Source: an uncultured candidate division Zixibacteria bacterium (lineage in GTDB: Bacteria > Zixibacteria > MSB-5A5 > GN15 > FEB-12). Taken from it: DNA of 64,000 nt. Location: positions 736,001 to 800,000 of the forward strand of contig CAVTJJ010000004.1 in NCBI GenBank assembly GCA_963735035.1. The letters run 5' to 3'. Of the stretch, positions 1 through 64,000 are shown piece after piece (within the stretch, counting starts at the first letter, position 1; each line of letters opens with the position of its first letter). The notes under the pieces were generated by a model. That model was not told where the DNA came from. It made no database searches and saw only the letters and a list, made by a program, of their open reading frames with translations. A program made the translations under genes and the position numbers.

Positions 1-526
1 TAAACCGCTTCATAGTTGTGCGTGGACGATCATACGGGACGGCTTCGATGATACTGTATCTGGGGCCACAGTGCGTGCAATTGGTGAAAGGATAGCGGTA
101 GCGGCGATTGGACGGGTCAAACACTTCGGCAATGCACTCCGGGCAAGTAGCCAAATCCGGAATAACCGTAGCGCTCCCGGAGTTGCGGCCGACGCTGTGT
201 TCGATTGTGAATCCTGAAGAGTCTGACAATGGGAGGCGTTCCACTGTTTGACTGTCGATCGATGCCTGCGGCGGCAACTGACGCGTCAATTCTGAGATGA
301 ACCGTTCCACTTTGACGAGCGAACCCTGGATATCAATAGTGACGCCATCGCCGGTGTTCTTTACTGTCCCCACGAGCCCTAATGCGGTAGCCAGACGATA
401 AACGAACGGTCGGAAACCTACACCCTGCACCCGGCCTCGGAGCTGAATCTGAAAGTGTGCGAGCTTCGTGCCGGGACTAGTGCCGACAAATTGGGGATGA
501 GAGCCGTCGCCCGCGTCTTCAGACAT
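1..526 (-). CDS. hypF: Carbamoyltransferase HypF, N-terminal part (runs off the window start)
   Basis: Manual translation from ATG at 526: acylphosphatase motif GRVQGVGFRPFVY, then zinc fingers DLATCPEC and YPFTNCTHCGPRYSII. Confidence 0.93.
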   Translation of the reverse strand, partial: MSEDAGDGSHPQFVGTSPGTKLAHFQIQLRGRVQGVGFRPFVYRLATALGLVGTVKNTGDGVTIDIQGSLVKVERFISELTRQLPPQASIDSQTVERLPLSDSSGFTIEHSVGRNSGSATVIPDLATCPECIAEVFDPSNRRYRYPFTNCTHCGPRYSIIEAVPYDRPRTTMKRF

Positions 527-1001
527 CGGCAACCCGACCTATCTCGGCGACTATTCGGTCGGCGACCTCAAGAACGGCCGTGGCTACCTGGGGAGTCATT
601 ACTGTGCCGTAGTCGAAATTGATCCCCTCGATGCCATAAAGAACCAGTTGGCGGGGTTGTTTACCCAGAGTCCGGGCAATCTCAATGATCTGGCTCAGGC
701 TCAGTCGATGCGAGCTGGCTGGAGGGAAAACGTCCTCGGGGAGGTTTTCGATGAAAGGCTCGAAGCGAAATATTTTTCCCGGCTCTGCGCCTGATTTGAC
801 GCCGTCGATGAGGAAGACCGCGCGATACTCACACCAGGCCATGATCAATCCGGTTGCGTCGGCCAAAGGTTGTATGAGATCAACTTGACCGTCACACATC
901 TCTATCACCCGGCGGGCAGTGGCAGGGCCGCAGCCATCGTCACTTCGGAACTCGTTGCCGAGCCCGACTACAACATATGGCGCCGGGTCGTTCATAGGCA
1001 A
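519..1001 (-). CDS. Hydrogenase maturation protease (HycI/HyaD family)
   Basis: VVGLGNEFRSDDGCG, IDGV and SSH motifs; directly after the large subunit. Confidence 0.9.
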   Translation of the reverse strand: MPMNDPAPYVVVGLGNEFRSDDGCGPATARRVIEMCDGQVDLIQPLADATGLIMAWCEYRAVFLIDGVKSGAEPGKIFRFEPFIENLPEDVFPPASSHRLSLSQIIEIARTLGKQPRQLVLYGIEGINFDYGTVMTPQVATAVLEVADRIVAEIGRVADV

Positions 1002-2298
1002 TCAGGTGTCCTCGTGCTCGATCTTCAGCCTCAGGAAGTGGCAGGAACAGGATATACACGGATCGTAGTTGCGCACCACCTGTTCGCACTGCCAGGTCAG
1101 CTTCTCATGAGACAGGTGCAAATTCTTCTGGACGAACTCTTTAAGGTCCAGTTCGATTGATTTCTGGTTCTGCGATGTCGGCGGAATGATCCGGGCGGTC
1201 TTGATGAGGCCGTCCGCGCCAATCTGGTAGCGATGGTAGAGAATACCACGGGGTGCTTCGGTACAGCCGTGGCCGACTCCGTCACGTGGGGTGCATTCAA
1301 TATACGACTGCGCCGGTTCCTGGTATTCCTTGATGATTCGCAACGCTTCATAGCAGGCGAAGACCGTCTCGACCGCTCTGATGACGATACTCTTGAACGG
1401 GTTGAGACAATTCGGGCTCAGGCCAACATCACTCGCGGCTTTGCGGGCGATCTCCGGAAGTTGATCGTAGTTGTTACAGAAACGCGCCAGCGGACCGGTC
1501 AAATAATCACCTCGGGCCTTGATGCGACCCTGCAGCGATGTCGAATGCGACACGTGTTCTTCTTCGAATACGTCAAGGAATTGGTCGAGGGTAATGTCGA
1601 TTCCCTTGTTGGAAACGACTCGTCCTTCAGTGATGGCGTATTCATCGGGATGTTTCAGAGACACCAGTTCGTAGTCGCGTTCGAAATCCGGGAACGTTAG
1701 AGCCGGCCGTGAACTTGACCGCTTCGAGTGAGAATTCCAGCGCCCATTGCAGGGGCTCGATCAAGGCGTCGAGTTCGGTTTTGTACGGAGCACGATAGAA
1801 ACCACCCACCCGGGTGTTAATCGGATGAATCTCACGGCCGCCTATCACCACCATTAGATCGTTGCCGATCTTCTTCAGCCGGAGTGCCTTCTGAACCAGT
1901 TCCGGATGATCGTGGGCCATGCGCAGGCCGTCTTCATATCCGAGGAAATCAGGGGCGTGCAGCAGAAACATGTGCAGGGCGTGTGACTCTATCCATTCGC
2001 CGCAGTAGATCAGACGGCGCAGTTGCCGCAAAACGCCTTCGACCCGCACTCCGCACGCTTGCTCCATGGCATGACTGGAGCTCATTTGATACGCGATGGG
2101 GCAGATGCCGCAAATGCGGGCGGTGATGTCGGGTGCTTCGGTAAACTTGCGGTCTTGCAAGAAAGCCTCGAAGAACCGGGGCGGCTCGAAGATATTGAAC
2201 TGAACTTCGGAGACTTTATCCTTACGGACCTTGACCAGCAAACCGCCTTCGCCCTCGACACGGGCGAGGTAATCGACTTTGATTGTCTTATGCTTCAT
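1002..2298 (-). pseudogene. Group 3b [NiFe] hydrogenase large (alpha) subunit, split by one extra base near 1700 (possibly a sequencing error)
   Basis: ARVEGEG and RICGICP in the 5' frame; EAPRG and DPCISCSCH plus cleavable tail in the 3' frame; removing one base gives [20 protein letters not shown]. Confidence 0.85.
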
Positions 2299-3071
2299 AT
2301 AATTCACCCTGCCGACGGAACGGTTCTGCCGTGGCGTTAAAGCTGCGGAAGGCTCGCACGATCTCGTCGCGGGGCGCACCCATCTGTTCGAACCAGGCGG
2401 CGAGCGAGGCGGTGTTTGGAGTTTCCTTGGGTCCAAAGCAGGCGAAGCAGCCACGATTGAATGAAGGGCAGAGAGCGTTGCACCCGGCCTGGGTTACCGG
2501 ACCAAGGCAGGAGGTTCCGCCCGCCACCATCACACAGACTGTTCCCCGGCGTTTGCACTCCATGCAGACGCTGTGCGTGGAGATATTGGGACGGCGGCCG
2601 TTGAGGTAGGCGCTGATCACCTCCACCAGTTGATACTTATTGATCGGACAGCCGCGCAATTCGAAATCCACGAACACGTGATCGGAGATTGGGGTCGACT
2701 TGCCAAGAGTTTCGATATACTCCGGATGGGCATAGACGATAGTGACGTAGTCCTGCACATTCGTAAAATTACGGAGAGCCTGAATCCCCCCGGCGGTGGC
2801 GCAAGCGCCGATAGTGATCAGGGTCTTGGAGGCCCGACGGATGCCGTGAATCCGTTCGGCGTCATGCGAGGTTGTAATGGAACCCTCGACGAGGGAGATT
2901 TCGTACGGTCCCTTCGATGACGGCTCGTGAAGCCTCGGGGAAATTGGCAATGGTTACGTGTTCGGCGACAGCCAGAAGTTCTTCTTCACAGTCAAGCAGA
3001 GACAATTGACAGCCGTCACACGAGGCAAACTTCCAGACGGCCAGTTTCGGTTTATTCGATAGCGGTGTCAT
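2288..3071 (-). pseudogene. Group 3b hydrogenase small (delta) subunit, split by one extra G near 2911 (possibly a sequencing error)
   Basis: KFASCDGCQ in the 5' frame; [27 protein letters not shown] and CFACFGP in the 3' frame; corrected join RAVIEG-PYEISL. Confidence 0.85.
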
Positions 3072-3072
3072 A

Positions 3073-3942
3073 TCACATTTCTCGTTTCGAGAACACGTCT
3101 CTAATGCGGTCACAGCGATACACGGGGCCGTCCTTGCAGACAAAGCGGGGTCCCATTTGACAGTGGCCGCAGAGGCCGATGCCGCATTTCATGTTGCGTT
3201 CCATGGACAGGTAGATTTGGGAATGATCGACGCCGCGCCGTTCCAATTCGATGACCGTAAAGCGCATCATTATCTCAGGTCCGCAAATCATGGCAACGGT
3301 GTTGTGAGGATCGAACGGAGCGCGGGTGATCAGGTTCGTGACCACGCCGACATTCCCTCGCCAGGGCCCGGTGGCGCGATCGACGGTCACGTGCAGGTCC
3401 AGATCGAACCGTGAGCGCCAGCGCTCCAGGTCTTTCCGGAAGAGAATATCCTCGGGCATACGAGTGCCGTACAAGAGCACGACTTTCCCGTATTTGTCCC
3501 GATTGGCGAGAAGGTGGTAGATCACCGGACGCAGGGGGGCGAGGCCTATGCCGCCCGCAACGACCACAACGTCACTTCCTTCGGCTTCATCCACCGGCCA
3601 GGCTGTGCCATAGGGACCACGCACACCCAGAGTATCGCCCGCTTTCAAGCGTCGCATCGCCCGGGTGACCGTACCAACTTCGCGGGTAGTGTGGGTTAAA
3701 GTAGTTGCGATCTGAGGGTCGCCGCTGATGGAAATCGGTACTTCACCTACCCCGAAAGCATAAAGCATGTTGAACTGGCCGGGGAGGAACCGAAAGTGCC
3801 GTTCGCCATGCATCTTCTCGAGGTCGAGGGTAAACGTATCGACGGTTTCGCGGGTGACCCGCCGGATGATATACGGATCGGACACCATCGGGCCGATCAC
3901 GTCATTTTCTTGCACGCTAGGATTTGCTTGAACCATGACCAT
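3073..3942 (-). CDS. Sulfhydrogenase gamma subunit (FAD/NAD(P)-binding, 2Fe-2S)
   Basis: [38 protein letters not shown]. Confidence 0.92.
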
Positions 3943-4387
3943 ATACGTCCATTAGTTGCAAACGAGTAATATCAAGTCTTTGGGCCACGAGGATCAGGAA
4001 ACGTTTCATCATTTCATAGCCGAGGTCGTGATCTTCTTCGCATTTGTTACGCAGGCATTTGCCATCCATCGCCACCGCTCGGGTAAGTTCGACCGCGCGA
4101 GCGTCGAAATGCCAGCGATACGGTGGAACAATCCACGACCAGCCGAACACTTCGCCGTCGGTACGCGTCCCAATCGCGACCGGTCCCTTTTGCGGCACTA
4201 GTGTCTCTACCTGTACCCGTCCCTGTCGGATAAAATAGAAGTGATCGGCAGGGCTGTCGGCCCGGAAGATGAACTCACCGGCTTTGAACACGACATTCGA
4301 GGCACACCCGTTCAACAGCGCAATCTGTGATTCATTGAAACCCTTGAAGAAAGGGTGCTCGGCCAGGATTCTTTCGAGGTTCTCCAT
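3917..4387 (-). CDS. Stand-alone cyclic nucleotide-binding domain protein
   Basis: cNMP fold pattern ([22 protein letters not shown]); no HTH; position typical of group 3b operons. Confidence 0.85.
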
Positions 4388-4430
4388 AAAGCCTCCTTAT
4401 TTCCAGTTAATCTTGATCGTGTCCATCCGG

Positions 4431-5564
4431 TCACTTCGCCAACACGGCGGCCTCTTCGGTAATGTCGATTCCCACCGGGCACCAGGTAATGCATCGCCCG
4501 CACCCCACGCACCCGGGCACGCCGAACTGGTCCTGCCAGTAGGCGAGTTTGTGCATCAGCCACTGACGATAACGCGACTGCTCCGATGCTCGTACGGCGC
4601 CGCCATGAATGTACGAGAAGCCGACCGAGAAGCAGGAATCCCAGCACCGCTCCCGATCGGCCTGCTGACCGGCCAGGTCGGTCGAATCGATCACGTTGAC
4701 ACAAAAACAGGTGGGACAGACCATAGTGCAGTTGCCGCAACTGAGGCAGCGTTCGGCTACTTTCTCCCAATGCTTGGAGTCGAATCGCGTATTGAGCCGA
4801 TCTTTGAGTCCGGCAGTCTTGAGATGCTTGCCCATAGATGAGACAGCCTGATCTATCACGTGACGCGCGGCTGTCTGATCGGCGTCGGTTGCAGGTTGCG
4901 CCGGAACCGTATCGAGCAGAGCCTTCCCCTTTTCAGAACCGACTTCGATTACAAAAGAGTGATGTCCGTCGGCGAAAACTTCCGTCAGCGCCAGATCGAA
5001 CCCGGACTTTGCTTCGGGACCGGTATCCATTGAGGCACAGAAGCAATTTCCGCCCGGACGGGCGCAATTGACTGCAATTATAAACGCATTGGCTCGCAGC
5101 CGACGGTAATACGGGTCGTCATAAGTGCCATGCGACAATATCTGGTCATGAATTGCCAGCGCTTTGAGTTCGCAAGGGCGGACTCCCAGCAATGCGATTC
5201 TTGGATTGTCCGCTTCACCGGGGGACTGAATCTCAAAGCTGTGACCCGATTTCCGGGCCGACCAGATTTTGTGGAGCGATGGATAGAAGATCTTCTTCCA
5301 ACCATGAGGCCCGACTACATAGTCAAATAGCGCCGGGCGGTCCGATTTCACGAGCCGGTAGCGGCCGCCTGATTGTTCATCCCGCCAACCTGTGGGCAGT
5401 TGCTCGAGGTTCGTGATTTCCTGATAAGTTACCGCATTCTCGCGAACGGTCGGTCCGAAGATTCGGTACTGTTGAGTTGATAAGGCATCGAGCAAGGCCT
5501 GAAGATGTGCCTTATCTAGAGTGTGAAGGGCCACGGAGGAACTTACCTGGTTTTCATTCATCAT
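4431..5564 (-). CDS. Sulfhydrogenase beta subunit (AsrA-like 4Fe-4S protein)
   Basis: GVRPCE, CFC, CLSCGNCTMVCPTCFC, CVGCGRCITWCP. Confidence 0.92.
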   Translation of the reverse strand: MMNENQVSSSVALHTLDKAHLQALLDALSTQQYRIFGPTVRENAVTYQEITNLEQLPTGWRDEQSGGRYRLVKSDRPALFDYVVGPHGWKKIFYPSLHKIWSARKSGHSFEIQSPGEADNPRIALLGVRPCELKALAIHDQILSHGTYDDPYYRRLRANAFIIAVNCARPGGNCFCASMDTGPEAKSGFDLALTEVFADGHHSFVIEVGSEKGKALLDTVPAQPATDADQTAARHVIDQAVSSMGKHLKTAGLKDRLNTRFDSKHWEKVAERCLSCGNCTMVCPTCFCVNVIDSTDLAGQQADRERCWDSCFSVGFSYIHGGAVRASEQSRYRQWLMHKLAYWQDQFGVPGCVGCGRCITWCPVGIDITEEAAVLAK

Positions 5565-5743
5565 AGAGACCTGTCGGTATTAGTCACAGAGAACGGTTGT
5601 TCCAATCATATCGACTGCCTTTCACGGCGCATCATGTCGAATTGTAGGCCGTGAATCAAGTTACTTTATAATAACCTCCGGAAAAGATTAGTACAAGTTA
5701 ATTCGTCAAGATTGCAGTTTTCATTCTTAGGCGCCGCGATACT

Positions 5744-5761
5744 TTGTGAAATGTGTCACAA
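5744..5761. promoter_or_regulatory. Rex-like / CRP-like palindromic operator
   Basis: TTGTGAAATGTGTCACAA: one mismatch to TTGTGAA-N4-TTCACAA and exact TGTGA-N6-TCACA; in the divergent hydrogenase/OPT intergenic region. Confidence 0.65.
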
Positions 5762-6013
5762 GCTAAAATCGCGCTAGGTATCCTCATTTGTCCGAGTGCG
5801 GTGCCGGACTTGCGTTTGGGATGGGATTTCAGTTGCCCACGATGGCTGGAAACTTGTCACAGAAATCGATACTGGACAAACAACCCTGACGGAATTATGA
5901 TAGATCCGATTGGCTAATTAATGAGCGATTGTGGCATCTACAAACTGCAAAAAGCATTCACCGACGGCCCCGCCCCTGTTACTTCCGCCGTCTGACCCGT
6001 TGAGGAGATATCG

Positions 6014-7909
6014 ATGAGTTCAACACCTAAGAAAGACACGCTAAATCCGGATACTCCGAAGAAGCTGACCCCAGAGGAAATCGAGCTCAACTGGTATCAC
6101 AACGTGTACCAGGGTGATAACATGAAGCAGTTGACCTGGCGGGCGACCATTACGGGCGCTTGTATCGGCATGATCATGGCGGTTTCCAATATCTTCGTGG
6201 GGCTTAAGACCGGCTGGTCGCTCGGTGTGGCCATTACCGCCTGCATCATCTCTTTCACCGTCTATCGCGCACTTACTGCCGCTTTTCCGCGTTTGTTCAA
6301 GACCGAGATTACCCTGTTGGAAAATAACTGCATGCAGTCGACGGCGTCGTCCGCCGGCGCCGGCACTGGAATCATCATGGTGTCATCGATCTCGGCCTAT
6401 CTGATGATTACCGGTCACCACATCCCCTGGTACATACTCTCGCCCTGGATTCTGTTCGTTGCGTCGCTGGGAGTGTTCATGGCTATACCCATGAAGCGCA
6501 ATCTGATCAATATCGAACAGCTCAAATTCCCGAGTGGCATCGCGGCGGCCGAGACACTGCGGAGTCTGCACTCCAAGGGTGGCGACGCGGTCCAAAAGGC
6601 CCGAGCCCTGGGCGTTTCCGGTCTGTTTGGGGCGGTGTTATGTTGGTGCCGCGACGGACGCATGCCGTTTGGCATACCGAACATCCCCGCCACTTTGGCG
6701 ATTCCGCAGAGTTGGTTTACACTGGGAGGATACGAGCTGTCCCGATGGACCATTTCTTTCGACATGAACACAGTCATGCTGGCCGCGGGAGCTATTATTG
6801 GAATTAAAGTGGCCTGGTCGATGCTATTCGGGGCTATCCTCAACTACGCCGTGTTGGCCCCTATCATGGTCAAATCCGGAGTAATTCCGGCCGACGGTCT
6901 CGGATTCCGCGCGATTGTGCGCTGGAGCACCTGGACCGGCGCGTCAATCATGGTGACCTCTGGTCTGCTGGCCTTCTTTATGCAGTGGCGGACAATTGCT
7001 CGCGCTTTCAGCGGCATTACCAAGATGTTCTCCAGCAAGTCTCCGTCGCCGGACGGCTCCTCGTATGTGGATCCCCTTGAGCGGATCGAGGTGCCGGCGT
7101 CCTGGTTCCTCTGGGGTGTGACTATCTCCGGGCTGGGGGCAATTATCATTCTCGTGTCGTTCTTCCAGACTGCCTGGTGGATGGGTGTGGTGGCCGTGTT
7201 GATGACCTTCTTCCTCTCCATCGTGGCTTGCCGGGCTGCAGGTGAGTCCGACATCACACCGGTCGGAGCAATGGGCAAGATCACCCAGCTTATGTTCGGT
7301 GCACTGTCACCGTCAAATATGACCACGAATCTGATGACCGCCGGTCTGACATCCGGTGCCGCTTCGTCATCGTCCGACCTCCTCTTCGACCTCAAATCCG
7401 GATATTTGCTGGGCGCCAATCCGCGCAAGCAGTTCCTGGCGCAGTTTCTGGGTTGCTTCTTTGGGACATTGGTGGTGGTTCCGGCTTTCTACCTTCTGAT
7501 CCCCGATGCCTCGTACCTCGGCTCCGATCAATTCCCGGCTCCGGCCGCGCAGGTGTGGAAAGCCGTGGCCGAGTTGTTGTCTCAGGGCCTTGGGGCGCTG
7601 CATCCGACGGCCCGGATGGGGATGCTGACCGGCGGTCTGATCGGTATCATCCTGCCACTGTTACCCCGCTTCCTGCCCGAGAAGACCCACAAGTTCATCC
7701 CTTCGGCTATGGGGCTGGGTCTGGCGTTTGTAATTCAGTTCTTCAATTCGCTGTCGATGTTCATCGGCGCCGTGATTGCCCTGGTGCTGACCAAGAAGAA
7801 ACCGGCCATGGCCGACATGTACATTATTCCAGTGGCCTCAGGTATTATTGCCGGTGAATCGCTTATGGGGGTAACCGTGGCCCTGCTCCAGAATCTTGCA
7901 GGTATGTAA
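6014..7909 (+). CDS. OPT family oligopeptide transporter
   Basis: GLKTGW, LENNCMQS, LKFPSG, DLKSGYLLGA, FPAPAAQVW; many TM segments; RBS GAGGAG. Confidence 0.92.
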   Translation: MSSTPKKDTLNPDTPKKLTPEEIELNWYHNVYQGDNMKQLTWRATITGACIGMIMAVSNIFVGLKTGWSLGVAITACIISFTVYRALTAAFPRLFKTEITLLENNCMQSTASSAGAGTGIIMVSSISAYLMITGHHIPWYILSPWILFVASLGVFMAIPMKRNLINIEQLKFPSGIAAAETLRSLHSKGGDAVQKARALGVSGLFGAVLCWCRDGRMPFGIPNIPATLAIPQSWFTLGGYELSRWTISFDMNTVMLAAGAIIGIKVAWSMLFGAILNYAVLAPIMVKSGVIPADGLGFRAIVRWSTWTGASIMVTSGLLAFFMQWRTIARAFSGITKMFSSKSPSPDGSSYVDPLERIEVPASWFLWGVTISGLGAIIILVSFFQTAWWMGVVAVLMTFFLSIVACRAAGESDITPVGAMGKITQLMFGALSPSNMTTNLMTAGLTSGAASSSSDLLFDLKSGYLLGANPRKQFLAQFLGCFFGTLVVVPAFYLLIPDASYLGSDQFPAPAAQVWKAVAELLSQGLGALHPTARMGMLTGGLIGIILPLLPRFLPEKTHKFIPSAMGLGLAFVIQFFNSLSMFIGAVIALVLTKKKPAMADMYIIPVASGIIAGESLMGVTVALLQNLAGM

Positions 7910-7961
7910 AAGGCACTGAAGGCTTCAGGATCTCCTGACTTCTCCGAAATGCACAAACTCG

Positions 7962-7994
7962 CGGCCCGCCCTAAACAGGCGGGCCGTCTTATTT
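7962..7994 (+). terminator. Rho-independent terminator
   Basis: cggcccgcc-N7-ggcgggccg followed by tcttattt. Confidence 0.65.
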
Positions 7995-8054
7995 AGACTT
8001 GTCACCAATCTGGAGGGACTTTACTTTTGTCGGCGCGGGGCTTAGCTCCGATTC

Positions 8055-9281
8055 TTGACCGCGGGCATAAGTAACAAGGGTAGTGCTGTGTTTCAGACTG
8101 TCTACAACTGGCTGCAGGTTCAGGGTCTGGACGACCCGTTCACGCGATATCTCGCCTGGATGACCCTGGGCTTAGGCGTATTTCTTTTGGCCGGAATCGT
8201 TAACTGGGTTGTCAAGCGCATCCTGCTGACAATTCTCGCCGTCATCATCAAACGGACACCCACGACCTGGGACGACGCCCTGCTGGAGCGGCGCGTATTA
8301 CACCGCGCCTCGCATATTGCCCCGGCGCTTGTGTTCTATTGGTCCGCACCGACATTTGTGGCGCTGCAGAGCTTCATCGAGCGGGCTTCCTATGTCTACA
8401 TATTGATAGTAGGCGGTCTGGTGGCCTCGGCTTTTATCAACGCCGCGGTCGACGTCTACCAGTCAATGGAACTGTCACGCAACCGACCCATCAAAGGTTT
8501 GGCTCAGATTACCCGGATAGCGATCGGGGTCGTGGTCGCAATGCTGGCGATTGCGGTGCTGTTCAAACAATCTCCGCTCGGGTTGCTGGGTGGACTCGGC
8601 GCCATGACCGCCGTTCTCCTCCTGGTATTCAAAGATACCATTCTCGGCCTGGTGGCATCGTTCCAGATGTCTACCTCCGATCTAGTGAGAGTGGGTGACT
8701 GGATCGAGATGCCCAAGTACAGCGCCGACGGCATCGTGATCGATATTTCGCTCCACACGGTCAGAGTTCAAAACGGCGACAAGACTATCAGCGCTATTCC
8801 TACCTACGCACTCGTTTCCGATTCGTTCCGCAACTGGCGGGGAGTAGATGAAGCCGCCGGGCGACGCATTAAGCGTTCAATCTATATCGACCTGAGCACG
8901 ATCAAGTTCTGCAGTGACGAGATGCTTCAGCGGTTCTCGCGCGATCCCCTCGCAGCGCAATACATCAGTAAGAAAAAGCAGGCTGCTGGCCGGAATGAAG
9001 CCGACGTGCACTTCACCAACCTGGGTGTGTTTCGTGGTTATACCGAGGCATATCTGCGGCGACATCCAGCGATTCATTCGGAAATGCTTCTACTGGTGCG
9101 GCAAATGCAACCGGGCGAGTACGGTGTGCCGATCGAAATCTGTGCCTTCAGCAAAGAAAAGGAGCTGCCTGAATACGAGGCCGTCCAGGCCGAAATCTTT
9201 GAGCATCTCATGGCGACTGTGGCCGTGTTCGATCTGCGGGTGTTCCAGAGGCCGTCCGGCGCGGACATGTCGCATACCTAA
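8055..9281 (+). CDS. MscS-family mechanosensitive channel (YbdG/MscM-like); start may be GTG at 8088
   Basis: GLGAMTAVLLLVFKDTILGLVAS, GDWIEMP, SFRNWRG, GRRIKRS. Confidence 0.92.
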   Translation: MTAGISNKGSAVFQTVYNWLQVQGLDDPFTRYLAWMTLGLGVFLLAGIVNWVVKRILLTILAVIIKRTPTTWDDALLERRVLHRASHIAPALVFYWSAPTFVALQSFIERASYVYILIVGGLVASAFINAAVDVYQSMELSRNRPIKGLAQITRIAIGVVVAMLAIAVLFKQSPLGLLGGLGAMTAVLLLVFKDTILGLVASFQMSTSDLVRVGDWIEMPKYSADGIVIDISLHTVRVQNGDKTISAIPTYALVSDSFRNWRGVDEAAGRRIKRSIYIDLSTIKFCSDEMLQRFSRDPLAAQYISKKKQAAGRNEADVHFTNLGVFRGYTEAYLRRHPAIHSEMLLLVRQMQPGEYGVPIEICAFSKEKELPEYEAVQAEIFEHLMATVAVFDLRVFQRPSGADMSHT

Positions 9282-9406
9282 CACACTGGTGACTATGTGT
9301 GGGCGGCACACGTCCTCGTGTGCCCCTCCTCTGGGGCAGACCAGGAAGTCTGCCGCCCACGGCCGTCCGGGGCGGACATGGCGAGAACCTAACACACTGG
9401 TGGCTA
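9250..9406. repeat. 46-bp imperfect direct repeats enclosing a 62-bp palindromic REP-like element
   Basis: 9250-9295 vs 9361-9406 (6 mismatches); 9299-9360 gtgggcggcacac...gtctgccgcccac. Confidence 0.8.
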
Positions 9407-10264
9407 AAGTCCCCCGGTCATTTCGCCTTTGATATTCAGCAGGTCCAGAATTTCTAGAGAGACTTCCTCAATGCCGCGTCGGGTCACATCTACGGTGTGC
9501 CACCCTTCTGACTCGTACAGATCACGGCAGAAGCGAAACTCCGAGGCCACTTCACGGATATCGCAATACGAGTCCATTTGGGCTTGAAAGCGATTCTCCT
9601 TGGCCAGCATGGACAGACGATGTTCCCGCACGAGCATCAGCGTTTCCGGCTGCATGAGCATGCCCATTATGCGACCGTGCGAGACTACCTTCAGGCGCGA
9701 CAGCAGGGTTTGCGTCATGGCACTGTCGCGGATGATGGGGATATTCGCCACGCGGAGACCGTGGTTGCAGGCCAGATACATGCTGATCGGCGTCTTGCAG
9801 CTTCGCGACGGCCCCACGAGGACGGCGTCGGCTTCTTCGAGCGTTGTGCCGCGGCCGTCGTCATGCTCGACCGTGAAACCGATCGAGTCGATCTTGCGGT
9901 AGTAGCGGTCGTCGATGATCTGAAGCAGGCCGGGCTGGTAATTCGGATGCACCCCCAGGAACTTGGACATGGTGTCGAGCATCGGCCTGAGTACGTTCAG
10001 GTGAAGCACCTTGCGCTTGAGCAGAGCTTTTTCGAGGTAATCGGCCTGATCGGTCTTGATAATCGTGTACAAAACGAGCGAATTGTGATCGAGCTCCAGC
10101 AGAATGCCGTCGATCTGTCTCTCATTTCGGACTTGCGTGTAGATATTCGAGAGCGAGAAGTGCAGGTCCTTCTGATAGTACTGCACGATAACGGCATCCA
10201 TCAGGCGTTTGGCGGTCCGTCCGGTGCCGTCAGAAATAATCACGATTTTCTTCTCGTCGGCCAT
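9404..10264 (-). CDS. ppsR: PEP synthetase / PPDK regulatory kinase-pyrophosphorylase (DUF299)
   Basis: ISDGTGRTA, FTVEHDDG, LVGPSRSCKTPISMYLA, DVTRRGIEE. Confidence 0.9.
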   Translation of the reverse strand: MADEKKIVIISDGTGRTAKRLMDAVIVQYYQKDLHFSLSNIYTQVRNERQIDGILLELDHNSLVLYTIIKTDQADYLEKALLKRKVLHLNVLRPMLDTMSKFLGVHPNYQPGLLQIIDDRYYRKIDSIGFTVEHDDGRGTTLEEADAVLVGPSRSCKTPISMYLACNHGLRVANIPIIRDSAMTQTLLSRLKVVSHGRIMGMLMQPETLMLVREHRLSMLAKENRFQAQMDSYCDIREVASEFRFCRDLYESEGWHTVDVTRRGIEEVSLEILDLLNIKGEMTGGL

Positions 10265-10410
10265 GGCGGAGCCTCACTTCTAATCGATTCTGGATCGCTC
10301 AAGAGCCAGGCTACGAAGATATAACAGCGGGTTCAAGGTTTTTTCCGGTCGCCCGGCGTCGAAAAAGGCGTTGCGCCACGAGGTCGCTCCGGTGATCTTG
10401 GGCCGGGATA

Positions 10411-11400
10411 TTGATTATGTGTGAACGTAACGACGACAATAGCAGGCTCAATCAGGTAAGCGACCTCGCCAAATTGGTGGACGTGCGCAACTGTATCTGT
10501 TGTCCGCGAGGGTGTCAAGCGGATCGGACAAGCGACACTCCCGGCTGGTGTAAGTCAAACGATGAGATGATGATTTCGTCGATCTGCGCCCATCGAGGCG
10601 AAGAGCCGGTCTTGAGCGGAGCGCACGGCATCTGCAATATCTTCTTCACGCACTGCAACATGCAGTGTATTTACTGTCAGAACTATCAAATATCCCGCAA
10701 CACGTCCGCGGCCGGTTCGCCGATGGCTCTGGACGAAGTCATTTCCGAGATCGAGGCGGTCCTGGCCTCAGGTGCTAAGGGAGTCGGGTTCGTGTCGCCG
10801 TCGCACAGTATCCCGCAGATGCGGCAAATTATGGACGCGCTCAGGGCGCGCGGTCATCACCAGAAATTCGTCTATAACAGCAACGGGTACGATAAAGTTG
10901 AGATCATTCGGGCGCTCGAGGGATCTGTCGATGTGTATCTGCCCGATCTCAAGTACATGGACGAGAAACTCGGCCGCGAATATTCGGGTACCCCCAATTA
11001 TCCGGCTGTCGCCACGGTTGCCATCAGAGAGATGTTTCGCCTGAAGGGCGCCAATATCTATTTGGACAATGAAGATGTGATCGAATCGGGGATGATCATA
11101 CGACATCTGGTCTTGCCGGGACAGGTGGAGAATTCGAAAGCGGTATTGCGTTGGATTGCCGAGGAACTGTCACCTTCCGTGCATGTCTCGCTGATGTCGC
11201 AGTACTATCCCACTCCGGCCGTGAAGGATCACCCGCTGCTTGGCAGGACGTTACACCCCGAAGAATACGAAGCGGTAATCGATGAATTCGAGCGTCTCGG
11301 GTTCTGGCGCGGCTGGGTTCAGGAGCTGGGGAGCCCGCACAGTTACCGCCCCGATTTCGATCTGCACCATCCTTTCGAACCGGATCGGGACTCTCAATGA
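10411..11400 (+). CDS. Radical SAM protein, PflX-like
   Basis: HRGEEP, CNMQCIYCQNYQIS, YLPDLKY, IIRHLVLPG, SLMSQYYP. Confidence 0.88.
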   Translation: MIMCERNDDNSRLNQVSDLAKLVDVRNCICCPRGCQADRTSDTPGWCKSNDEMMISSICAHRGEEPVLSGAHGICNIFFTHCNMQCIYCQNYQISRNTSAAGSPMALDEVISEIEAVLASGAKGVGFVSPSHSIPQMRQIMDALRARGHHQKFVYNSNGYDKVEIIRALEGSVDVYLPDLKYMDEKLGREYSGTPNYPAVATVAIREMFRLKGANIYLDNEDVIESGMIIRHLVLPGQVENSKAVLRWIAEELSPSVHVSLMSQYYPTPAVKDHPLLGRTLHPEEYEAVIDEFERLGFWRGWVQELGSPHSYRPDFDLHHPFEPDRDSQ

Positions 11401-12155
11401 ACCTGGTAATTCTGACAGAGACAGATCAGACAAGCGCACACACGTTCCGACTGACCGATTTTCGTGCGGAGCACATCCGAACGATCTTGAAAGCAACCGA
11501 AGGGGACTCAGTAGAAATCGGGATGCTCAACGGACCACAGGGAAAGGCGCGGGTGGAGCGAGTAACCGCCGATGAAGTCATTTTGGTGTGTGACGTCTGG
11601 CGCGAAATGCCCCTTTTCAAGCCGGAAATCGACTTGATCTGTGCGCTGCCTCGACCACAGACGCTCAAGAAGGTGTTAATTACTTCCGCCATGATGGGGG
11701 TGCGGTCGCTTCATCTGATCCGAGCCAACCGCGTGGAGAAGAGTTATTTCCAATCACCCCTGATCGAACCAGAACACCAGTTGCCATTCTTGATCGAAGG
11801 ACTGTCACAGGGTAAGCTGACGCGTCTGCCTATCGTTCAGGTGCACGACCGTTTCAAGACTTTCTTTGAAGATGACTTAGCGAGCCTGTCATCTGATCCG
11901 TCCCGTCCCTCGCTGAAACTTCTGTGTGACGGCGAAAGCACACTTGCTCTAGACAAAGCCTTTGATAGCGAAGCTTCAGAAGTAGCCGTCGCGGTCGGAC
12001 CTGAAGGTGGATGGGTGCCGTTTGAGATCGAGTTGATGCGCGAGATCGGATTCCAACCGTTCACGCTCGGCCGCTGGACGCTGCGCGTGGAGCACGCGGT
12101 AACGGCGGCGCTGTCACAGATAGAGCTACTGCGGATGATGTCGGAAGAGTACTGA
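11397..12155 (+). CDS. rsmE: 16S rRNA m3U1498 methyltransferase
   Basis: SPOUT motifs VGPEGGW and LGRWTLRVEHA. Confidence 0.88.
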   Translation: MNLVILTETDQTSAHTFRLTDFRAEHIRTILKATEGDSVEIGMLNGPQGKARVERVTADEVILVCDVWREMPLFKPEIDLICALPRPQTLKKVLITSAMMGVRSLHLIRANRVEKSYFQSPLIEPEHQLPFLIEGLSQGKLTRLPIVQVHDRFKTFFEDDLASLSSDPSRPSLKLLCDGESTLALDKAFDSEASEVAVAVGPEGGWVPFEIELMREIGFQPFTLGRWTLRVEHAVTAALSQIELLRMMSEEY

Positions 12156-12171
12156 GCATGACCGATGGCGG

Positions 12172-12939
12172 TCAGGCCCTGACGCCCACCGGGGCCAGAT
12201 AGATCACGAATTCTTCTTCGCCGTCCACCCCGATTACTTCATCCACCGCTTTTTGATCGTACGCGGCAATGGCGCAAGTCCCGGCGCCTATCGATTCGGC
12301 CGCCAGATAAAGATTCTGGCAGATATGTCCGGCATCGATGGCAATCAGCTTGTGCGCGACAATCGAATAACGCCACTCGGCTCGATAAGGGATCGTCGTC
12401 CATACGAACACGGCGGCGCTTTCCCCGATGAACGTCTGATTCATACAGGCCCGTGAAATCCGACCCGGCAGGTCAGGTTGGGCCGCCTCGGGCAACAGTT
12501 TGTGCTCAATCGCCAAGTAGCGGTAGAGCCCGGCAGGGAGGTCGTCAACCCGGTTCACGATCAAATAGGTCTCGAACGCATGGCGGCCGCCGCCGGAAGG
12601 AACATTGCGAAATGAGCGGACCGGTCGACCCTGGTCATTCACGATTCGTCTCAATCCCTGAGTGGCCCATAAGAGGAACGAGAGTTCTTCAAGGCTAAGA
12701 GCTTCCGGGGAAAACTTGCGTCGACTCTCGCGGCTGCGAATGGCGTCGCGCACCGGCATGTCTCCCAATGCGAATTGGTCAGGCCAAACCAGTTCTATCA
12801 GGCGGGAACTATCAGGATACGGTTTCTGTACCGGCGGCGGGTGAACTCCCGAGCGCTGGTCAGTCTGGAAGTCTGTCTGGGAGAACTTGCTCCAGTCGTC
12901 AGCTCTGAGGATTCTGCGGAAGGCTCGAAGATCGGTCAT
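12172..12939 (-). CDS. SagB/ThcOx-family nitroreductase-like dehydrogenase
   Basis: RESRRKF, LSFLLWATQG, PSGGGRH, DAGHICQNLYLAAE. Confidence 0.88.
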   Translation of the reverse strand: MTDLRAFRRILRADDWSKFSQTDFQTDQRSGVHPPPVQKPYPDSSRLIELVWPDQFALGDMPVRDAIRSRESRRKFSPEALSLEELSFLLWATQGLRRIVNDQGRPVRSFRNVPSGGGRHAFETYLIVNRVDDLPAGLYRYLAIEHKLLPEAAQPDLPGRISRACMNQTFIGESAAVFVWTTIPYRAEWRYSIVAHKLIAIDAGHICQNLYLAAESIGAGTCAIAAYDQKAVDEVIGVDGEEEFVIYLAPVGVRA

Positions 12940-13000
12940 GACACACCTCGGCGTCTTAAGTATAACTTACTCCAAGAATAACACGGCGAACGAGATAAGA

Positions 13001-14602
13001 CTATTGAAGAATCAAGATTAGAGTCGGGCCGCTCACCGGTTGATCGAGTGAGAACCACTGGTACTGAAGCCGCCAACTTACTCCGGCGTAGGTGAACCCG
13101 ATCGGTATGACTTTCGAATCGAGACCCAGGGCGAAGATCGGCCCGAAATCCTTGAGGTTCTCACCTAGTCCAATCGCGCAACCGCCCTCGAGTCGGAGCG
13201 CTTTGGGCCAGCCGTTTCCGGGCAGGTCAAAATCAAGCCCGGCGGTAGTGGTCAAGAGGCGGTCATTGACTTCATAGAACGAAGGCATGAACGTCGCGGC
13301 CACCGAGACATTCTTCACCAGCAGCAGATCGTCGAATATTCCATAACCCAAGCCAATTGATCCGCCGAAATGACTCTTCCCGTCACGTACGGTCAACTCC
13401 CCACCTGCCTGTACCAGCAGACCCTTGTAACTGGGAGGAGCGGTTCGATCCTGAGTGTATCGGACCGAGGCCCAGTTTGGGTCGGACCTGATAAGATTGT
13501 ATGCGCCGGTGGTGGACGGATTTTGCAGCGGTGCAGGAATCATCCAGGCCGGCACCGAAGCACGTGGACGGAGGAAATTGAGATCGAGACCTCTAGTATC
13601 AGGATCGTGAAGGCCGTCTTCGCGCAGTTGGGGATAGTTGTGTCTGATCCTGACTCCATGCTGATCGAGCGAATCCGTGCGGAAACTCCAGACAGCCGCA
13701 ACCGGCATGGGCAGGTACATCAAAGAGGGCAACCGGTATTTGCTATAGTATTCCTGAGCCCCCGCGCTTGACAGCCATTGTGCCACCAATTCCGAGGCCG
13801 GCCGACCGGGGGCAGCGACTTCCAACCAGCGCGACAGACTATCCGGCAGCGCCGCACCGTGTGACAGGTACCAGGTCACGAGCACTTCTTTGAGCGAGGC
13901 CGCACAGGCGTCATGAACCGCCTGGTAGGTCGGTGGATACCAGTTGAGGAGACCATCTCCGAAGGTCTGCCAGACTTCGCCGCGGGCGTTGACCGCGTAG
14001 ACACCACGATCACGATGGTAGTCATGCGCTTCTCTTCGATTCCGGCGCGCCAACCATGTGAACAAACCTTCACGATAAGAGAGAATATGCCCCGCCGCGA
14101 AAGCATCGGCCAAATACCCCTGGGCTTTCGCTTCCTGTTCGAGCGCCCATAGCAAAATGCCTGTGACATCGGTATCGGTACGAGCGGCTTGTGAGGCCAG
14201 TCGCAATGCCTTCAAGTGCTCGACCAGGAACGCAGCCGCAACATTTTGGGGGTTGCTCCCACGGCTGGATGATCCCAGTGGCGCATTCGCCAACTGCTCC
14301 AGAATGGTCATGCCTCTTTCGTGGAAACGTGCAGCGGCGAAATCATCGGCGGAGTGTAGCGCCTCTCTGTCGCCGAAGGTTGCGCCGCTCCATGCGGCAC
14401 GGCTTATTGATATCAGGCTATCCGACATACTCAGCTTGAATCCCGAGCTGTCGGCCGAAGATGCACACTCGCGCATTACAGCTTCGAAGACTGAATCGCC
14501 CAGAGTGCGATGTTCTTCCCGATCCCACGCCGAGGCTGTTGTCGCCAACATGCCGGTTGCGAGTAGTGCGAAGAAAGTCAGATGTAACCGGATGTGCTTC
14601 AT
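13001..14602 (-). CDS. Secreted protein with putative Zn-dependent phospholipase C-like domain and C-terminal beta-rich domain
   Basis: Signal peptide, mature N-terminus WDREEH, LADAFAAGH, HDYH, FGDG; amphipathic beta strands at the C-terminus. Confidence 0.55.
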   Translation of the reverse strand: MKHIRLHLTFFALLATGMLATTASAWDREEHRTLGDSVFEAVMRECASSADSSGFKLSMSDSLISISRAAWSGATFGDREALHSADDFAAARFHERGMTILEQLANAPLGSSSRGSNPQNVAAAFLVEHLKALRLASQAARTDTDVTGILLWALEQEAKAQGYLADAFAAGHILSYREGLFTWLARRNRREAHDYHRDRGVYAVNARGEVWQTFGDGLLNWYPPTYQAVHDACAASLKEVLVTWYLSHGAALPDSLSRWLEVAAPGRPASELVAQWLSSAGAQEYYSKYRLPSLMYLPMPVAAVWSFRTDSLDQHGVRIRHNYPQLREDGLHDPDTRGLDLNFLRPRASVPAWMIPAPLQNPSTTGAYNLIRSDPNWASVRYTQDRTAPPSYKGLLVQAGGELTVRDGKSHFGGSIGLGYGIFDDLLLVKNVSVAATFMPSFYEVNDRLLTTTAGLDFDLPGNGWPKALRLEGGCAIGLGENLKDFGPIFALGLDSKVIPIGFTYAGVSWRLQYQWFSLDQPVSGPTLILILQ

Positions 14603-14603
14603 G

Positions 14604-15854
14604 TTACACCGCCGGCTGCCAGTTCTTGAGGAGGAAATTTATGGCGTTGTTCGCTAGTATATCGGACACAACCTTGTTGTCGCCGAATTCGTCCAGAAGC
14701 GAGCTGCGAAGGCGGCCGATCTGGTTTAGTCGATTCATATCGTTGGGCGGTCCGATGAACCCGGCGAAATCTGTTCCGATGCCTACATGCTCATAGCCGA
14801 CCAGCTTCACAATGTAACGAATCGCGCGCACAACGTCTCGAATCGAGCCCTGATCTTCAGCCTCCTGAGCCGTGGCATAGTTTGATAGAAGATATGGATC
14901 GAGTATCACGCCAATGAGACCGTCCCGACGCGCAATCTCCTGAAGATGTTCGTCGAGCAGAGAATACGGATGATCCCCGAGTGTGCGCGCGCTGGTATGT
15001 GATGCCACCATCGGGCGGGTCGTGACCTTGAAAATCTCCTCAAGGGCGGCGGTGGAAGCGTGGATCACGTCGACTATAATACCCAGACGCTCCAATTCCT
15101 GTATCAATTCCCGCCCGTAACCGCTCAATCCAAGCGCCGGCCAGGGGGAGTTGGCGTCGGGGAAGAAGGGATAGGCGTTGGCCGAAGTTGCCACCCCTTT
15201 GTTGAAAAAATGCGTCAGGCCGATCATCGCCACCCCACGGCGCGCCAGCAGTTCGGCGGTTTCGAGCCGGCCGCCGAGGGCATGAGCCCCTTCGACGGTG
15301 TGCACGACCGCAATGCGCCATTCGCCGCTTTCTTTGGGGACAGACAACAATGCACGAAGCTGACCGGGGTTGACGGCTAATGTCGCGTAGTCATGATACT
15401 TGGTTCGAAGATCATCCTCCAGCAAATCCAACATCCGGGTAGTATGAACGATGGCATTCGGATCGGGATCGGTCGGCATCGACAGCCACTCGTCGAACGG
15501 GTTGAAATGTGTCGCGCATAGAAGGTCAACCCCGGCTTCATGGCAGTCTTTCCAATTCATCCCGGAGCGATTGAAAGTTGTTTCAGCCAGTCGGGCAATG
15601 CCGGGATACTGAATACCAAGCGGTGTTTGTCTATTCCAGGAGTTGATTCCGGCATGCACATGCAAATCGGCCAGCACGCGCGGGGTCGAACGATCGGTCA
15701 TCCAGGGTGGTCGGCCGCACCCTTCCAGCCAGAGGAGGGGTGAGACCAGCGCGGCGCCAGCCAATGTGCTGACACCGGAAGCGACGAATTGCCGTCGTGT
15801 GATCTTCGACTGCATTTGTCTCGTTTCCCCGCTGTGATCTCGTCTTCTTGACAT
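14604..15854 (-). CDS. Membrane dipeptidase (peptidase M19), probable Tat lipoprotein
   Basis: TRRQFV Tat motif, LEGC lipobox, DLHVH, VEGAH, ASHT, HVGIGTDF. Confidence 0.85.
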   Translation of the reverse strand: MSRRRDHSGETRQMQSKITRRQFVASGVSTLAGAALVSPLLWLEGCGRPPWMTDRSTPRVLADLHVHAGINSWNRQTPLGIQYPGIARLAETTFNRSGMNWKDCHEAGVDLLCATHFNPFDEWLSMPTDPDPNAIVHTTRMLDLLEDDLRTKYHDYATLAVNPGQLRALLSVPKESGEWRIAVVHTVEGAHALGGRLETAELLARRGVAMIGLTHFFNKGVATSANAYPFFPDANSPWPALGLSGYGRELIQELERLGIIVDVIHASTAALEEIFKVTTRPMVASHTSARTLGDHPYSLLDEHLQEIARRDGLIGVILDPYLLSNYATAQEAEDQGSIRDVVRAIRYIVKLVGYEHVGIGTDFAGFIGPPNDMNRLNQIGRLRSSLLDEFGDNKVVSDILANNAINFLLKNWQPAV

Positions 15855-16038
15855 AATCTTGATGACTCACCTCTGTCTTTATCCAAGCTACACCCGGTCG
15901 CGGCATGGGTCAAACTAAAACCGACGGTGTCCTTTGAGCCAAAACGACTTGCCGAAAAGCCGCATATCAGCTATATTCCCTGTTCAAGATTACTCGCCTG
16001 GAGTACTGATCGAATAGTTGGCTAAAGTCGGTGATTGA

Positions 16039-17646
16039 GTGTTCATGCGGTTGCTGCGATGCGGCGCAGGGCTGTTCCTGCTTATAGCAGGAGTTTGCTC
16101 AGCGACTACTGTGGTTGTTCCTACCGATCAGCCTACCATCCAGGCTGGTATTGATGCGGCTGTCGACGGCGATACGGTGGCGGTTCTTCCAGGAACCTAC
16201 TCGGGTCCGGGCAACACCGAAATCCGATTCAACGCCAAAGCCCTCGTCCTCAGATCAACAGACGGCGCTGGAAGCACCATCATTGACGGCGCCGGAGTCG
16301 CTCGGGCCTTCAGCTTTCGCAATTCTGCCGGGCCGGATCCGGTCATTGAAGGTTTCACGATGATTAACGGCAACGGCGGGAATCAGGGCGGAGCGATCGA
16401 GTGCTTCGCTTATTCACCGGTCATTCGCCAATGTGTTTTCGTCAACAACACCGCCAGGTACGGCGGCGCGCTCTATTTCAACGGTGCTTTGGGGGCGAAC
16501 AAGAGCATGATCGGTGGCACGCCGGTCTTGATTCAATGCACGTTTGTCGGCAACGTAGCCACCGAACAGGGGAGTGTCTGCCACCTCAATTATGGAGTTG
16601 TCTCATATTTTGATCGATGCATCTTGTCGAATAACACTTCGTCATCCGGCTCGCCCCTGCAATTGGGTTCAGGTTATGGCAGGATTATTCTGGAATGCAC
16701 CGACATATATGGCAACCTGCCCGGCGATTGGATCGGGGTCATTGAAGATCAGTCGGACTCATCAGGTAACTTCAGTCTCCCGCCATCATTTTGTGACCCG
16801 GCGTCAGGTGATTATCGTCTGCGCGCTCACTCACCCTGCTCCCCGGGAAATAATCAGTGCGCCAGTCTGATTGGAGCTCTCCAGGACAACTGCTATCCGT
16901 GTCAGGACACCGACAGCGATCAGATATGCGACCTCTTCGATAATTGCCTCGAAGTACCCAATCTCGATCAGGCGGATTTCGACGGTGACGGGGTTGGTGA
17001 CTTGTGTGACGATTCGGACGCTGACGGCCTTCTTGATATCGACGACAATTGTCGGACGGTGGCCAATCCGCTTCAGGAAGATACCGACACCGACAGCCGG
17101 GGAGATTCTTGCGACAACTGTCCCGACATATACAATCCCCTGCAGGAAGACGCCGATCTGGACGGTATCGGCGACGCCTGCGATCCGGACATTGATGGCG
17201 ACGGCGTGACAAATACTATCGATGACTGTCCACTGTTGTCTAATCCCGATCAGAACGACATGGATCAGGACGGCGTGGGCGACGCCTGTGACCTCTGCAC
17301 CGGAGTTGACAACCGAAATGATGCCGACGGCGATTGCATTCTCGACGAGATTGACAATTGTCCTGGTTCTTACAACCCCAGCCAGGGATGTTGCTGCGGC
17401 CGAGTAGGCGATGTCAACGGCAGCGGCGACGAGCCGACGATTGGCGATATCGCCGCGCTGATAGACTTGCTGTTTATCTGTGGGTCGGACTGTGAGATTG
17501 AATGCCCGGCCGAGGCAGATGTCAATCAGTCCGGCGGCCTTAGCCCGTCAAGAGAAGATGTCTCCATCTCGGATATTTCATATCTGATTGACTACCTGTT
17601 CATCACGGGACCCGGCCTCGGGCTTCCCCATTGCCTCGAACCGTAG
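16039..17646 (+). CDS. Secreted beta-helix protein with thrombospondin type-3 repeats and C-terminal dockerin-like domain
   Basis: TIQAGID, GGAI/GGAL repeats, DNCP..NP.Q.D.D.DG.GD.CD repeats, GDVNG...ADVNQSG. Confidence 0.8.
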   Translation: MFMRLLRCGAGLFLLIAGVCSATTVVVPTDQPTIQAGIDAAVDGDTVAVLPGTYSGPGNTEIRFNAKALVLRSTDGAGSTIIDGAGVARAFSFRNSAGPDPVIEGFTMINGNGGNQGGAIECFAYSPVIRQCVFVNNTARYGGALYFNGALGANKSMIGGTPVLIQCTFVGNVATEQGSVCHLNYGVVSYFDRCILSNNTSSSGSPLQLGSGYGRIILECTDIYGNLPGDWIGVIEDQSDSSGNFSLPPSFCDPASGDYRLRAHSPCSPGNNQCASLIGALQDNCYPCQDTDSDQICDLFDNCLEVPNLDQADFDGDGVGDLCDDSDADGLLDIDDNCRTVANPLQEDTDTDSRGDSCDNCPDIYNPLQEDADLDGIGDACDPDIDGDGVTNTIDDCPLLSNPDQNDMDQDGVGDACDLCTGVDNRNDADGDCILDEIDNCPGSYNPSQGCCCGRVGDVNGSGDEPTIGDIAALIDLLFICGSDCEIECPAEADVNQSGGLSPSREDVSISDISYLIDYLFITGPGLGLPHCLEP

Positions 17647-17879
17647 CCGGTTCGGCCTCCCGCCCTCAACTTCCTGCCATTCAATACGTTGAGTTGGCAG
17701 TGCCTCTGTCGGGTAAGGTGCCGCCAGCCCAGGCAGGTTTCGCTTGTTAAATCCCCGATTTGTGATAACTTGAGTCCGGTGAATTCGTCAGGGCCGGCCT
17801 GTACCAGAAGCCGCCGTTACCGACAACTATAATGTGACGGCACACTATCACGGCTTCAGGTTACAGGAGGCAATACACG

Positions 17880-18944
17880 ATGAAACAGATTCTACTGTCC
17901 GGTCTTTCCGCAATTCTTGTCCTCATAGTGAGTCCGACGCTCCGCGCCGCCGACTGTGTAAATCTGGATTTAGAATTGACCCCAGAGGTGCTCGCAGGTA
18001 GCGTTGGTCAGGGAAGTTTCGAGTTGACCAACTGCGGTGATCTGGCCGGTACGATTGTGTTGACGGTTGCCCTGCAGATTCCCGACGGCCCCACTATCGA
18101 AATCGCCGACATCCCCGTTCAGCTCGGTGCCGGTGAGACCATAATCCGCAACTTCACTTATCCCGCGCCATGGATCTTGACAGGTCATACGTTTGGTCTT
18201 TGCGTCACGGCTCAAATGGGTGAGGCTTCCGCTCACGACTGCGCCTCGACAACGATCGTCCATGATTCCAACGGCGACGACGGCGGGCGCGAGAATTTTG
18301 GCGTGGCTCTGTCGTTCGGAAATGATTGTATTGAGACCGATCTTGAACTCACCGATGTCATTTACACGTCGCCCGGCGACTTCATGGCTGAGGCATTTTT
18401 TGAGTTGACGAATTGCGGCGATGATGAAGCCGACGTCAATCTTGATATAGAGATCGAAGGGTATCGTCTCTCGACTTCTTCGGCGCCGCCCATTCATGTA
18501 GGCGCGGGCGAGACCGTGTCCCGCCAATGGGCTTTCGCCGTGCCCCCGTTCATTCCCAGCGGCGATTACAACATCTGTGTTACGGCCACGGCGGGGACAG
18601 CCGTGGCAACCGACTGCGAAATGGTCAAGGTCTTGAGCACGCCGCCGATTTCGGGTTCCGACGTTGCCGTGAGCGACGTGTCCAACTTCCCCAATCCATT
18701 CAACCCGACGACTCAGATATCGTTTAATTTGAATAATGATTCGAGAGTCTCGGTCGAAGTTGTCAATCTGCTCGGTCGACGGGTCAGAGTTCTGGCTGAC
18801 GCGGTTCCGATGAAAGCGGGCAGTCAACAACTCGAGTGGAACGGACGCGACGATTCCGGGCAGCCGGTTTCGAGCGGCATCTACTTCTATCGAATTTTCG
18901 CCGACGATCAGGCATTCTCCGAGAAGATGGTTCTGGTCAAATAG
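17880..18944 (+). CDS. Secreted protein with two Cys-bridged Ig-like repeats and FlgD-like/T9SS-type C-terminal domain
   Basis: Repeated DLELT..FELTNCGD..GAGET..CVTA..DC; NFPNPFNPTT...WNGRD..SGIYFY...KMVLVK. Confidence 0.8.
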   Translation: MKQILLSGLSAILVLIVSPTLRAADCVNLDLELTPEVLAGSVGQGSFELTNCGDLAGTIVLTVALQIPDGPTIEIADIPVQLGAGETIIRNFTYPAPWILTGHTFGLCVTAQMGEASAHDCASTTIVHDSNGDDGGRENFGVALSFGNDCIETDLELTDVIYTSPGDFMAEAFFELTNCGDDEADVNLDIEIEGYRLSTSSAPPIHVGAGETVSRQWAFAVPPFIPSGDYNICVTATAGTAVATDCEMVKVLSTPPISGSDVAVSDVSNFPNPFNPTTQISFNLNNDSRVSVEVVNLLGRRVRVLADAVPMKAGSQQLEWNGRDDSGQPVSSGIYFYRIFADDQAFSEKMVLVK

Positions 18945-18960
18945 TCTTTAGTGTCGGTCG

Positions 18961-20637
18961 ATGCCGCTGTCAAAGGATTCTGACGGCGGACTGCAAAACA
19001 TCAGAGAAGGACCTCAGGAGATTAAGGGTTTTATGTTTCCCGGTGCTGTACAGACAGGATCGAAGAGCATGTTTCTCACGGTCGGATTGCTGGTAGCCCT
19101 CTTGAGCTCCCCGGTCCTGTCGGCGTCATATGAATGGGTCGGCTGCATCAACGGTGATGCCGTCGGCGATCAATTTGGCAGTTCTTTTTGCACGCTGGAT
19201 TTCAATCACGACGGTTATCAGGACCTGGTAATCGGAGCGCCTGCCTCCGATGCGGGTGGAATCTCGGCCGGAAAAGTCCGCATATATTTTGGTGGCCCCC
19301 AGGCCGACACCGTGTGCGACCTGACACTCATTGGTGCCCCCAGTTCATTCTTTGGCAAATCTCTGGCCTCAGCCGGCGATTTCAACGGGGACGGCGCTGA
19401 TGACCTGCTGGTCGGAGCCCCGTTCTACGATAGCCCCGCGATCAACGCCGGGGCGGTGTATCTCTTTTATGGTGGAACGATTCCTGACACGACGGTCGAC
19501 CACATATTTACCGGCGGTGCAGGCTCTGATTACTTCGGCATTGCCGTGACGGCCTGCGACTTCAATTCGGACGGATTCTCCGACATAGTCATCGGGGCCT
19601 ACAAAGCCGACTGGGGAAGCTTTGTTGATGCCGGACGGGTCTATGTCTATTCAGGGGGACCGTCGATCGAGTACAGTGTCGACTATACTCTGACCGGTGA
19701 AGCCAACGGTGAACGTTTCGGCTATTCTCTGACATCCGGCGATTTTAACGGTGATGATAATAGTGATATTGCGGTGGGCGCTTACAGTTACGACTCTGAG
19801 TACCTCAATGTCGGGCGGATCTATCTGTTCTTTGGCGGAGTCTCACCCGATGTCTATAGCGATCTGATCCTGCAGGGTTCTCAGCCCGGTGACAAATTCG
19901 GCTGGGCTCTGGCGTCCGGAGAAGTCACCGGCGATGCGTATGATGATATCATCATGGGCTCGGACGGCCATACCATTTCCAATGCTTCAGCAGGACGGAC
20001 GTATGTATTTGACGGCGGACCGGATATCGACGTCAACGAGTACGCCCACTACGATCTGGGACGTGCCCGCAATGATCTGCTGGGCTTTTCAGTTGCAGCC
20101 GGAATCGACGTCTCCCATGACGGCATCGGTGATCTGCTGGCCGGCATGCCCGGCAACGGCGACGGCGGCACCATAGCCGGGGGCGCCGTGCTCCTTGACG
20201 GCGGTTCGGTGATCGAGCCGGATACCGCAATTTATGGTAATGCGAACGACGAACAAACCGGACAGGCGGTCTTTTTCTGGCAGGACTTCGGTCGCGGATA
20301 CGTTGCATTTGGTGCCGGAGGGCACGGCTACGACGGCTATCGAGGCAGGGTGAGATTGTTTCGCGCGCCATCGTCTGATAATTGCTGTGTCGGCAAAGTA
20401 GGTAACATCAACGGCATGGGGGGCGAAGAACCTACTCTGGCCGATGTTACCGTGCTGATTGACCTGCTCTTCGTATCTCACAACCCGACCAGCGTGACAT
20501 GCGTGTCTGAAGCCGACATCAATCAGTCGGGCGGGGCTCATCCCCAGATCGATGATTTGACCATAGGCGACATCACTATCCTGATAGACTATATCTTCAT
20601 TACCGGACCGACGCTGGGTTTGCCCGACTGCTTCTAA
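18961..20637 (+). CDS. FG-GAP (integrin alpha-type propeller) secreted protein with dockerin-like C-terminus; true start probably downstream
   Basis: Repeated FG..(G)DFNGDG.DD..VGAP..G.VY; C-terminal domain similar to that of 16039-17646. Confidence 0.85.
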   Translation: MPLSKDSDGGLQNIREGPQEIKGFMFPGAVQTGSKSMFLTVGLLVALLSSPVLSASYEWVGCINGDAVGDQFGSSFCTLDFNHDGYQDLVIGAPASDAGGISAGKVRIYFGGPQADTVCDLTLIGAPSSFFGKSLASAGDFNGDGADDLLVGAPFYDSPAINAGAVYLFYGGTIPDTTVDHIFTGGAGSDYFGIAVTACDFNSDGFSDIVIGAYKADWGSFVDAGRVYVYSGGPSIEYSVDYTLTGEANGERFGYSLTSGDFNGDDNSDIAVGAYSYDSEYLNVGRIYLFFGGVSPDVYSDLILQGSQPGDKFGWALASGEVTGDAYDDIIMGSDGHTISNASAGRTYVFDGGPDIDVNEYAHYDLGRARNDLLGFSVAAGIDVSHDGIGDLLAGMPGNGDGGTIAGGAVLLDGGSVIEPDTAIYGNANDEQTGQAVFFWQDFGRGYVAFGAGGHGYDGYRGRVRLFRAPSSDNCCVGKVGNINGMGGEEPTLADVTVLIDLLFVSHNPTSVTCVSEADINQSGGAHPQIDDLTIGDITILIDYIFITGPTLGLPDCF

Positions 20638-20664
20638 TCAGAAAGTAAACTCTATAGGGGGCGC

Positions 20665-21543
20665 CTATTTCCGCTTGCCGGGCGTGGGTAGTCCTGAGAT
20701 AATGAGCGCGGCGAATACCAGCAATCCCCCCAGACCGCTGTGGATTTCGAACGATTCCCCGCCCAGGGTCCAGGCGAAGATGCCCGCGAACACCGGTTCA
20801 AAAGCGAAAATCAGCGATACCTTCACGGGCGACGTGAACTTCTGAGCCCACATCTGTGTGACGAACGCGGTCAGGCTGGGGAAAATAGCCAGAAAGACCG
20901 TGATCCATCCCGCCGAGGTGGTGTGAATTCGGAAGTCGAGCCCGAAAACCGCCATCGCCAGGAGACTCAGCAGTCCGACTATCAGGAACTGCTGACAGGA
21001 AATCACCAGCGGGTCGGCCCCCTTCTTGATGTACCGGTCCGAATAGAGCAGGTGTAGAGCGTAAGTCACTGCCGCCGCCAAAGTCAGAAGGTCACCCGCG
21101 TTTATCTCGGTCAGCCCGCCGGTAAGGAACCCCAGGCCACCAAGGGCGACTATTGTCGCCAGCCATTCCATGAGGGTCGGCCGCCCGTGGAACCAGGTTC
21201 GTATGAAGATTGGCACGAAGATCACAAACAAACCGGTGATGAACCCCGAATTGGAGGCGGTCGTATATTTGAGCCCAATCGTTTGGGGTATGTATAGCAG
21301 CCAGAGGATAATCGCCAGTCCCGCGCCCTGTTTAATGTCCCGGAGTATCGAACGACCCGTGACAAGCACTAGCGCCAGCATGATTACCCCGGCCAGAAGG
21401 AAGCGGTAGGCGACCATCGCCACTGGATCGATCCCGCCCAGAGCATCCTTTACGATGAAGAAGGTCGCGCCCCAAATTGCCGCGGCGTAAAACAGGCCGG
21501 TGTCGGCGAGAATCTGTCGGTATCTAGGGGAGAGGGCTGCCAT
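20665..21543 (-). CDS. DMT/EamA family transporter
   Basis: IWGATF, GLKYTTASNSGFITGL, GDLL, FEPVFA. Confidence 0.9.
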   Translation of the reverse strand: MAALSPRYRQILADTGLFYAAAIWGATFFIVKDALGGIDPVAMVAYRFLLAGVIMLALVLVTGRSILRDIKQGAGLAIILWLLYIPQTIGLKYTTASNSGFITGLFVIFVPIFIRTWFHGRPTLMEWLATIVALGGLGFLTGGLTEINAGDLLTLAAAVTYALHLLYSDRYIKKGADPLVISCQQFLIVGLLSLLAMAVFGLDFRIHTTSAGWITVFLAIFPSLTAFVTQMWAQKFTSPVKVSLIFAFEPVFAGIFAWTLGGESFEIHSGLGGLLVFAALIISGLPTPGKRK

Positions 21544-21617
21544 AAACAGAAGAGATAAAGCCGGATGGCGGCTGCCAAGTCAAATTGAAACTGGAAATTT
21601 GTGTTGTGCCGGAAGGC

Positions 21618-22028
21618 TCAAACACGGGCAGGCCGCTGATTGCGCACCACTTCGCCGATTTTCATGTCCTCGGTCAGGATGTGGTCCAGCAGCCAGCTTG
21701 TGAGAAAGTCCCGAATCTCCTGGAGCGTGATTTCCTTGCCTTCGCTCCAATCGAGCGCCATGTCGGCTATCTTGCCCGCAAATTCAGAATGGCACCAGCG
21801 ATGGGCGGTGATTCCGGGGAAATTGATCTGCTGCATCAGGGATTCTTCGTCGGCGAAGTGTTGCAGCGCGTAGTCAACGAGGGCATCAATGGTCTGCAGG
21901 GAGTCCTGTCGATCCGCTCCGGCCTCGATTTTGCGGTCCAAAGCGTTGATCAGCTTGAACAAGTACTGGTGTTGCTGGTCGATCTGTTCCTGACCGACCC
22001 GGAAACGATCATTCCACTGAAGCGTCAT
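21618..22028 (-). CDS. Bacteriohemerythrin
   Basis: IDQQH, HFADEE, H...H, WLLDHILTED. Confidence 0.92.
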   Translation of the reverse strand: MTLQWNDRFRVGQEQIDQQHQYLFKLINALDRKIEAGADRQDSLQTIDALVDYALQHFADEESLMQQINFPGITAHRWCHSEFAGKIADMALDWSEGKEITLQEIRDFLTSWLLDHILTEDMKIGEVVRNQRPARV

Positions 22029-22163
22029 AGACGCACCCTCGATCTTGAGTAAGTTTAGCTCCCCAATGAATTATCGACCCGCCGGACCCATAACTTGAAT
22101 AGTCTCCCTCAGAGGGCCAATCAGGTTGTGGCGGGGCAGTCTTTTTAGTATAGTCACTTAGGA

Positions 22164-23657
22164 ATGGACCGACACCCAAGGAGTAAGTCTATGACGATTT
22201 TCAGATTGTGTCTCGCCGTGGCGATTCTGGCCACCGCGATTCCCGCCGCCCAGGCTCAGAATATCGGAGCCGTTACGTCCGATATGATCGCCCGTTTCGA
22301 CAAGCAATTAGCCGACGATCCGAGCTTGAAGAGCGTTGTTAACGCGGCTACCAACAACGACATACGTGATCTGTCCCTGAATCGCGAACTGGTTGCCGCT
22401 TTCGACGGCCGATTCAATTTCGAACTGAAGGGGACCAAAATCATCGACCAGAAGAGCAGCGGTCGGTGCTGGATGTTCGCCGGCTGCAATGTTGTCACTC
22501 CCAGGGTCATGACGAAGCTTAAACTCTCTGATTTTGGTCTGTCCCAGGCCTATCTGGCTTTCTATGACCGACTTGAAAAATGCAATTTCTTCCTCGAGAC
22601 CATGATCTCCATGAGGGCTCGCGATATCAACGACCGGTCACTGCAGATGTATCTCGAGAATCCGATCGGCGATGGCGGCTGGTGGCAGTATTTCGAAGGA
22701 TTGATCCACAAATATGGGGTGGTGCCGGCATCGGCTATGCCTGAAACCAAGCAGTCGTCGGCCACCGACCGCACCAATGCGTTGTTGAATTCTCTCCTTC
22801 GCAAGTCTACCGCCGAAATTCGGCGCATGCACCAGGCAGGCAAAAAGGAACCGGCTATCCGCCAATATAAAGAAAGCGTGCTGGGCGATATCTATCGTCT
22901 GTTGATTTGCGCGTACGGCCAGCCGCCCAAGGAATTCGTTTTCCGCTATGAGGAAACCCGAAAGGACACTACCGCCGCGGCGGTTGTCGATTCCACCAAG
23001 AAGGCGGATACGGCCGGCACCAAAGTACTCGTTGACCGCAAGTTCACCCCTGAGTCGTTCTTCAAGGAATATTACGGCGACCTCTCTACTGAGTATGTTG
23101 CCCTGGTGCACAACCCGGCCCAGAAGGACCTGACACTGTTCGAGTTGATGAACAGCCGAAACATACTCGAGCAGACCGATGTCAAGTTCCTCAACCTGCC
23201 GATTACGTCGCTCAAAGACTATGCCTACAAGATGATCAAAGACAGCCAGATTGTCTGGTTTGCCTGTGACGTCGGTCGGGATAATTTCCGCGACAGCGGC
23301 ATGTTTGCCGCCAACGTGTGGGACTACAGCAGCACGCTCGGCATTGACTTCAGCACCACCAAGGCCGACCGGATCGCTTATCGCGACGAGACGCCCAACC
23401 ATGCGATGGTGCTCCTGGCCGTGGATACGACCGAGACCGGTATCCCCCGCAAGTGGAAAGTCGAGAACTCCTGGGGATCGACACTCGGAAGCGGCGGCTA
23501 CTGGACCATGTACGATTCCTGGTTCGACGACAACGTGTTGCTGGTTATGGTCGACAAGAAATTGCTCACGTCGCAGGATGCGGCACTGCTCGAACAGAAG
23601 CCGGTCATCGTCGAGGACTGGCAGCCGTTCTTCCGCGACCTGACCCAATTGAAGTAA
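22164..23657 (+). CDS. Exported aminopeptidase C / bleomycin hydrolase (peptidase C1B)
   Basis: QKSSGRCWMFA, NHAM, WKVENSWG; signal peptide. Confidence 0.92.
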   Translation: MDRHPRSKSMTIFRLCLAVAILATAIPAAQAQNIGAVTSDMIARFDKQLADDPSLKSVVNAATNNDIRDLSLNRELVAAFDGRFNFELKGTKIIDQKSSGRCWMFAGCNVVTPRVMTKLKLSDFGLSQAYLAFYDRLEKCNFFLETMISMRARDINDRSLQMYLENPIGDGGWWQYFEGLIHKYGVVPASAMPETKQSSATDRTNALLNSLLRKSTAEIRRMHQAGKKEPAIRQYKESVLGDIYRLLICAYGQPPKEFVFRYEETRKDTTAAAVVDSTKKADTAGTKVLVDRKFTPESFFKEYYGDLSTEYVALVHNPAQKDLTLFELMNSRNILEQTDVKFLNLPITSLKDYAYKMIKDSQIVWFACDVGRDNFRDSGMFAANVWDYSSTLGIDFSTTKADRIAYRDETPNHAMVLLAVDTTETGIPRKWKVENSWGSTLGSGGYWTMYDSWFDDNVLLVMVDKKLLTSQDAALLEQKPVIVEDWQPFFRDLTQLK

Positions 23658-23694
23658 TTTCGATTTGCGCGAAAGGGCACAGCGGATAAACTGA

Positions 23695-24600
23695 GTGGGT
23701 CTCTTTCAGATCGTCTGGTATCTTGCGGCCGTCTTCTGTTTTGCAGTGACGGCCGCCAAACTGATCCGGATTGCGCGGATGCCGGTTCACATCCGCTGGG
23801 ATCTCTATCCCATTCCTCATGAGAAGGGGCGTGGCTCCTATGGCGGTTCCTACTATGAAGAGGTAGACTGGTGGACCAAGCCCCGTCGGTTTGCCCTGTT
23901 TGCAGAATTGCGCGAAGTAGCCGTCGAGATACTGTTCATTCGCTCGCTGTATCGCCATAATCGATCCCTGTGGCTGGTCTCGTATCCGTTCCATCTCGGT
24001 CTCTATAGTCTGGTCGTCTTTGCATTGCTCATAGCGCTCGGCAGCTTCATGGAACCGGCCGGATCGTCGGTAGCAAATGGTGTCGTCTATTACTTTACTA
24101 TCGTATCCGGAGTCGTCGGATGGACTCTGACTATCTTTGGCGCCACGGGCCTCCTGTTGAGCCGTATCTTCCGCAAAGACTTACGAATTGCCACGATCCG
24201 GAGCGACTACTTCAACCTGGGCATTCTTCTAACTGTAAGTGTAATCGGATTCACAGCCTGGTTGACGGCCGACACTGACTACACCATCATGCGTCGGCTG
24301 GTCGGGGCTATGCTGACAATGAAATTGGCCAGTGAGATTCCGACCGCATTACAAGTCCAGGTTTGGGTGACTTCGGCGCTCTTGTTCTATTTCCCATTCA
24401 CTCACATGACTCACGTGTTCAGCAAGTTCTTCACGTATCATTCGGTGAGATGGGAAGACCACCCCAATATCCGCGACAGTCGGATCGAGAAGGCCGTCAC
24501 CGAGGCCCTCGGCTACAATCTGACCTGGGCTGCCCCGCACATTCGCAAGGGAACCTGGGCCGAAGCCGCCACCGGAGAGAAGAAGTCGGTCGATGAGTAA
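23695..24600 (+). CDS. DsrM/HmeC-like membrane b-type cytochrome (NarI family)
   Basis: WDLYPIPHE, SYPFHLG, PFTHMTH; TM helices; overlaps the dsrK-like gene. Confidence 0.8.
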   Translation: MGLFQIVWYLAAVFCFAVTAAKLIRIARMPVHIRWDLYPIPHEKGRGSYGGSYYEEVDWWTKPRRFALFAELREVAVEILFIRSLYRHNRSLWLVSYPFHLGLYSLVVFALLIALGSFMEPAGSSVANGVVYYFTIVSGVVGWTLTIFGATGLLLSRIFRKDLRIATIRSDYFNLGILLTVSVIGFTAWLTADTDYTIMRRLVGAMLTMKLASEIPTALQVQVWVTSALLFYFPFTHMTHVFSKFFTYHSVRWEDHPNIRDSRIEKAVTEALGYNLTWAAPHIRKGTWAEAATGEKKSVDE

Positions 24601-26206
24601 GCGTGACATCACCATAAGAGATTTCTGTCGTCGCACCGGCCAGTTGGTAGAGTTGGACACGCGCGACTTCCTGCCGCTACCGCCACCCTACGATCAAATG
24701 AATCTCGAGCCGAAGATTCGGCAGTTGTCGGAGGCGATCCGTCAGAAATACGAGACTGACCTCGACGGTGTCACCGCGGTCAAGTTCCCGCGTCCCCGGA
24801 CCGAAGACGAGAAACGCGCTCTGGTGGCCAGTTTTCTGAGCGGTCTGGCAAAGCTGTTCGACCGCCGGGAGAACTGGACCTTCATGCAGCCGCTCTTCCT
24901 GACGATGGAATACTGCGCCCGCTGCCAGACCTGTGCTTCGGCCTGCCCGATCTATGTAGAATCCGGTAAGATAGACATCTACCGACCGACCTATCGCTCA
25001 GATATACTCCGGCGGCTCTACAAGAAATATGTCAAGGCGGGCGGACGCCTGACCGCGTGGATTTCCGGTAATGACATCGACGCTACCTGGACCATGATCG
25101 CGCGTCTGATGGAGTTGTGCTACCGATGTACGGTTTGTCGTCGGTGCGCCCAGTCGTGCCCGATCGGGGTCGACAACGGCCTGGTCACGCGCGAGTTACG
25201 AAAGATTTTCAGCCAGGAGATGGGTATCGCGGTAGAGGCGCTTCATGCCGGCGGCTCGATGAATCAACTGCGGACAGGGTCAAGTACCGGCATGTCACGC
25301 GAACCTTTTCTGGATAATGTTGAGTTCATGGAGCAGGACGTCGAAGAGCGGACCGGCCTGAATTTCAAATGGCCGATGGACAAAGCCGGGGCGGATATCC
25401 TGCTCATTCACAACGCGGGCGAATTTCTCGCCTGGCCGGAGAATCCTGAAGCATTTGCTATCGTCCTTGAAGCAGCTGGAGTGAACTACACGCTCTCCAG
25501 CGAATTGTGCGCATATGACGGCGTAAACTACGGGGTATGGTACGACGATGTGCAATTTGCCAAAGTAGCCATGCAGCATGCCCAGGTGGCGAGAAAGCTG
25601 GGAGTCAAGAAGATCGTAATCGGAGAATGCGGCCACTCCACTAAGGCCTTGACGGTGATCGCCGACCGGGTCTTCACCGGCGAATACAACATACCCCGTG
25701 AAAGCTCGCTCACGCTTCTGAATGACATCATCAAGAGCGGTCGTCTGAATCTTGACCCGTCGCGCAATGACGACCTTACCGTGACGCTTCACGACCCCTG
25801 CAATATGGTCCGCCTGATGGGGATCGTACGACCACAACGCGAAATTCTACAAGCCGTATGCAACCGATTCCGGGAGATGACGCCTCACGGGGTGGATAAT
25901 TATTGCTGCGGCGGCGGCTCCGGTTTTGCCATAACTCAGGATCTTAACTTCCCTGATTTCCGCCATACTCTTTCGAGTCGAACGAAATTGCGCCAGATTC
26001 TCGATGTCTTTCAGGACATCATCGAACCCGACCAAAAGAAGTACGTCTGCGCCCCCTGTTCCAATTGCAAAGGGGCGATGCGCGACATGTTCGCCGCCTA
26101 CGGTCTGTTCAATCGTTGCAACATTCTCTATGGCGGATTGATTGAACTCGTGGTCAATGCCATGGTTGATATCAAGAAACCGTTCCTGCAATGGGAATGG
26201 CATTAG
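24593..26206 (+). CDS. DsrK/HmeD-like Fe-S protein with CCG domain
   Basis: CARCQTCASAC, CTVCRRCAQSCP, GECGH, HDPCN, CCGGGSG, APCSNC. Confidence 0.85.
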   Translation: MSKRDITIRDFCRRTGQLVELDTRDFLPLPPPYDQMNLEPKIRQLSEAIRQKYETDLDGVTAVKFPRPRTEDEKRALVASFLSGLAKLFDRRENWTFMQPLFLTMEYCARCQTCASACPIYVESGKIDIYRPTYRSDILRRLYKKYVKAGGRLTAWISGNDIDATWTMIARLMELCYRCTVCRRCAQSCPIGVDNGLVTRELRKIFSQEMGIAVEALHAGGSMNQLRTGSSTGMSREPFLDNVEFMEQDVEERTGLNFKWPMDKAGADILLIHNAGEFLAWPENPEAFAIVLEAAGVNYTLSSELCAYDGVNYGVWYDDVQFAKVAMQHAQVARKLGVKKIVIGECGHSTKALTVIADRVFTGEYNIPRESSLTLLNDIIKSGRLNLDPSRNDDLTVTLHDPCNMVRLMGIVRPQREILQAVCNRFREMTPHGVDNYCCGGGSGFAITQDLNFPDFRHTLSSRTKLRQILDVFQDIIEPDQKKYVCAPCSNCKGAMRDMFAAYGLFNRCNILYGGLIELVVNAMVDIKKPFLQWEWH

Positions 26207-26489
26207 CAGGGGACGTTGCCAAACCCATTGAGTGGCATTCTCAGTCCGTTGACGACCATGTCGGTTAGAGAAATTCGCGCCAGTCATCATAACGCCGGGC
26301 GTTAGTTAGCCATCCTCACCAAGATCTTCTTCGATACAAGACAATTCGCACCAATATCGTATTGACTTTCGGCAATTCTGGATTATATTTACCCCCGTAC
26401 TAGCGATTGGTTGGGTCCTGCCCCCAGTGCCACAGGGATTATCCTACGGCACGCAGGTGATCGAACCTGATTTGTAAAAGGAGCGACTC

Positions 26490-27617
26490 GTGATAACGGT
26501 GAAATCTACCGCTATTCTATCCGTCTGTCTCGCAGCATTTGCCTGGAGCAATTGTTCAGCTGGATCTGAAATACCGGATCTTAGAGCGGGTCGAAGCTAC
26601 ATCCACCCGTCGGCCGGAGCCCGTCAGATGCCGTCGATGCGCGGCGCTATGGGTACCGAGGCCGGTCCGACTTTCCACAACGGCGAAACGCTCTACTGTT
26701 CCAACTGTCACGTGATGCACGCCTCTGAGCAGCATCCGGGCGACCAGTCGGTCCCGGGTGGCAGCTACCCGATGGATTACACTCCGTCCCGGAATCTGCT
26801 CAAAGCCAGTGATCCGGTGGCGCTCTGTCTGACCTGTCATGATAACGTGGTCGGTATACCCGACGTAGTCGGCGCTGACGTTAACGGTCTGGTTGATCGT
26901 TCGGGCGGACACTTTGCCCTGCCGGGCGAGATGAATGCCCGCGGTCACAAGCTTGATTACGGTTTGACTACCGGCGACTACGATCTGTGCTATCGCTGCC
27001 ATTTCGCAGGAACGTTCGCAACCGCCAGCGTGACTTGTCTCGATTGTCACAATCCCCATGGAAATAATCGTCCCCGTAACTTGCAGTGGGCATCGTGGCC
27101 GGGCGGCGAACCGCAACTAGGGCTGCTCGAAAGCGGCGCATCGAGTGGGCTGTCCAGATATGAGACCAGCAACGTGGCTTACGGCACGCTCAATACCGAT
27201 CAACTCAGAGAAGTCACGACTATCTGCATCGACTGCCATCACGTGTTCAGCGGCAATTCCTACATCGATCCCGACGGTAACGGCATCCATAATCTTCATC
27301 CCACCTATGATTCTGAACGCAGCAGTCTGAACAACATATCTCAGGGTGGAGGTTCTAGAGGCACGACCGATCCGGCTCACTGGACGAGCGGAACCGGTTC
27401 GGGATTCGCCCATACTCCGAGAGTGCGCTTTGTCAATAACGGGGCCGCCGACTTTGTTTCGGCCCAGCAAGTCGACCCGTCCGTGAACGGAACGTTCTGT
27501 CTCTCCTGTCATAAAGCCCACGGCAGCGACAACGCGTTCGGTCTGGTGTGGAATCCGGCTTCGGGTTATTTCGGCGAAGGCTGTGAGCAGTGTCACAACC
27601 GGACGGGACAGCAATAG
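26490..27617 (+). CDS. Exported 7-heme cytochrome c with OmcS-like motif order
   Basis: CSNCH, CLTCH, CYRCH, CLDCH, CIDCH, CLSCH, CEQCH; signal peptide; RBS AAGGAG. Confidence 0.85.
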   Translation: MITVKSTAILSVCLAAFAWSNCSAGSEIPDLRAGRSYIHPSAGARQMPSMRGAMGTEAGPTFHNGETLYCSNCHVMHASEQHPGDQSVPGGSYPMDYTPSRNLLKASDPVALCLTCHDNVVGIPDVVGADVNGLVDRSGGHFALPGEMNARGHKLDYGLTTGDYDLCYRCHFAGTFATASVTCLDCHNPHGNNRPRNLQWASWPGGEPQLGLLESGASSGLSRYETSNVAYGTLNTDQLREVTTICIDCHHVFSGNSYIDPDGNGIHNLHPTYDSERSSLNNISQGGGSRGTTDPAHWTSGTGSGFAHTPRVRFVNNGAADFVSAQQVDPSVNGTFCLSCHKAHGSDNAFGLVWNPASGYFGEGCEQCHNRTGQQ

Positions 27618-27670
27618 CCACGTAGCAGGACCTCAAGTCCGCGTCTTTGTTTGCAAATCTACCAATTTGG

Positions 27671-27702
27671 AGCGGCTCCGTTGAAATGTCGGAGCCGCTT
27701 TC
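27671..27702 (+). terminator. Rho-independent terminator
   Basis: agcggctccg-N9-cggagccgct followed by a short T tract. Confidence 0.55.
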
Positions 27703-27826
27703 AGTTCCCTTCTCAGAATCCAATCGCCGCAACATGTAATGTCAAGTGTAACAATGAGATATGTCTTTTCGACTGGGCGGGGCTCCATCAAGATGGGTGA
27801 TGTACCGATAACCTATTCATTAACAA

Positions 27827-28549
27827 TTGAATGCCAGGAAATGGAATAACAGCATGATCCGAACCCTCGCAAGACTCTTCTTCTTATGTGCTGCGGCTTC
27901 AATCGTGCTTTCATGCGCGGCGGGCTTGAAAAGCCACAAGGAGTTCTATGTTGACCAGCAGCCTCGGGAAGAATGGGCCGAGGCTCGTGACTCCGCGGGC
28001 AGTTATGTCCGTGAGGGGAAATTCATTTCCTGGCACGAAAACGGCGCTGAGAAGGTGACCGGAGAATTCCACCTGGGTCTCAAGAACGGACTTTGGACAA
28101 CCAAAGACCCGGACGGACGCGTGACCGAATGGTCAGAGTATCAGGACGGCGTTCAGCACGGTCTGGCAGTTAGCTACCATCCCAACCGGAAGAAGCAGCA
28201 GGAAGGCAAGTACGTTAAGGGACGTCGCGATGGCATCTGGCGTCAATGGTACTCGGACGGCGGTTTGAAAGAAGAAGGCGTGTACGTCGACGGCCGTCAG
28301 GAAGGCATCTGGACGTCATGGTATCCCGGCTTCAAGAAGCGCTCAGAAATTGAATACAAGGATGGCCAAATGAACGGTCCCTTCTTGACCTGGCGGGAAA
28401 GCGGTCTCCGATGGGAAGAAGGCTCTTATCAGGGCGGTTTGAAATCGGGTGTTTGGACGACCTGGGATGAAATGGGACTGGTGTTTTCCAAAGAAACTTA
28501 CATAGCCGGAAAACAGGTGGCCGCCGGGTCTAGCGCCTCGGCGCACTAG
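27827..28549 (+). CDS. MORN-variant (YwqK-like) repeat protein, probable lipoprotein
   Basis: Repeated EG.Y..G...G.W..WY..G; VLSC lipobox. Confidence 0.8.
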   Translation: MNARKWNNSMIRTLARLFFLCAAASIVLSCAAGLKSHKEFYVDQQPREEWAEARDSAGSYVREGKFISWHENGAEKVTGEFHLGLKNGLWTTKDPDGRVTEWSEYQDGVQHGLAVSYHPNRKKQQEGKYVKGRRDGIWRQWYSDGGLKEEGVYVDGRQEGIWTSWYPGFKKRSEIEYKDGQMNGPFLTWRESGLRWEEGSYQGGLKSGVWTTWDEMGLVFSKETYIAGKQVAAGSSASAH

Positions 28550-28567
28550 TGTAGAATCTAATACTTA

Positions 28568-28900
28568 TCAGCAATGTCTTCGGGCGGAAACGACAAAAGC
28601 GCCGAAATAACTCCGCCAAAGGTTGTCGGACGAGCCCATCAGGTTCGAGCCGACAAACGAATCCACTAAAGCCTCGCGAAGTCTGGCCAACTCCCTGGTT
28701 CGAGTACGATTTTTCGGGTCATCGAGGGAGAAGTCGAGGAGTTCCAATGCCCGATCGAGAGCGAGCCGACTGTACTCTGAATTTTGACGTTCCTTCCACA
28801 TTAGGGCCCGCTCAACTTCTCCGCCAATATGGGCCATTTGTTCGACAAGACTGAAGCTGCTCCATCGTCCGGCAGCCAGAGAAGTATGTTGTGTGCTCAT
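28568..28900 (-). CDS. Small helical hypothetical protein
   Basis: GRWSSFSLVEQMAHIGGEVERAL; 4-nt overlap with the upstream gene. Confidence 0.7.
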   Translation of the reverse strand: MSTQHTSLAAGRWSSFSLVEQMAHIGGEVERALMWKERQNSEYSRLALDRALELLDFSLDDPKNRTRTRELARLREALVDSFVGSNLMGSSDNLWRSYFGAFVVSARRHC

Positions 28901-29238
28901 CCGATAACTCTCCGGCTGACTATCTCTGTGATCCGTGCCCGAACCTGTTCGTTGTCGATCCCACGGGTTCGGTTATTCTGAGACGGACGAACATTGATAA
29001 GCGAATCGAATTCTATGAACTGGCCGCCCTGTTCCTCGGGATAGAGGTTTATTCCCCACAAGTCCTTCTGATGTGATCCGCCCTGAAGCAAAAGGGCTTC
29101 CAGGTCGGCATGCAATTCCGCGTCTACTGCCAGCAGTTCCCGATCAATGTCTACAACCGCCTTTATCATATTGCCGAAGAAATTTTGGGCAAGGGAACGC
29201 AGATCTTCTCGGGTGATGTTTTCGGCGATTACTTTCAT
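28897..29238 (-). CDS. DUF5674-like protein
   Basis: MIKAVVDI, LHADLE, WGINLYP, IEFDSLINVRPSQNN. Confidence 0.75.
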   Translation of the reverse strand: MKVIAENITREDLRSLAQNFFGNMIKAVVDIDRELLAVDAELHADLEALLLQGGSHQKDLWGINLYPEEQGGQFIEFDSLINVRPSQNNRTRGIDNEQVRARITEIVSRRVIG

Positions 29239-29372
29239 AGAGCAGGGAACTCCTCAATTCTGGAAACAGCTTACTTCCTCATCAACCGATTTCGGTCCTG
29301 GTGTCAAGATACCCGGTTCGGCATCAGAAGACAAGCGGGCCTGCCGAGAAAGGGGACCTAACGTAATTGAAA

Positions 29373-29723
29373 CTACGCCGCCACGCGACGAAACATGAAA
29401 TACGCCGCTCCCGCCAGACAAAGTCCCGCCCAAAGATAATCCAGCGTCAGCTTCTGTTTCATATAAAGCACACAGAATACCGCGAAGACCGACATCGTGA
29501 TTATTTCCTGTATGATCTTCAACTGGCCAAGGGAATACGTTTCGGCCCCGATCCGATTGGCCGGGACCTGAAGACAGTATTCCAGCAGCGCCACCGACCA
29601 GCTTATTAAGATAACCACCACCAGCGGGCGGTCGCGAAAATCCTTGAGGTGGCCGTACCAGGCGTAGGTCATGAAAAGGTTGGATCCAACCAGCAGCAAT
29701 ATGGGGAAAAGGCGGTTTTGCAT
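29373..29723 (-). CDS. DMT-superfamily small membrane protein (DUF486)
   Basis: SNLFMTYAWYGHLK, EYCLQVPANRIG, QLKIIQE. Confidence 0.88.
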   Translation of the reverse strand: MQNRLFPILLLVGSNLFMTYAWYGHLKDFRDRPLVVVILISWSVALLEYCLQVPANRIGAETYSLGQLKIIQEIITMSVFAVFCVLYMKQKLTLDYLWAGLCLAGAAYFMFRRVAA

Positions 29724-29974
29724 AGAGTCCTGCATTTTGAAGTTTCTCACTATCAAGGCATCGGGGAAATGAATGCGACAGCTTTCGAGGATCAATAAGA
29801 AGTTTTGACCGAGAAAGGTCTCGGTTTCTGCCACTTGTCACCTCCAAATCTGAACGTGGTCGCACAGCGGCTCCACTTTCGATTGCTCGCTGAGGCCAAA
29901 ACGACTATCTTGTACCGGAAGATCATGCTATAACAATATCCCTCGGCTACGAGGGCCGGGCTCGTTGCTCGACA

Positions 29975-32581
29975 ATGTCAAACGCGGACCGGGCGTATTT
30001 CTTGCGAGGCGCCATGACGTGGACACCGTCCAAAGGTTTCTTTGCGTTTGCCTGGTTATTGCTATTGGTGGTTCCCGCTCGATCATATTCCGTTGAAATC
30101 CAGAATCCTGATGTTCCAGACGATCCCAGGGAGTTGCCGTATCGGTTCGTAATCGAAAAATTCAGTCAGACTGAAGACGTCCCTGCATCCCGAGCAGAGC
30201 TGGTTGACATCGACGGCGATGGCTATGTCAACTATGTGTACCAGTACTGCGTTGCAATCGACAGTGGACATTACAAGGGGGCGGTCGTGGCTTCGCCCGA
30301 CTGGCAGGGAGCGGCTTACCCCTCCCAATACAACGGGCCGTACATGTCCGGATACGTGTGGTGGGCCAATACGATTGACGTTTGGGGCGGTCCCAACGAA
30401 GAAGTGATTCTGACCAAGAACCATCGGGACACAATTCTGCTCGAGATCATCTCGTTCGCGGCCGATTCAGGCGCGATGGCAATCGACACGGCCATAGTAA
30501 TCCCGGCCGCCATCGGGCGCCACCTTTCCGACGCCCAGTGGTGGCACTCGGTGCATGTTTACGCCCTTGTTGCCGTCGATCTCAACGGTGATGGCTGCCG
30601 TGATTTGATTTACTCTCGCCATGCCAAGCCGGATTCCTCAATCGAACGCGGCATGGTAGCCTGGGATTTCACCAAGAAGAAGCCACTCTGGTTCTTTCCG
30701 ACGGCGGATGGTGTCCCTGAGAATAGCATTGCGGTCATTCGCTCCCAGAAGAGTCAACCGGTGCTGGTAGCTGTTTCACAATCGAACTCCAATAGTTATT
30801 CCGCCAACGGCATGGACAGCAATCATAGTTATGTATTTGCCCTGGATTTTCAGGGACGGGAACTCTGGCGCTCTACTCTCGGTGGAGCGGGTTGGAGTTC
30901 GGTCGTCGCGGCTATGGATGTCGATAGTGACGGTTCGGACGAGGTCTGCGTAATGGGTCAGCCCGGTTTCCCCGACTTGTCAGCGGACACGCTCTTAAGA
31001 GCATACGATCCGTCAACCGGACGCACGGAATATTTCCTGCGGTCCTTGCCCGGGGTGACGGGATCAGCCGATCTCATTGTGCATAACCATGCCGCCGACA
31101 GCCCCGCTCTCTTTCTTACCGGATCGTTTCGCGACGGCGACTACATTTACCGTCTTGATCGAACTCTCACGCCGATCGCTGCGGTAAAGGGTTTCCGGCT
31201 GCACCGTCCCGCCTTCGTTGATCTCGATCAGGATGGCCACGATGAGCTTCTCTGTGCTTCGAAGTCGCAACGGTTATCAGTACTGAGTGACGGCTTTGAA
31301 TTGCTGGTAATGTACAGCCGTGACGACGGATTCCTTTCTGCCGGCATGACGCCTGAGGGACCTCGGGTGATGCTGGCACGAAACCCGCAGAACTTTGAGA
31401 TACTCAGCTATGCAGCGCAGCCACTGATGGTCCGCCTGTGGGCCGGCTATCGTTCTCCCATCGAGATAGTAATCGGGGCGCTGGCAATATTTCTGTTCAT
31501 ACGAGGCTTTAGCGCCCTGCGTCGCTGGCGTTTATCGGCGCTGGGCGTGCCTACTCTCAATCGCATCGACGCCATGGTTCTGCTTCTTGACGCCAGGGGC
31601 ACGATTCTATTTGCCAACCGCCACGGCCTGACCGAGCAACTCCTGGGGAAGAGCAATGGTCGCCGCGTTCACTATCTCAAGACCGGAATTGCCGCCCATA
31701 CCGAACTCAAAGAAGCTCTCGAACAATCGTTCGGTGATCCGATGGGTGTGCAGCAACATCTGGTGGAGTTCGGTGAGGCCTCGGCGCCGCGACGGCTGCA
31801 GGTTACTGTCTATCCTCATGTCGATTCGAACAACAGCTACCGAGGGAAGATTGTCGTATGCGAAGAACTCAGCGGAACACGTGCCCGTCAGTGGAAGCTG
31901 GTTCTCGGCGAGGCCGCCCAAAGATGGGTGCATCGGCTGAAACACAACATCGGTACCGCCAGAATGGTGCTCGGGAATATCGCCGATGACCAGGGCGTGG
32001 CTGAACGCCTGAGAGACTCGGCTGACCTTCGTTCTCAATGGGACGCGGCCGATCGACAGATTCTTGAGGGCAGCCGCACCGCTACCCGCATTCTGAGATT
32101 TCTCGCCAACCCGTTACCAAGCAAGACAGCATGTGATCTCAACAATCTGGTTCAGATGGCCCTCGACTCACGCCGCGCAGGCCGGTCTGATAGACTCCAA
32201 GTCTCATTTCTGAGACAGGATGGTCTCCCGGCCGTCAAATTGGATCGCGATCAGATCCTCGAAGTCATCGATAACCTGTTGTCCAACGCCGAGGAAGCTA
32301 TTGTTGAAGAGGGCCGAATTACGGTTCGCACCCAACTGGCAGACGATTTGCGAGACGGCGAGCGGCCCTCGGCCGTGCACATCACTGTCGAGGACACCGG
32401 CTGCGGAATCGCAGAAGAAGATCTGCCGCGCATATTCGAACCCGGTTTCAGTCGATCTCCGGGTGGATCGGGCATCGGATTGCCACTGGTTCGAGAAATT
32501 GTCGAAAACCACGGCGGCACTGTTGCCGCTGAGAGCCAGACAGATCATGGCAGCCGGTTCATTGTAACTCTACCCCTGTAG
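29975..32581 (+). CDS. Sensor histidine kinase with extracellular VCBS/FG-GAP propeller domain
   Basis: DIDGDG, DLNGDG, DLDQDG repeats; TM; H-box VHRLKH; NLLSNA, DTGCG, GSGIGL. Confidence 0.88.
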   Translation: MSNADRAYFLRGAMTWTPSKGFFAFAWLLLLVVPARSYSVEIQNPDVPDDPRELPYRFVIEKFSQTEDVPASRAELVDIDGDGYVNYVYQYCVAIDSGHYKGAVVASPDWQGAAYPSQYNGPYMSGYVWWANTIDVWGGPNEEVILTKNHRDTILLEIISFAADSGAMAIDTAIVIPAAIGRHLSDAQWWHSVHVYALVAVDLNGDGCRDLIYSRHAKPDSSIERGMVAWDFTKKKPLWFFPTADGVPENSIAVIRSQKSQPVLVAVSQSNSNSYSANGMDSNHSYVFALDFQGRELWRSTLGGAGWSSVVAAMDVDSDGSDEVCVMGQPGFPDLSADTLLRAYDPSTGRTEYFLRSLPGVTGSADLIVHNHAADSPALFLTGSFRDGDYIYRLDRTLTPIAAVKGFRLHRPAFVDLDQDGHDELLCASKSQRLSVLSDGFELLVMYSRDDGFLSAGMTPEGPRVMLARNPQNFEILSYAAQPLMVRLWAGYRSPIEIVIGALAIFLFIRGFSALRRWRLSALGVPTLNRIDAMVLLLDARGTILFANRHGLTEQLLGKSNGRRVHYLKTGIAAHTELKEALEQSFGDPMGVQQHLVEFGEASAPRRLQVTVYPHVDSNNSYRGKIVVCEELSGTRARQWKLVLGEAAQRWVHRLKHNIGTARMVLGNIADDQGVAERLRDSADLRSQWDAADRQILEGSRTATRILRFLANPLPSKTACDLNNLVQMALDSRRAGRSDRLQVSFLRQDGLPAVKLDRDQILEVIDNLLSNAEEAIVEEGRITVRTQLADDLRDGERPSAVHITVEDTGCGIAEEDLPRIFEPGFSRSPGGSGIGLPLVREIVENHGGTVAAESQTDHGSRFIVTLPL

Positions 32582-33991
32582 GTGGTCGCAGTTATGCCGG
32601 AAACAACACAACCATCGGTCGGCCCGCTCATTCTTGTGGCAGATGACGAAGCGTCATTTCGGGACGCTTTCCGTCAGATGCTCGCTTCAAGGAATTACCG
32701 AACCCAGGGCGTTGGCACCCCCGAAGAAGTCCTCTCGGCGGTTAGAACCGGTCTTTTCAATGTCGTCACTCTCGACCTCGAATGGTTGGCGGCTGGACAA
32801 AGCGGAGTCGACATCCTCAAGAAGATCCGGGAAATCGACCCCCTCCTTCCCGTGATCATGATAACCGGGCATGCGACTCTGAGCAGTGCTATCGAAGCCA
32901 CCCGGCTGGGAGCTTTTGACTATCTCGAAAAGATCACCGAGCGGGAAAAAACTCTCCTCACCATTCGCAACGCGGTCGAAGCGGGACGGCTCCGTCACAA
33001 CGTGAAGACCATGCTCGACGGATTACGAAACGAATGGCAATTGGTAGGGGTCAGCAAGGCCATCCAGGAAGTGCGTGATACTATCAGTCGCGTAGCACCC
33101 AAAGTCACAGGCGTCCTGATTGAAGGCGAGAGCGGTACCGGTAAAGAATTGGCGGCTCGACTGATTCACCTGGAGAGCGCCCGAAGCGCCGGCCCGTTCA
33201 AAGTAATACACGGCTCCGAATTGGGCGAGTACTTGGGACAGGATATTCTATTCGGCCACGCCAAAGGAGCGTTTACCGGAGCCGCCGGCTCCCGCGCCGG
33301 TCTCATCGAATCGGCGGCGGGGGGGACACTGTTTCTCGATGATATCAACGACCTGCCCCCGGCGGTGCAACCGCAACTGCTTCGTCTACTCCAGACCGGT
33401 GACTATATGCCACTCGGTTCAGACGAACGTCAACAGGCCGATGTCCGCTTCGTCGCCGGGAGCAATAAGCGGATCGCCGACCTGGTACAACAGGGGAAAT
33501 TCCGCGAAGACCTCTTCTACCGACTCAATGTTGTTACCATAGTCATGCCACCACTGCGAGACCGTAAGGAAGACATCCCGATCCTGGCGCAACATATTCT
33601 GGATCGGCATTCGCATCGCCTGCTCGGACGCCAGGTGAAAGCCGAGCCAGGTTGGATCGATCCGCTTCTCAACCAGGGCTGGCCGGGGAATGTCCGCGAA
33701 CTCGAGAATCGCCTCATCGCCGTTATGTCTTATTTGAAACCTGACGAATCAATTGATCGGGCCAAAGTCCAGGCCGCCCTTACAACTCAGGCGAGACCGA
33801 CCGCGAACTCGGCCGGGAGCCTCAAAGATATGGAGGCTTCGTTTCGGCGTGAGTGTCTGATTCGGGCTTTGGCTAGTGCTGAAGGTTGTGTGACGGTGGC
33901 GGCGGAAAAGCTGGGGATAGATCGCTCGCATCTATACCGATTGATTAACGAATTCAACCTCATGCAGTATGTCCGGCAACTGACGACTTAG
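32582..33991 (+). CDS. Sigma-54-dependent response regulator (NtrC family)
   Basis: Receiver domain, GESGTGKE, GAFTGA, FREDLFYRL, WPGNVRELEN, Fis-type HTH. Confidence 0.93.
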   Translation: MVAVMPETTQPSVGPLILVADDEASFRDAFRQMLASRNYRTQGVGTPEEVLSAVRTGLFNVVTLDLEWLAAGQSGVDILKKIREIDPLLPVIMITGHATLSSAIEATRLGAFDYLEKITEREKTLLTIRNAVEAGRLRHNVKTMLDGLRNEWQLVGVSKAIQEVRDTISRVAPKVTGVLIEGESGTGKELAARLIHLESARSAGPFKVIHGSELGEYLGQDILFGHAKGAFTGAAGSRAGLIESAAGGTLFLDDINDLPPAVQPQLLRLLQTGDYMPLGSDERQQADVRFVAGSNKRIADLVQQGKFREDLFYRLNVVTIVMPPLRDRKEDIPILAQHILDRHSHRLLGRQVKAEPGWIDPLLNQGWPGNVRELENRLIAVMSYLKPDESIDRAKVQAALTTQARPTANSAGSLKDMEASFRRECLIRALASAEGCVTVAAEKLGIDRSHLYRLINEFNLMQYVRQLTT

Positions 33992-34030
33992 TCAGTCTGC
34001 AACTCCGCAGTCACCTCACAGCGAAGCATC

Positions 34031-34081
34031 TGTCTCATTCCTGCCACAAACACCCCGCATATCTGTCTCATTTCTGCCACA
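34031..34081. promoter_or_regulatory. Tandem enhancer-like sites TGTCTCA-N4-TGCCACA
   Basis: Two copies at 34031-34048 and 34064-34081, 33-bp period. Confidence 0.65.
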
Positions 34082-34152
34082 GGGCCTGTCACGTAGCGTC
34101 GTAACACCAGGGTAACTTGATGTCTGCTATGGAATTGCTAGTAGACGATTAC

Positions 34153-34169
34153 TTGGTATGACGATTGCA
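34153..34169 (+). promoter_or_regulatory. Sigma-54 -24/-12 promoter
   Basis: TTGGTATGACGATTGCA with exact GG-N10-GC spacing. Confidence 0.7.
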
Positions 34170-34346
34170 GTGCAGTGAATTTGACAGGGGATGCTCGATG
34201 TCGAGACTCTTGTTGTGTCTCGTTTCAGGCGCCGGTAGGACAGTTGAAGCTCTTGCCGGCGCTGATTTGTTTGGGGAAAATGACCCGGTCCAGAGGCTTC
34301 AGCCTACGCATTGGCATGTGCTATATATAGTTCCAGTATCACAAGT

Positions 34347-34394
34347 AATTTTACCCGGAAGATATTGACAATCGTATTTCACCCGGGTATATTA
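34347..34394 (+). promoter_or_regulatory. Sigma-70 promoter overlapped by two ACCCGG-centred palindromic sites
   Basis: TTGACA (34365)-N17-TATATT (34388); ttttacccggaagat and ttcacccgggtatat. Confidence 0.65.
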
Positions 34395-34432
34395 GTGTCC
34401 TGACGTCAGGTTTCGGTTTTCAAGATTGATTC

Positions 34433-35080
34433 TTGGATCCGACGACTGACCAAACGTGCGAGGAACTGATTTTGGAAAACAGCTCGACATATGCGGCCTT
34501 TGCCGGTGACCGACTCATCGCATCGGGTGATCTCAGGGATGTCTTATTGAAGGTGAAAACGTTCTTGGATGAAGATAACGAAAAACAAGTTTTGATCTTC
34601 GAGGATTCGAGTGGGAAGCAGATCGACTTCGATTTCCGGGGCACACCTGAAAAGGTTCTTGAGCGACTATTGTCCCATCCCCATCTTGTCAGTGGAGTCG
34701 CGCCCGCTAAGCCAAGAACTGGTCCGGGGCGACCGAAACTGGGAGTGGTTTGTCGTGAAGTATCATTGTTGCCTCGTCATTGGGAATGGCTCCAGCAACA
34801 GCCGAGCGGAGCGTCGGCGGCGCTTCGACGGCTGACCGAGGCGGCGATGAAGCGCACCGACAGCAATGGGTCGACTCGATTAGCGCAAGAAGCGGCGGGC
34901 AAATTCATGTGGGCGATGGCAGGTAACCTGCCCGGTTTTGAGGAAGCGTCGCGGGCCCTTTACGCGGGAGATCGCGAGCGACTCGATTCAACGATGCAAG
35001 GGTGGCCGAATGATATCCGCGAGCATGTCAGAAGGTTGTTAGTTCGGCCAGATCGCTCGGAATTTCGACAGGGGGAGTGA
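34433..35080 (+). CDS. DUF2239 family protein
   Basis: GRPKLGVVCREVSLLPRHWEWL, GASAALRRL, AGNLPGFEEASRAL. Confidence 0.88.
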   Translation: MDPTTDQTCEELILENSSTYAAFAGDRLIASGDLRDVLLKVKTFLDEDNEKQVLIFEDSSGKQIDFDFRGTPEKVLERLLSHPHLVSGVAPAKPRTGPGRPKLGVVCREVSLLPRHWEWLQQQPSGASAALRRLTEAAMKRTDSNGSTRLAQEAAGKFMWAMAGNLPGFEEASRALYAGDRERLDSTMQGWPNDIREHVRRLLVRPDRSEFRQGE

Positions 35081-35179
35081 TTTATGCAGTTAAGCTCCCG
35101 CGGCTGGACGTTAACAGAACTTTTACGGCGCTCATCAATTACCTGAAGACAGCTGCATGATCCCACGCCTCTGGCTACC

Positions 35180-35335
35180 ACCGGAACCCCAGCCGTTTCG
35201 GGCGTCTCGATAGGCCGAGGCGAGTTTCTGGCCCAGACCGTAGACGTGGTTGCGAGCCTCTTTGCTGCCGAGCTTCTCGTAAACGATCTTGTCGCGGGAC
35301 CAGTAGTAGTAATTCCGGGTTAGCGTGCCATTGCC
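35180..35335 (-). pseudogene. Rhs core fragment (cassette 4, no toxin tip)
   Basis: YYYWSRDKIVYEKLGSKEARNHVYGLGQKLASAYRDARNGWGSGG; near-identical to 38700-38824. Confidence 0.75.
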
Positions 35336-35944
35336 AGAGAATCGTACGCCCAGTCCACATCATCGATCTCACGCAACCCTGTGGGTCTTTCAGGTTGCAC
35401 ATCATTCAACACGTTGAGCACCTACAATCTGGAGGATCACGGAAAGATCTCGGGCTAATTCTGTCATCTTTCCAGCACCGAAATCCAGTTCGTAAATGAC
35501 CGTTTGAAAGTCATAATCCATGCCACGGTTTAGTTCTGGAAGATCGGTTTGCAGAGTTAGATTGAAGCAACAGAGCTTTCAACCACGGCAAGCAGACTAT
35601 CGATTTCGGGTATCTCCTGCCAATTCACTGGTAATGTATCGAGCGGAGGGAACGCTGCACTTGTGTCCCAGTCATTGCACCAGTAATAGCGTACTATATC
35701 ATGATACGGCTCCCTAAGATTCCGAGTACTTCCATTGCGCGTATCATAGCACGTCACTTTGATGCAACCACGCCCTGCGCCTTTCCATCCTGTGTCCGCA
35801 TCTTCCAGGTACTTGATTATGTAGGCATTATGTTCTTCCTGTGCCTGGCAACCGAACGCCAGACAAGTCATCAACAGACCAAGTGTTAACGAACAGGATC
35901 TAGTAAACTCGAAGACTCTTGAACCATCTTAACCGGATGAGCAT
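35320..35944 (-). pseudogene. Putative lipoprotein immunity gene for cassette 3, apparently frameshifted (longest open part 35557-35874)
   Basis: RBS and ATG at 35944; removing one T joins it to LMTCLAFGC lipobox; 3' end uncertain. Confidence 0.45.
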
Positions 35945-36012
35945 GTTTGCACTTCCTATCTATAAAGGTGACACGCTTCAACGCAGCTGAGCCACCACAA
36001 CTTCTCCGCAAA

Positions 36013-37002
36013 TTAGAGGCCCATCAATCTCTTATAAGCCCCGTCTGGCCATATGCCATACTCGTTTGTGCGATACGATTGGCTAGGAACGCCGTCTCTA
36101 TTCCATCTCACAGCCAATTCCATAGGCGTGTTGGCTATCCCCCCGTAGTCTCTCGCTGGTCTTGGTCCGGAATACCCACCTGCATCAAGGTCCTGCATAA
36201 CGGCGTCTACACAGTTATTATCAAGTGAATAGGAGCCATCACTAGTAAAGTCTGCCACTGCATCGGCAACATCCAACATATTGCCAGTACCACCGAAGTA
36301 TCCAGTAACATCGTATGCACAAAAGGAATCATACGTCTGGAGGTCCTGACGGTATGTGTGCTCACCCGTATCGCCTTTCCACTTACTTTCGTATACACCC
36401 TCCGTGGTTCCGTCCTCCCAGACAAGACTTACCTCTATTGACATATGACCTGCTGTAGTCCCATCATCTACGCCATTGAGGTTGCATGCGTCCAGTCCCC
36501 ATACGAACACCTCTACTTTGATATCTGCTCCCAGAGCAATTGCACACTCCCACTTTTCACGGCGCTCCTGTCTATCCTGCTCTCTGTTCAGATCCTCATT
36601 TAAAGGATTCCAACCTGAGCCGTCCCCACAGTAGTTGGGTGAAAACGGATCATGATCGTCCAAATCTCCCATGGTGACATTCGGTGAATGAATCGATGAT
36701 ATGTCAAATAATGGTGGCGGTGGCGGTATGCACGCCATCCCGCTCGGGTCGTACAGCATGATCGGGTTGCCCTCGCCATACGAATACGCCGACGCACTCG
36801 CCAAAATCGGGTCAGGGGAGAAGAATCGGCCTAACACCGCATTGTAATACCTCGGCCCGAAATCCAGCATCCCGACCCCGGGGTCTTCCTTGCCCAGGAA
36901 CGTGTACACACTGCCACCGCCCGACATCGAATACACCTCGCCGTACGGATAGTACTCGATACGCGCCAGCACCGCCGTCTCGCTCATCCCGACCCGCACC
37001 GA
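36013..37002 (-). CDS. Orphan Rhs C-terminal cassette 3 with papain-like tip
   Basis: YYPYGE, FLGKE, FGPRYYNAVLGRFFSPDP, YSYGEGNPIMLYDPSG; tip GHMSI...YSLDNNCVDAV. Confidence 0.8.
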   Translation of the reverse strand, partial: SVRVGMSETAVLARIEYYPYGEVYSMSGGGSVYTFLGKEDPGVGMLDFGPRYYNAVLGRFFSPDPILASASAYSYGEGNPIMLYDPSGMACIPPPPPLFDISSIHSPNVTMGDLDDHDPFSPNYCGDGSGWNPLNEDLNREQDRQERREKWECAIALGADIKVEVFVWGLDACNLNGVDDGTTAGHMSIEVSLVWEDGTTEGVYESKWKGDTGEHTYRQDLQTYDSFCAYDVTGYFGGTGNMLDVADAVADFTSDGSYSLDNNCVDAVMQDLDAGGYSGPRPARDYGGIANTPMELAVRWNRDGVPSQSYRTNEYGIWPDGAYKRLMGL

Positions 37003-37015
37003 GAGCGGGTACCTA

Positions 37016-37438
37016 TTACCTATGGTGCCTCCAGAACAAGAAACAGCCGTATACTAGAACGCTCAAGCCCGCCAGAGCATATGCGGTTTCAATAATCGGC
37101 CATTCGATTTGACTTCTCCTAACCAGCTCCTCAACCAGTGTGATGGCACTTATTAAGGAAATGGTCATAGTCAAAGCCAACAGTGACAGGTATAGTCTAG
37201 TCGGTTTGTTCTGACTACAATTTGAGGAAGATCGCGCCAATCGCTTGCTGCAGTATGTTACTACTAAACCTATTGTCGCAATCAGTATGACCAGCAAGAT
37301 TACAATTGTAGCAATCAATGGAGTAGAGGTTGATTCGCACCACGAAGTGATTCCGAAAGGCCAAATCAGCCCGATCAGCCAAATTGAGATCACGGTTAGC
37401 ACCAGGGTTGTGCTCCAGATATGCCTATAAGTGAGCAT
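37016..37438 (-). CDS. Putative 4-TM immunity protein for cassette 2
   Basis: Four hydrophobic segments; RBS AAGGA; directly after the toxin tip. Confidence 0.65.
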   Translation of the reverse strand: MLTYRHIWSTTLVLTVISIWLIGLIWPFGITSWCESTSTPLIATIVILLVILIATIGLVVTYCSKRLARSSSNCSQNKPTRLYLSLLALTMTISLISAITLVEELVRRSQIEWPIIETAYALAGLSVLVYGCFLFWRHHR

Positions 37439-37463
37439 TGCGAGTCCTTTTCATTTGGTAATA

Positions 37464-38830
37464 CTACTTCCCGGTCATAGGATTGTTCATCCAGTCATTG
37501 CCAATATGTGGGGCTTCAATGTAATAGAAGAAGATGAAATCTACAGCTGCAGGGTAGAGGTAGTCATCATAGAGTTGTGACGGCCGCAGCTGGTAAGTGC
37601 CGTATGTCACGAGCGCAGTACTCATAAATGGTGCCGTTACGCTACATTCTGCACCGGCAAGCGCCGTCAACGATCCCGCAGTCACTTGAGCAATACATGC
37701 AACAAGTCTAATTGTGCCCCAGCTCCTCCGGGCTCCATCCTGTCCGTTGCGAGCTTAGCGAGCCATTTGACTCCAGATGCAATTTGTCGAGGCCCCAGGC
37801 CAGCCTGAACTTCACTAGAACCACTACCATTCACGCCCTCTGGTGCACCATATTCCATTAGCATGGTTCCCCCACCGGGCCTCTTGATACCTGCGAAGGG
37901 ACCTAACGGACCCGAGCCGCCAGGTCCATTATTGGGCTGAGGAATTCCACCGTTGCCGTTTCTCTGTTGCTGTGTGGCCGCCTGCCTCGCTCGTTGCTCC
38001 GCCCCGTAGCTCAAGGCTTTTTGAGCCGTTGCCTCCGACTCCCGTCTCCTAAACTCGTAATCGGCTCGCATACAGGCAAGATCATCTCTCCTCTTAGCCG
38101 CCCGATAAGCATCCGAGCCGCTCGGAAGAGCCTCAAGCAAGGCTGACGGTGAATAGTCGCCAATCGCGACAATGGAGCCATCCACCATGTACGTGCCGGG
38201 CCCCAAGACTGCTTCATCAGCGTGGCCCGTAGCAGCCAACCTCGCAAGGTAATCCGGGCTGTCGTAAGTTGGTGGTGGCGGCGGCACGTAGTACATCCCC
38301 GTCGGGTCATACAACATCACTGGGTTACCAGCAGCATAGGAATACGGAGAATCACCAAACAAAATCGGGTCAGGGGAGAAGAATCGACCTAACACCGCAT
38401 TGTAATACCTCGGCCCGAAATCCAGCATCCCGACCCCGGGGTCTTCCTTGCCCAGGAACGTGTACACACTGCCGCCGCCCGACATCGAAAACACCTCGCC
38501 GTAAGGATAGTACTCGATCCGCGCCAGAACCGCCGTCTCGCTCATCCCGACCCGCACCGATCCATACTGATCATTAACATAATACGTCATTTGCGTATAG
38601 CAAGAGTCTTGTAGCGGCGGGTCTTCGGGGGGATCGGTCTCCGAGCCGGTGGTATCACCCGGGTCCTGGTCCATCATCATCATCATCATCATGCCACCGC
38701 CACCGGAACCCCAACCGTTTCGGGCGTCTCGATAGGCCGAGGCCAGTTTCTGGCCCAGACCGTAGATGTGGTTGCGGGCCTCATTGCTGCCGAGCTTCTC
38801 GTAGACAATCTTGTCGCCGGACCAATAGAA
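37464..38830 (-). pseudogene. Orphan Rhs C-terminal cassette 2 with hydrophobic tip, split near 37685-37740
   Basis: YYVNDQYGSVR...PDPI...YAAGNPVMLYDPTG; frame is open upstream of the Met run to about 38850; tip continues in ORF 37464-37685. Confidence 0.75.
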
Positions 38831-39007
38831 GCTCTGAGTTGTGAAAACGTCTTTTCAAATCCCCCGGACTTTGGCGTGACCAGCGCAATCGAGGCTCAAT
38901 CATCGTACATGTACCATTTTCCAGCAACCGATATATCACCACGCCCAAGCGCGAACAGGACGGGTCCGATATATAGGAGTGACCAGCTTGTTACAGCGCA
39001 AGGGCTT

Positions 39008-39256
39008 TCAGTCGTTCTGGGTTGACTTCATCTTGCGCCGCAAGGAATAGATCGAAAATATGATCGTAGCAACCGCAGTTATCCATCCGATCACATGAAA
39101 GACCTCCCATACTGACGCAAAGCCCGGAAGCCATTTATCTAATAATGTCACAGGATCCTCTATAAAGAACTCAAGCGCAATTACCGTGAGTGCCGTCAGC
39201 GCAATGGCGCCATACACCACCACAAAAAGAGAGCGAGCGAAGGATTTGAAAGACAT
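39008..39256 (-). CDS. Putative 2-TM immunity protein for cassette 1
   Basis: Two hydrophobic helices; RBS AAGGAG; directly after the toxin tip. Confidence 0.65.
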   Translation of the reverse strand: MSFKSFARSLFVVVYGAIALTALTVIALEFFIEDPVTLLDKWLPGFASVWEVFHVIGWITAVATIIFSIYSLRRKMKSTQND

Positions 39257-39280
39257 ACCAGAGAGCTCCTTCTGAAAGTG

Positions 39281-40089
39281 TCACGGATAGGTTGGCAATA
39301 TGTCCTGAGGCCCATAAGGTGCAAAACCCGTACTCGTTCCGGAACGCATCATATAAATGCGATTTGCCTCAGTCAAGCTTTCCCAAGCTTTCGCATAATG
39401 ATAACCTGCTTGATATGCGAGACCATTGGCAGGACCAGCCCAATTAGTCACAGACACAATTGCGCCAACAGTAGTAACGCCACTAAAGATCGGCCCGACG
39501 ACAGCAATGGTAGCGGCAAGAGTGTAACAGTTTGCCACAAAACCGTGCGCCTCTGCGGAGGCAAGTAATAGCCCGGCCTTGAGATTAGAATCGGTCATAC
39601 CGGAAATCTTCTCGTTGCTAGGTCAGGTAGAAGCTCACTTACCTTATTGGCCCAATACGCAAAATCGAAGTCCCCACCGGCACTCGCCTGATCTTCAATC
39701 TTATTCAGAGTCTCCGCTACCTCCGGTATACCTGCCAAGAAGCACGCTGTTTCCCTCCTCTCGCGTCGATTCTGGTCAGCCTGCTCTCTGTTCAAGTCGT
39801 TGTTGTACGCGATCCCGCTTGAGCCGTCCCCAGAGTAGTTGGGTGAAAACGGATCAGAGTCGTCCAAATCTCCCATGGTGGCATTCGGTGAATGAATCGA
39901 CGATACGTCAAATAATGGCGGAGGCAGCGGTACGCTTTCCATCCCGCTCGGGTCGTACAGCATGATCGGGTTGCCTTCGCCATACGAATATGCCGACGCA
40001 CTTGCCAAAATCGGGTCAGGGGAGAAGAATCGACCTAACACCGCATTGTAATACCTCGGCCCGAAATCCAGCATCCCGACTCCGGGGTC
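39281..40089 (-). pseudogene. Orphan Rhs C-terminal cassette 1 with hydrophobic tip, split near 39598-39620
   Basis: DPGVGMLDFGPRYYN...YDPSG begins at the tRNA 3' end; tip continues in ORF 39281-39598. Confidence 0.75.
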
Positions 40090-40092
40090 TAG

Positions 40093-40165
40093 CTCCCGCG
40101 GCTGGACTTGAACCAGCGACCCGCTGATTAACAGTCAGCTGCTCTACCAACTGAGCTACACGGGA
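40093..40165 (-). tRNA. tRNA-Asn(GTT), CCA not encoded
   Basis: TCCCGTG-TAGCTCAGTTGGTAGAGC-A-GCTGA CTGTTAA TCAGC...GGTTCAAGTCC...CGCGGGA-G cloverleaf. Confidence 0.95.
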
Positions 40166-40204
40166 GTATCAAAACAGTCTCCCATTAGATTCAGGGAGAC
40201 GCCT

Positions 40205-40232
40205 ATAATAGACCTTTTCGACATTTTGTCAA
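40205..40232 (-). promoter_or_regulatory. Sigma-70 promoter of tRNA-Asn
   Basis: TTGACA-N16-TATTAT on the minus strand. Confidence 0.6.
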
Positions 40233-40416
40233 TGACTTTTCACCCCCACCAAAGACTTTTCCTCCCCCACAAACGTCCCCCAACCCCTTGCCCGCCCAAT
40301 CATTGACCGGCTTCCACGAGCCTTAGTAGCCCAAACTATGGAACCCCGGCGCGTTCTTTTCGTATCTCTACTCAGTATGGCACGCGACCTCGGGTTAACC
40401 CCAAGTGAGGTGGAAG

Positions 40417-41412
40417 ATGAACAACTATCTTAAGACCGCTCTGATCACAACCCTGGCAGCACTGGCTCTGGTTTCCCTCGCGGTGGCCGGTTCCCGATCA
40501 ACCGCCTGGCTCGGCGTGGTCACTCAGGAAGTCGACCGGCACATCGCAAAAGAGCTATCACTCAAAGACGACTACGGCGCTATTATCGACGATGTCGTGG
40601 CCGACTCTCCGGCCGACAAAATTGGTCTCAAAGAAGACGATGTCATCATCGGCTTCAACTCCGACAAAGTTCGCGACAGCGAAGATCTATCCGACCTTAT
40701 CCATGACTCGAAACCCGGCGATACGGTCAGCCTGACCATCATCAGGGAAGGCGCCGAGCAGAAGATTGCGGTAGAGCTGGGGCGGCAGCCGCGATCCCGA
40801 AGCTGGTTCGGCAACTCCGATTGGTACAGCGTCCCTAATATTCCTTCAGTACCGCCAATTCCCGCAATCCCTGAGGCTCCGGGCGTGTATTCGTTCTATT
40901 CGGGTGATCGACCATATATTGGTGTGACGCTGGTCAGCCTCTCTGAATCAGCCGCCAAGGCGCTCGGTGCGACCAAAGGGGGAGTGTTGGTTGACGATGT
41001 CGAACGCGATTCTCCGGCCGAAACCGCCGGTTTGAAACCGGGAGATTTGATCGTCCAGATCGACAAAGATGAGATATTTGAGACCGAGGACGTTCAGGCG
41101 ATTATCCACGATATGGACGACGGCGACACGGTCCACGTGAGCCTGATCCGCGACCGCAAGCCGTTGACAGTAAACGTCAAAGTCGAACTGGACGAGGGCG
41201 GCGGTTACTCTATCGGCGACAACATTATCCGGGTCGAGGGATTGGGAAGCTCCTGGCACGGGGTGAATCGCCACGGACGTCACGCGTACAGCCCTGACTG
41301 GCAGGAGTACAGCAATGACTCCAAGGAATATCAAAGTGACATGCGCGAGCTGCAGAAGGACCTGGAGAAGATGCGAAAAGAATTGGGCGAAATGAAGAAA
41401 TCGCTTCACTGA
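40417..41412 (+). CDS. Exported tandem-PDZ domain protein without a protease domain
   Basis: Signal peptide; WLGV..SPADKIGLKEDDVI and YIGV..SPAETAGLKPGDLI; C-terminal coiled coil. Confidence 0.85.
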   Translation: MNNYLKTALITTLAALALVSLAVAGSRSTAWLGVVTQEVDRHIAKELSLKDDYGAIIDDVVADSPADKIGLKEDDVIIGFNSDKVRDSEDLSDLIHDSKPGDTVSLTIIREGAEQKIAVELGRQPRSRSWFGNSDWYSVPNIPSVPPIPAIPEAPGVYSFYSGDRPYIGVTLVSLSESAAKALGATKGGVLVDDVERDSPAETAGLKPGDLIVQIDKDEIFETEDVQAIIHDMDDGDTVHVSLIRDRKPLTVNVKVELDEGGGYSIGDNIIRVEGLGSSWHGVNRHGRHAYSPDWQEYSNDSKEYQSDMRELQKDLEKMRKELGEMKKSLH

Positions 41413-41456
41413 GGCGTATAAGAAACCAGAATACAGTTTCCTTTCGAGATATGGTC

Positions 41457-41484
41457 AGGGTCCCGTTCCCGCGGGGCCCTTTTC
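41457..41484 (+). terminator. Rho-independent terminator
   Basis: agggtcccg...cggggccct followed by ttt. Confidence 0.6.
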
Positions 41485-41541
41485 ATTGTCGCTAATTTCA
41501 TTGTTGCCATCGGCTTGAGAGGTCGGCTATATTCCGAAGCC

Positions 41542-42513
41542 ATGGCAGAGATCACGGTTGACAAACTTTACGAAGGGCGCAAGCGCGACCTGGAGCTTAC
41601 TCTGGTCGCCGGCGGTGAGGCCAGTCTCAAGCGCAAAATCACCAACCCGGAACTGCACCGTCCCGGTCTGGCGCTGGCCGGATATTTCGACCGGTTTCCC
41701 GCCGAACGGATTCAGATTCTCGGACAGACCGAGATGGCGTTTCTCAAGACCCTCTCGCGTGAAGCCCTCGAGTTGATTTCGGAGCGAATTTTCGAAGCCA
41801 ACATTCCGTTGTTGATTATCGCCAAGGGAATCACGCCGCCCACTGAACTCGCTCACGTGTCCGACAAACGCCATGTCCCGATCTTTGTCAGTCGCCTGAC
41901 CACCACCGATTTGATCACCCGGCTCGGCGCTTATCTCGACCACATGTTTGCCCCGTCGACCAATGTCCACGGCACGCTGGTGGACGTCTACGGAGTCGGG
42001 CTGCTCTATACCGGGAAGTCGGGGATCGGCAAGTCCGAGGTCGCGCTCGATCTGGTGGAGCGCGGGCATCGTCTGGTCGCCGACGATGTGGTCAAAGTCA
42101 CCCGCATGGCCCCGGACGTGTTGATCGGTATCAGCTCCGAACTGCTCGGCCATCACATGGAAATACGCGGGGTGGGAATTATCGATGTCGAAGAGTTGTT
42201 CGGGATACGTTCGATCCGGCTTCAGAAACGTATCGAAGTCGAGGTGCGCCTCGTGCTTTGGTCGGAGACGGAAACTTACGAGCGGCTCGGGCTCGAAGAA
42301 CAAACGACGACTATACTGGGGGTTAAGATCCCGATTCTATATGTTCCGATTTCGCCGGGTAAGAACATCACCGTGATTTCGGAAGTGATTGCGATGAATC
42401 ACATGCTCAAGGTATACGGCGAAAACTCGGCAGTGGAGTTGTCGAAGAAGCTGGCGCAGCGGTTGAGCCGTCAGTCGAGTGTTCAGGACTACCTTGAGGC
42501 GGACTACGAGTAG
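41542..42513 (+). CDS. hprK: HPr kinase/phosphorylase
   Basis: HRPGLALAG, GKSGIGKSE, LVADD, MEIRGVGII. Confidence 0.95.
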   Translation: MAEITVDKLYEGRKRDLELTLVAGGEASLKRKITNPELHRPGLALAGYFDRFPAERIQILGQTEMAFLKTLSREALELISERIFEANIPLLIIAKGITPPTELAHVSDKRHVPIFVSRLTTTDLITRLGAYLDHMFAPSTNVHGTLVDVYGVGLLYTGKSGIGKSEVALDLVERGHRLVADDVVKVTRMAPDVLIGISSELLGHHMEIRGVGIIDVEELFGIRSIRLQKRIEVEVRLVLWSETETYERLGLEEQTTTILGVKIPILYVPISPGKNITVISEVIAMNHMLKVYGENSAVELSKKLAQRLSRQSSVQDYLEADYE

Positions 42514-42706
42514 GCTGCACCCGTCTTTTTCCCGCTTTACATAGAACCGTGTCGCACGTTACTTCTTAGGGACGGGAATAGTCTTTTCGTTATTCTGTGC
42601 GAAGGAGGCGGTCGCGAAACAGATGCGAACAACAATAGACAGCGCGAAAACGCCGGTCTTGCTGGCGATTGGGAGCTTAGGCAAATTTCATACTAACGAG
42701 GGCGCG

Positions 42707-43732
42707 ATGAAGAAGCACTTGGTTGGGGCCTGTCTAGTTTTGGTATTGGTTGCGGTTTTGGCCGGACCGGCGAACAGCTCACCGCCGCGGGCACCTGAGT
42801 GTGCGGACTGTAAACTCGAACCGGCGACCCTGCCTTCAGACGGAGGCCCTGTGGACTTTCTTTTCAGTTTCAAGATGAAACCTGGCAACGAATGCGATTC
42901 GGCTACAGTGCTGATCAGACCTGCCAAGAAGATGTCCTACAAAGGCCCTTCAATGATGAAAGTCCATCTTTCACCCAGCGGAGAGTACTCAACTAGAATA
43001 CCGGTAGTAGTGGCAGCAAATGATACGTCAGCCATATTAATCGACCTGTGGTGCCACGAATGTGATCAACCGATAGTCAAGACCATAATCACAATTAATG
43101 ATACAGTCACAGTGCTCAACTATCTTCCTACACCAAGCGGGCCGGAACAACCCCGCAAACAGCGCAGGATCGATTTTACCGACACCGTTCGCCACCCATC
43201 ATCGTCGGATGTTGTGGGGTCTGGGCGAGCGACTATGGGGCGCATGCCAAAGCCAATGACTACGATTGAAATGGCAGCAGCCGACGGCCAAACCGGACGG
43301 GTGACGCTGCGAGTCACTATTGAAGTGAGGCAGTATGTGAGAGAAGTAGATTTGAGGGTGGATACAGCCTCGGTCGTCCTGCAAGAGGGCGTCTCATTTC
43401 AGAGCCAAGTAGAAGAGGGGCAGAAAGAGGTTCAGTTCCTCGTTCCACTGAACATACCGGTGGGGGACACTGTTGCCGTCTTCTTTACCGCTATTGAGAA
43501 GAAGGTTCCCCTGCAGGGGCAGGTCTTCCGAGAAACTACCACAACCGATGGCAATGGCAAGGTGCAAACCGTCCGCGAGTTGGTCGAGCCCCTTGACGAG
43601 TATTGCCGCTTAGGTCTGAGATATATTTTTTGGGTGAACGGCACACTGGAGATGCGGGACCCCTACCAAATGGGCCGGCCTAAAGGCAACATGCATATAG
43701 AAACACCTAATGCGCATTCTCGTCCGTATTAG
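42707..43732 (+). CDS. Hypothetical secreted protein
   Basis: MKKH signal peptide; long beta-rich ORF; no recognisable motif. Confidence 0.6.
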   Translation: MKKHLVGACLVLVLVAVLAGPANSSPPRAPECADCKLEPATLPSDGGPVDFLFSFKMKPGNECDSATVLIRPAKKMSYKGPSMMKVHLSPSGEYSTRIPVVVAANDTSAILIDLWCHECDQPIVKTIITINDTVTVLNYLPTPSGPEQPRKQRRIDFTDTVRHPSSSDVVGSGRATMGRMPKPMTTIEMAAADGQTGRVTLRVTIEVRQYVREVDLRVDTASVVLQEGVSFQSQVEEGQKEVQFLVPLNIPVGDTVAVFFTAIEKKVPLQGQVFRETTTTDGNGKVQTVRELVEPLDEYCRLGLRYIFWVNGTLEMRDPYQMGRPKGNMHIETPNAHSRPY

Positions 43733-43783
43733 TATCTTGACCGGACAGGCAGAGGCGACTCAACTTCGGCGGGTGCTCAGGCA

Positions 43784-44046
43784 CGGGTGCCCCCAACGCT
43801 TGCGTTGGGTGAGGATTGAGTGTATTCTATTGGCAGGAATCATATCTTGTTTGTGTGGGTGATGATCTCGTGGGAAATTGTCAAGACACCGATGGATTCT
43901 GTGACTAACCTGTTTACGGGTAGGATGCGAGAAGGGTGCGTGGCGCCTGACGCATTACAATTGGTATATGGGTGTACGGATGTGCCGATCTCGATGGACG
44001 AGGTTTATTTCGCAATCTAATCCCAACGCAAGCGTTGGGGCACCCG
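43784..44046. repeat. Inverted pair of REP-like hairpin elements
   Basis: cgggtgcccccaacgcttgcgttggg (43784-43809) and cccaacgcaagcgttggggcacccg (44022-44046). Confidence 0.8.
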
Positions 44047-44168
44047 GCTCCCTCACTGCATTATCACTGTCAATCTTGAACGGGATATGGTGGGGCACCC
44101 GGCATTTTGCCTCACTAACGCAAACCTTCTGGTCATCGAACACCAGATCACAGTATGAGGACTAGCCT

Positions 44169-45434
44169 ATGGACGATACCTTCCCAGCCTGGCTAAAGGC
44201 AATGCAGAATGGTTCAATTGGTGAAGCTCGTACGAGAGCATTTTTGCTCGACCGTTTTTGGATATTAGAGCGCAGTGTCGACATTGATGGCGTTGACTTC
44301 ATTATTCAGCGCCGACTCACCACACAAAATCTCTTGGATAGGAATCCGCCGCGATTTGGGGTAGTCCAATCGAAGTTCTTTGCCGGACCTGACACTACTC
44401 ACTTTGTTCCTAAATCCTACCTAGTTGACAAGGACAACCAAATTCGCAAGGAATTCTTCCTGTTGTGTCATAATGGTACTGCCGACAAAGCCCGGAGTTT
44501 TTTGCTCACGGCAGACGACCTAGTCAAAGGTTTTGAAACAGAAGAGACCGACAAAGTCAAAATACCAGGTCGTATATTGCTAAACGAACCAAAATTCGAA
44601 GTAAAGGCTCATGACCTAGCGCTTGACCGTATGGAGAGGACTCTGTCATTAGCGGAATTCACGAACAACCGAGCTTTCTTGTCATGGTTTATCCCACAAG
44701 TCGAATTAGATCCGTCTAACATCGACGCTATTTATCAAGAGCCAATAGACAATTGGTGGGGAGATATTCCACCGGCGTTTGCCGATATGCGGAGGACTGC
44801 TCAAAAGGCGATCTATTGTCTGGATGAAGCAAGGGACCCACTTCAAGAAATCGTCAAATCTAGTGATCCGGAGTATGCATTGTCGCTCGCCGAACAGTTT
44901 TTCGCCTCCTACGGCTCATATGATAATGTACGTGTCACGCTTCCCAAAAACTTATATAACGAGGAGTTTCATACTGTGGTACTCCAGCACAAGAAACGGG
45001 TTACAACACTCCGTGACGCTGGACTGCTCGATGCATTTCTCTTGCTAAAGAAACAAGCGGTTGAGAAACTTCTCGATGACTTGGTGGCGAAACCGCCTAT
45101 TGACGGCAAGATCGTTCACCAACTTACTATCATATACAACCCAACAGATTTTTCTGGCGTCCAGATATCCAGTTCATACCTTTCCATCGATCAATTCTCA
45201 CGAGCACCAGACAAGAAAGGCCAGTTGGGGCATGAGGCACCCGATCTAAATACTTGGCTTCAAAAGGGCGAGCCGGGCTTTGTCGTCTATTGTTGGACGC
45301 CAGGCCGGTTTGCGTTTCAGGACAAGGATAAAACGGAAGGCTGGAAATCATACTATGCAGGCAAGGGCTTCATACCGATTGCAGATCTGATGAATACCAT
45401 ATATGAACTGCGATTTGGCGAATGGACTTGTTGA
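44169..45434 (+). CDS. PD-(D/E)XK-like nuclease-domain protein (DUF4365-like N-terminus)
   Basis: GSIGE, ERSVDIDGVDFII, VQSK; more AT-rich than its neighbours. Confidence 0.6.
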   Translation: MDDTFPAWLKAMQNGSIGEARTRAFLLDRFWILERSVDIDGVDFIIQRRLTTQNLLDRNPPRFGVVQSKFFAGPDTTHFVPKSYLVDKDNQIRKEFFLLCHNGTADKARSFLLTADDLVKGFETEETDKVKIPGRILLNEPKFEVKAHDLALDRMERTLSLAEFTNNRAFLSWFIPQVELDPSNIDAIYQEPIDNWWGDIPPAFADMRRTAQKAIYCLDEARDPLQEIVKSSDPEYALSLAEQFFASYGSYDNVRVTLPKNLYNEEFHTVVLQHKKRVTTLRDAGLLDAFLLLKKQAVEKLLDDLVAKPPIDGKIVHQLTIIYNPTDFSGVQISSSYLSIDQFSRAPDKKGQLGHEAPDLNTWLQKGEPGFVVYCWTPGRFAFQDKDKTEGWKSYYAGKGFIPIADLMNTIYELRFGEWTC

Positions 45435-45631
45435 CTTTGTTCCACTATACCACATTTGGCAGGTGGGCCACCAAGACTTCTGTCTCACAATAAGCCTCCT
45501 TCGATCCCCCCGAAAACGCTTGGCGAAAGCCCCCCTACCTGTTATCTATACCGGCTGACCCGGCTGCCCCCCGGAACTCCGAACAGCCGGAGCAGTACAA
45601 TAGACGGTTACGCTTTGGAGGAAGAATTTCG

Positions 45632-47365
45632 ATGACCGCATCAAGAATAGTCGCAGTCCTTATGCTCGCGGCCCTAGTCGCCGCATTTGCCCTAAATTGC
45701 GGCAAGAGTGACGCCGACGTGGTTGCCGAGGTCGGCAACGAAAAAGTGACAGTCCGTGATTTCCAGGAATTTCTGGAAAGAAACCCGGTCGGATTTCGCA
45801 CGGCCCAGGATGAATTCGACGGCAAAAAGAAGCTCCTGGACAGCCTTATCAACCACACCCTGCTGGTACAGGCAGCCTACGCCAAGCATATCGATTCTTC
45901 GCCCGAAGTGGCTCGTATCCTGGACGCCAACCGCTCCCGGTTCCTGCTTGATGCGCTCTACCATGTCCGGATTGACAACAAAATCAATGTCACCGAGGCC
46001 GAACTGCGGCAGATTTACGACGACCTGCAGTACCAGATTCGCGCTTTTCATATCCTGTTCGACAATCCCGACACCGCCCAGATGGTCTTTAATAAGCTGA
46101 AAGCCGGCGCCAATTTCGAGGAAATGGCCTATCAATACTCGATCGATCCGAACGCCAGGCGTGATCGTGGCGATATGGGATATTTTATTCGTGGCACCGG
46201 CCCGGAAGAAATCGAAAGAGTGATTTTCAAACTGGACGTCGGCGAGATCACGCCGCCTTTCAAGAGTTCATACGGTTATCACATCATCAAAGTGGTCGAC
46301 AAGAAGCCGAACGATTCTCGCGAACCGTACGCCCGCCTGAGACCGCAACTGTATGAGCAGGCTCTCATGGCGAAGCGCGCGGAACTAAGCGGGGCGTATC
46401 TGGATAGCATCAAGTCGGTCTATCCGGTCACTGTCGATACGACGGTCGCGAACTACATCACTCACAAACGCGCCACACTGTATCCGCCCCAGGTCGTGGA
46501 GAAACTGTCCAAGTCGGATTTCGACGACACCCAGTTGGATCGCGATGAAAAGGAATTGGTCCTGGCGACCTGGGACGGCGGTCAGTGCACGCTCATAGAT
46601 TATCTCATGACAGTGCGGCGCTATCTTCCGCCGGAAGAGCGTCCGAATTTCGACGATTACGATTCCCTCGGACGGGTTATCGGTGACCTCAAGCGCCCTG
46701 AAATGCTGGTCCATGAGGCCGAGAAGGGGAAGATTGCCGAAAGCGAATTCTTCCAGCACAAGTTCAAGGTTTTCGAGCGCTATACGATAGCCGAGATCAT
46801 GCGCAACGACTCGATCCCCTCGCCCGCGCCGCCGTCGGAACAGGAACTTCGGGACTACTACGACAAGAACCGCGAGCAATACCTCGTTCCGGCACAGGTG
46901 CATCTGTACGAAATTCTGGTCAGTGACCAGATGCTGGCTCAGAAACTGGTACGTGAGATCAAGACGCTCGAACAATTCGAGAGCAAAGCCGCCCAGATCA
47001 CCGAACGCTCGGTAGCGCGGGTCAAGCGGGGCGATCTCGGGTTTGTCGACTCCGTTCGTTTCCCGGTTGTTTTCGCGGCTGCCCGCCGTATTCCTATCGG
47101 AACGGTCGGCGGACCGATCCCGGATCGGGGCAAGTTCTCGGTCGTCTGGCCGGCGCAATGGACTCAGGAAACGTACGAAGACTTCCTGAACGTTAAGGAT
47201 GCTATCTCTGAGAAGATGGCGGTAGAAAACAAGAATCAGACCATCAACGACTGGCTGAAGAAGCAGCGCGAAAGTGCCAATGTCGAGGTGAACGACAACG
47301 CGATTTGGAGCATGATCGACAAGGAACTGTACAACACTTCGGGGAGTACCACAACCAATCCATGA
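45632..47365 (+). CDS. Parvulin-type peptidyl-prolyl isomerase lipoprotein (two PPIase domains)
   Basis: LNC lipobox; HIL, FEEMAYQYSID, GDMGYF, YGYHIIKV. Confidence 0.88.
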   Translation: MTASRIVAVLMLAALVAAFALNCGKSDADVVAEVGNEKVTVRDFQEFLERNPVGFRTAQDEFDGKKKLLDSLINHTLLVQAAYAKHIDSSPEVARILDANRSRFLLDALYHVRIDNKINVTEAELRQIYDDLQYQIRAFHILFDNPDTAQMVFNKLKAGANFEEMAYQYSIDPNARRDRGDMGYFIRGTGPEEIERVIFKLDVGEITPPFKSSYGYHIIKVVDKKPNDSREPYARLRPQLYEQALMAKRAELSGAYLDSIKSVYPVTVDTTVANYITHKRATLYPPQVVEKLSKSDFDDTQLDRDEKELVLATWDGGQCTLIDYLMTVRRYLPPEERPNFDDYDSLGRVIGDLKRPEMLVHEAEKGKIAESEFFQHKFKVFERYTIAEIMRNDSIPSPAPPSEQELRDYYDKNREQYLVPAQVHLYEILVSDQMLAQKLVREIKTLEQFESKAAQITERSVARVKRGDLGFVDSVRFPVVFAAARRIPIGTVGGPIPDRGKFSVVWPAQWTQETYEDFLNVKDAISEKMAVENKNQTINDWLKKQRESANVEVNDNAIWSMIDKELYNTSGSTTTNP

Positions 47366-48678
47366 TAGGGCGAATTACGACACTTCTGCTCGCGGCCTTT
47401 ACGGTCGTGGGCGTGGCGACTGCCGCCACCCCGGACAGCGCCGACACGGTGGACAAGATCGCCGTCGTGGTCGGAGACGAGGCCATCCTGACCTCGGAAC
47501 TGGCCAACCAGATTCAGATGGTCGCGTTTCAGACCGGCCAGCGACCTGAAAAGCCGGACGAGGTACTCAAGTTCCAGAAACAGGTACTGGAGCAAATGAT
47601 TTCCGACAAGCTGTTTCTGATGGAGGCCAAGAAGGATACCACCATCGAGATCCGGCCGGAAGAGGTCCAGCAGGCGCTGGATGAGCAGATCGCCAAGGTG
47701 GTCGAGAATTTCGGCTCGGAGGCGGCGTTTATCAAGGCTCTCGAAGCGGAAGGCATGACGTTGCGCGATTTGCGGCGTCAGTACGAGCAGGAGATTCAGA
47801 ACAACCTGCTCCGGCAGCGTTACATTCAGCAGAAACTTTACAGTGTTTCGGTCTCCAAATTCGAAGTCGATAAGTTCTTCAAGGATTTCCGCGATTCTAT
47901 CCCCAATCAGCCTGAGGGCGTCAAACTGGCCCACGTGCTCTTGTCCGTGAAACCGTCGAAAGCGATCGAGGATTCGGTTCGTACCGAGGCGGAACAACTG
48001 CGGCAACGCATCGTGGACGGGGCTGATTTCGCGTCTATTTCGTCGCAGTATTCCAGCATGGGAGCCGGCGCCAACGGGGGTGATCTCGGTTTTGTCGAAG
48101 CTGCTGATATGGTGCCAGAATTTGCATCGGCCGCTTTCAAACTGAAAGAGGGCGAAGTCTCCGCGCCCGTGCGGACCCAATTCGGCTTTCATGTGATCAA
48201 GTGTGAAGGACGACGGGGCGAGCAGGCGCATTTGAGACACCTGCTCCTGAGTGTGGTGCCGTCGGCTCAGGATACCGCTTTGACCATCGCTCTGGCCGAC
48301 TCTCTCATGCAGGCGGCTCGTAACGGCGCTGATTTCGGCGAGATTGCCAAGACCTATTCACAGGACGATGCTTCCCGGGCCCAGGGCGGTGAGTTGGGTT
48401 GGTTTGCGGTCGGCCAGTTGCCCGAAGATTTCGTTCCGGTTGTTTCCGGCTGGACTACGGCGGGGGAATACCGAGGCCCGGTAAAGTCGAAGTTCGGAAT
48501 TCATATTCTCAAGCTCTTGGAATATCAGCCCGCCAAGGTTCTGACTCTGGAAGGCGATTTCGACCGGATCAAAGAGCTGGCCCGTCAGGACAAGACCGGC
48601 AAGATGGTCGATAAGTGGATCGAAGATTTGAAGAAAAAGACTTACGTCGATTACCGATTGGAAGGCTTCAATAAGTGA
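47362..48678 (+). CDS. surA: SurA-like chaperone/PPIase
   Basis: VDKIAVVV N-terminal domain; two parvulin domains (GGDLGF, QFGFHVIK; GGELGWF, FGIHILK). Confidence 0.85.
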   Translation: MIGRITTLLLAAFTVVGVATAATPDSADTVDKIAVVVGDEAILTSELANQIQMVAFQTGQRPEKPDEVLKFQKQVLEQMISDKLFLMEAKKDTTIEIRPEEVQQALDEQIAKVVENFGSEAAFIKALEAEGMTLRDLRRQYEQEIQNNLLRQRYIQQKLYSVSVSKFEVDKFFKDFRDSIPNQPEGVKLAHVLLSVKPSKAIEDSVRTEAEQLRQRIVDGADFASISSQYSSMGAGANGGDLGFVEAADMVPEFASAAFKLKEGEVSAPVRTQFGFHVIKCEGRRGEQAHLRHLLLSVVPSAQDTALTIALADSLMQAARNGADFGEIAKTYSQDDASRAQGGELGWFAVGQLPEDFVPVVSGWTTAGEYRGPVKSKFGIHILKLLEYQPAKVLTLEGDFDRIKELARQDKTGKMVDKWIEDLKKKTYVDYRLEGFNK

Positions 48679-48923
48679 GGATTGACGACTTCCTCTCCAC
48701 CGTGGGAGTAGTCAAACGACGGACGGTGGCGAAAGAGCTCGGAGTGGGCGGCCTGCTCGAAGTAAACGGCCGCAAGGTGAAACCGGCTTATGATGTCGAA
48801 GTAGGCGATATCATCCGCATCAGGGGTTCCCGACCATTCGCCCTCGAAGTTCTCTCAGTTCCAACCGGATCGGTTTCCAAAGACCACCGCGCCAGCTACT
48901 ATAAAGAGATTCCGACCAGTTGA
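48675..48923 (+). CDS. S4-domain RNA-binding protein (Hsp15/YabO-like)
   Basis: MRIDDFL..KRRTVAKE..VNG..KPA..V.VGD. Confidence 0.88.
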   Translation: MRIDDFLSTVGVVKRRTVAKELGVGGLLEVNGRKVKPAYDVEVGDIIRIRGSRPFALEVLSVPTGSVSKDHRASYYKEIPTS

Positions 48924-49170
48924 TAGAGCAGGCTCTTTGCTCGCTTATTTTGCTGACAGGCAAGAACTTAGGCCATTACCGCATGACGCAATCGAAGCTT
49001 CCGATAATATTAGTGAGAAGTCCCGGCTTGGAACTTAGACTGGCTAATATTGTTCAAAACCAGGATAGGGTGCGATGTGTGTCTGAGACATTCATTGACC
49101 TATGACGAAAAACAGATATATTTGGACCAGAAGTTAAGATCGTTTGGGCGTATTAAGAGGAGTATTTCAC

Positions 49171-49785
49171 ATGAAGAGAGTTCTTTCTGTAACGTTCTGT
49201 TTTCTGGCTCTGGCCGCGTTGGTAGTGGTCCCGGCCAGTGCATTCGCCGGCGAAGGTTGCGCGATGTCAAAGACTGCCACCACGACTACGGCGACCACGG
49301 CCAAGATGTGCCCGGCCGGTGAAGCTGCGTCCTGCGCTGCCAAGCTGGGTATGCCGGCTGAAGAATGCCAGAAGCTTTGTGCTACCGGCGAATATACGAT
49401 GGTCAATATGTCAATTAAGGGCATGACCTGCACCGGCTGCGAAAGCACTATCAGCACCTGCCTGTCTACCGTACCGGGCGTGGTGAAAGTCGGCAAAGTC
49501 AGCTATCAGGAAGGCACCGCGTACGTTCTGGTCGACCCGAAAGTGGTCAAGAACGATGTTATGCTGAAGTCGATCGGTGACAAGGGCTACACTGCTGAAG
49601 TCATCCCGGCCGTCTCTTTGACCCCGGTTGGCACTCAGCTTACCGGTGATGCCAAGCATCCGTGCGGCACTGCTGCTGCCGCTGGTTGCGGTGCGAAGTG
49701 CACCAAGTCTTGTGGTCCGGCCACGGCCAAGACCGATACGAAGACTGAAACGAAGACTGAAACGAAGGCTGAAGGCAGCAAGTAG
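49171..49785 (+). CDS. Exported heavy-metal-associated (HMA) domain protein with Cys-rich flanks
   Basis: Signal peptide; GMTCTGC; RBS GAGGAG. Confidence 0.8.
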   Translation: MKRVLSVTFCFLALAALVVVPASAFAGEGCAMSKTATTTTATTAKMCPAGEAASCAAKLGMPAEECQKLCATGEYTMVNMSIKGMTCTGCESTISTCLSTVPGVVKVGKVSYQEGTAYVLVDPKVVKNDVMLKSIGDKGYTAEVIPAVSLTPVGTQLTGDAKHPCGTAAAAGCGAKCTKSCGPATAKTDTKTETKTETKAEGSK

Positions 49786-49807
49786 GTTCAGTCGTTTCCA
49801 AGTGACG

Positions 49808-49839
49808 TAAGGCGGGATTTCGATCCCGCCTTATTTTTT
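49808..49839 (+). terminator. Rho-independent terminator
   Basis: taaggcgggat-ttcg-atcccgcctta-tttttt. Confidence 0.8.
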
Positions 49840-49953
49840 GTCGATCCGGAGACGTCTCGGATCGATGTTGGCGGGAACGATGTTAGAATGTATAATGCCG
49901 ATAAAGCGCGTTAAGGCTCTCAACTGATCGGCTCATAGAAACGTCTGAGATTC

Positions 49954-50922
49954 ATGATTAGACCAAGACAGTTCATCGTCCTGCTCTTAGTTCTCTTATC
50001 CGGACTGTTTATCAGTGCAGGGAGTACCCAGGCGGCCAAATATGCCGGTGAGTCGTTCACGCTTGGGGTTGGCGGACGGGGATTGGCGCTCGGCGGAGCA
50101 GTCGTAGCTGGTCCGTTCGATGCCACCTCGGCGTACTGGAATCCAGCCGGCATGAGTCTCTTGAATTCGCGGTACTTCACTGCGATGCACGCCGAGACTT
50201 TCGGCTCGCTTCTCAATCATGATTTTCTCGGATATGTCGATGCTCGTCGGGTCGGCAGCGGCCGGAAGGGATTGTTCGACGCCTTTGGTTTCTACATATA
50301 CTATCTGGGTGGGGGCGGGATCAAGATCACTGATCTCGATCAGGACAGCCGTCCCTATGTGGTCCGCGAGGAATCCCACGGCGACTGGCTCTTTGCGGCG
50401 GCGGTGTCGCGCACGATTTTCGACAAAGTCAAGATCGGTGTCACGGGCAAAATCATCTACCGTAATTTGGGAGTTGAATCGGGTTGGGGCCTGAGCGCCG
50501 ACGCCGGTCTGGTCTGGCAACCTCGCGAGTTCGCCAGTTTCGGTCTGACCGTGACCGACATCACGACCGGATTCATTAAGTACGCCGGTTCCACCGAGTC
50601 GATCTATCCGACTGTCAAGCCGGGATTGACGCTGATGCATCAGTACGGCGACTTCACCGGACGATTGATGGGCTCGGGGGATATCAAGTTTGAGAACATC
50701 AAGACGGCGGCACAGTACTGGAGCGGACCGATTTCACTCGACACGCATTTCGGCGGTGAGTTGGGGTGGAAGGACATGTTGTTTGGTCGGGTCGGGTTTG
50801 ATATCGGACGCTTCACGACTGGTGTTGGTGTAGTCTGGCGGAAGATATCATTCGATTTCGCTTATCTGAACAGCGATGTCTTTGACCAGACGTTGCGTTT
50901 CAGCGCCGGGTATCAGTTCTAA
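49954..50922 (+). CDS. PorV/PorQ-like outer-membrane beta-barrel
   Basis: GVGGRGLALGGA, SAYWNPAG, terminal YQF. Confidence 0.75.
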   Translation: MIRPRQFIVLLLVLLSGLFISAGSTQAAKYAGESFTLGVGGRGLALGGAVVAGPFDATSAYWNPAGMSLLNSRYFTAMHAETFGSLLNHDFLGYVDARRVGSGRKGLFDAFGFYIYYLGGGGIKITDLDQDSRPYVVREESHGDWLFAAAVSRTIFDKVKIGVTGKIIYRNLGVESGWGLSADAGLVWQPREFASFGLTVTDITTGFIKYAGSTESIYPTVKPGLTLMHQYGDFTGRLMGSGDIKFENIKTAAQYWSGPISLDTHFGGELGWKDMLFGRVGFDIGRFTTGVGVVWRKISFDFAYLNSDVFDQTLRFSAGYQF

Positions 50923-50946
50923 CATCATGACATCGTAGATGGGGAT

Positions 50947-51023
50947 GGTACCCCACAGCTTGCTGTGGGGAGGATGGCAAATAAGGGGCGGCTTGTAGGG
51001 CGGGTCCGCTTCGAACCCGCCAA
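50947..51023. repeat. REP-like cluster left of the HNH gene
   Basis: ggtaccccacagcttgctgtggg and GTAG-footed tgtagggcgggtccgcttcgaacccgccaa. Confidence 0.8.
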
Positions 51024-51291
51024 TGCGTGGTGTTGGGCGTCTCTACCTGACAGCCATATCGTGATTGACACCGACTAATCGCGAAGATCATGTTCCATTA
51101 TGCAATACGAATGGGTGTGGCGATATCGCAACACGAGTGAATCGACACGCAAGCATTGAGCTACTATATCGGGCAGAACGAAAGTGAGGGGAATCAGTCT
51201 TTACTGACACAATTTCATTTCTGTTTTGACTTGCTTATGAATCTGGCAATAGCGTGACTTGTGTGAATATTAGCCGAGGCTATTACAAGCA

Positions 51292-52080
51292 ATGGAGTTA
51301 ATTGTGGATGAATCGCGCCGCCGATGGAGTCGCGAGGAGCTAATTGTTGCTTTCAATTTCTACTGCCGTACTCCATTCGGTAAACTACATAGCACAAATC
51401 CCGCTATTATTGCTATTGCCCGGACGCTAAATCGAACACCGAGCGCGGTTGCGATGAAACTCGTGAACTTTGCTAGTCTTGATCCAATGCACCAGGAGCG
51501 TCAAGTCAGAGGGTTGCAGAATGCTAGCAAGGTTGATCGTGCTATTTGGGAAGAATTTCACTCAGACTGGGAGCGGCTGACCTTCGAGAGTGAAGAAGCA
51601 TTGGGACGGTTGGGCACGCACGATGTTGCGTCCGCAGACTTGCCGTCGTTTACCGCGAGTCCGTCGTTAGAGACTGAAAGGATCGGTGAAACTCGTGTCC
51701 GCCTTGTGCAATCCTTCTTCCGTGCGGCGGTACTTGCATCGTACAAATGCACATGTGCGGTTTGCCGTCTGGATATTGAGGAAGTTCTCATAGCAAGCCA
51801 CATCATACCTTGGGCTGCCGACACCAAGCGAAGGGCTGATCCCACGAACGGCATTTCGCTTTGTGCGTTGCATGATCGGGCGTTTGACAGGGGTCTGTTC
51901 ACAATAGATGACTCTTTCAAGATACGCATAGCGAGTCGTGTAAAGAAACAGACGGCATCAAAAGTCCAGGCACTCGCATTGGTCGAAATTGATGGAGAGT
52001 TCATCGACTTGCCGGAAAGGTTTGCCCCTGACAAGGAAGCGCTTGCTTTTCACCGGTCAAACATCTTTCGGAGTGAGTAA
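51292..52080 (+). CDS. HNH endonuclease, putative restriction enzyme
   Basis: RTPSAVAMKLVNF N-domain; QSFFR, CAVC, ASHIIPW, NGISLCALHDRAFDRG. Confidence 0.9.
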   Translation: MELIVDESRRRWSREELIVAFNFYCRTPFGKLHSTNPAIIAIARTLNRTPSAVAMKLVNFASLDPMHQERQVRGLQNASKVDRAIWEEFHSDWERLTFESEEALGRLGTHDVASADLPSFTASPSLETERIGETRVRLVQSFFRAAVLASYKCTCAVCRLDIEEVLIASHIIPWAADTKRRADPTNGISLCALHDRAFDRGLFTIDDSFKIRIASRVKKQTASKVQALALVEIDGEFIDLPERFAPDKEALAFHRSNIFRSE

Positions 52081-52150
52081 ATTACCAGCCCGGTTGCCCC
52101 ACGCGTCTGGGGATGATGATCACAAAGGGCTTATTGGAAAACATGACCAA

Positions 52151-52314
52151 CCCACAGCAAGCTGTGGGGTACCCAGATTCTCTTGGCAGGTTCGAAGACG
52201 GACCTGCCCTACAGTACGGCTCAATCGCTCAATCCCCACCATAAATGGTGGGCCACCCCACCCGCAAGCGGATGGGCCACCCTGCAGGGGCAGACCAGGA
52301 GGTCTGCCGCCCAC
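52151..52314. repeat. REP-like cluster right of the HNH gene
   Basis: Reverse complements of both left elements (52151-52173, 52183-52213), ggtgggccacc repeats, and a half copy of the 9299-9360 palindrome (52287-52314). Confidence 0.8.
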
Positions 52315-52325
52315 AATATCCAACG

Positions 52326-53009
52326 TTATTTCGTCTTGGCCGCCGTCGTGTCGGCTCCAACTATATCTCTAATCGAGACACCGTCGGCGAGACGTTTCGC
52401 CGAGGCAGTTGCGGTCGGAAGATGCGCCGAGACTACGAACATCCCGCGAAGATCACCTACTTTGTAGCCCATCGCTTTGTCGTACGGGTACTCGATCTTG
52501 ATCTGTTTCCAGAGGTCCGGGTCGGAGGCCTCAATATCGCCGTGGCACTGAAGGCACATTTCTTTCACGGTAATCTTCTGATAGTAGCTGAACACCCGCG
52601 CCGAGTCCGGGCCCGACCAGCGGGTCTGAGACTCCGCCGGGCTCGCCGGGTCAGCGAATTTGGCCAGGATTGCCCGATCGGTGCTGTCGGGGCGGTCGGC
52701 TATGTTGCGCCATTTTTCACTCACCCGTTTGACCGTCCAGCCCGCTCCCGAATTGGTAGCGGCCATCTTCTGGGCCTTGACTTGACAAACGCCAAGTGCG
52801 TAAGCCGGGCCGTTCTCGTCCATCGCGGCCTGCAGGGTGGACATCAGCTCCCCACCAAACTGGCCGGTAAGGTTGCGGGCGGCGGCGGTGAATAGGCTAT
52901 CGTCGGCCGAGACGGCTTGCTTCGGTGCCTGTTTCGGCGAACCGGCCTCTTGAGAGCCACAATTGATTGCCATCACGGACAAGAAAAGTAGAAGAATCAG
53001 TGTTTTCAT
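52326..53009 (-). CDS. DUF3365/Tll0287-like monoheme cytochrome c lipoprotein
   Basis: AINC lipobox; ALGVC, RVSEKWRN, CLQCHG, GYKVGDLRG. Confidence 0.85.
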   Translation of the reverse strand: MKTLILLLFLSVMAINCGSQEAGSPKQAPKQAVSADDSLFTAAARNLTGQFGGELMSTLQAAMDENGPAYALGVCQVKAQKMAATNSGAGWTVKRVSEKWRNIADRPDSTDRAILAKFADPASPAESQTRWSGPDSARVFSYYQKITVKEMCLQCHGDIEASDPDLWKQIKIEYPYDKAMGYKVGDLRGMFVVSAHLPTATASAKRLADGVSIRDIVGADTTAAKTK

Positions 53010-53183
53010 ATTCGTCTCCGAGTTTTGAACATATCTATATTGGGTTGAGGCTCTCCGGGCAAGTTCAAACCGCAATTTGCGCTTGCCGAAGCCCCTTTGT
53101 GAAAGTAGGCACTTAATTAGAGTTGACAAGCTAGGCTCTGCCGATATATTTGCGCGTTCGGCAGACGCCCCATAGGGTTAGTT

Positions 53184-53441
53184 ATGCCCCAAAAGAGTTC
53201 GACGCCACCCAAAAAGGCCGGCCGGTATGGTTCTGCCTCTTTATATATGGCCGTTCCGACACTCCTGGCGGCGTCGATCCTGGTAGGGTTTTTTCTGGGA
53301 CGCTGGGCCGACAAGAAGTTCGGCACCGAGCCATACTTGATGATTGTAGGTTTGGTTCTGGGCATGGCCGCGGCCGGACGGGAAATGTACCGCCTTATAA
53401 AAAAGGCGGAGGCACTAGACAAAGAAGAGAACGACGACTAA
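53184..53441 (+). CDS. AtpZ/AtpI-family ATP synthase accessory protein
   Basis: GFFLGRWADKKFGTEP; first gene of the atp operon; TTGACA-N16-TATATT at 53123. Confidence 0.85.
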   Translation: MPQKSSTPPKKAGRYGSASLYMAVPTLLAASILVGFFLGRWADKKFGTEPYLMIVGLVLGMAAAGREMYRLIKKAEALDKEENDD

Positions 53442-53846
53442 GTGGGACTAGAATTCATAGATCGCACACTTCGAACCACGGGCATAGTCCTGCTTATATT
53501 CCTCCCGTTCGGAGTCTACTATTTTGGCGTCTATCCGGCGCTGGCGATTTTCTCCGGTGGCGTCTGGGGGATGGTCAACCTGATATTCACCTCAGCCCTG
53601 ATTCGTGCAACCATCAAGCCAGGCAAGGTCGACAAGATAAAGATCGCGGGCATTGCCGTTTTCAAATTCCCGCTGCTCTATCTGTCCGGATACGCGCTGG
53701 CCAAAGTGCCACAATTCCAACCACTACACCTGCTCTACGGCTTCTCAAGTATACTGGCGATTATTATCCTCAAGGCGATCGGAATGGCTATGTGGAAAGC
53801 CGGTGACGAAACGGAATCGGCCAAGAAAGCCCAGGGAGTGGCATGA
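53442..53846 (+). CDS. atpI: ATP synthase protein I
   Basis: 4-TM protein directly before atpB. Confidence 0.75.
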   Translation: MGLEFIDRTLRTTGIVLLIFLPFGVYYFGVYPALAIFSGGVWGMVNLIFTSALIRATIKPGKVDKIKIAGIAVFKFPLLYLSGYALAKVPQFQPLHLLYGFSSILAIIILKAIGMAMWKAGDETESAKKAQGVA

Positions 53847-54706
53847 CGCTCTTCATTCTTCAGAAACTGTTTCTGATTGCGCCATCCTGGGTCGGATCGT
53901 TTTTGCTGGTCGCCACCGAAACCGTCGAGCACGGTGATACGGCCGCTCATGCCGCCGCCGCCGAACATAGTGGACCGCCGAAACTCCCCAGTCTGGTTGA
54001 GCTGCTCTTCGGACGAGAAAGTGTCGCCGAGCACTGGGTGAACGTGATCTATGCTTTCGCGGTCGGCACCATTCTTTCTCTAATCGCGTTGAGAGTCTAC
54101 GCCAAGCGGCAGATGATCCCCGGCAAGTTTCAGAACGCGGTTGAGATGTGCGTCGAGGGAATGTACAATTTCATCGAGTCGATTCTCGGCAAGGATGCCA
54201 AGAAGTATGTGCCGTATCTCGGTTCATTGTTCTTCTATATTTTGCTGATGAACTGGATCGGCATGATTCCGTTGGGACATTCGCCGTCAACTAGTCTGAA
54301 CATTACGGCCTCACTGGCTCTTCTGACTTTCCTTTATGTCCAATGGACGGGTATCTCGAGACTGGGGTTGGGTGGGTATTTGCATCATCTGGCGGGTAGC
54401 CCGCAAGATGTGATAGGCTGGTGTATGGTGCCGCTGTTGTTCCCGCTTCACATAATCGGAGAGCTGGCCAAACCGTTCTCACTGGCGCTTCGTCTTTTTG
54501 GAAACATCACCGGTGAAGATACGCTCGTGGCTGTGTTTGTCGGGTTGGGTATAGCCCTGCTGGCTTTCTCGCCCGTAGGTGTACCGCTGCAACTGCCGTT
54601 CTATTTTCTGGGATTGTTGCTGTCGACTATCCAGGCGCTCGTGTTCACCCTGTTGTCGACCATTTACATATTGCTGATGTTGCCGCATGAGGAACATGCG
54701 CATTAG
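53843..54706 (+). CDS. atpB: ATP synthase subunit a
   Basis: PGKFQN, SLALRLFGNI, IQALVFTLL. Confidence 0.95.
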   Translation: MTLFILQKLFLIAPSWVGSFLLVATETVEHGDTAAHAAAAEHSGPPKLPSLVELLFGRESVAEHWVNVIYAFAVGTILSLIALRVYAKRQMIPGKFQNAVEMCVEGMYNFIESILGKDAKKYVPYLGSLFFYILLMNWIGMIPLGHSPSTSLNITASLALLTFLYVQWTGISRLGLGGYLHHLAGSPQDVIGWCMVPLLFPLHIIGELAKPFSLALRLFGNITGEDTLVAVFVGLGIALLAFSPVGVPLQLPFYFLGLLLSTIQALVFTLLSTIYILLMLPHEEHAH

Positions 54707-54757
54707 ATATAGAGATAACGAAGTGAATAATATAGAGTAAGACTTCCTAAGGAGGAT

Positions 54758-54997
54758 GTGATGGATTATCAAGCAATGTTGGGACTGTCGGCTCCGCTCG
54801 CCGTTGGGCTCGCGGCTATCGGCTCAGGTCTCGGTATCGGCAAAGCGGTTGGTTCGGCGATGGAAGCTATTGGTCGTCAGCCCGAAGCGGCCGGCAAGAT
54901 TCAGACCGCTATGATTATCGGCGCGGCCTTTATCGAGGCGCTGACCATCTACGTGTTTATCGTTTACATTCTGGCGAGCGGCAAGATCGGCGGCTGA
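54758..54997 (+). CDS. atpE: ATP synthase subunit c (H+-type signature)
   Basis: [19 protein letters not shown]. Confidence 0.95.
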
Positions 54998-55055
54998 TGG
55001 CGGGACGCGGTTGAAACCGTGCCCTCTCAACGCTGACCCCTAAACAGGTAGTGCT

Positions 55056-55547
55056 ATGAATTTTGAAATACAGCAAATCCTCACGCATGCGCTGGGGTTC
55101 CTGATTTTCGTCTGGATCCTCAGGCGCTTCGCCTGGGGACCGCTGCTCGCCCTGATGGAAGAACGCCGCAACAAAATCGCCGGTGAGTTCCAGGAGATCG
55201 ATCGTCAGAAGGCCGAAGTCGCCAAAGTGACTTCCGAGTATGAGGCCAAGCTGAAAGAGATCGACAACGAACGCCGGGCGAAAATTGTCGAGGCGGTCAA
55301 GGAAGGGAAAGAAGTGGCGGCGGAGATCAAGAGCCACGCCATGGACGAAGCGCGCGCGCTTCAAGAGAAGGCGAAAGCCGACCTCCAGCGCGATGTCGCC
55401 CAGGCCAAGGTGCAGCTCCGCGATGAAATGATCTCCATGACCATGACGGCGGCCGAGAAAGTCGTCCGCGAGAAGATGGACGATCCCAAACAGCGCGACC
55501 TGATCGGGCGCTATATTGACGAACTCGGGAAGGCCGAGGCCAGATGA
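55056..55547 (+). CDS. atpF: ATP synthase subunit b
   Basis: N-terminal TM, FAWGPL..EERR, coiled coil. Confidence 0.93.
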   Translation: MNFEIQQILTHALGFLIFVWILRRFAWGPLLALMEERRNKIAGEFQEIDRQKAEVAKVTSEYEAKLKEIDNERRAKIVEAVKEGKEVAAEIKSHAMDEARALQEKAKADLQRDVAQAKVQLRDEMISMTMTAAEKVVREKMDDPKQRDLIGRYIDELGKAEAR

Positions 55548-56092
55548 TTTCCCAGCAAGTCGCCAAGAGATATGCGACGGCACTCTTTTTGTCGGTCGGG
55601 CATCGCGGCCTGATCGATGAAGCTTATGTCCAGTTCGGCGAACTTCAGGCGACACTCAAGCATGACGCATCGCTGATAAAATTCCTCGGTTCGCCGCGAA
55701 TTGAGGAGGAGCAGAAGCTGCAGTTGCTTCAGACGGTATTCGGCGCGCGCATGAACCGGCTCCTGCTCGAATTCCTGGGCGTGCTGGTGCGCAAACGTCG
55801 GGCGATGTACCTGGTCAACGTGATAGAAGAGTTCGGCCACCTGGTGGAAGTTTACCAGGGAGTGGCCCGCGTCACCGTCACGGCGGCGGTGTCGCTATCG
55901 GGTGACGAAGAGAAGCGGTTGATGACTACACTTACCGCGAAGACCGGCAAGAAAATCCAACTGGATAAGAAGATCGATCCAAGCCTGATCGGCGGTATGA
56001 TTGTGAAGATCGACGATGAAATCATCGACGGTTCCGTACAACACGGTCTGAATCAGCTGGAAGAACAGCTTAACCACATCAAAGTCTATTAA
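55544..56092 (+). CDS. atpH: ATP synthase subunit delta
   Basis: AKRYATALF, DPSLIGG, IDGSV. Confidence 0.93.
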   Translation: MISQQVAKRYATALFLSVGHRGLIDEAYVQFGELQATLKHDASLIKFLGSPRIEEEQKLQLLQTVFGARMNRLLLEFLGVLVRKRRAMYLVNVIEEFGHLVEVYQGVARVTVTAAVSLSGDEEKRLMTTLTAKTGKKIQLDKKIDPSLIGGMIVKIDDEIIDGSVQHGLNQLEEQLNHIKVY

Positions 56093-56145
56093 GCGATGAC
56101 TTTGAGACAGCAAGACGTGATTAGAAGTCACACAGGAGTTGAGTA

Positions 56146-57654
<1,509 letters not shown>

Positions 57655-57683
57655 CGATCTTTGCTCTTTGTAGAAGAATAGTA

Positions 57684-58403
57684 ATGAGACTCCTGATCGT
57701 ATTCAGTTTCGTAACGCTGTTGCTGGCACCAACGGTGTCGGCCCAATCGCCGGTCGAATTCGGCGTGAAGGCCGGTGTTGCGCTGGCCAACCTCAGCGGC
57801 CAGGGCTGGAACGATCTTGCGTTTTGGCAGGGCATGCCCTACGCTCACAGTCTCAGGCCGAGTATCTGCCTGGGTGCGTTCTTTGAGTTTCCGCTCGGAA
57901 TGAATAATGTGAGTTTGCAGCCCGAAATTCTCTACGTCCGAAAGGGCGCCAACGGCACCGTTACCACGGACAATAACATTCTCAATATGAGAATCAAGAA
58001 TGACTATATCGAAGTGCCGGTTCTGATCAAGTATCAGATCATTCGGCGTGGCGGCAGAGTACATACTGTGTTTGCAGGTCCGGTCGGCGCTTACAACATA
58101 AGATCTAGAATTGAATACGATGACGTCCCGCCGGAATTGGGTGATGCTCTAAGCAGCGGCAGTATCGAAAACGTTCATGGTCTTGATCTTGGATTGACAT
58201 TCGGAGGGGGCATCGGCCTCGCTGCCGGGACCGACAACCGCATCACGTTCGATGTGCGCTACACAATGGGGTTGAACCATGTGTACGAGAACGTAGATGC
58301 AGCTACGATTGACGATACGAAGCAGTATATGGCCGGTGACGATGGCTCGGCGATGCGGTTCAAGAATTACGACATCAGATTGATGGCGGGATATCAGTTT
58401 TGA
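57684..58403 (+). CDS. PorT/OmpA-like outer-membrane beta-barrel protein
   Basis: Signal peptide; FGVKAG, LQPEILY..KG, YIEVPVL, DVRY..G, terminal YQF. Confidence 0.8.
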   Translation: MRLLIVFSFVTLLLAPTVSAQSPVEFGVKAGVALANLSGQGWNDLAFWQGMPYAHSLRPSICLGAFFEFPLGMNNVSLQPEILYVRKGANGTVTTDNNILNMRIKNDYIEVPVLIKYQIIRRGGRVHTVFAGPVGAYNIRSRIEYDDVPPELGDALSSGSIENVHGLDLGLTFGGGIGLAAGTDNRITFDVRYTMGLNHVYENVDAATIDDTKQYMAGDDGSAMRFKNYDIRLMAGYQF

Positions 58404-58435
58404 CAGTTGTTTGCAAACGGGCATGACAGGTAACG

Positions 58436-59299
58436 ATGGCGACACTGCGTGAAGTAAAAAAGAGAATACGGACGGTAATCTCGACCCGTCGCATCACCAA
58501 AGCGATGGAGATGGTTGCGGCGGCCAAGTTGCGCCGGGCGCAGCAGCGGGTCGAACAAGCCAAGCCGTATGCGGCCAAGCTCGACGAAATGCTCAGCCAT
58601 CTGGCGGCCGGATCATCGACCGAGATCGCTCACCCGTATTTCGAGGAACGACCGGTAAAGAACCGCACTTTGGTGGTTGTGGTCTCCGATCGCGGTCTGT
58701 GCGGATCGTTCAATTCCAACGTCCTGCGCCTGACCGACAAATGGATCCGCGAACATCAGGATACGGGGCTTGAGCTGGTGCTGGTCGGCAAGCGGGGGCG
58801 CGATTACTACAAACGACGCAAAGGCAATATTGTCCAATACTACGGCGACTGGGGCGGTGTAATTGATTACGCTCGCGGCCGCGAAATAGCTTCGTGGCTG
58901 ACCAACCGATTTGTCACCGGCCAGACCGATGAAATCAACATCGCTTACTCCCGGTTCATCTCGATGGTGAAATATCGCATCGGGGTAGAGAAATATCTCC
59001 CGGTGCCGAGGCCGGAACATGGCGGCGAAGAAGCCGCCAGTGCGTACATCTTCGAACCGAACTCGGAACGCATCTACGCCCAATTGATGCCCAGCTATGC
59101 CAACACCAAGCTTATCACGGCGTTGCTGGATTCGTTCGCGTCGGAACACGGCAGCCGGATGATGGCTATGGGCAACGCCAACAAGAACGCCGGCGAGATG
59201 GTGAACAATCTGACTTTGGAATTCAATAAGGCGCGTCAGGCGCAGATTACCAAGGAGCTGCTCGAAGTGGTGAGTGGCGCCGAGGCGCTCGCGGGCTGA
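58436..59299 (+). CDS. atpG: ATP synthase subunit gamma
   Basis: ITKAMEMVAAAKL, SDRGLCGSFN, ARQAQITKEL. Confidence 0.97.
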   Translation: MATLREVKKRIRTVISTRRITKAMEMVAAAKLRRAQQRVEQAKPYAAKLDEMLSHLAAGSSTEIAHPYFEERPVKNRTLVVVVSDRGLCGSFNSNVLRLTDKWIREHQDTGLELVLVGKRGRDYYKRRKGNIVQYYGDWGGVIDYARGREIASWLTNRFVTGQTDEINIAYSRFISMVKYRIGVEKYLPVPRPEHGGEEAASAYIFEPNSERIYAQLMPSYANTKLITALLDSFASEHGSRMMAMGNANKNAGEMVNNLTLEFNKARQAQITKELLEVVSGAEALAG

Positions 59300-59352
59300 T
59301 CTCCCGATCGGGCGATGTGATAATGTGAGTGCTCAGAAATACTGGAGTTTGA

Positions 59353-60762
<1,410 letters not shown>

Positions 60763-60767
60763 CGACG

Positions 60768-61178
60768 ATGTTCCGACTCAGCATAGTCACACCTGAGAAG
60801 GTCTATTTTGAGGCCGACGTCATTTCGCTGGTCGTTCCCGGTACGGAAGGGTATCTCGGTGTGTTGTCGAACCACGCCCCGCTGATTACGGCGCTGCAGC
60901 CGGGCAAGATCGAGTACCACGACGCCGAGGACAAAGTCCGATATCTCGCTGTCACGGGCGGTTTTCTTGAAGTCTCAGGCAATAAGGCGACTATTCTGGC
61001 CGATGCAGTTGAGGAGACTGGCGAGATTGATCTGGAGCGAGCCATCGCCGCCCGCGACCGGGCCTGGGAGTTACTCAAAGCGTCGGGAAGTGGGGATCAT
61101 TCCATAGACGTACCCCGCGCCCGGGCAGCTTTGGAGCGGGCCCAGAACCGGATCAGAATTCACAAGGAAACGCACTGA
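60768..61178 (+). CDS. atpC: ATP synthase subunit epsilon
   Basis: IVTPE, GYLGVLSNHAPL, GGFLEV. Confidence 0.95.
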   Translation: MFRLSIVTPEKVYFEADVISLVVPGTEGYLGVLSNHAPLITALQPGKIEYHDAEDKVRYLAVTGGFLEVSGNKATILADAVEETGEIDLERAIAARDRAWELLKASGSGDHSIDVPRARAALERAQNRIRIHKETH

Positions 61179-61340
61179 GGAATGGCCGGCAGGCCTCGAA
61201 AAAGTTGAGTCGGGACAAGATTAGTTTTCAGGCGGTCGAAATCTTTACCGGTTTTGACCGCTATCTTTTTGCGCCCGATGGAGTTGAGGGTAGGTTTTGT
61301 CCCTTGACTTTGGTGGGGGAATTCCTTACTATCCAAGGCT

Positions 61341-61856
61341 ATGATATTGGACCTGCGGGTGTTCGATGAGTACCCTGCGGAAGCCACGATATTTGCCGAT
61401 CCGACTGAACTTGGCCGCTTTGACGAATGTCTGTTGCAGATCAAGGCTGCATCAGTCGAGTTGGCGATTCAGAAATCCGCGGATGAGTACTATTGCCAGG
61501 GCCAGGTAAAGGTCCGGGCCGTGATGGAGTGTGCCCGCTGTCTGGGTGAATTCGAGACTGAGTTGTCGGGTGACATCAGTTTCGTGCTCTGTGCCGAACA
61601 GGATGCCAAGGCACACGGCGGGTCCGATGAGGAAGAGTACGTTTTTTTTGAGGGGAACGATCTCAGGGCCGACATTGTTGTCCCGGTGCGTCAGGCGCTG
61701 GTCTTGTCGATGCCCATGAAACCGCTTTGCTCAGAGGGCTGTCGCGGAATTTGTCCGACGTGCGGCGCCAATCTGAACGAGCGGACTTGTGACTGCAAAA
61801 TTGAAACACCTGATCCGAGGTGGGACAGCCTGAAGAAGCTGTTCCCGGATCAATAA
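61341..61856 (+). CDS. yceD: YceD/DUF177 family protein
   Basis: CARCL, PMKPLCSEGCRGIC..CG, DPRW..L; upstream of rpmF. Confidence 0.9.
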   Translation: MILDLRVFDEYPAEATIFADPTELGRFDECLLQIKAASVELAIQKSADEYYCQGQVKVRAVMECARCLGEFETELSGDISFVLCAEQDAKAHGGSDEEEYVFFEGNDLRADIVVPVRQALVLSMPMKPLCSEGCRGICPTCGANLNERTCDCKIETPDPRWDSLKKLFPDQ

Positions 61857-61877
61857 AGCTGAAACGAGGCAAGCAAG

Positions 61878-62066
61878 ATGCCACTACCAAAACGAAGACA
61901 TTCCCGAACCCGGGGACGCAAGCGCCGCACCAGTTGGAAGCTGTACGCCCCGAACGTCATCAAATGCGGAAACCCCGGCTGTGGCAAAGCCCGGTTACCA
62001 CACCACATCTGCCCGCACTGCGGATTTTACGACGGCCGGCAGGTGATTGAGGTGAAGGAAATCTAA
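61878..62066 (+). CDS. rpmF: 50S ribosomal protein L32 (Zn-binding type)
   Basis: PKRRHSRTR, C...GCG, PHHICPHCGFY. Confidence 0.95.
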   Translation: MPLPKRRHSRTRGRKRRTSWKLYAPNVIKCGNPGCGKARLPHHICPHCGFYDGRQVIEVKEI

Positions 62067-62107
62067 GGACAGACTTGACTCCGCCCGTGGGCGGAAATCA
62101 GGGAACG

Positions 62108-63205
62108 ATGACCGAAGACTTGCTACAGACGACAGTAGTCCTGGACGTCATGGGCGCCGACCATGGCCCCGAACCTATCATTCGGGGTGGACTGGTCGCG
62201 GCGCGTAATATTGGCGATTCGCTGCGTTTGATTCTGGTAGGCCAGAAGGAGCGAATCGAGGCGGTTCTTTCTCAGGTTAAAGATCGCCCGACCAACGTCA
62301 CGGTGGAACATGCGTCGGCCGAAGTATTGATGTCGATGTCGGCTACCGACGGTGTCAAGGTCAAGGACTCGTCGATCGCAGTCGGACTCAAGAAGGTTCG
62401 CGCGAAGGAAGCGGATGCTTTCGTATCGCCCGGCCACACCGGCGCAGTCATGGCCGGCTCGCTGCTTACGCTCGGTCGTATTCCGGGTGTCCACCGTCCC
62501 GCGCTCGTGGGCACTTTCCCTACCAGCACCGGTCGTCCCTGCGTCGTGCTCGATGTCGGCGCCAATGTCGACTGCAAGCCGCAGCATCTCTCACAGTTCG
62601 CCGTCATGGGATCGGTCTATGCCCGCATTGTGTTCAACGCGGAAAATCCGAAAGTCGGCCTGATATCGATCGGAGAGGAACGCAGCAAAGGGAACGCGGT
62701 TATCTTTGCGGCCGATAAAGTTCTTCGCGAGTCGAATATCAATTTTGTCGGCAATGTCGAAGGTCGTGACATTCTATCGGGCGTGGTGGATGTCGGCGTG
62801 ACCGACGGTTTCACCGGCAATATATTGCTCAAGTTCGGCGAATCGGTTCTACCGTTCCTCGTCAAGGCGGTGAACCATCAAGTCTCGACCAACGTCTTCT
62901 CCCGCGTGGGAGTCACTCTATTGCTTCCGTTCCTGCGCCGCATCAAGCGGGCGTTTGATTACGCCCAGGTAGGGGGAGCGCCGCTGCTCGGCGTCAATGG
63001 AGTTGTTATCATCTGCCACGGAGCTTCGAGCGCCGAGGCCATTACGAATGCTGTTCGGGTCGCTCACGACATGGCGCAGAAGCACATCAACGAGTGTATC
63101 CAACGCGATTTGACTACTAATCACTTCGGAAATAAGAATGAGCCACCAGTTGAGAGCCAGGATCTCCGGGACGGGGTCATATGCCCCGCCGGGAGTGATG
63201 ACTAA
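62108..63205 (+). CDS. plsX: Phosphate acyltransferase PlsX
   Basis: LDVMGAD, LDVGAN, GNVEGRD, DGFTGN, GAPLLGV. Confidence 0.95.
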   Translation: MTEDLLQTTVVLDVMGADHGPEPIIRGGLVAARNIGDSLRLILVGQKERIEAVLSQVKDRPTNVTVEHASAEVLMSMSATDGVKVKDSSIAVGLKKVRAKEADAFVSPGHTGAVMAGSLLTLGRIPGVHRPALVGTFPTSTGRPCVVLDVGANVDCKPQHLSQFAVMGSVYARIVFNAENPKVGLISIGEERSKGNAVIFAADKVLRESNINFVGNVEGRDILSGVVDVGVTDGFTGNILLKFGESVLPFLVKAVNHQVSTNVFSRVGVTLLLPFLRRIKRAFDYAQVGGAPLLGVNGVVIICHGASSAEAITNAVRVAHDMAQKHINECIQRDLTTNHFGNKNEPPVESQDLRDGVICPAGSDD

Positions 63206-64000
63206 CGCCGATTTCGAAAAGATGGTGGATACGTCGGACGAGTGGATTGTCTCCCGGACAGGCATCCGCGAGCGACGTATTGCCACTGACGATATGTCCT
63301 GCGCCGATATGGCCGCCGAGGCGGCGCGCCGCGCTATGATTTCTGCCGGATGTACTCATGAAGATATCGATCTGGTCATCTGTGCGACGGTCACTCCTGA
63401 TTATCGCCTCCCTTCGAACGCCTGTGTTCTGCAGGAGATGATCGGTTTCCCCAATGCCGTCGCTTTTGATATAGTCTCGGCCTGCACCGGATTCATTAAC
63501 GGATTATCCATCGCCAATTCATTCATAGTCACCGGCCAGTACAAGCGGGCATTGGTGATAGGCGCAGAAAAATTGTCCTCGATCACGAATTACGCGGATC
63601 GCAACACCTGTGTCCTTTTCGGCGACGGCGCCGGAGCGGCGGTATTAGAGCCCAGCAACGATGGTCGCGGGGTCCTCTCGACATTCATGAAGTCCGACGG
63701 CAGCCTTCGGTCATGGCTATGGATTGAAAAGGGCGGCACGCGCCATCCGCACGTTCCAGGTGTACCCATCGGGACCAGCGACAAAATCCTGATGAACGGT
63801 GCGGAAGTCTTCAAAGTGGCGGTGCGCGCCATGGGGGCGGCGGCCAGCAAAGTTATCGAAGACGCCGGCCTGACTTCGGATGATATATCACTGTTTATCC
63901 CTCATCAGGCTAATCTGCGGATTATCGAGGCCATCGCCAAGCGGCTCAAACTGCCGCCGGAAAAAGTGTTCCTGAATATCGAGAAATACGGCAATACCTC
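63138..64000 (+). CDS. fabH: Beta-ketoacyl-ACP synthase III (runs off the window end)
   Basis: Manual translation: SGTGSY, DTSDEWIVSRTGIRERR, SACTGF, FGDGAGA, PHQAN, YGNT. Confidence 0.95.
   Translation, partial: MSHQLRARISGTGSYAPPGVMTNADFEKMVDTSDEWIVSRTGIRERRIATDDMSCADMAAEAARRAMISAGCTHEDIDLVICATVTPDYRLPSNACVLQEMIGFPNAVAFDIVSACTGFINGLSIANSFIVTGQYKRALVIGAEKLSSITNYADRNTCVLFGDGAGAAVLEPSNDGRGVLSTFMKSDGSLRSWLWIEKGGTRHPHVPGVPIGTSDKILMNGAEVFKVAVRAMGAAASKVIEDAGLTSDDISLFIPHQANLRIIEAIAKRLKLPPEKVFLNIEKYGNT

Follow-up and report, generated by a model that had tools for sequence, protein, structure and literature searches.

The 64,000-nt window that we analysed (the whole stretch of DNA under study) contains an islet of headless Rhs modules, which lies between a tRNA-Asn gene and a copy of the 3' end of that gene about 5 kb away. 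We think that this islet is the decayed remnant of an island that was integrated at tRNA-Asn and carried an rhs locus, and we give this reading a probability of roughly 0.55. The observations behind it are the repeat, the modules themselves, the absence of a matching parent gene and of a recombinase, and the variable content of the same site in relatives.

Repeats and Rhs modules at tRNA-Asn

The only tRNA that ARAGORN found in the window is tRNA-Asn(GTT), at 40092..40165 on the reverse strand, which is also the single Asn tRNA among the 49 tRNAs that ARAGORN found in the genome. This gene would be the target of the proposed integration. The proximal repeat (40091..40113) comprises the last bases of the tRNA and 2 nt, and the distal repeat of the tRNA 3' end lies at 35093..35115. 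The two are identical at 21 of 23 positions. That is, the first 17 nt match exactly (40091-40107 and 35093-35109), and there are 2 mismatches. In shuffles of the window the mean number of chance matches to the tRNA-end repeat was 0, and in all 6 contigs of the 3.6-Mb genome neither the 17-mer nor its inner 13-mer is found anywhere except at these two sites. The repeat is therefore not a chance match. Past 23 nt the likeness had no significance, since 975 of 5000 shuffles reached the local alignment score. As the same score was also reached in 614 of 5000 real windows, we rejected the idea that the distal repeat belongs to a longer tRNA copy that has decayed. The distal repeat lies 13 nt from the stop codon of a convergent DUF2239 gene.

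Between the repeats, three headless Rhs modules (U1 to U3) and a fourth core fragment (U4) lie in the same orientation as tRNA-Asn, and each module consists of a core end, a variable tip and then one or two small ORFs. U1 (39595..40089, reverse strand) begins 1-2 nt past the proximal repeat and holds the last ~50 codons of the Rhs core from DPGVGMLDF, a linker that is also present in U3, and a tip of only ~60 aa; its first ATG is at 40074. U2 (37682..38854, reverse strand) is a 390-aa open frame, in which the core extends from FYWSGDK to the core end, with a G-rich, seven-Met, D/P-rich insert between, and is followed by a region of ~110 aa common to metagenome modules and then by a G-rich end of 95 aa. 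U3 (36013..37005, reverse strand) begins 13 nt past the stop of the preceding ORF, runs from SVRVGMSE and has a tip of 170 aa. U4 (35178..35326, reverse strand) is a 5' core fragment only (YYYWSRDK...GWGSGG), which shares 92% identity with the corresponding part of U2 and lies 62 nt from the distal repeat.

The first-pass annotation of this DNA had described three units and a fourth core fragment oriented with the tRNA, with a copy of the tRNA end ~5 kb off, and both the coordinates and the family TIGR03696 (RHS repeat-associated core domain) agree with this description. Against a curated cut-off of 32.5 bits, TIGR03696 scored 59.1 bits with U2, 56.7 with U3 and 43.1 with U1, the U1 match spanning positions 32-76 only.

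In 9 sequences, the core end shows 31 invariant columns, from DPG.G.LDFGPRYY to YDP.GM, and the tips then diverge. The N-terminal head, or YD-repeat shell, is absent: in-frame stops stand upstream of U2, U3 and U4, and U1 abuts the tRNA. The cores repeat among the units at 82-92% identity over 130-300 nt, and the values of dS (0.24-0.34) and dN/dS (0.18-0.32) between the units show that they are not local duplicates. The 5' cut points of the cores also differ, both here and among the headless modules of metagenome relatives. U2, U4 and the module L036 share one, and a single defined 5' end for the cassettes was rejected since U1, U3, L038 (second copy), L039 and L044 each begin elsewhere. Such differing cut points, together with the silent-site divergence, are as serial C-terminal displacement predicts. 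The G+C content of the tips and partner genes is 0.45-0.50, versus 0.555 for the genome. A dispersed palindromic repeat of ~30 nt behind the L036 module was also considered; it had 40 blast matches across the genome but, with none of them in the islet, has no role here.

Only U3 has a full-size tip, and its motifs GHMS and NC.DA are kept in one metagenome relative. The start of the U1 tip is 42% identical to that of the U3 tip over 60 aa, and the U1 tip looks cut short. No usable match to the tips came from Pfam, with E values up to 10 admitted, and none below E 0.5 from PDB sequences. When the U3 tip was searched with HMMER against 1.84 billion representatives, only the tip itself and one spurious FN3-repeat protein were obtained, and its AlphaFold2 model (2-row alignment, pLDDT 65.4) had no Foldseek match in the PDB at E <= 0.001. 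In the Atlas, the U3 tip appears near TseH-like and IcsB_M/Lnb_N-like clusters (0.95-0.96), which we regard as a lead only.

The six small ORFs behind the tips are all open. They stand at the place expected of immunity partners, a role that is putative, and for two of them there is an overlap with the stop codon at the end of the preceding tip. These two are a 105-aa ORF at 39281..39598, in immunity position, whose start overlaps the U1 stop codon and which has one hydrophobic stretch, and a 73-aa ORF at 37464..37685, whose GTG start overlaps the U2 stop codon. An 82-aa ORF at 39008..39256 has two hydrophobic stretches and sub-threshold Pfam matches only. A 140-aa ORF at 37016..37438, with about four hydrophobic stretches, is a candidate membrane immunity protein, and the 105-aa ORF behind U3 at 35557..35874 is soluble. 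All these ORFs are on the reverse strand. Neither an Atlas match nor a homologue was found for the U3 partner, and no Pfam or NCBIfam family scored over its cut-off for any small ORF. The partner genes had no paralogues in the genome and no matches in 21 metagenome loci.

Parent gene, recombinases and the locus in relatives

A search of the whole genome with the U2 core (591 nt) matched the four islet copies only, and a search of the genome for an Rhs head with L040, an 882-aa parent-type frame from a metagenome relative, found none. The full-length Rhs genes of this genome are two, of 1621 and 2759 aa, and both are on contig C2. Their core ends share 30-41% amino-acid identity with the islet cores, and there is no nucleotide match. 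Contig C2 itself has the ordinary layout: an orphan whose core end is nearly identical comes after the 2759-aa Rhs. None of the islet modules, on the other hand, has a full-length rhs gene with a homologous core ahead of it. Type VI sheath genes were not found in this genome.

These results bear on several proposals made at first pass. The statement that there is no full-length Rhs is true of the islet and the window but not of the genome, where the two genes with unrelated cores are present on C2. The view that the library is detached from its parent was borne out by both the core search and the head search. It had also been proposed that the library may be a trans-acting reservoir of tips. 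Because no gene in this 97%-complete assembly has a matching core, homologous tip swapping lacks a substrate in this genome and the array is unable to donate tips here; a tip-reserve role is not supported by these comparisons.

In agreement with the earlier claim that the islet lacks an integrase, no PF00589 or PF00239 match was found in the islet or in the 64,000-nt window. Elsewhere in the genome, matches were found on C5, C2 and C3 and at a distance on C4, and they represent three tyrosine recombinases and one large serine recombinase. No integrase or recombinase gene adjoins tRNA-Asn, and Rhs core occupies the DNA beside this tRNA, which is where arm sites would be expected. The large serine recombinase overlaps tRNA-Met, and its identity to the serine recombinases abutting tRNA-Asn in two relatives is only 22%. 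The position and divergence of this enzyme and the Rhs core at the arm-site position speak against the further proposal that an integrase elsewhere mobilises the array.

We then compared the tRNA-Asn locus among relatives, as had been suggested. The order HprK-PDZ-tRNA-Asn is kept in 8 of the 16 loci, and what lies downstream of tRNA-Asn differs in all 16. A recombinase stands directly behind tRNA-Asn in three of them (a tyrosine recombinase in G018; large serine recombinases in G021 and G047). In G016, tRNA-Asn is likewise followed, after other unknown genes, by the response regulator and kinase that lie beyond the islet in this genome. Moreover, in 8 of 27 relatives the contig breaks off no more than 200 nt past the tRNA on its downstream side, versus 1 of 27 on the upstream side. 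These comparisons indicate that in relatives the DNA on the 3' side of tRNA-Asn is a hot spot of variation and that the flanks of the islet are chromosomal and syntenic. Such a variable site between conserved flanks is what characterises a tRNA-integrated island. None of the 16 loci has an intact version, in which a full rhs with this type of core would accompany a recombinase at tRNA-Asn. Thus, the remnant of a larger element fits best among the readings first offered, but the evidence for it is indirect because no relative with the intact version at the site was found.

Wider searches gave a similar picture. Among 185,579 species genomes, the U2 core had no relative, and the alignment A1 matched 4 distant loci at 27-50% identity. 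An intact island was absent from these species genomes and from the 21 metagenome loci; plasmids (blastn) matched the tRNA only, and no second copy of the array or of its junctions was found in the collections searched. The closest public relatives of the islet core (60-83% identity) are short proteins of 347-488 aa, so that the headless form may be common rather than accidental. Short contigs could also give rise to short proteins among the core relatives.

Origin and possible function of the islet

From these observations we infer the following history. An island would have entered the 3' end of the single tRNA-Asn by site-specific recombination, and the 17-nt repeat would represent its two ends. 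The rhs locus of the island would have been built by serial C-terminal displacement. That is, U1 would be the tail of the former main gene, and U2, U3 and U4 would be older tails, which were pushed downstream with their partner genes. Later deletions may have taken the recombinase and the whole Rhs head, so that a core end came to lie 1-2 nt from the tRNA, and most of U4 may have been lost in the same way. The remaining islet may be neutral wreckage, or it may be kept because the small genes still protect against the toxins of neighbours, with transcription possibly coming from read-through of the tRNA promoter. Decay is visible in that U4 is only a fragment, the U1 tip ends early and a full-size tip is left in U3 only.

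Besides the lack of an intact version and the short proteins among the core relatives, two further points stand against the remnant. Two separate deletions must each have ended very close to one of the att repeats (0-2 nt on the proximal side, 62 nt on the distal side), which would be a coincidence unless a recombinase made the cuts. In addition, three tip frames and six small ORFs are all open, which means that decay is far from complete.

The open small ORFs can be considered from another side, namely that the islet is an actively kept immunity bank, whose small genes neutralise the Rhs toxins of neighbours and whose tail ORFs serve only as a transcription and translation leader. This idea is possible though rather unlikely, and the concept is already known. 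The overlap of two small ORFs with the stop codon of the preceding tip suggests translational coupling, and hydrophobic stretches occur in three of the six, as in membrane immunity proteins. The array is co-oriented with a strong promoter-like site of tRNA-Asn at 40205..40232 on the reverse strand (TTGACA-16-TATTAT, 11/12, a consensus match only), and no terminator-like site was found between tRNA-Asn and U1. Related toxin tails are present in metagenomes, so the toxins circulate, and parentless immunity clusters have precedents (10.1101/471110; PMC7400221). In contrast, the small ORFs match no known immunity family in Pfam or NCBIfam, the U3 partner is without any relative, and partner genes are found neither elsewhere in the genome nor in the 21 metagenome loci. 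The XerD-like recombinase and intergenic repeats that define rAID-1 are also absent.

The positions of the two partial cores raise a different idea, which we consider improbable: a headless cassette circle moves as it is, with its recombinase in trans, and its integration at tRNA-Asn split one att-bearing core into U4 and U1. U4 (core residues 1-54 of a U2-type fragment) and U1 (from residue 138) are complementary and stand in the order expected of a circular permutation. Both partial cores lie beside the att repeats, where the remnant needs two well-placed deletions, and large serine recombinases, whose sites are simple, use tRNA-Asn in two relatives and tRNA-Met in this genome. However, U4 and U1 when joined lack 84 core codons and carry a stop, so they do not form one unit. 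The serine recombinase of this genome is, as described above, distant in sequence from those at tRNA-Asn and stands at another tRNA, and no second copy of the array or its junctions was found in the collections searched. It is improbable that a ring of headless Rhs tail and immunity cassettes moves in and out of tRNA-Asn and is expressed from the tRNA promoter. If it did, toxin tips and immunity genes could spread through a community without the costly Rhs head.

It is likewise improbable that the modules are internally expressed toxin-antitoxin pairs, which start inside the core and act in addiction or growth regulation. An in-frame start does precede the core-end motif in each module (ATG 40074 in U1, an ATG run from 38692 in U2 and GTG 36999 in U3), the run in U2 consisting of seven ATG behind a GGTGG-rich stretch, and the partner ORFs are tightly coupled to the tips. 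Orphan Rhs tails of Salmonella have been described as internally promoted type II toxin-antitoxin modules (PMC7043789). The seven-Met run is kept in 8 of 8 relatives covering the position (U2, L036, L040, L037 and P0001, P0002, P0003 and P0004). However, it also lies inside the long parent-type frames L040 and L037, which indicates a core feature of this Rhs subfamily and not a start made for the orphans. Promoter-like sites are not enriched in the region (6 found versus 4.8 expected from shuffles), and the U1 tip looks truncated.

Finally, a misjoin of the assembly across the repeated cores, either at the tRNA/Rhs junction or in the order of units, is hardly credible: the cores do repeat and the first of them begins abruptly at the tRNA end, but these repeats are short and diverged enough for assembly through them, the contig is 1.63 Mb long in an assembly of 6 contigs (3.6 Mb, 97% complete), both flanks are syntenic with relatives, and a misjoin would not yield a matching tRNA-end repeat 5 kb off.

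Comparison with known systems

Orphan rhs-CT/rhsI arrays and their C-terminal displacement were reportedly described by Koskiniemi et al. in 2014. Orphan rhs-CT/rhsI and cdiA-CT/cdiI arrays arise by C-terminal displacement (Poole et al. 2011, PMC3150448; PMC4436062). These arrays resemble the islet in the kept core end, the variable tip and the small partner gene, in the tandem arrangement in one orientation, in the varying core lengths retained and in the lower G+C of the tips. In contrast, the known arrays stand behind a full-length gene whose core is homologous, which allows tip swaps, whereas the islet is without such a gene and begins at a tRNA. Islands with cdiBAI at tRNA genes are also similar in their integration at the tRNA 3' end and in their polymorphic toxin cargo, followed by displaced toxin/immunity pairs. 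However, those islands are large and keep an integrase and a full cdiBAI, and the islet is 5 kb in size with neither.

Parentless clusters of orphan immunity genes are represented by AID and rAID-1 of Bacteroidales (10.1101/471110) and by the T6SS/CDI immunity islet of Salmonella Typhi (PMC7400221). Like the present islet, they are remains of toxin/immunity loci in genomes that lack the cognate toxins, are linked to mobile DNA and have been proposed to protect against neighbours. Unlike them, the islet retains largely intact toxin tails, and its small ORFs are putative immunity genes. What defines rAID-1 is a XerD-like recombinase together with integron-like repeats between the genes (10.1101/471110), and neither is found in the islet: only core and linker segments are shared between units. 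The small ORFs, as described above, also match no immunity family in Pfam or NCBIfam. An integron cassette array was also rejected, as the window has no tyrosine recombinase and the units share no inverted-repeat element.

In Salmonella Typhimurium, the main and orphan Rhs tails are internally expressed type II toxin-antitoxin modules (PMC7043789). These tails are similar to the islet modules in being headless, in having in-frame internal starts before the core-end motif and in their tightly linked partner. The Salmonella orphan, however, adjoins its parent, and its promoters and toxicity were measured (PMC7043789), whereas the islet is known from sequence alone.

Taken comprehensively, both orphan arrays and parentless immunity islets have already been described, and the islet reveals no new kind of system. 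It offers an example from an uncultured lineage in which Rhs toxin tails and their partner genes outlive the delivery part and the mobility genes of the island, and it bears on the debate over what orphan modules represent: fossils, stores of immunity or reserves.

The islet between tRNA-Asn and the copy of its 3' end

The window corresponds to positions 736001-800000 of C4, one of the 6 contigs of the 3.61-Mb assembly (G000), which is 96.9% complete. Its sole tRNA gene is tRNA-Asn(GTT) (40092-40165, minus strand), the only Asn tRNA among the 49 tRNAs of the genome. The last bases of this tRNA plus 2 nt (40091-40107) are exactly repeated over 17 nt at 35093-35109. The repeat can be extended to 23 nt with 2 mismatches, and the likeness of the distal copy to the tRNA past 23 nt was not significant. 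Neither the 17-mer nor its inner 13-mer has a further copy in the genome.

The first-pass annotation had described three co-oriented units and a fourth core fragment between the repeats. This layout was confirmed, and all four lie on the strand of the tRNA (minus). U1 (40089 to 39595) begins 1-2 nt past the repeat, in the middle of the Rhs core end, at DPGVGMLDF. U2 (38854 to 37682) is an open frame of 390 aa from FYWSGDK, U3 (37005 to 36013) starts from SVRVGMSE 13 nt after the stop codon of the previous ORF, and U4 (35326 to 35178) retains only the first ~50 codons of a U2-type core. The curated cut-off of TIGR03696 was exceeded by U1, U2 and U3. Downstream of each tip, that is, the variable C-terminal toxin end, come one or two small ORFs. 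Across the islet, two of these ORFs overlap the stop codon of the tip before them, three contain hydrophobic stretches, and none has a family in Pfam or NCBIfam. The G+C content of the tips and partner genes is 0.45-0.50 vs 0.555 for the genome. Between units, dS is 0.24-0.34 and dN/dS is 0.18-0.32, and these values suggest that the units were functional genes while they diverged and that each arrived on its own.

None of the tips of U1-U3 has a Pfam family. The U3 tip is related at 24% identity to a single metagenome tip, which keeps GHMS and NC.DA, and as a lead we regard it as a candidate TseH-like / IcsB_M-like cysteine hydrolase (Atlas); its structure model was weak and gave no fold match. 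U2 has a ~110-aa pre-toxin region in common with metagenome modules and diverges beyond it. The linker and tip start of U1 are common to U3, and the U1 tip stops after ~60 aa. The core of this Rhs subfamily also carries a low-complexity insert, in which a G-rich stretch is followed by a run of 3-7 Met codons and a D/P-rich stretch. In U2 the run has seven ATG (38672-38692, minus strand). The insert is found at the equivalent position in three metagenome loci (L036, L037, L040) and four relatives (P0001-P0004), both in headless modules and in long frames of parent type.

Relatives of the modules, and the search for a parent and a recombinase

Among 5.8 billion clusters, the nearest proteins are 60-83% identical to the core, and every one has 347-488 aa. 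Full-length relatives reach 36-53% identity at most, and one is labelled Zixibacteria. We retrieved 21 metagenome loci. L036 belongs to a close relative, which is 92% identical at nucleotide level over rpoA-rplQ. It has a headless module that starts at the 5' boundary also seen in U2 and U4, but this module lies away from any tRNA, between rplQ and the conserved gene that comes after it (L036:1819-2409). In L038 an IS-like gene is followed by two core copies, in L039 and L044 the modules are cut at other core positions, and L040 and L037 have longer frames of parent type. IS200/RAYT-like frames adjoin the Rhs modules of L037 (2110-2520) and L044 (8065-8613).

A dispersed REP-like palindromic element of ~30 nt lies directly 3' of the truncated module in L036 (2407-2472). 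The equivalent position of our genome (C4:1404877-1406688) holds 1.8 kb of different DNA with a copy of this element at each end. The element also occurs in the window at ~50990-51022 (C4:786990-787022) and at about 40 places genome-wide.

The modules had been proposed to be detached from their parent, and a DNA search of the whole genome with the U2 core agreed with this, matching the four islet copies and no parent. Outside the islet, TIGR03696 matched on contig C2 (two frames, of 1621 and 2759 aa, plus a 124-aa fragment), and these C2 proteins share only 30-41% identity with the islet cores. They belong to a conventional locus (C2:116769-132293), which holds the 2759-aa frame, a 361-aa frame downstream of it, an orphan core fragment (122604-122816) and the second Rhs frame. 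This fragment, almost the same in sequence as its 2759-aa parent, is an ordinary orphan. The genome thus contains the textbook layout as well, from which the islet departs. A search with the 882-aa parent-type frame of L040 found no Rhs head in the genome.

The absence of an integrase, also noted earlier, held: PF00589 has three matches in the genome and 0 in the window. The only large serine recombinase of the genome is a 574-aa frame on contig C3 (2932-4676, outside the window) that runs into tRNA-Met (complement 4601-4676) and overlaps its 3' end. A convergent abutting or overlapping layout recurs at tRNA-Asn in two relatives (L098 of G021 and L101 of G047), whose serine recombinases share 37% identity with one another and 22% with that of C3. 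A search of the 97%-complete genome for the TssC sheath gene (PF05943) gave no match.

The tRNA-Asn site in relatives

The tRNA query matched in 36/36 relatives at E <= 1e-10, of which 27 had a full-length or nearly full-length best match. A contig end lies <=200 nt downstream of the tRNA in 8 of these 27, vs upstream in 1. We retrieved 16 loci with 133 ORFs in all, and scanned the 99 that lie within 5 kb downstream of the tRNA. The order HprK-PDZ-tRNA-Asn is kept in 8 loci, and the downstream content differs in all 16. A recombinase stands directly behind the tRNA in three (tyrosine integrase in G018, large serine recombinases in G021 and G047), and two loci have transposases. An empty site or different cassettes had been suggested as things to look for in relatives; the site was variable, and Rhs modules or relatives of the islet ORFs were found in 0/16 loci.

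In the relative G016, the counterparts of the regulator and kinase genes found beyond the islet here also lie downstream of tRNA-Asn, after 4 kb of other unknown genes. The DUF2239 gene (34433-35080, plus strand) stops 13 nt short of the distal repeat. No match to its protein was found in 5 relatives or in the 16 loci, and the gene may be part of the variable region rather than of the conserved flank. A 21-nt direct repeat (34028-34048 and 34061-34081; 20/21 identical, 33 nt start to start) lies in the low-G+C gap that separates the DUF2239 gene from the response-regulator gene, and may be a regulator binding site.

Origin of the islet and comparison with known systems

We think it somewhat probable (roughly 0.55) that the islet is the remnant of an island that was integrated at tRNA-Asn and carried an rhs locus. 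Site-specific integration at tRNA-Asn would account for the tRNA-end repeat and the hot-spot behaviour of the site. The modules may have accumulated behind a main rhs gene by serial C-terminal displacement, as their heterogeneity, divergence and common orientation suggest. Later deletions would explain why the tRNA/core junction is abrupt and why only a stub of U4 is left. Counting against this origin, two deletions are required, each with an end near an att repeat, and an intact version was not found in relatives.

It is possible, though rather unlikely, that the islet is an immunity bank; this is compatible with a remnant, the sole difference being whether the islet is still under selection. 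A mobile headless ring would account for the complementary partial cores at both islet ends, but nothing else points to it and we consider it improbable. Equally doubtful is the expression of the modules as internal toxin-antitoxin pairs, for which Salmonella offers a precedent (PMC7043789), since the Met run, the potential start, is present in parent-type frames too. Synteny and contig size make an assembly artefact very improbable.

On the thin basis of a search outside subscription journals, we found no report of a headless Rhs module array bounded by a tRNA repeat and lacking a recombinase. Orphan arrays have already been described (PMC3150448, PMC4436062) and have been proposed to serve as a fossil record, an immunity repertoire or a silent reserve. 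Also described are tRNA-linked islands carrying such loci, parentless immunity islets (10.1101/471110, PMC7400221) and orphan tails with internal expression (PMC7043789).
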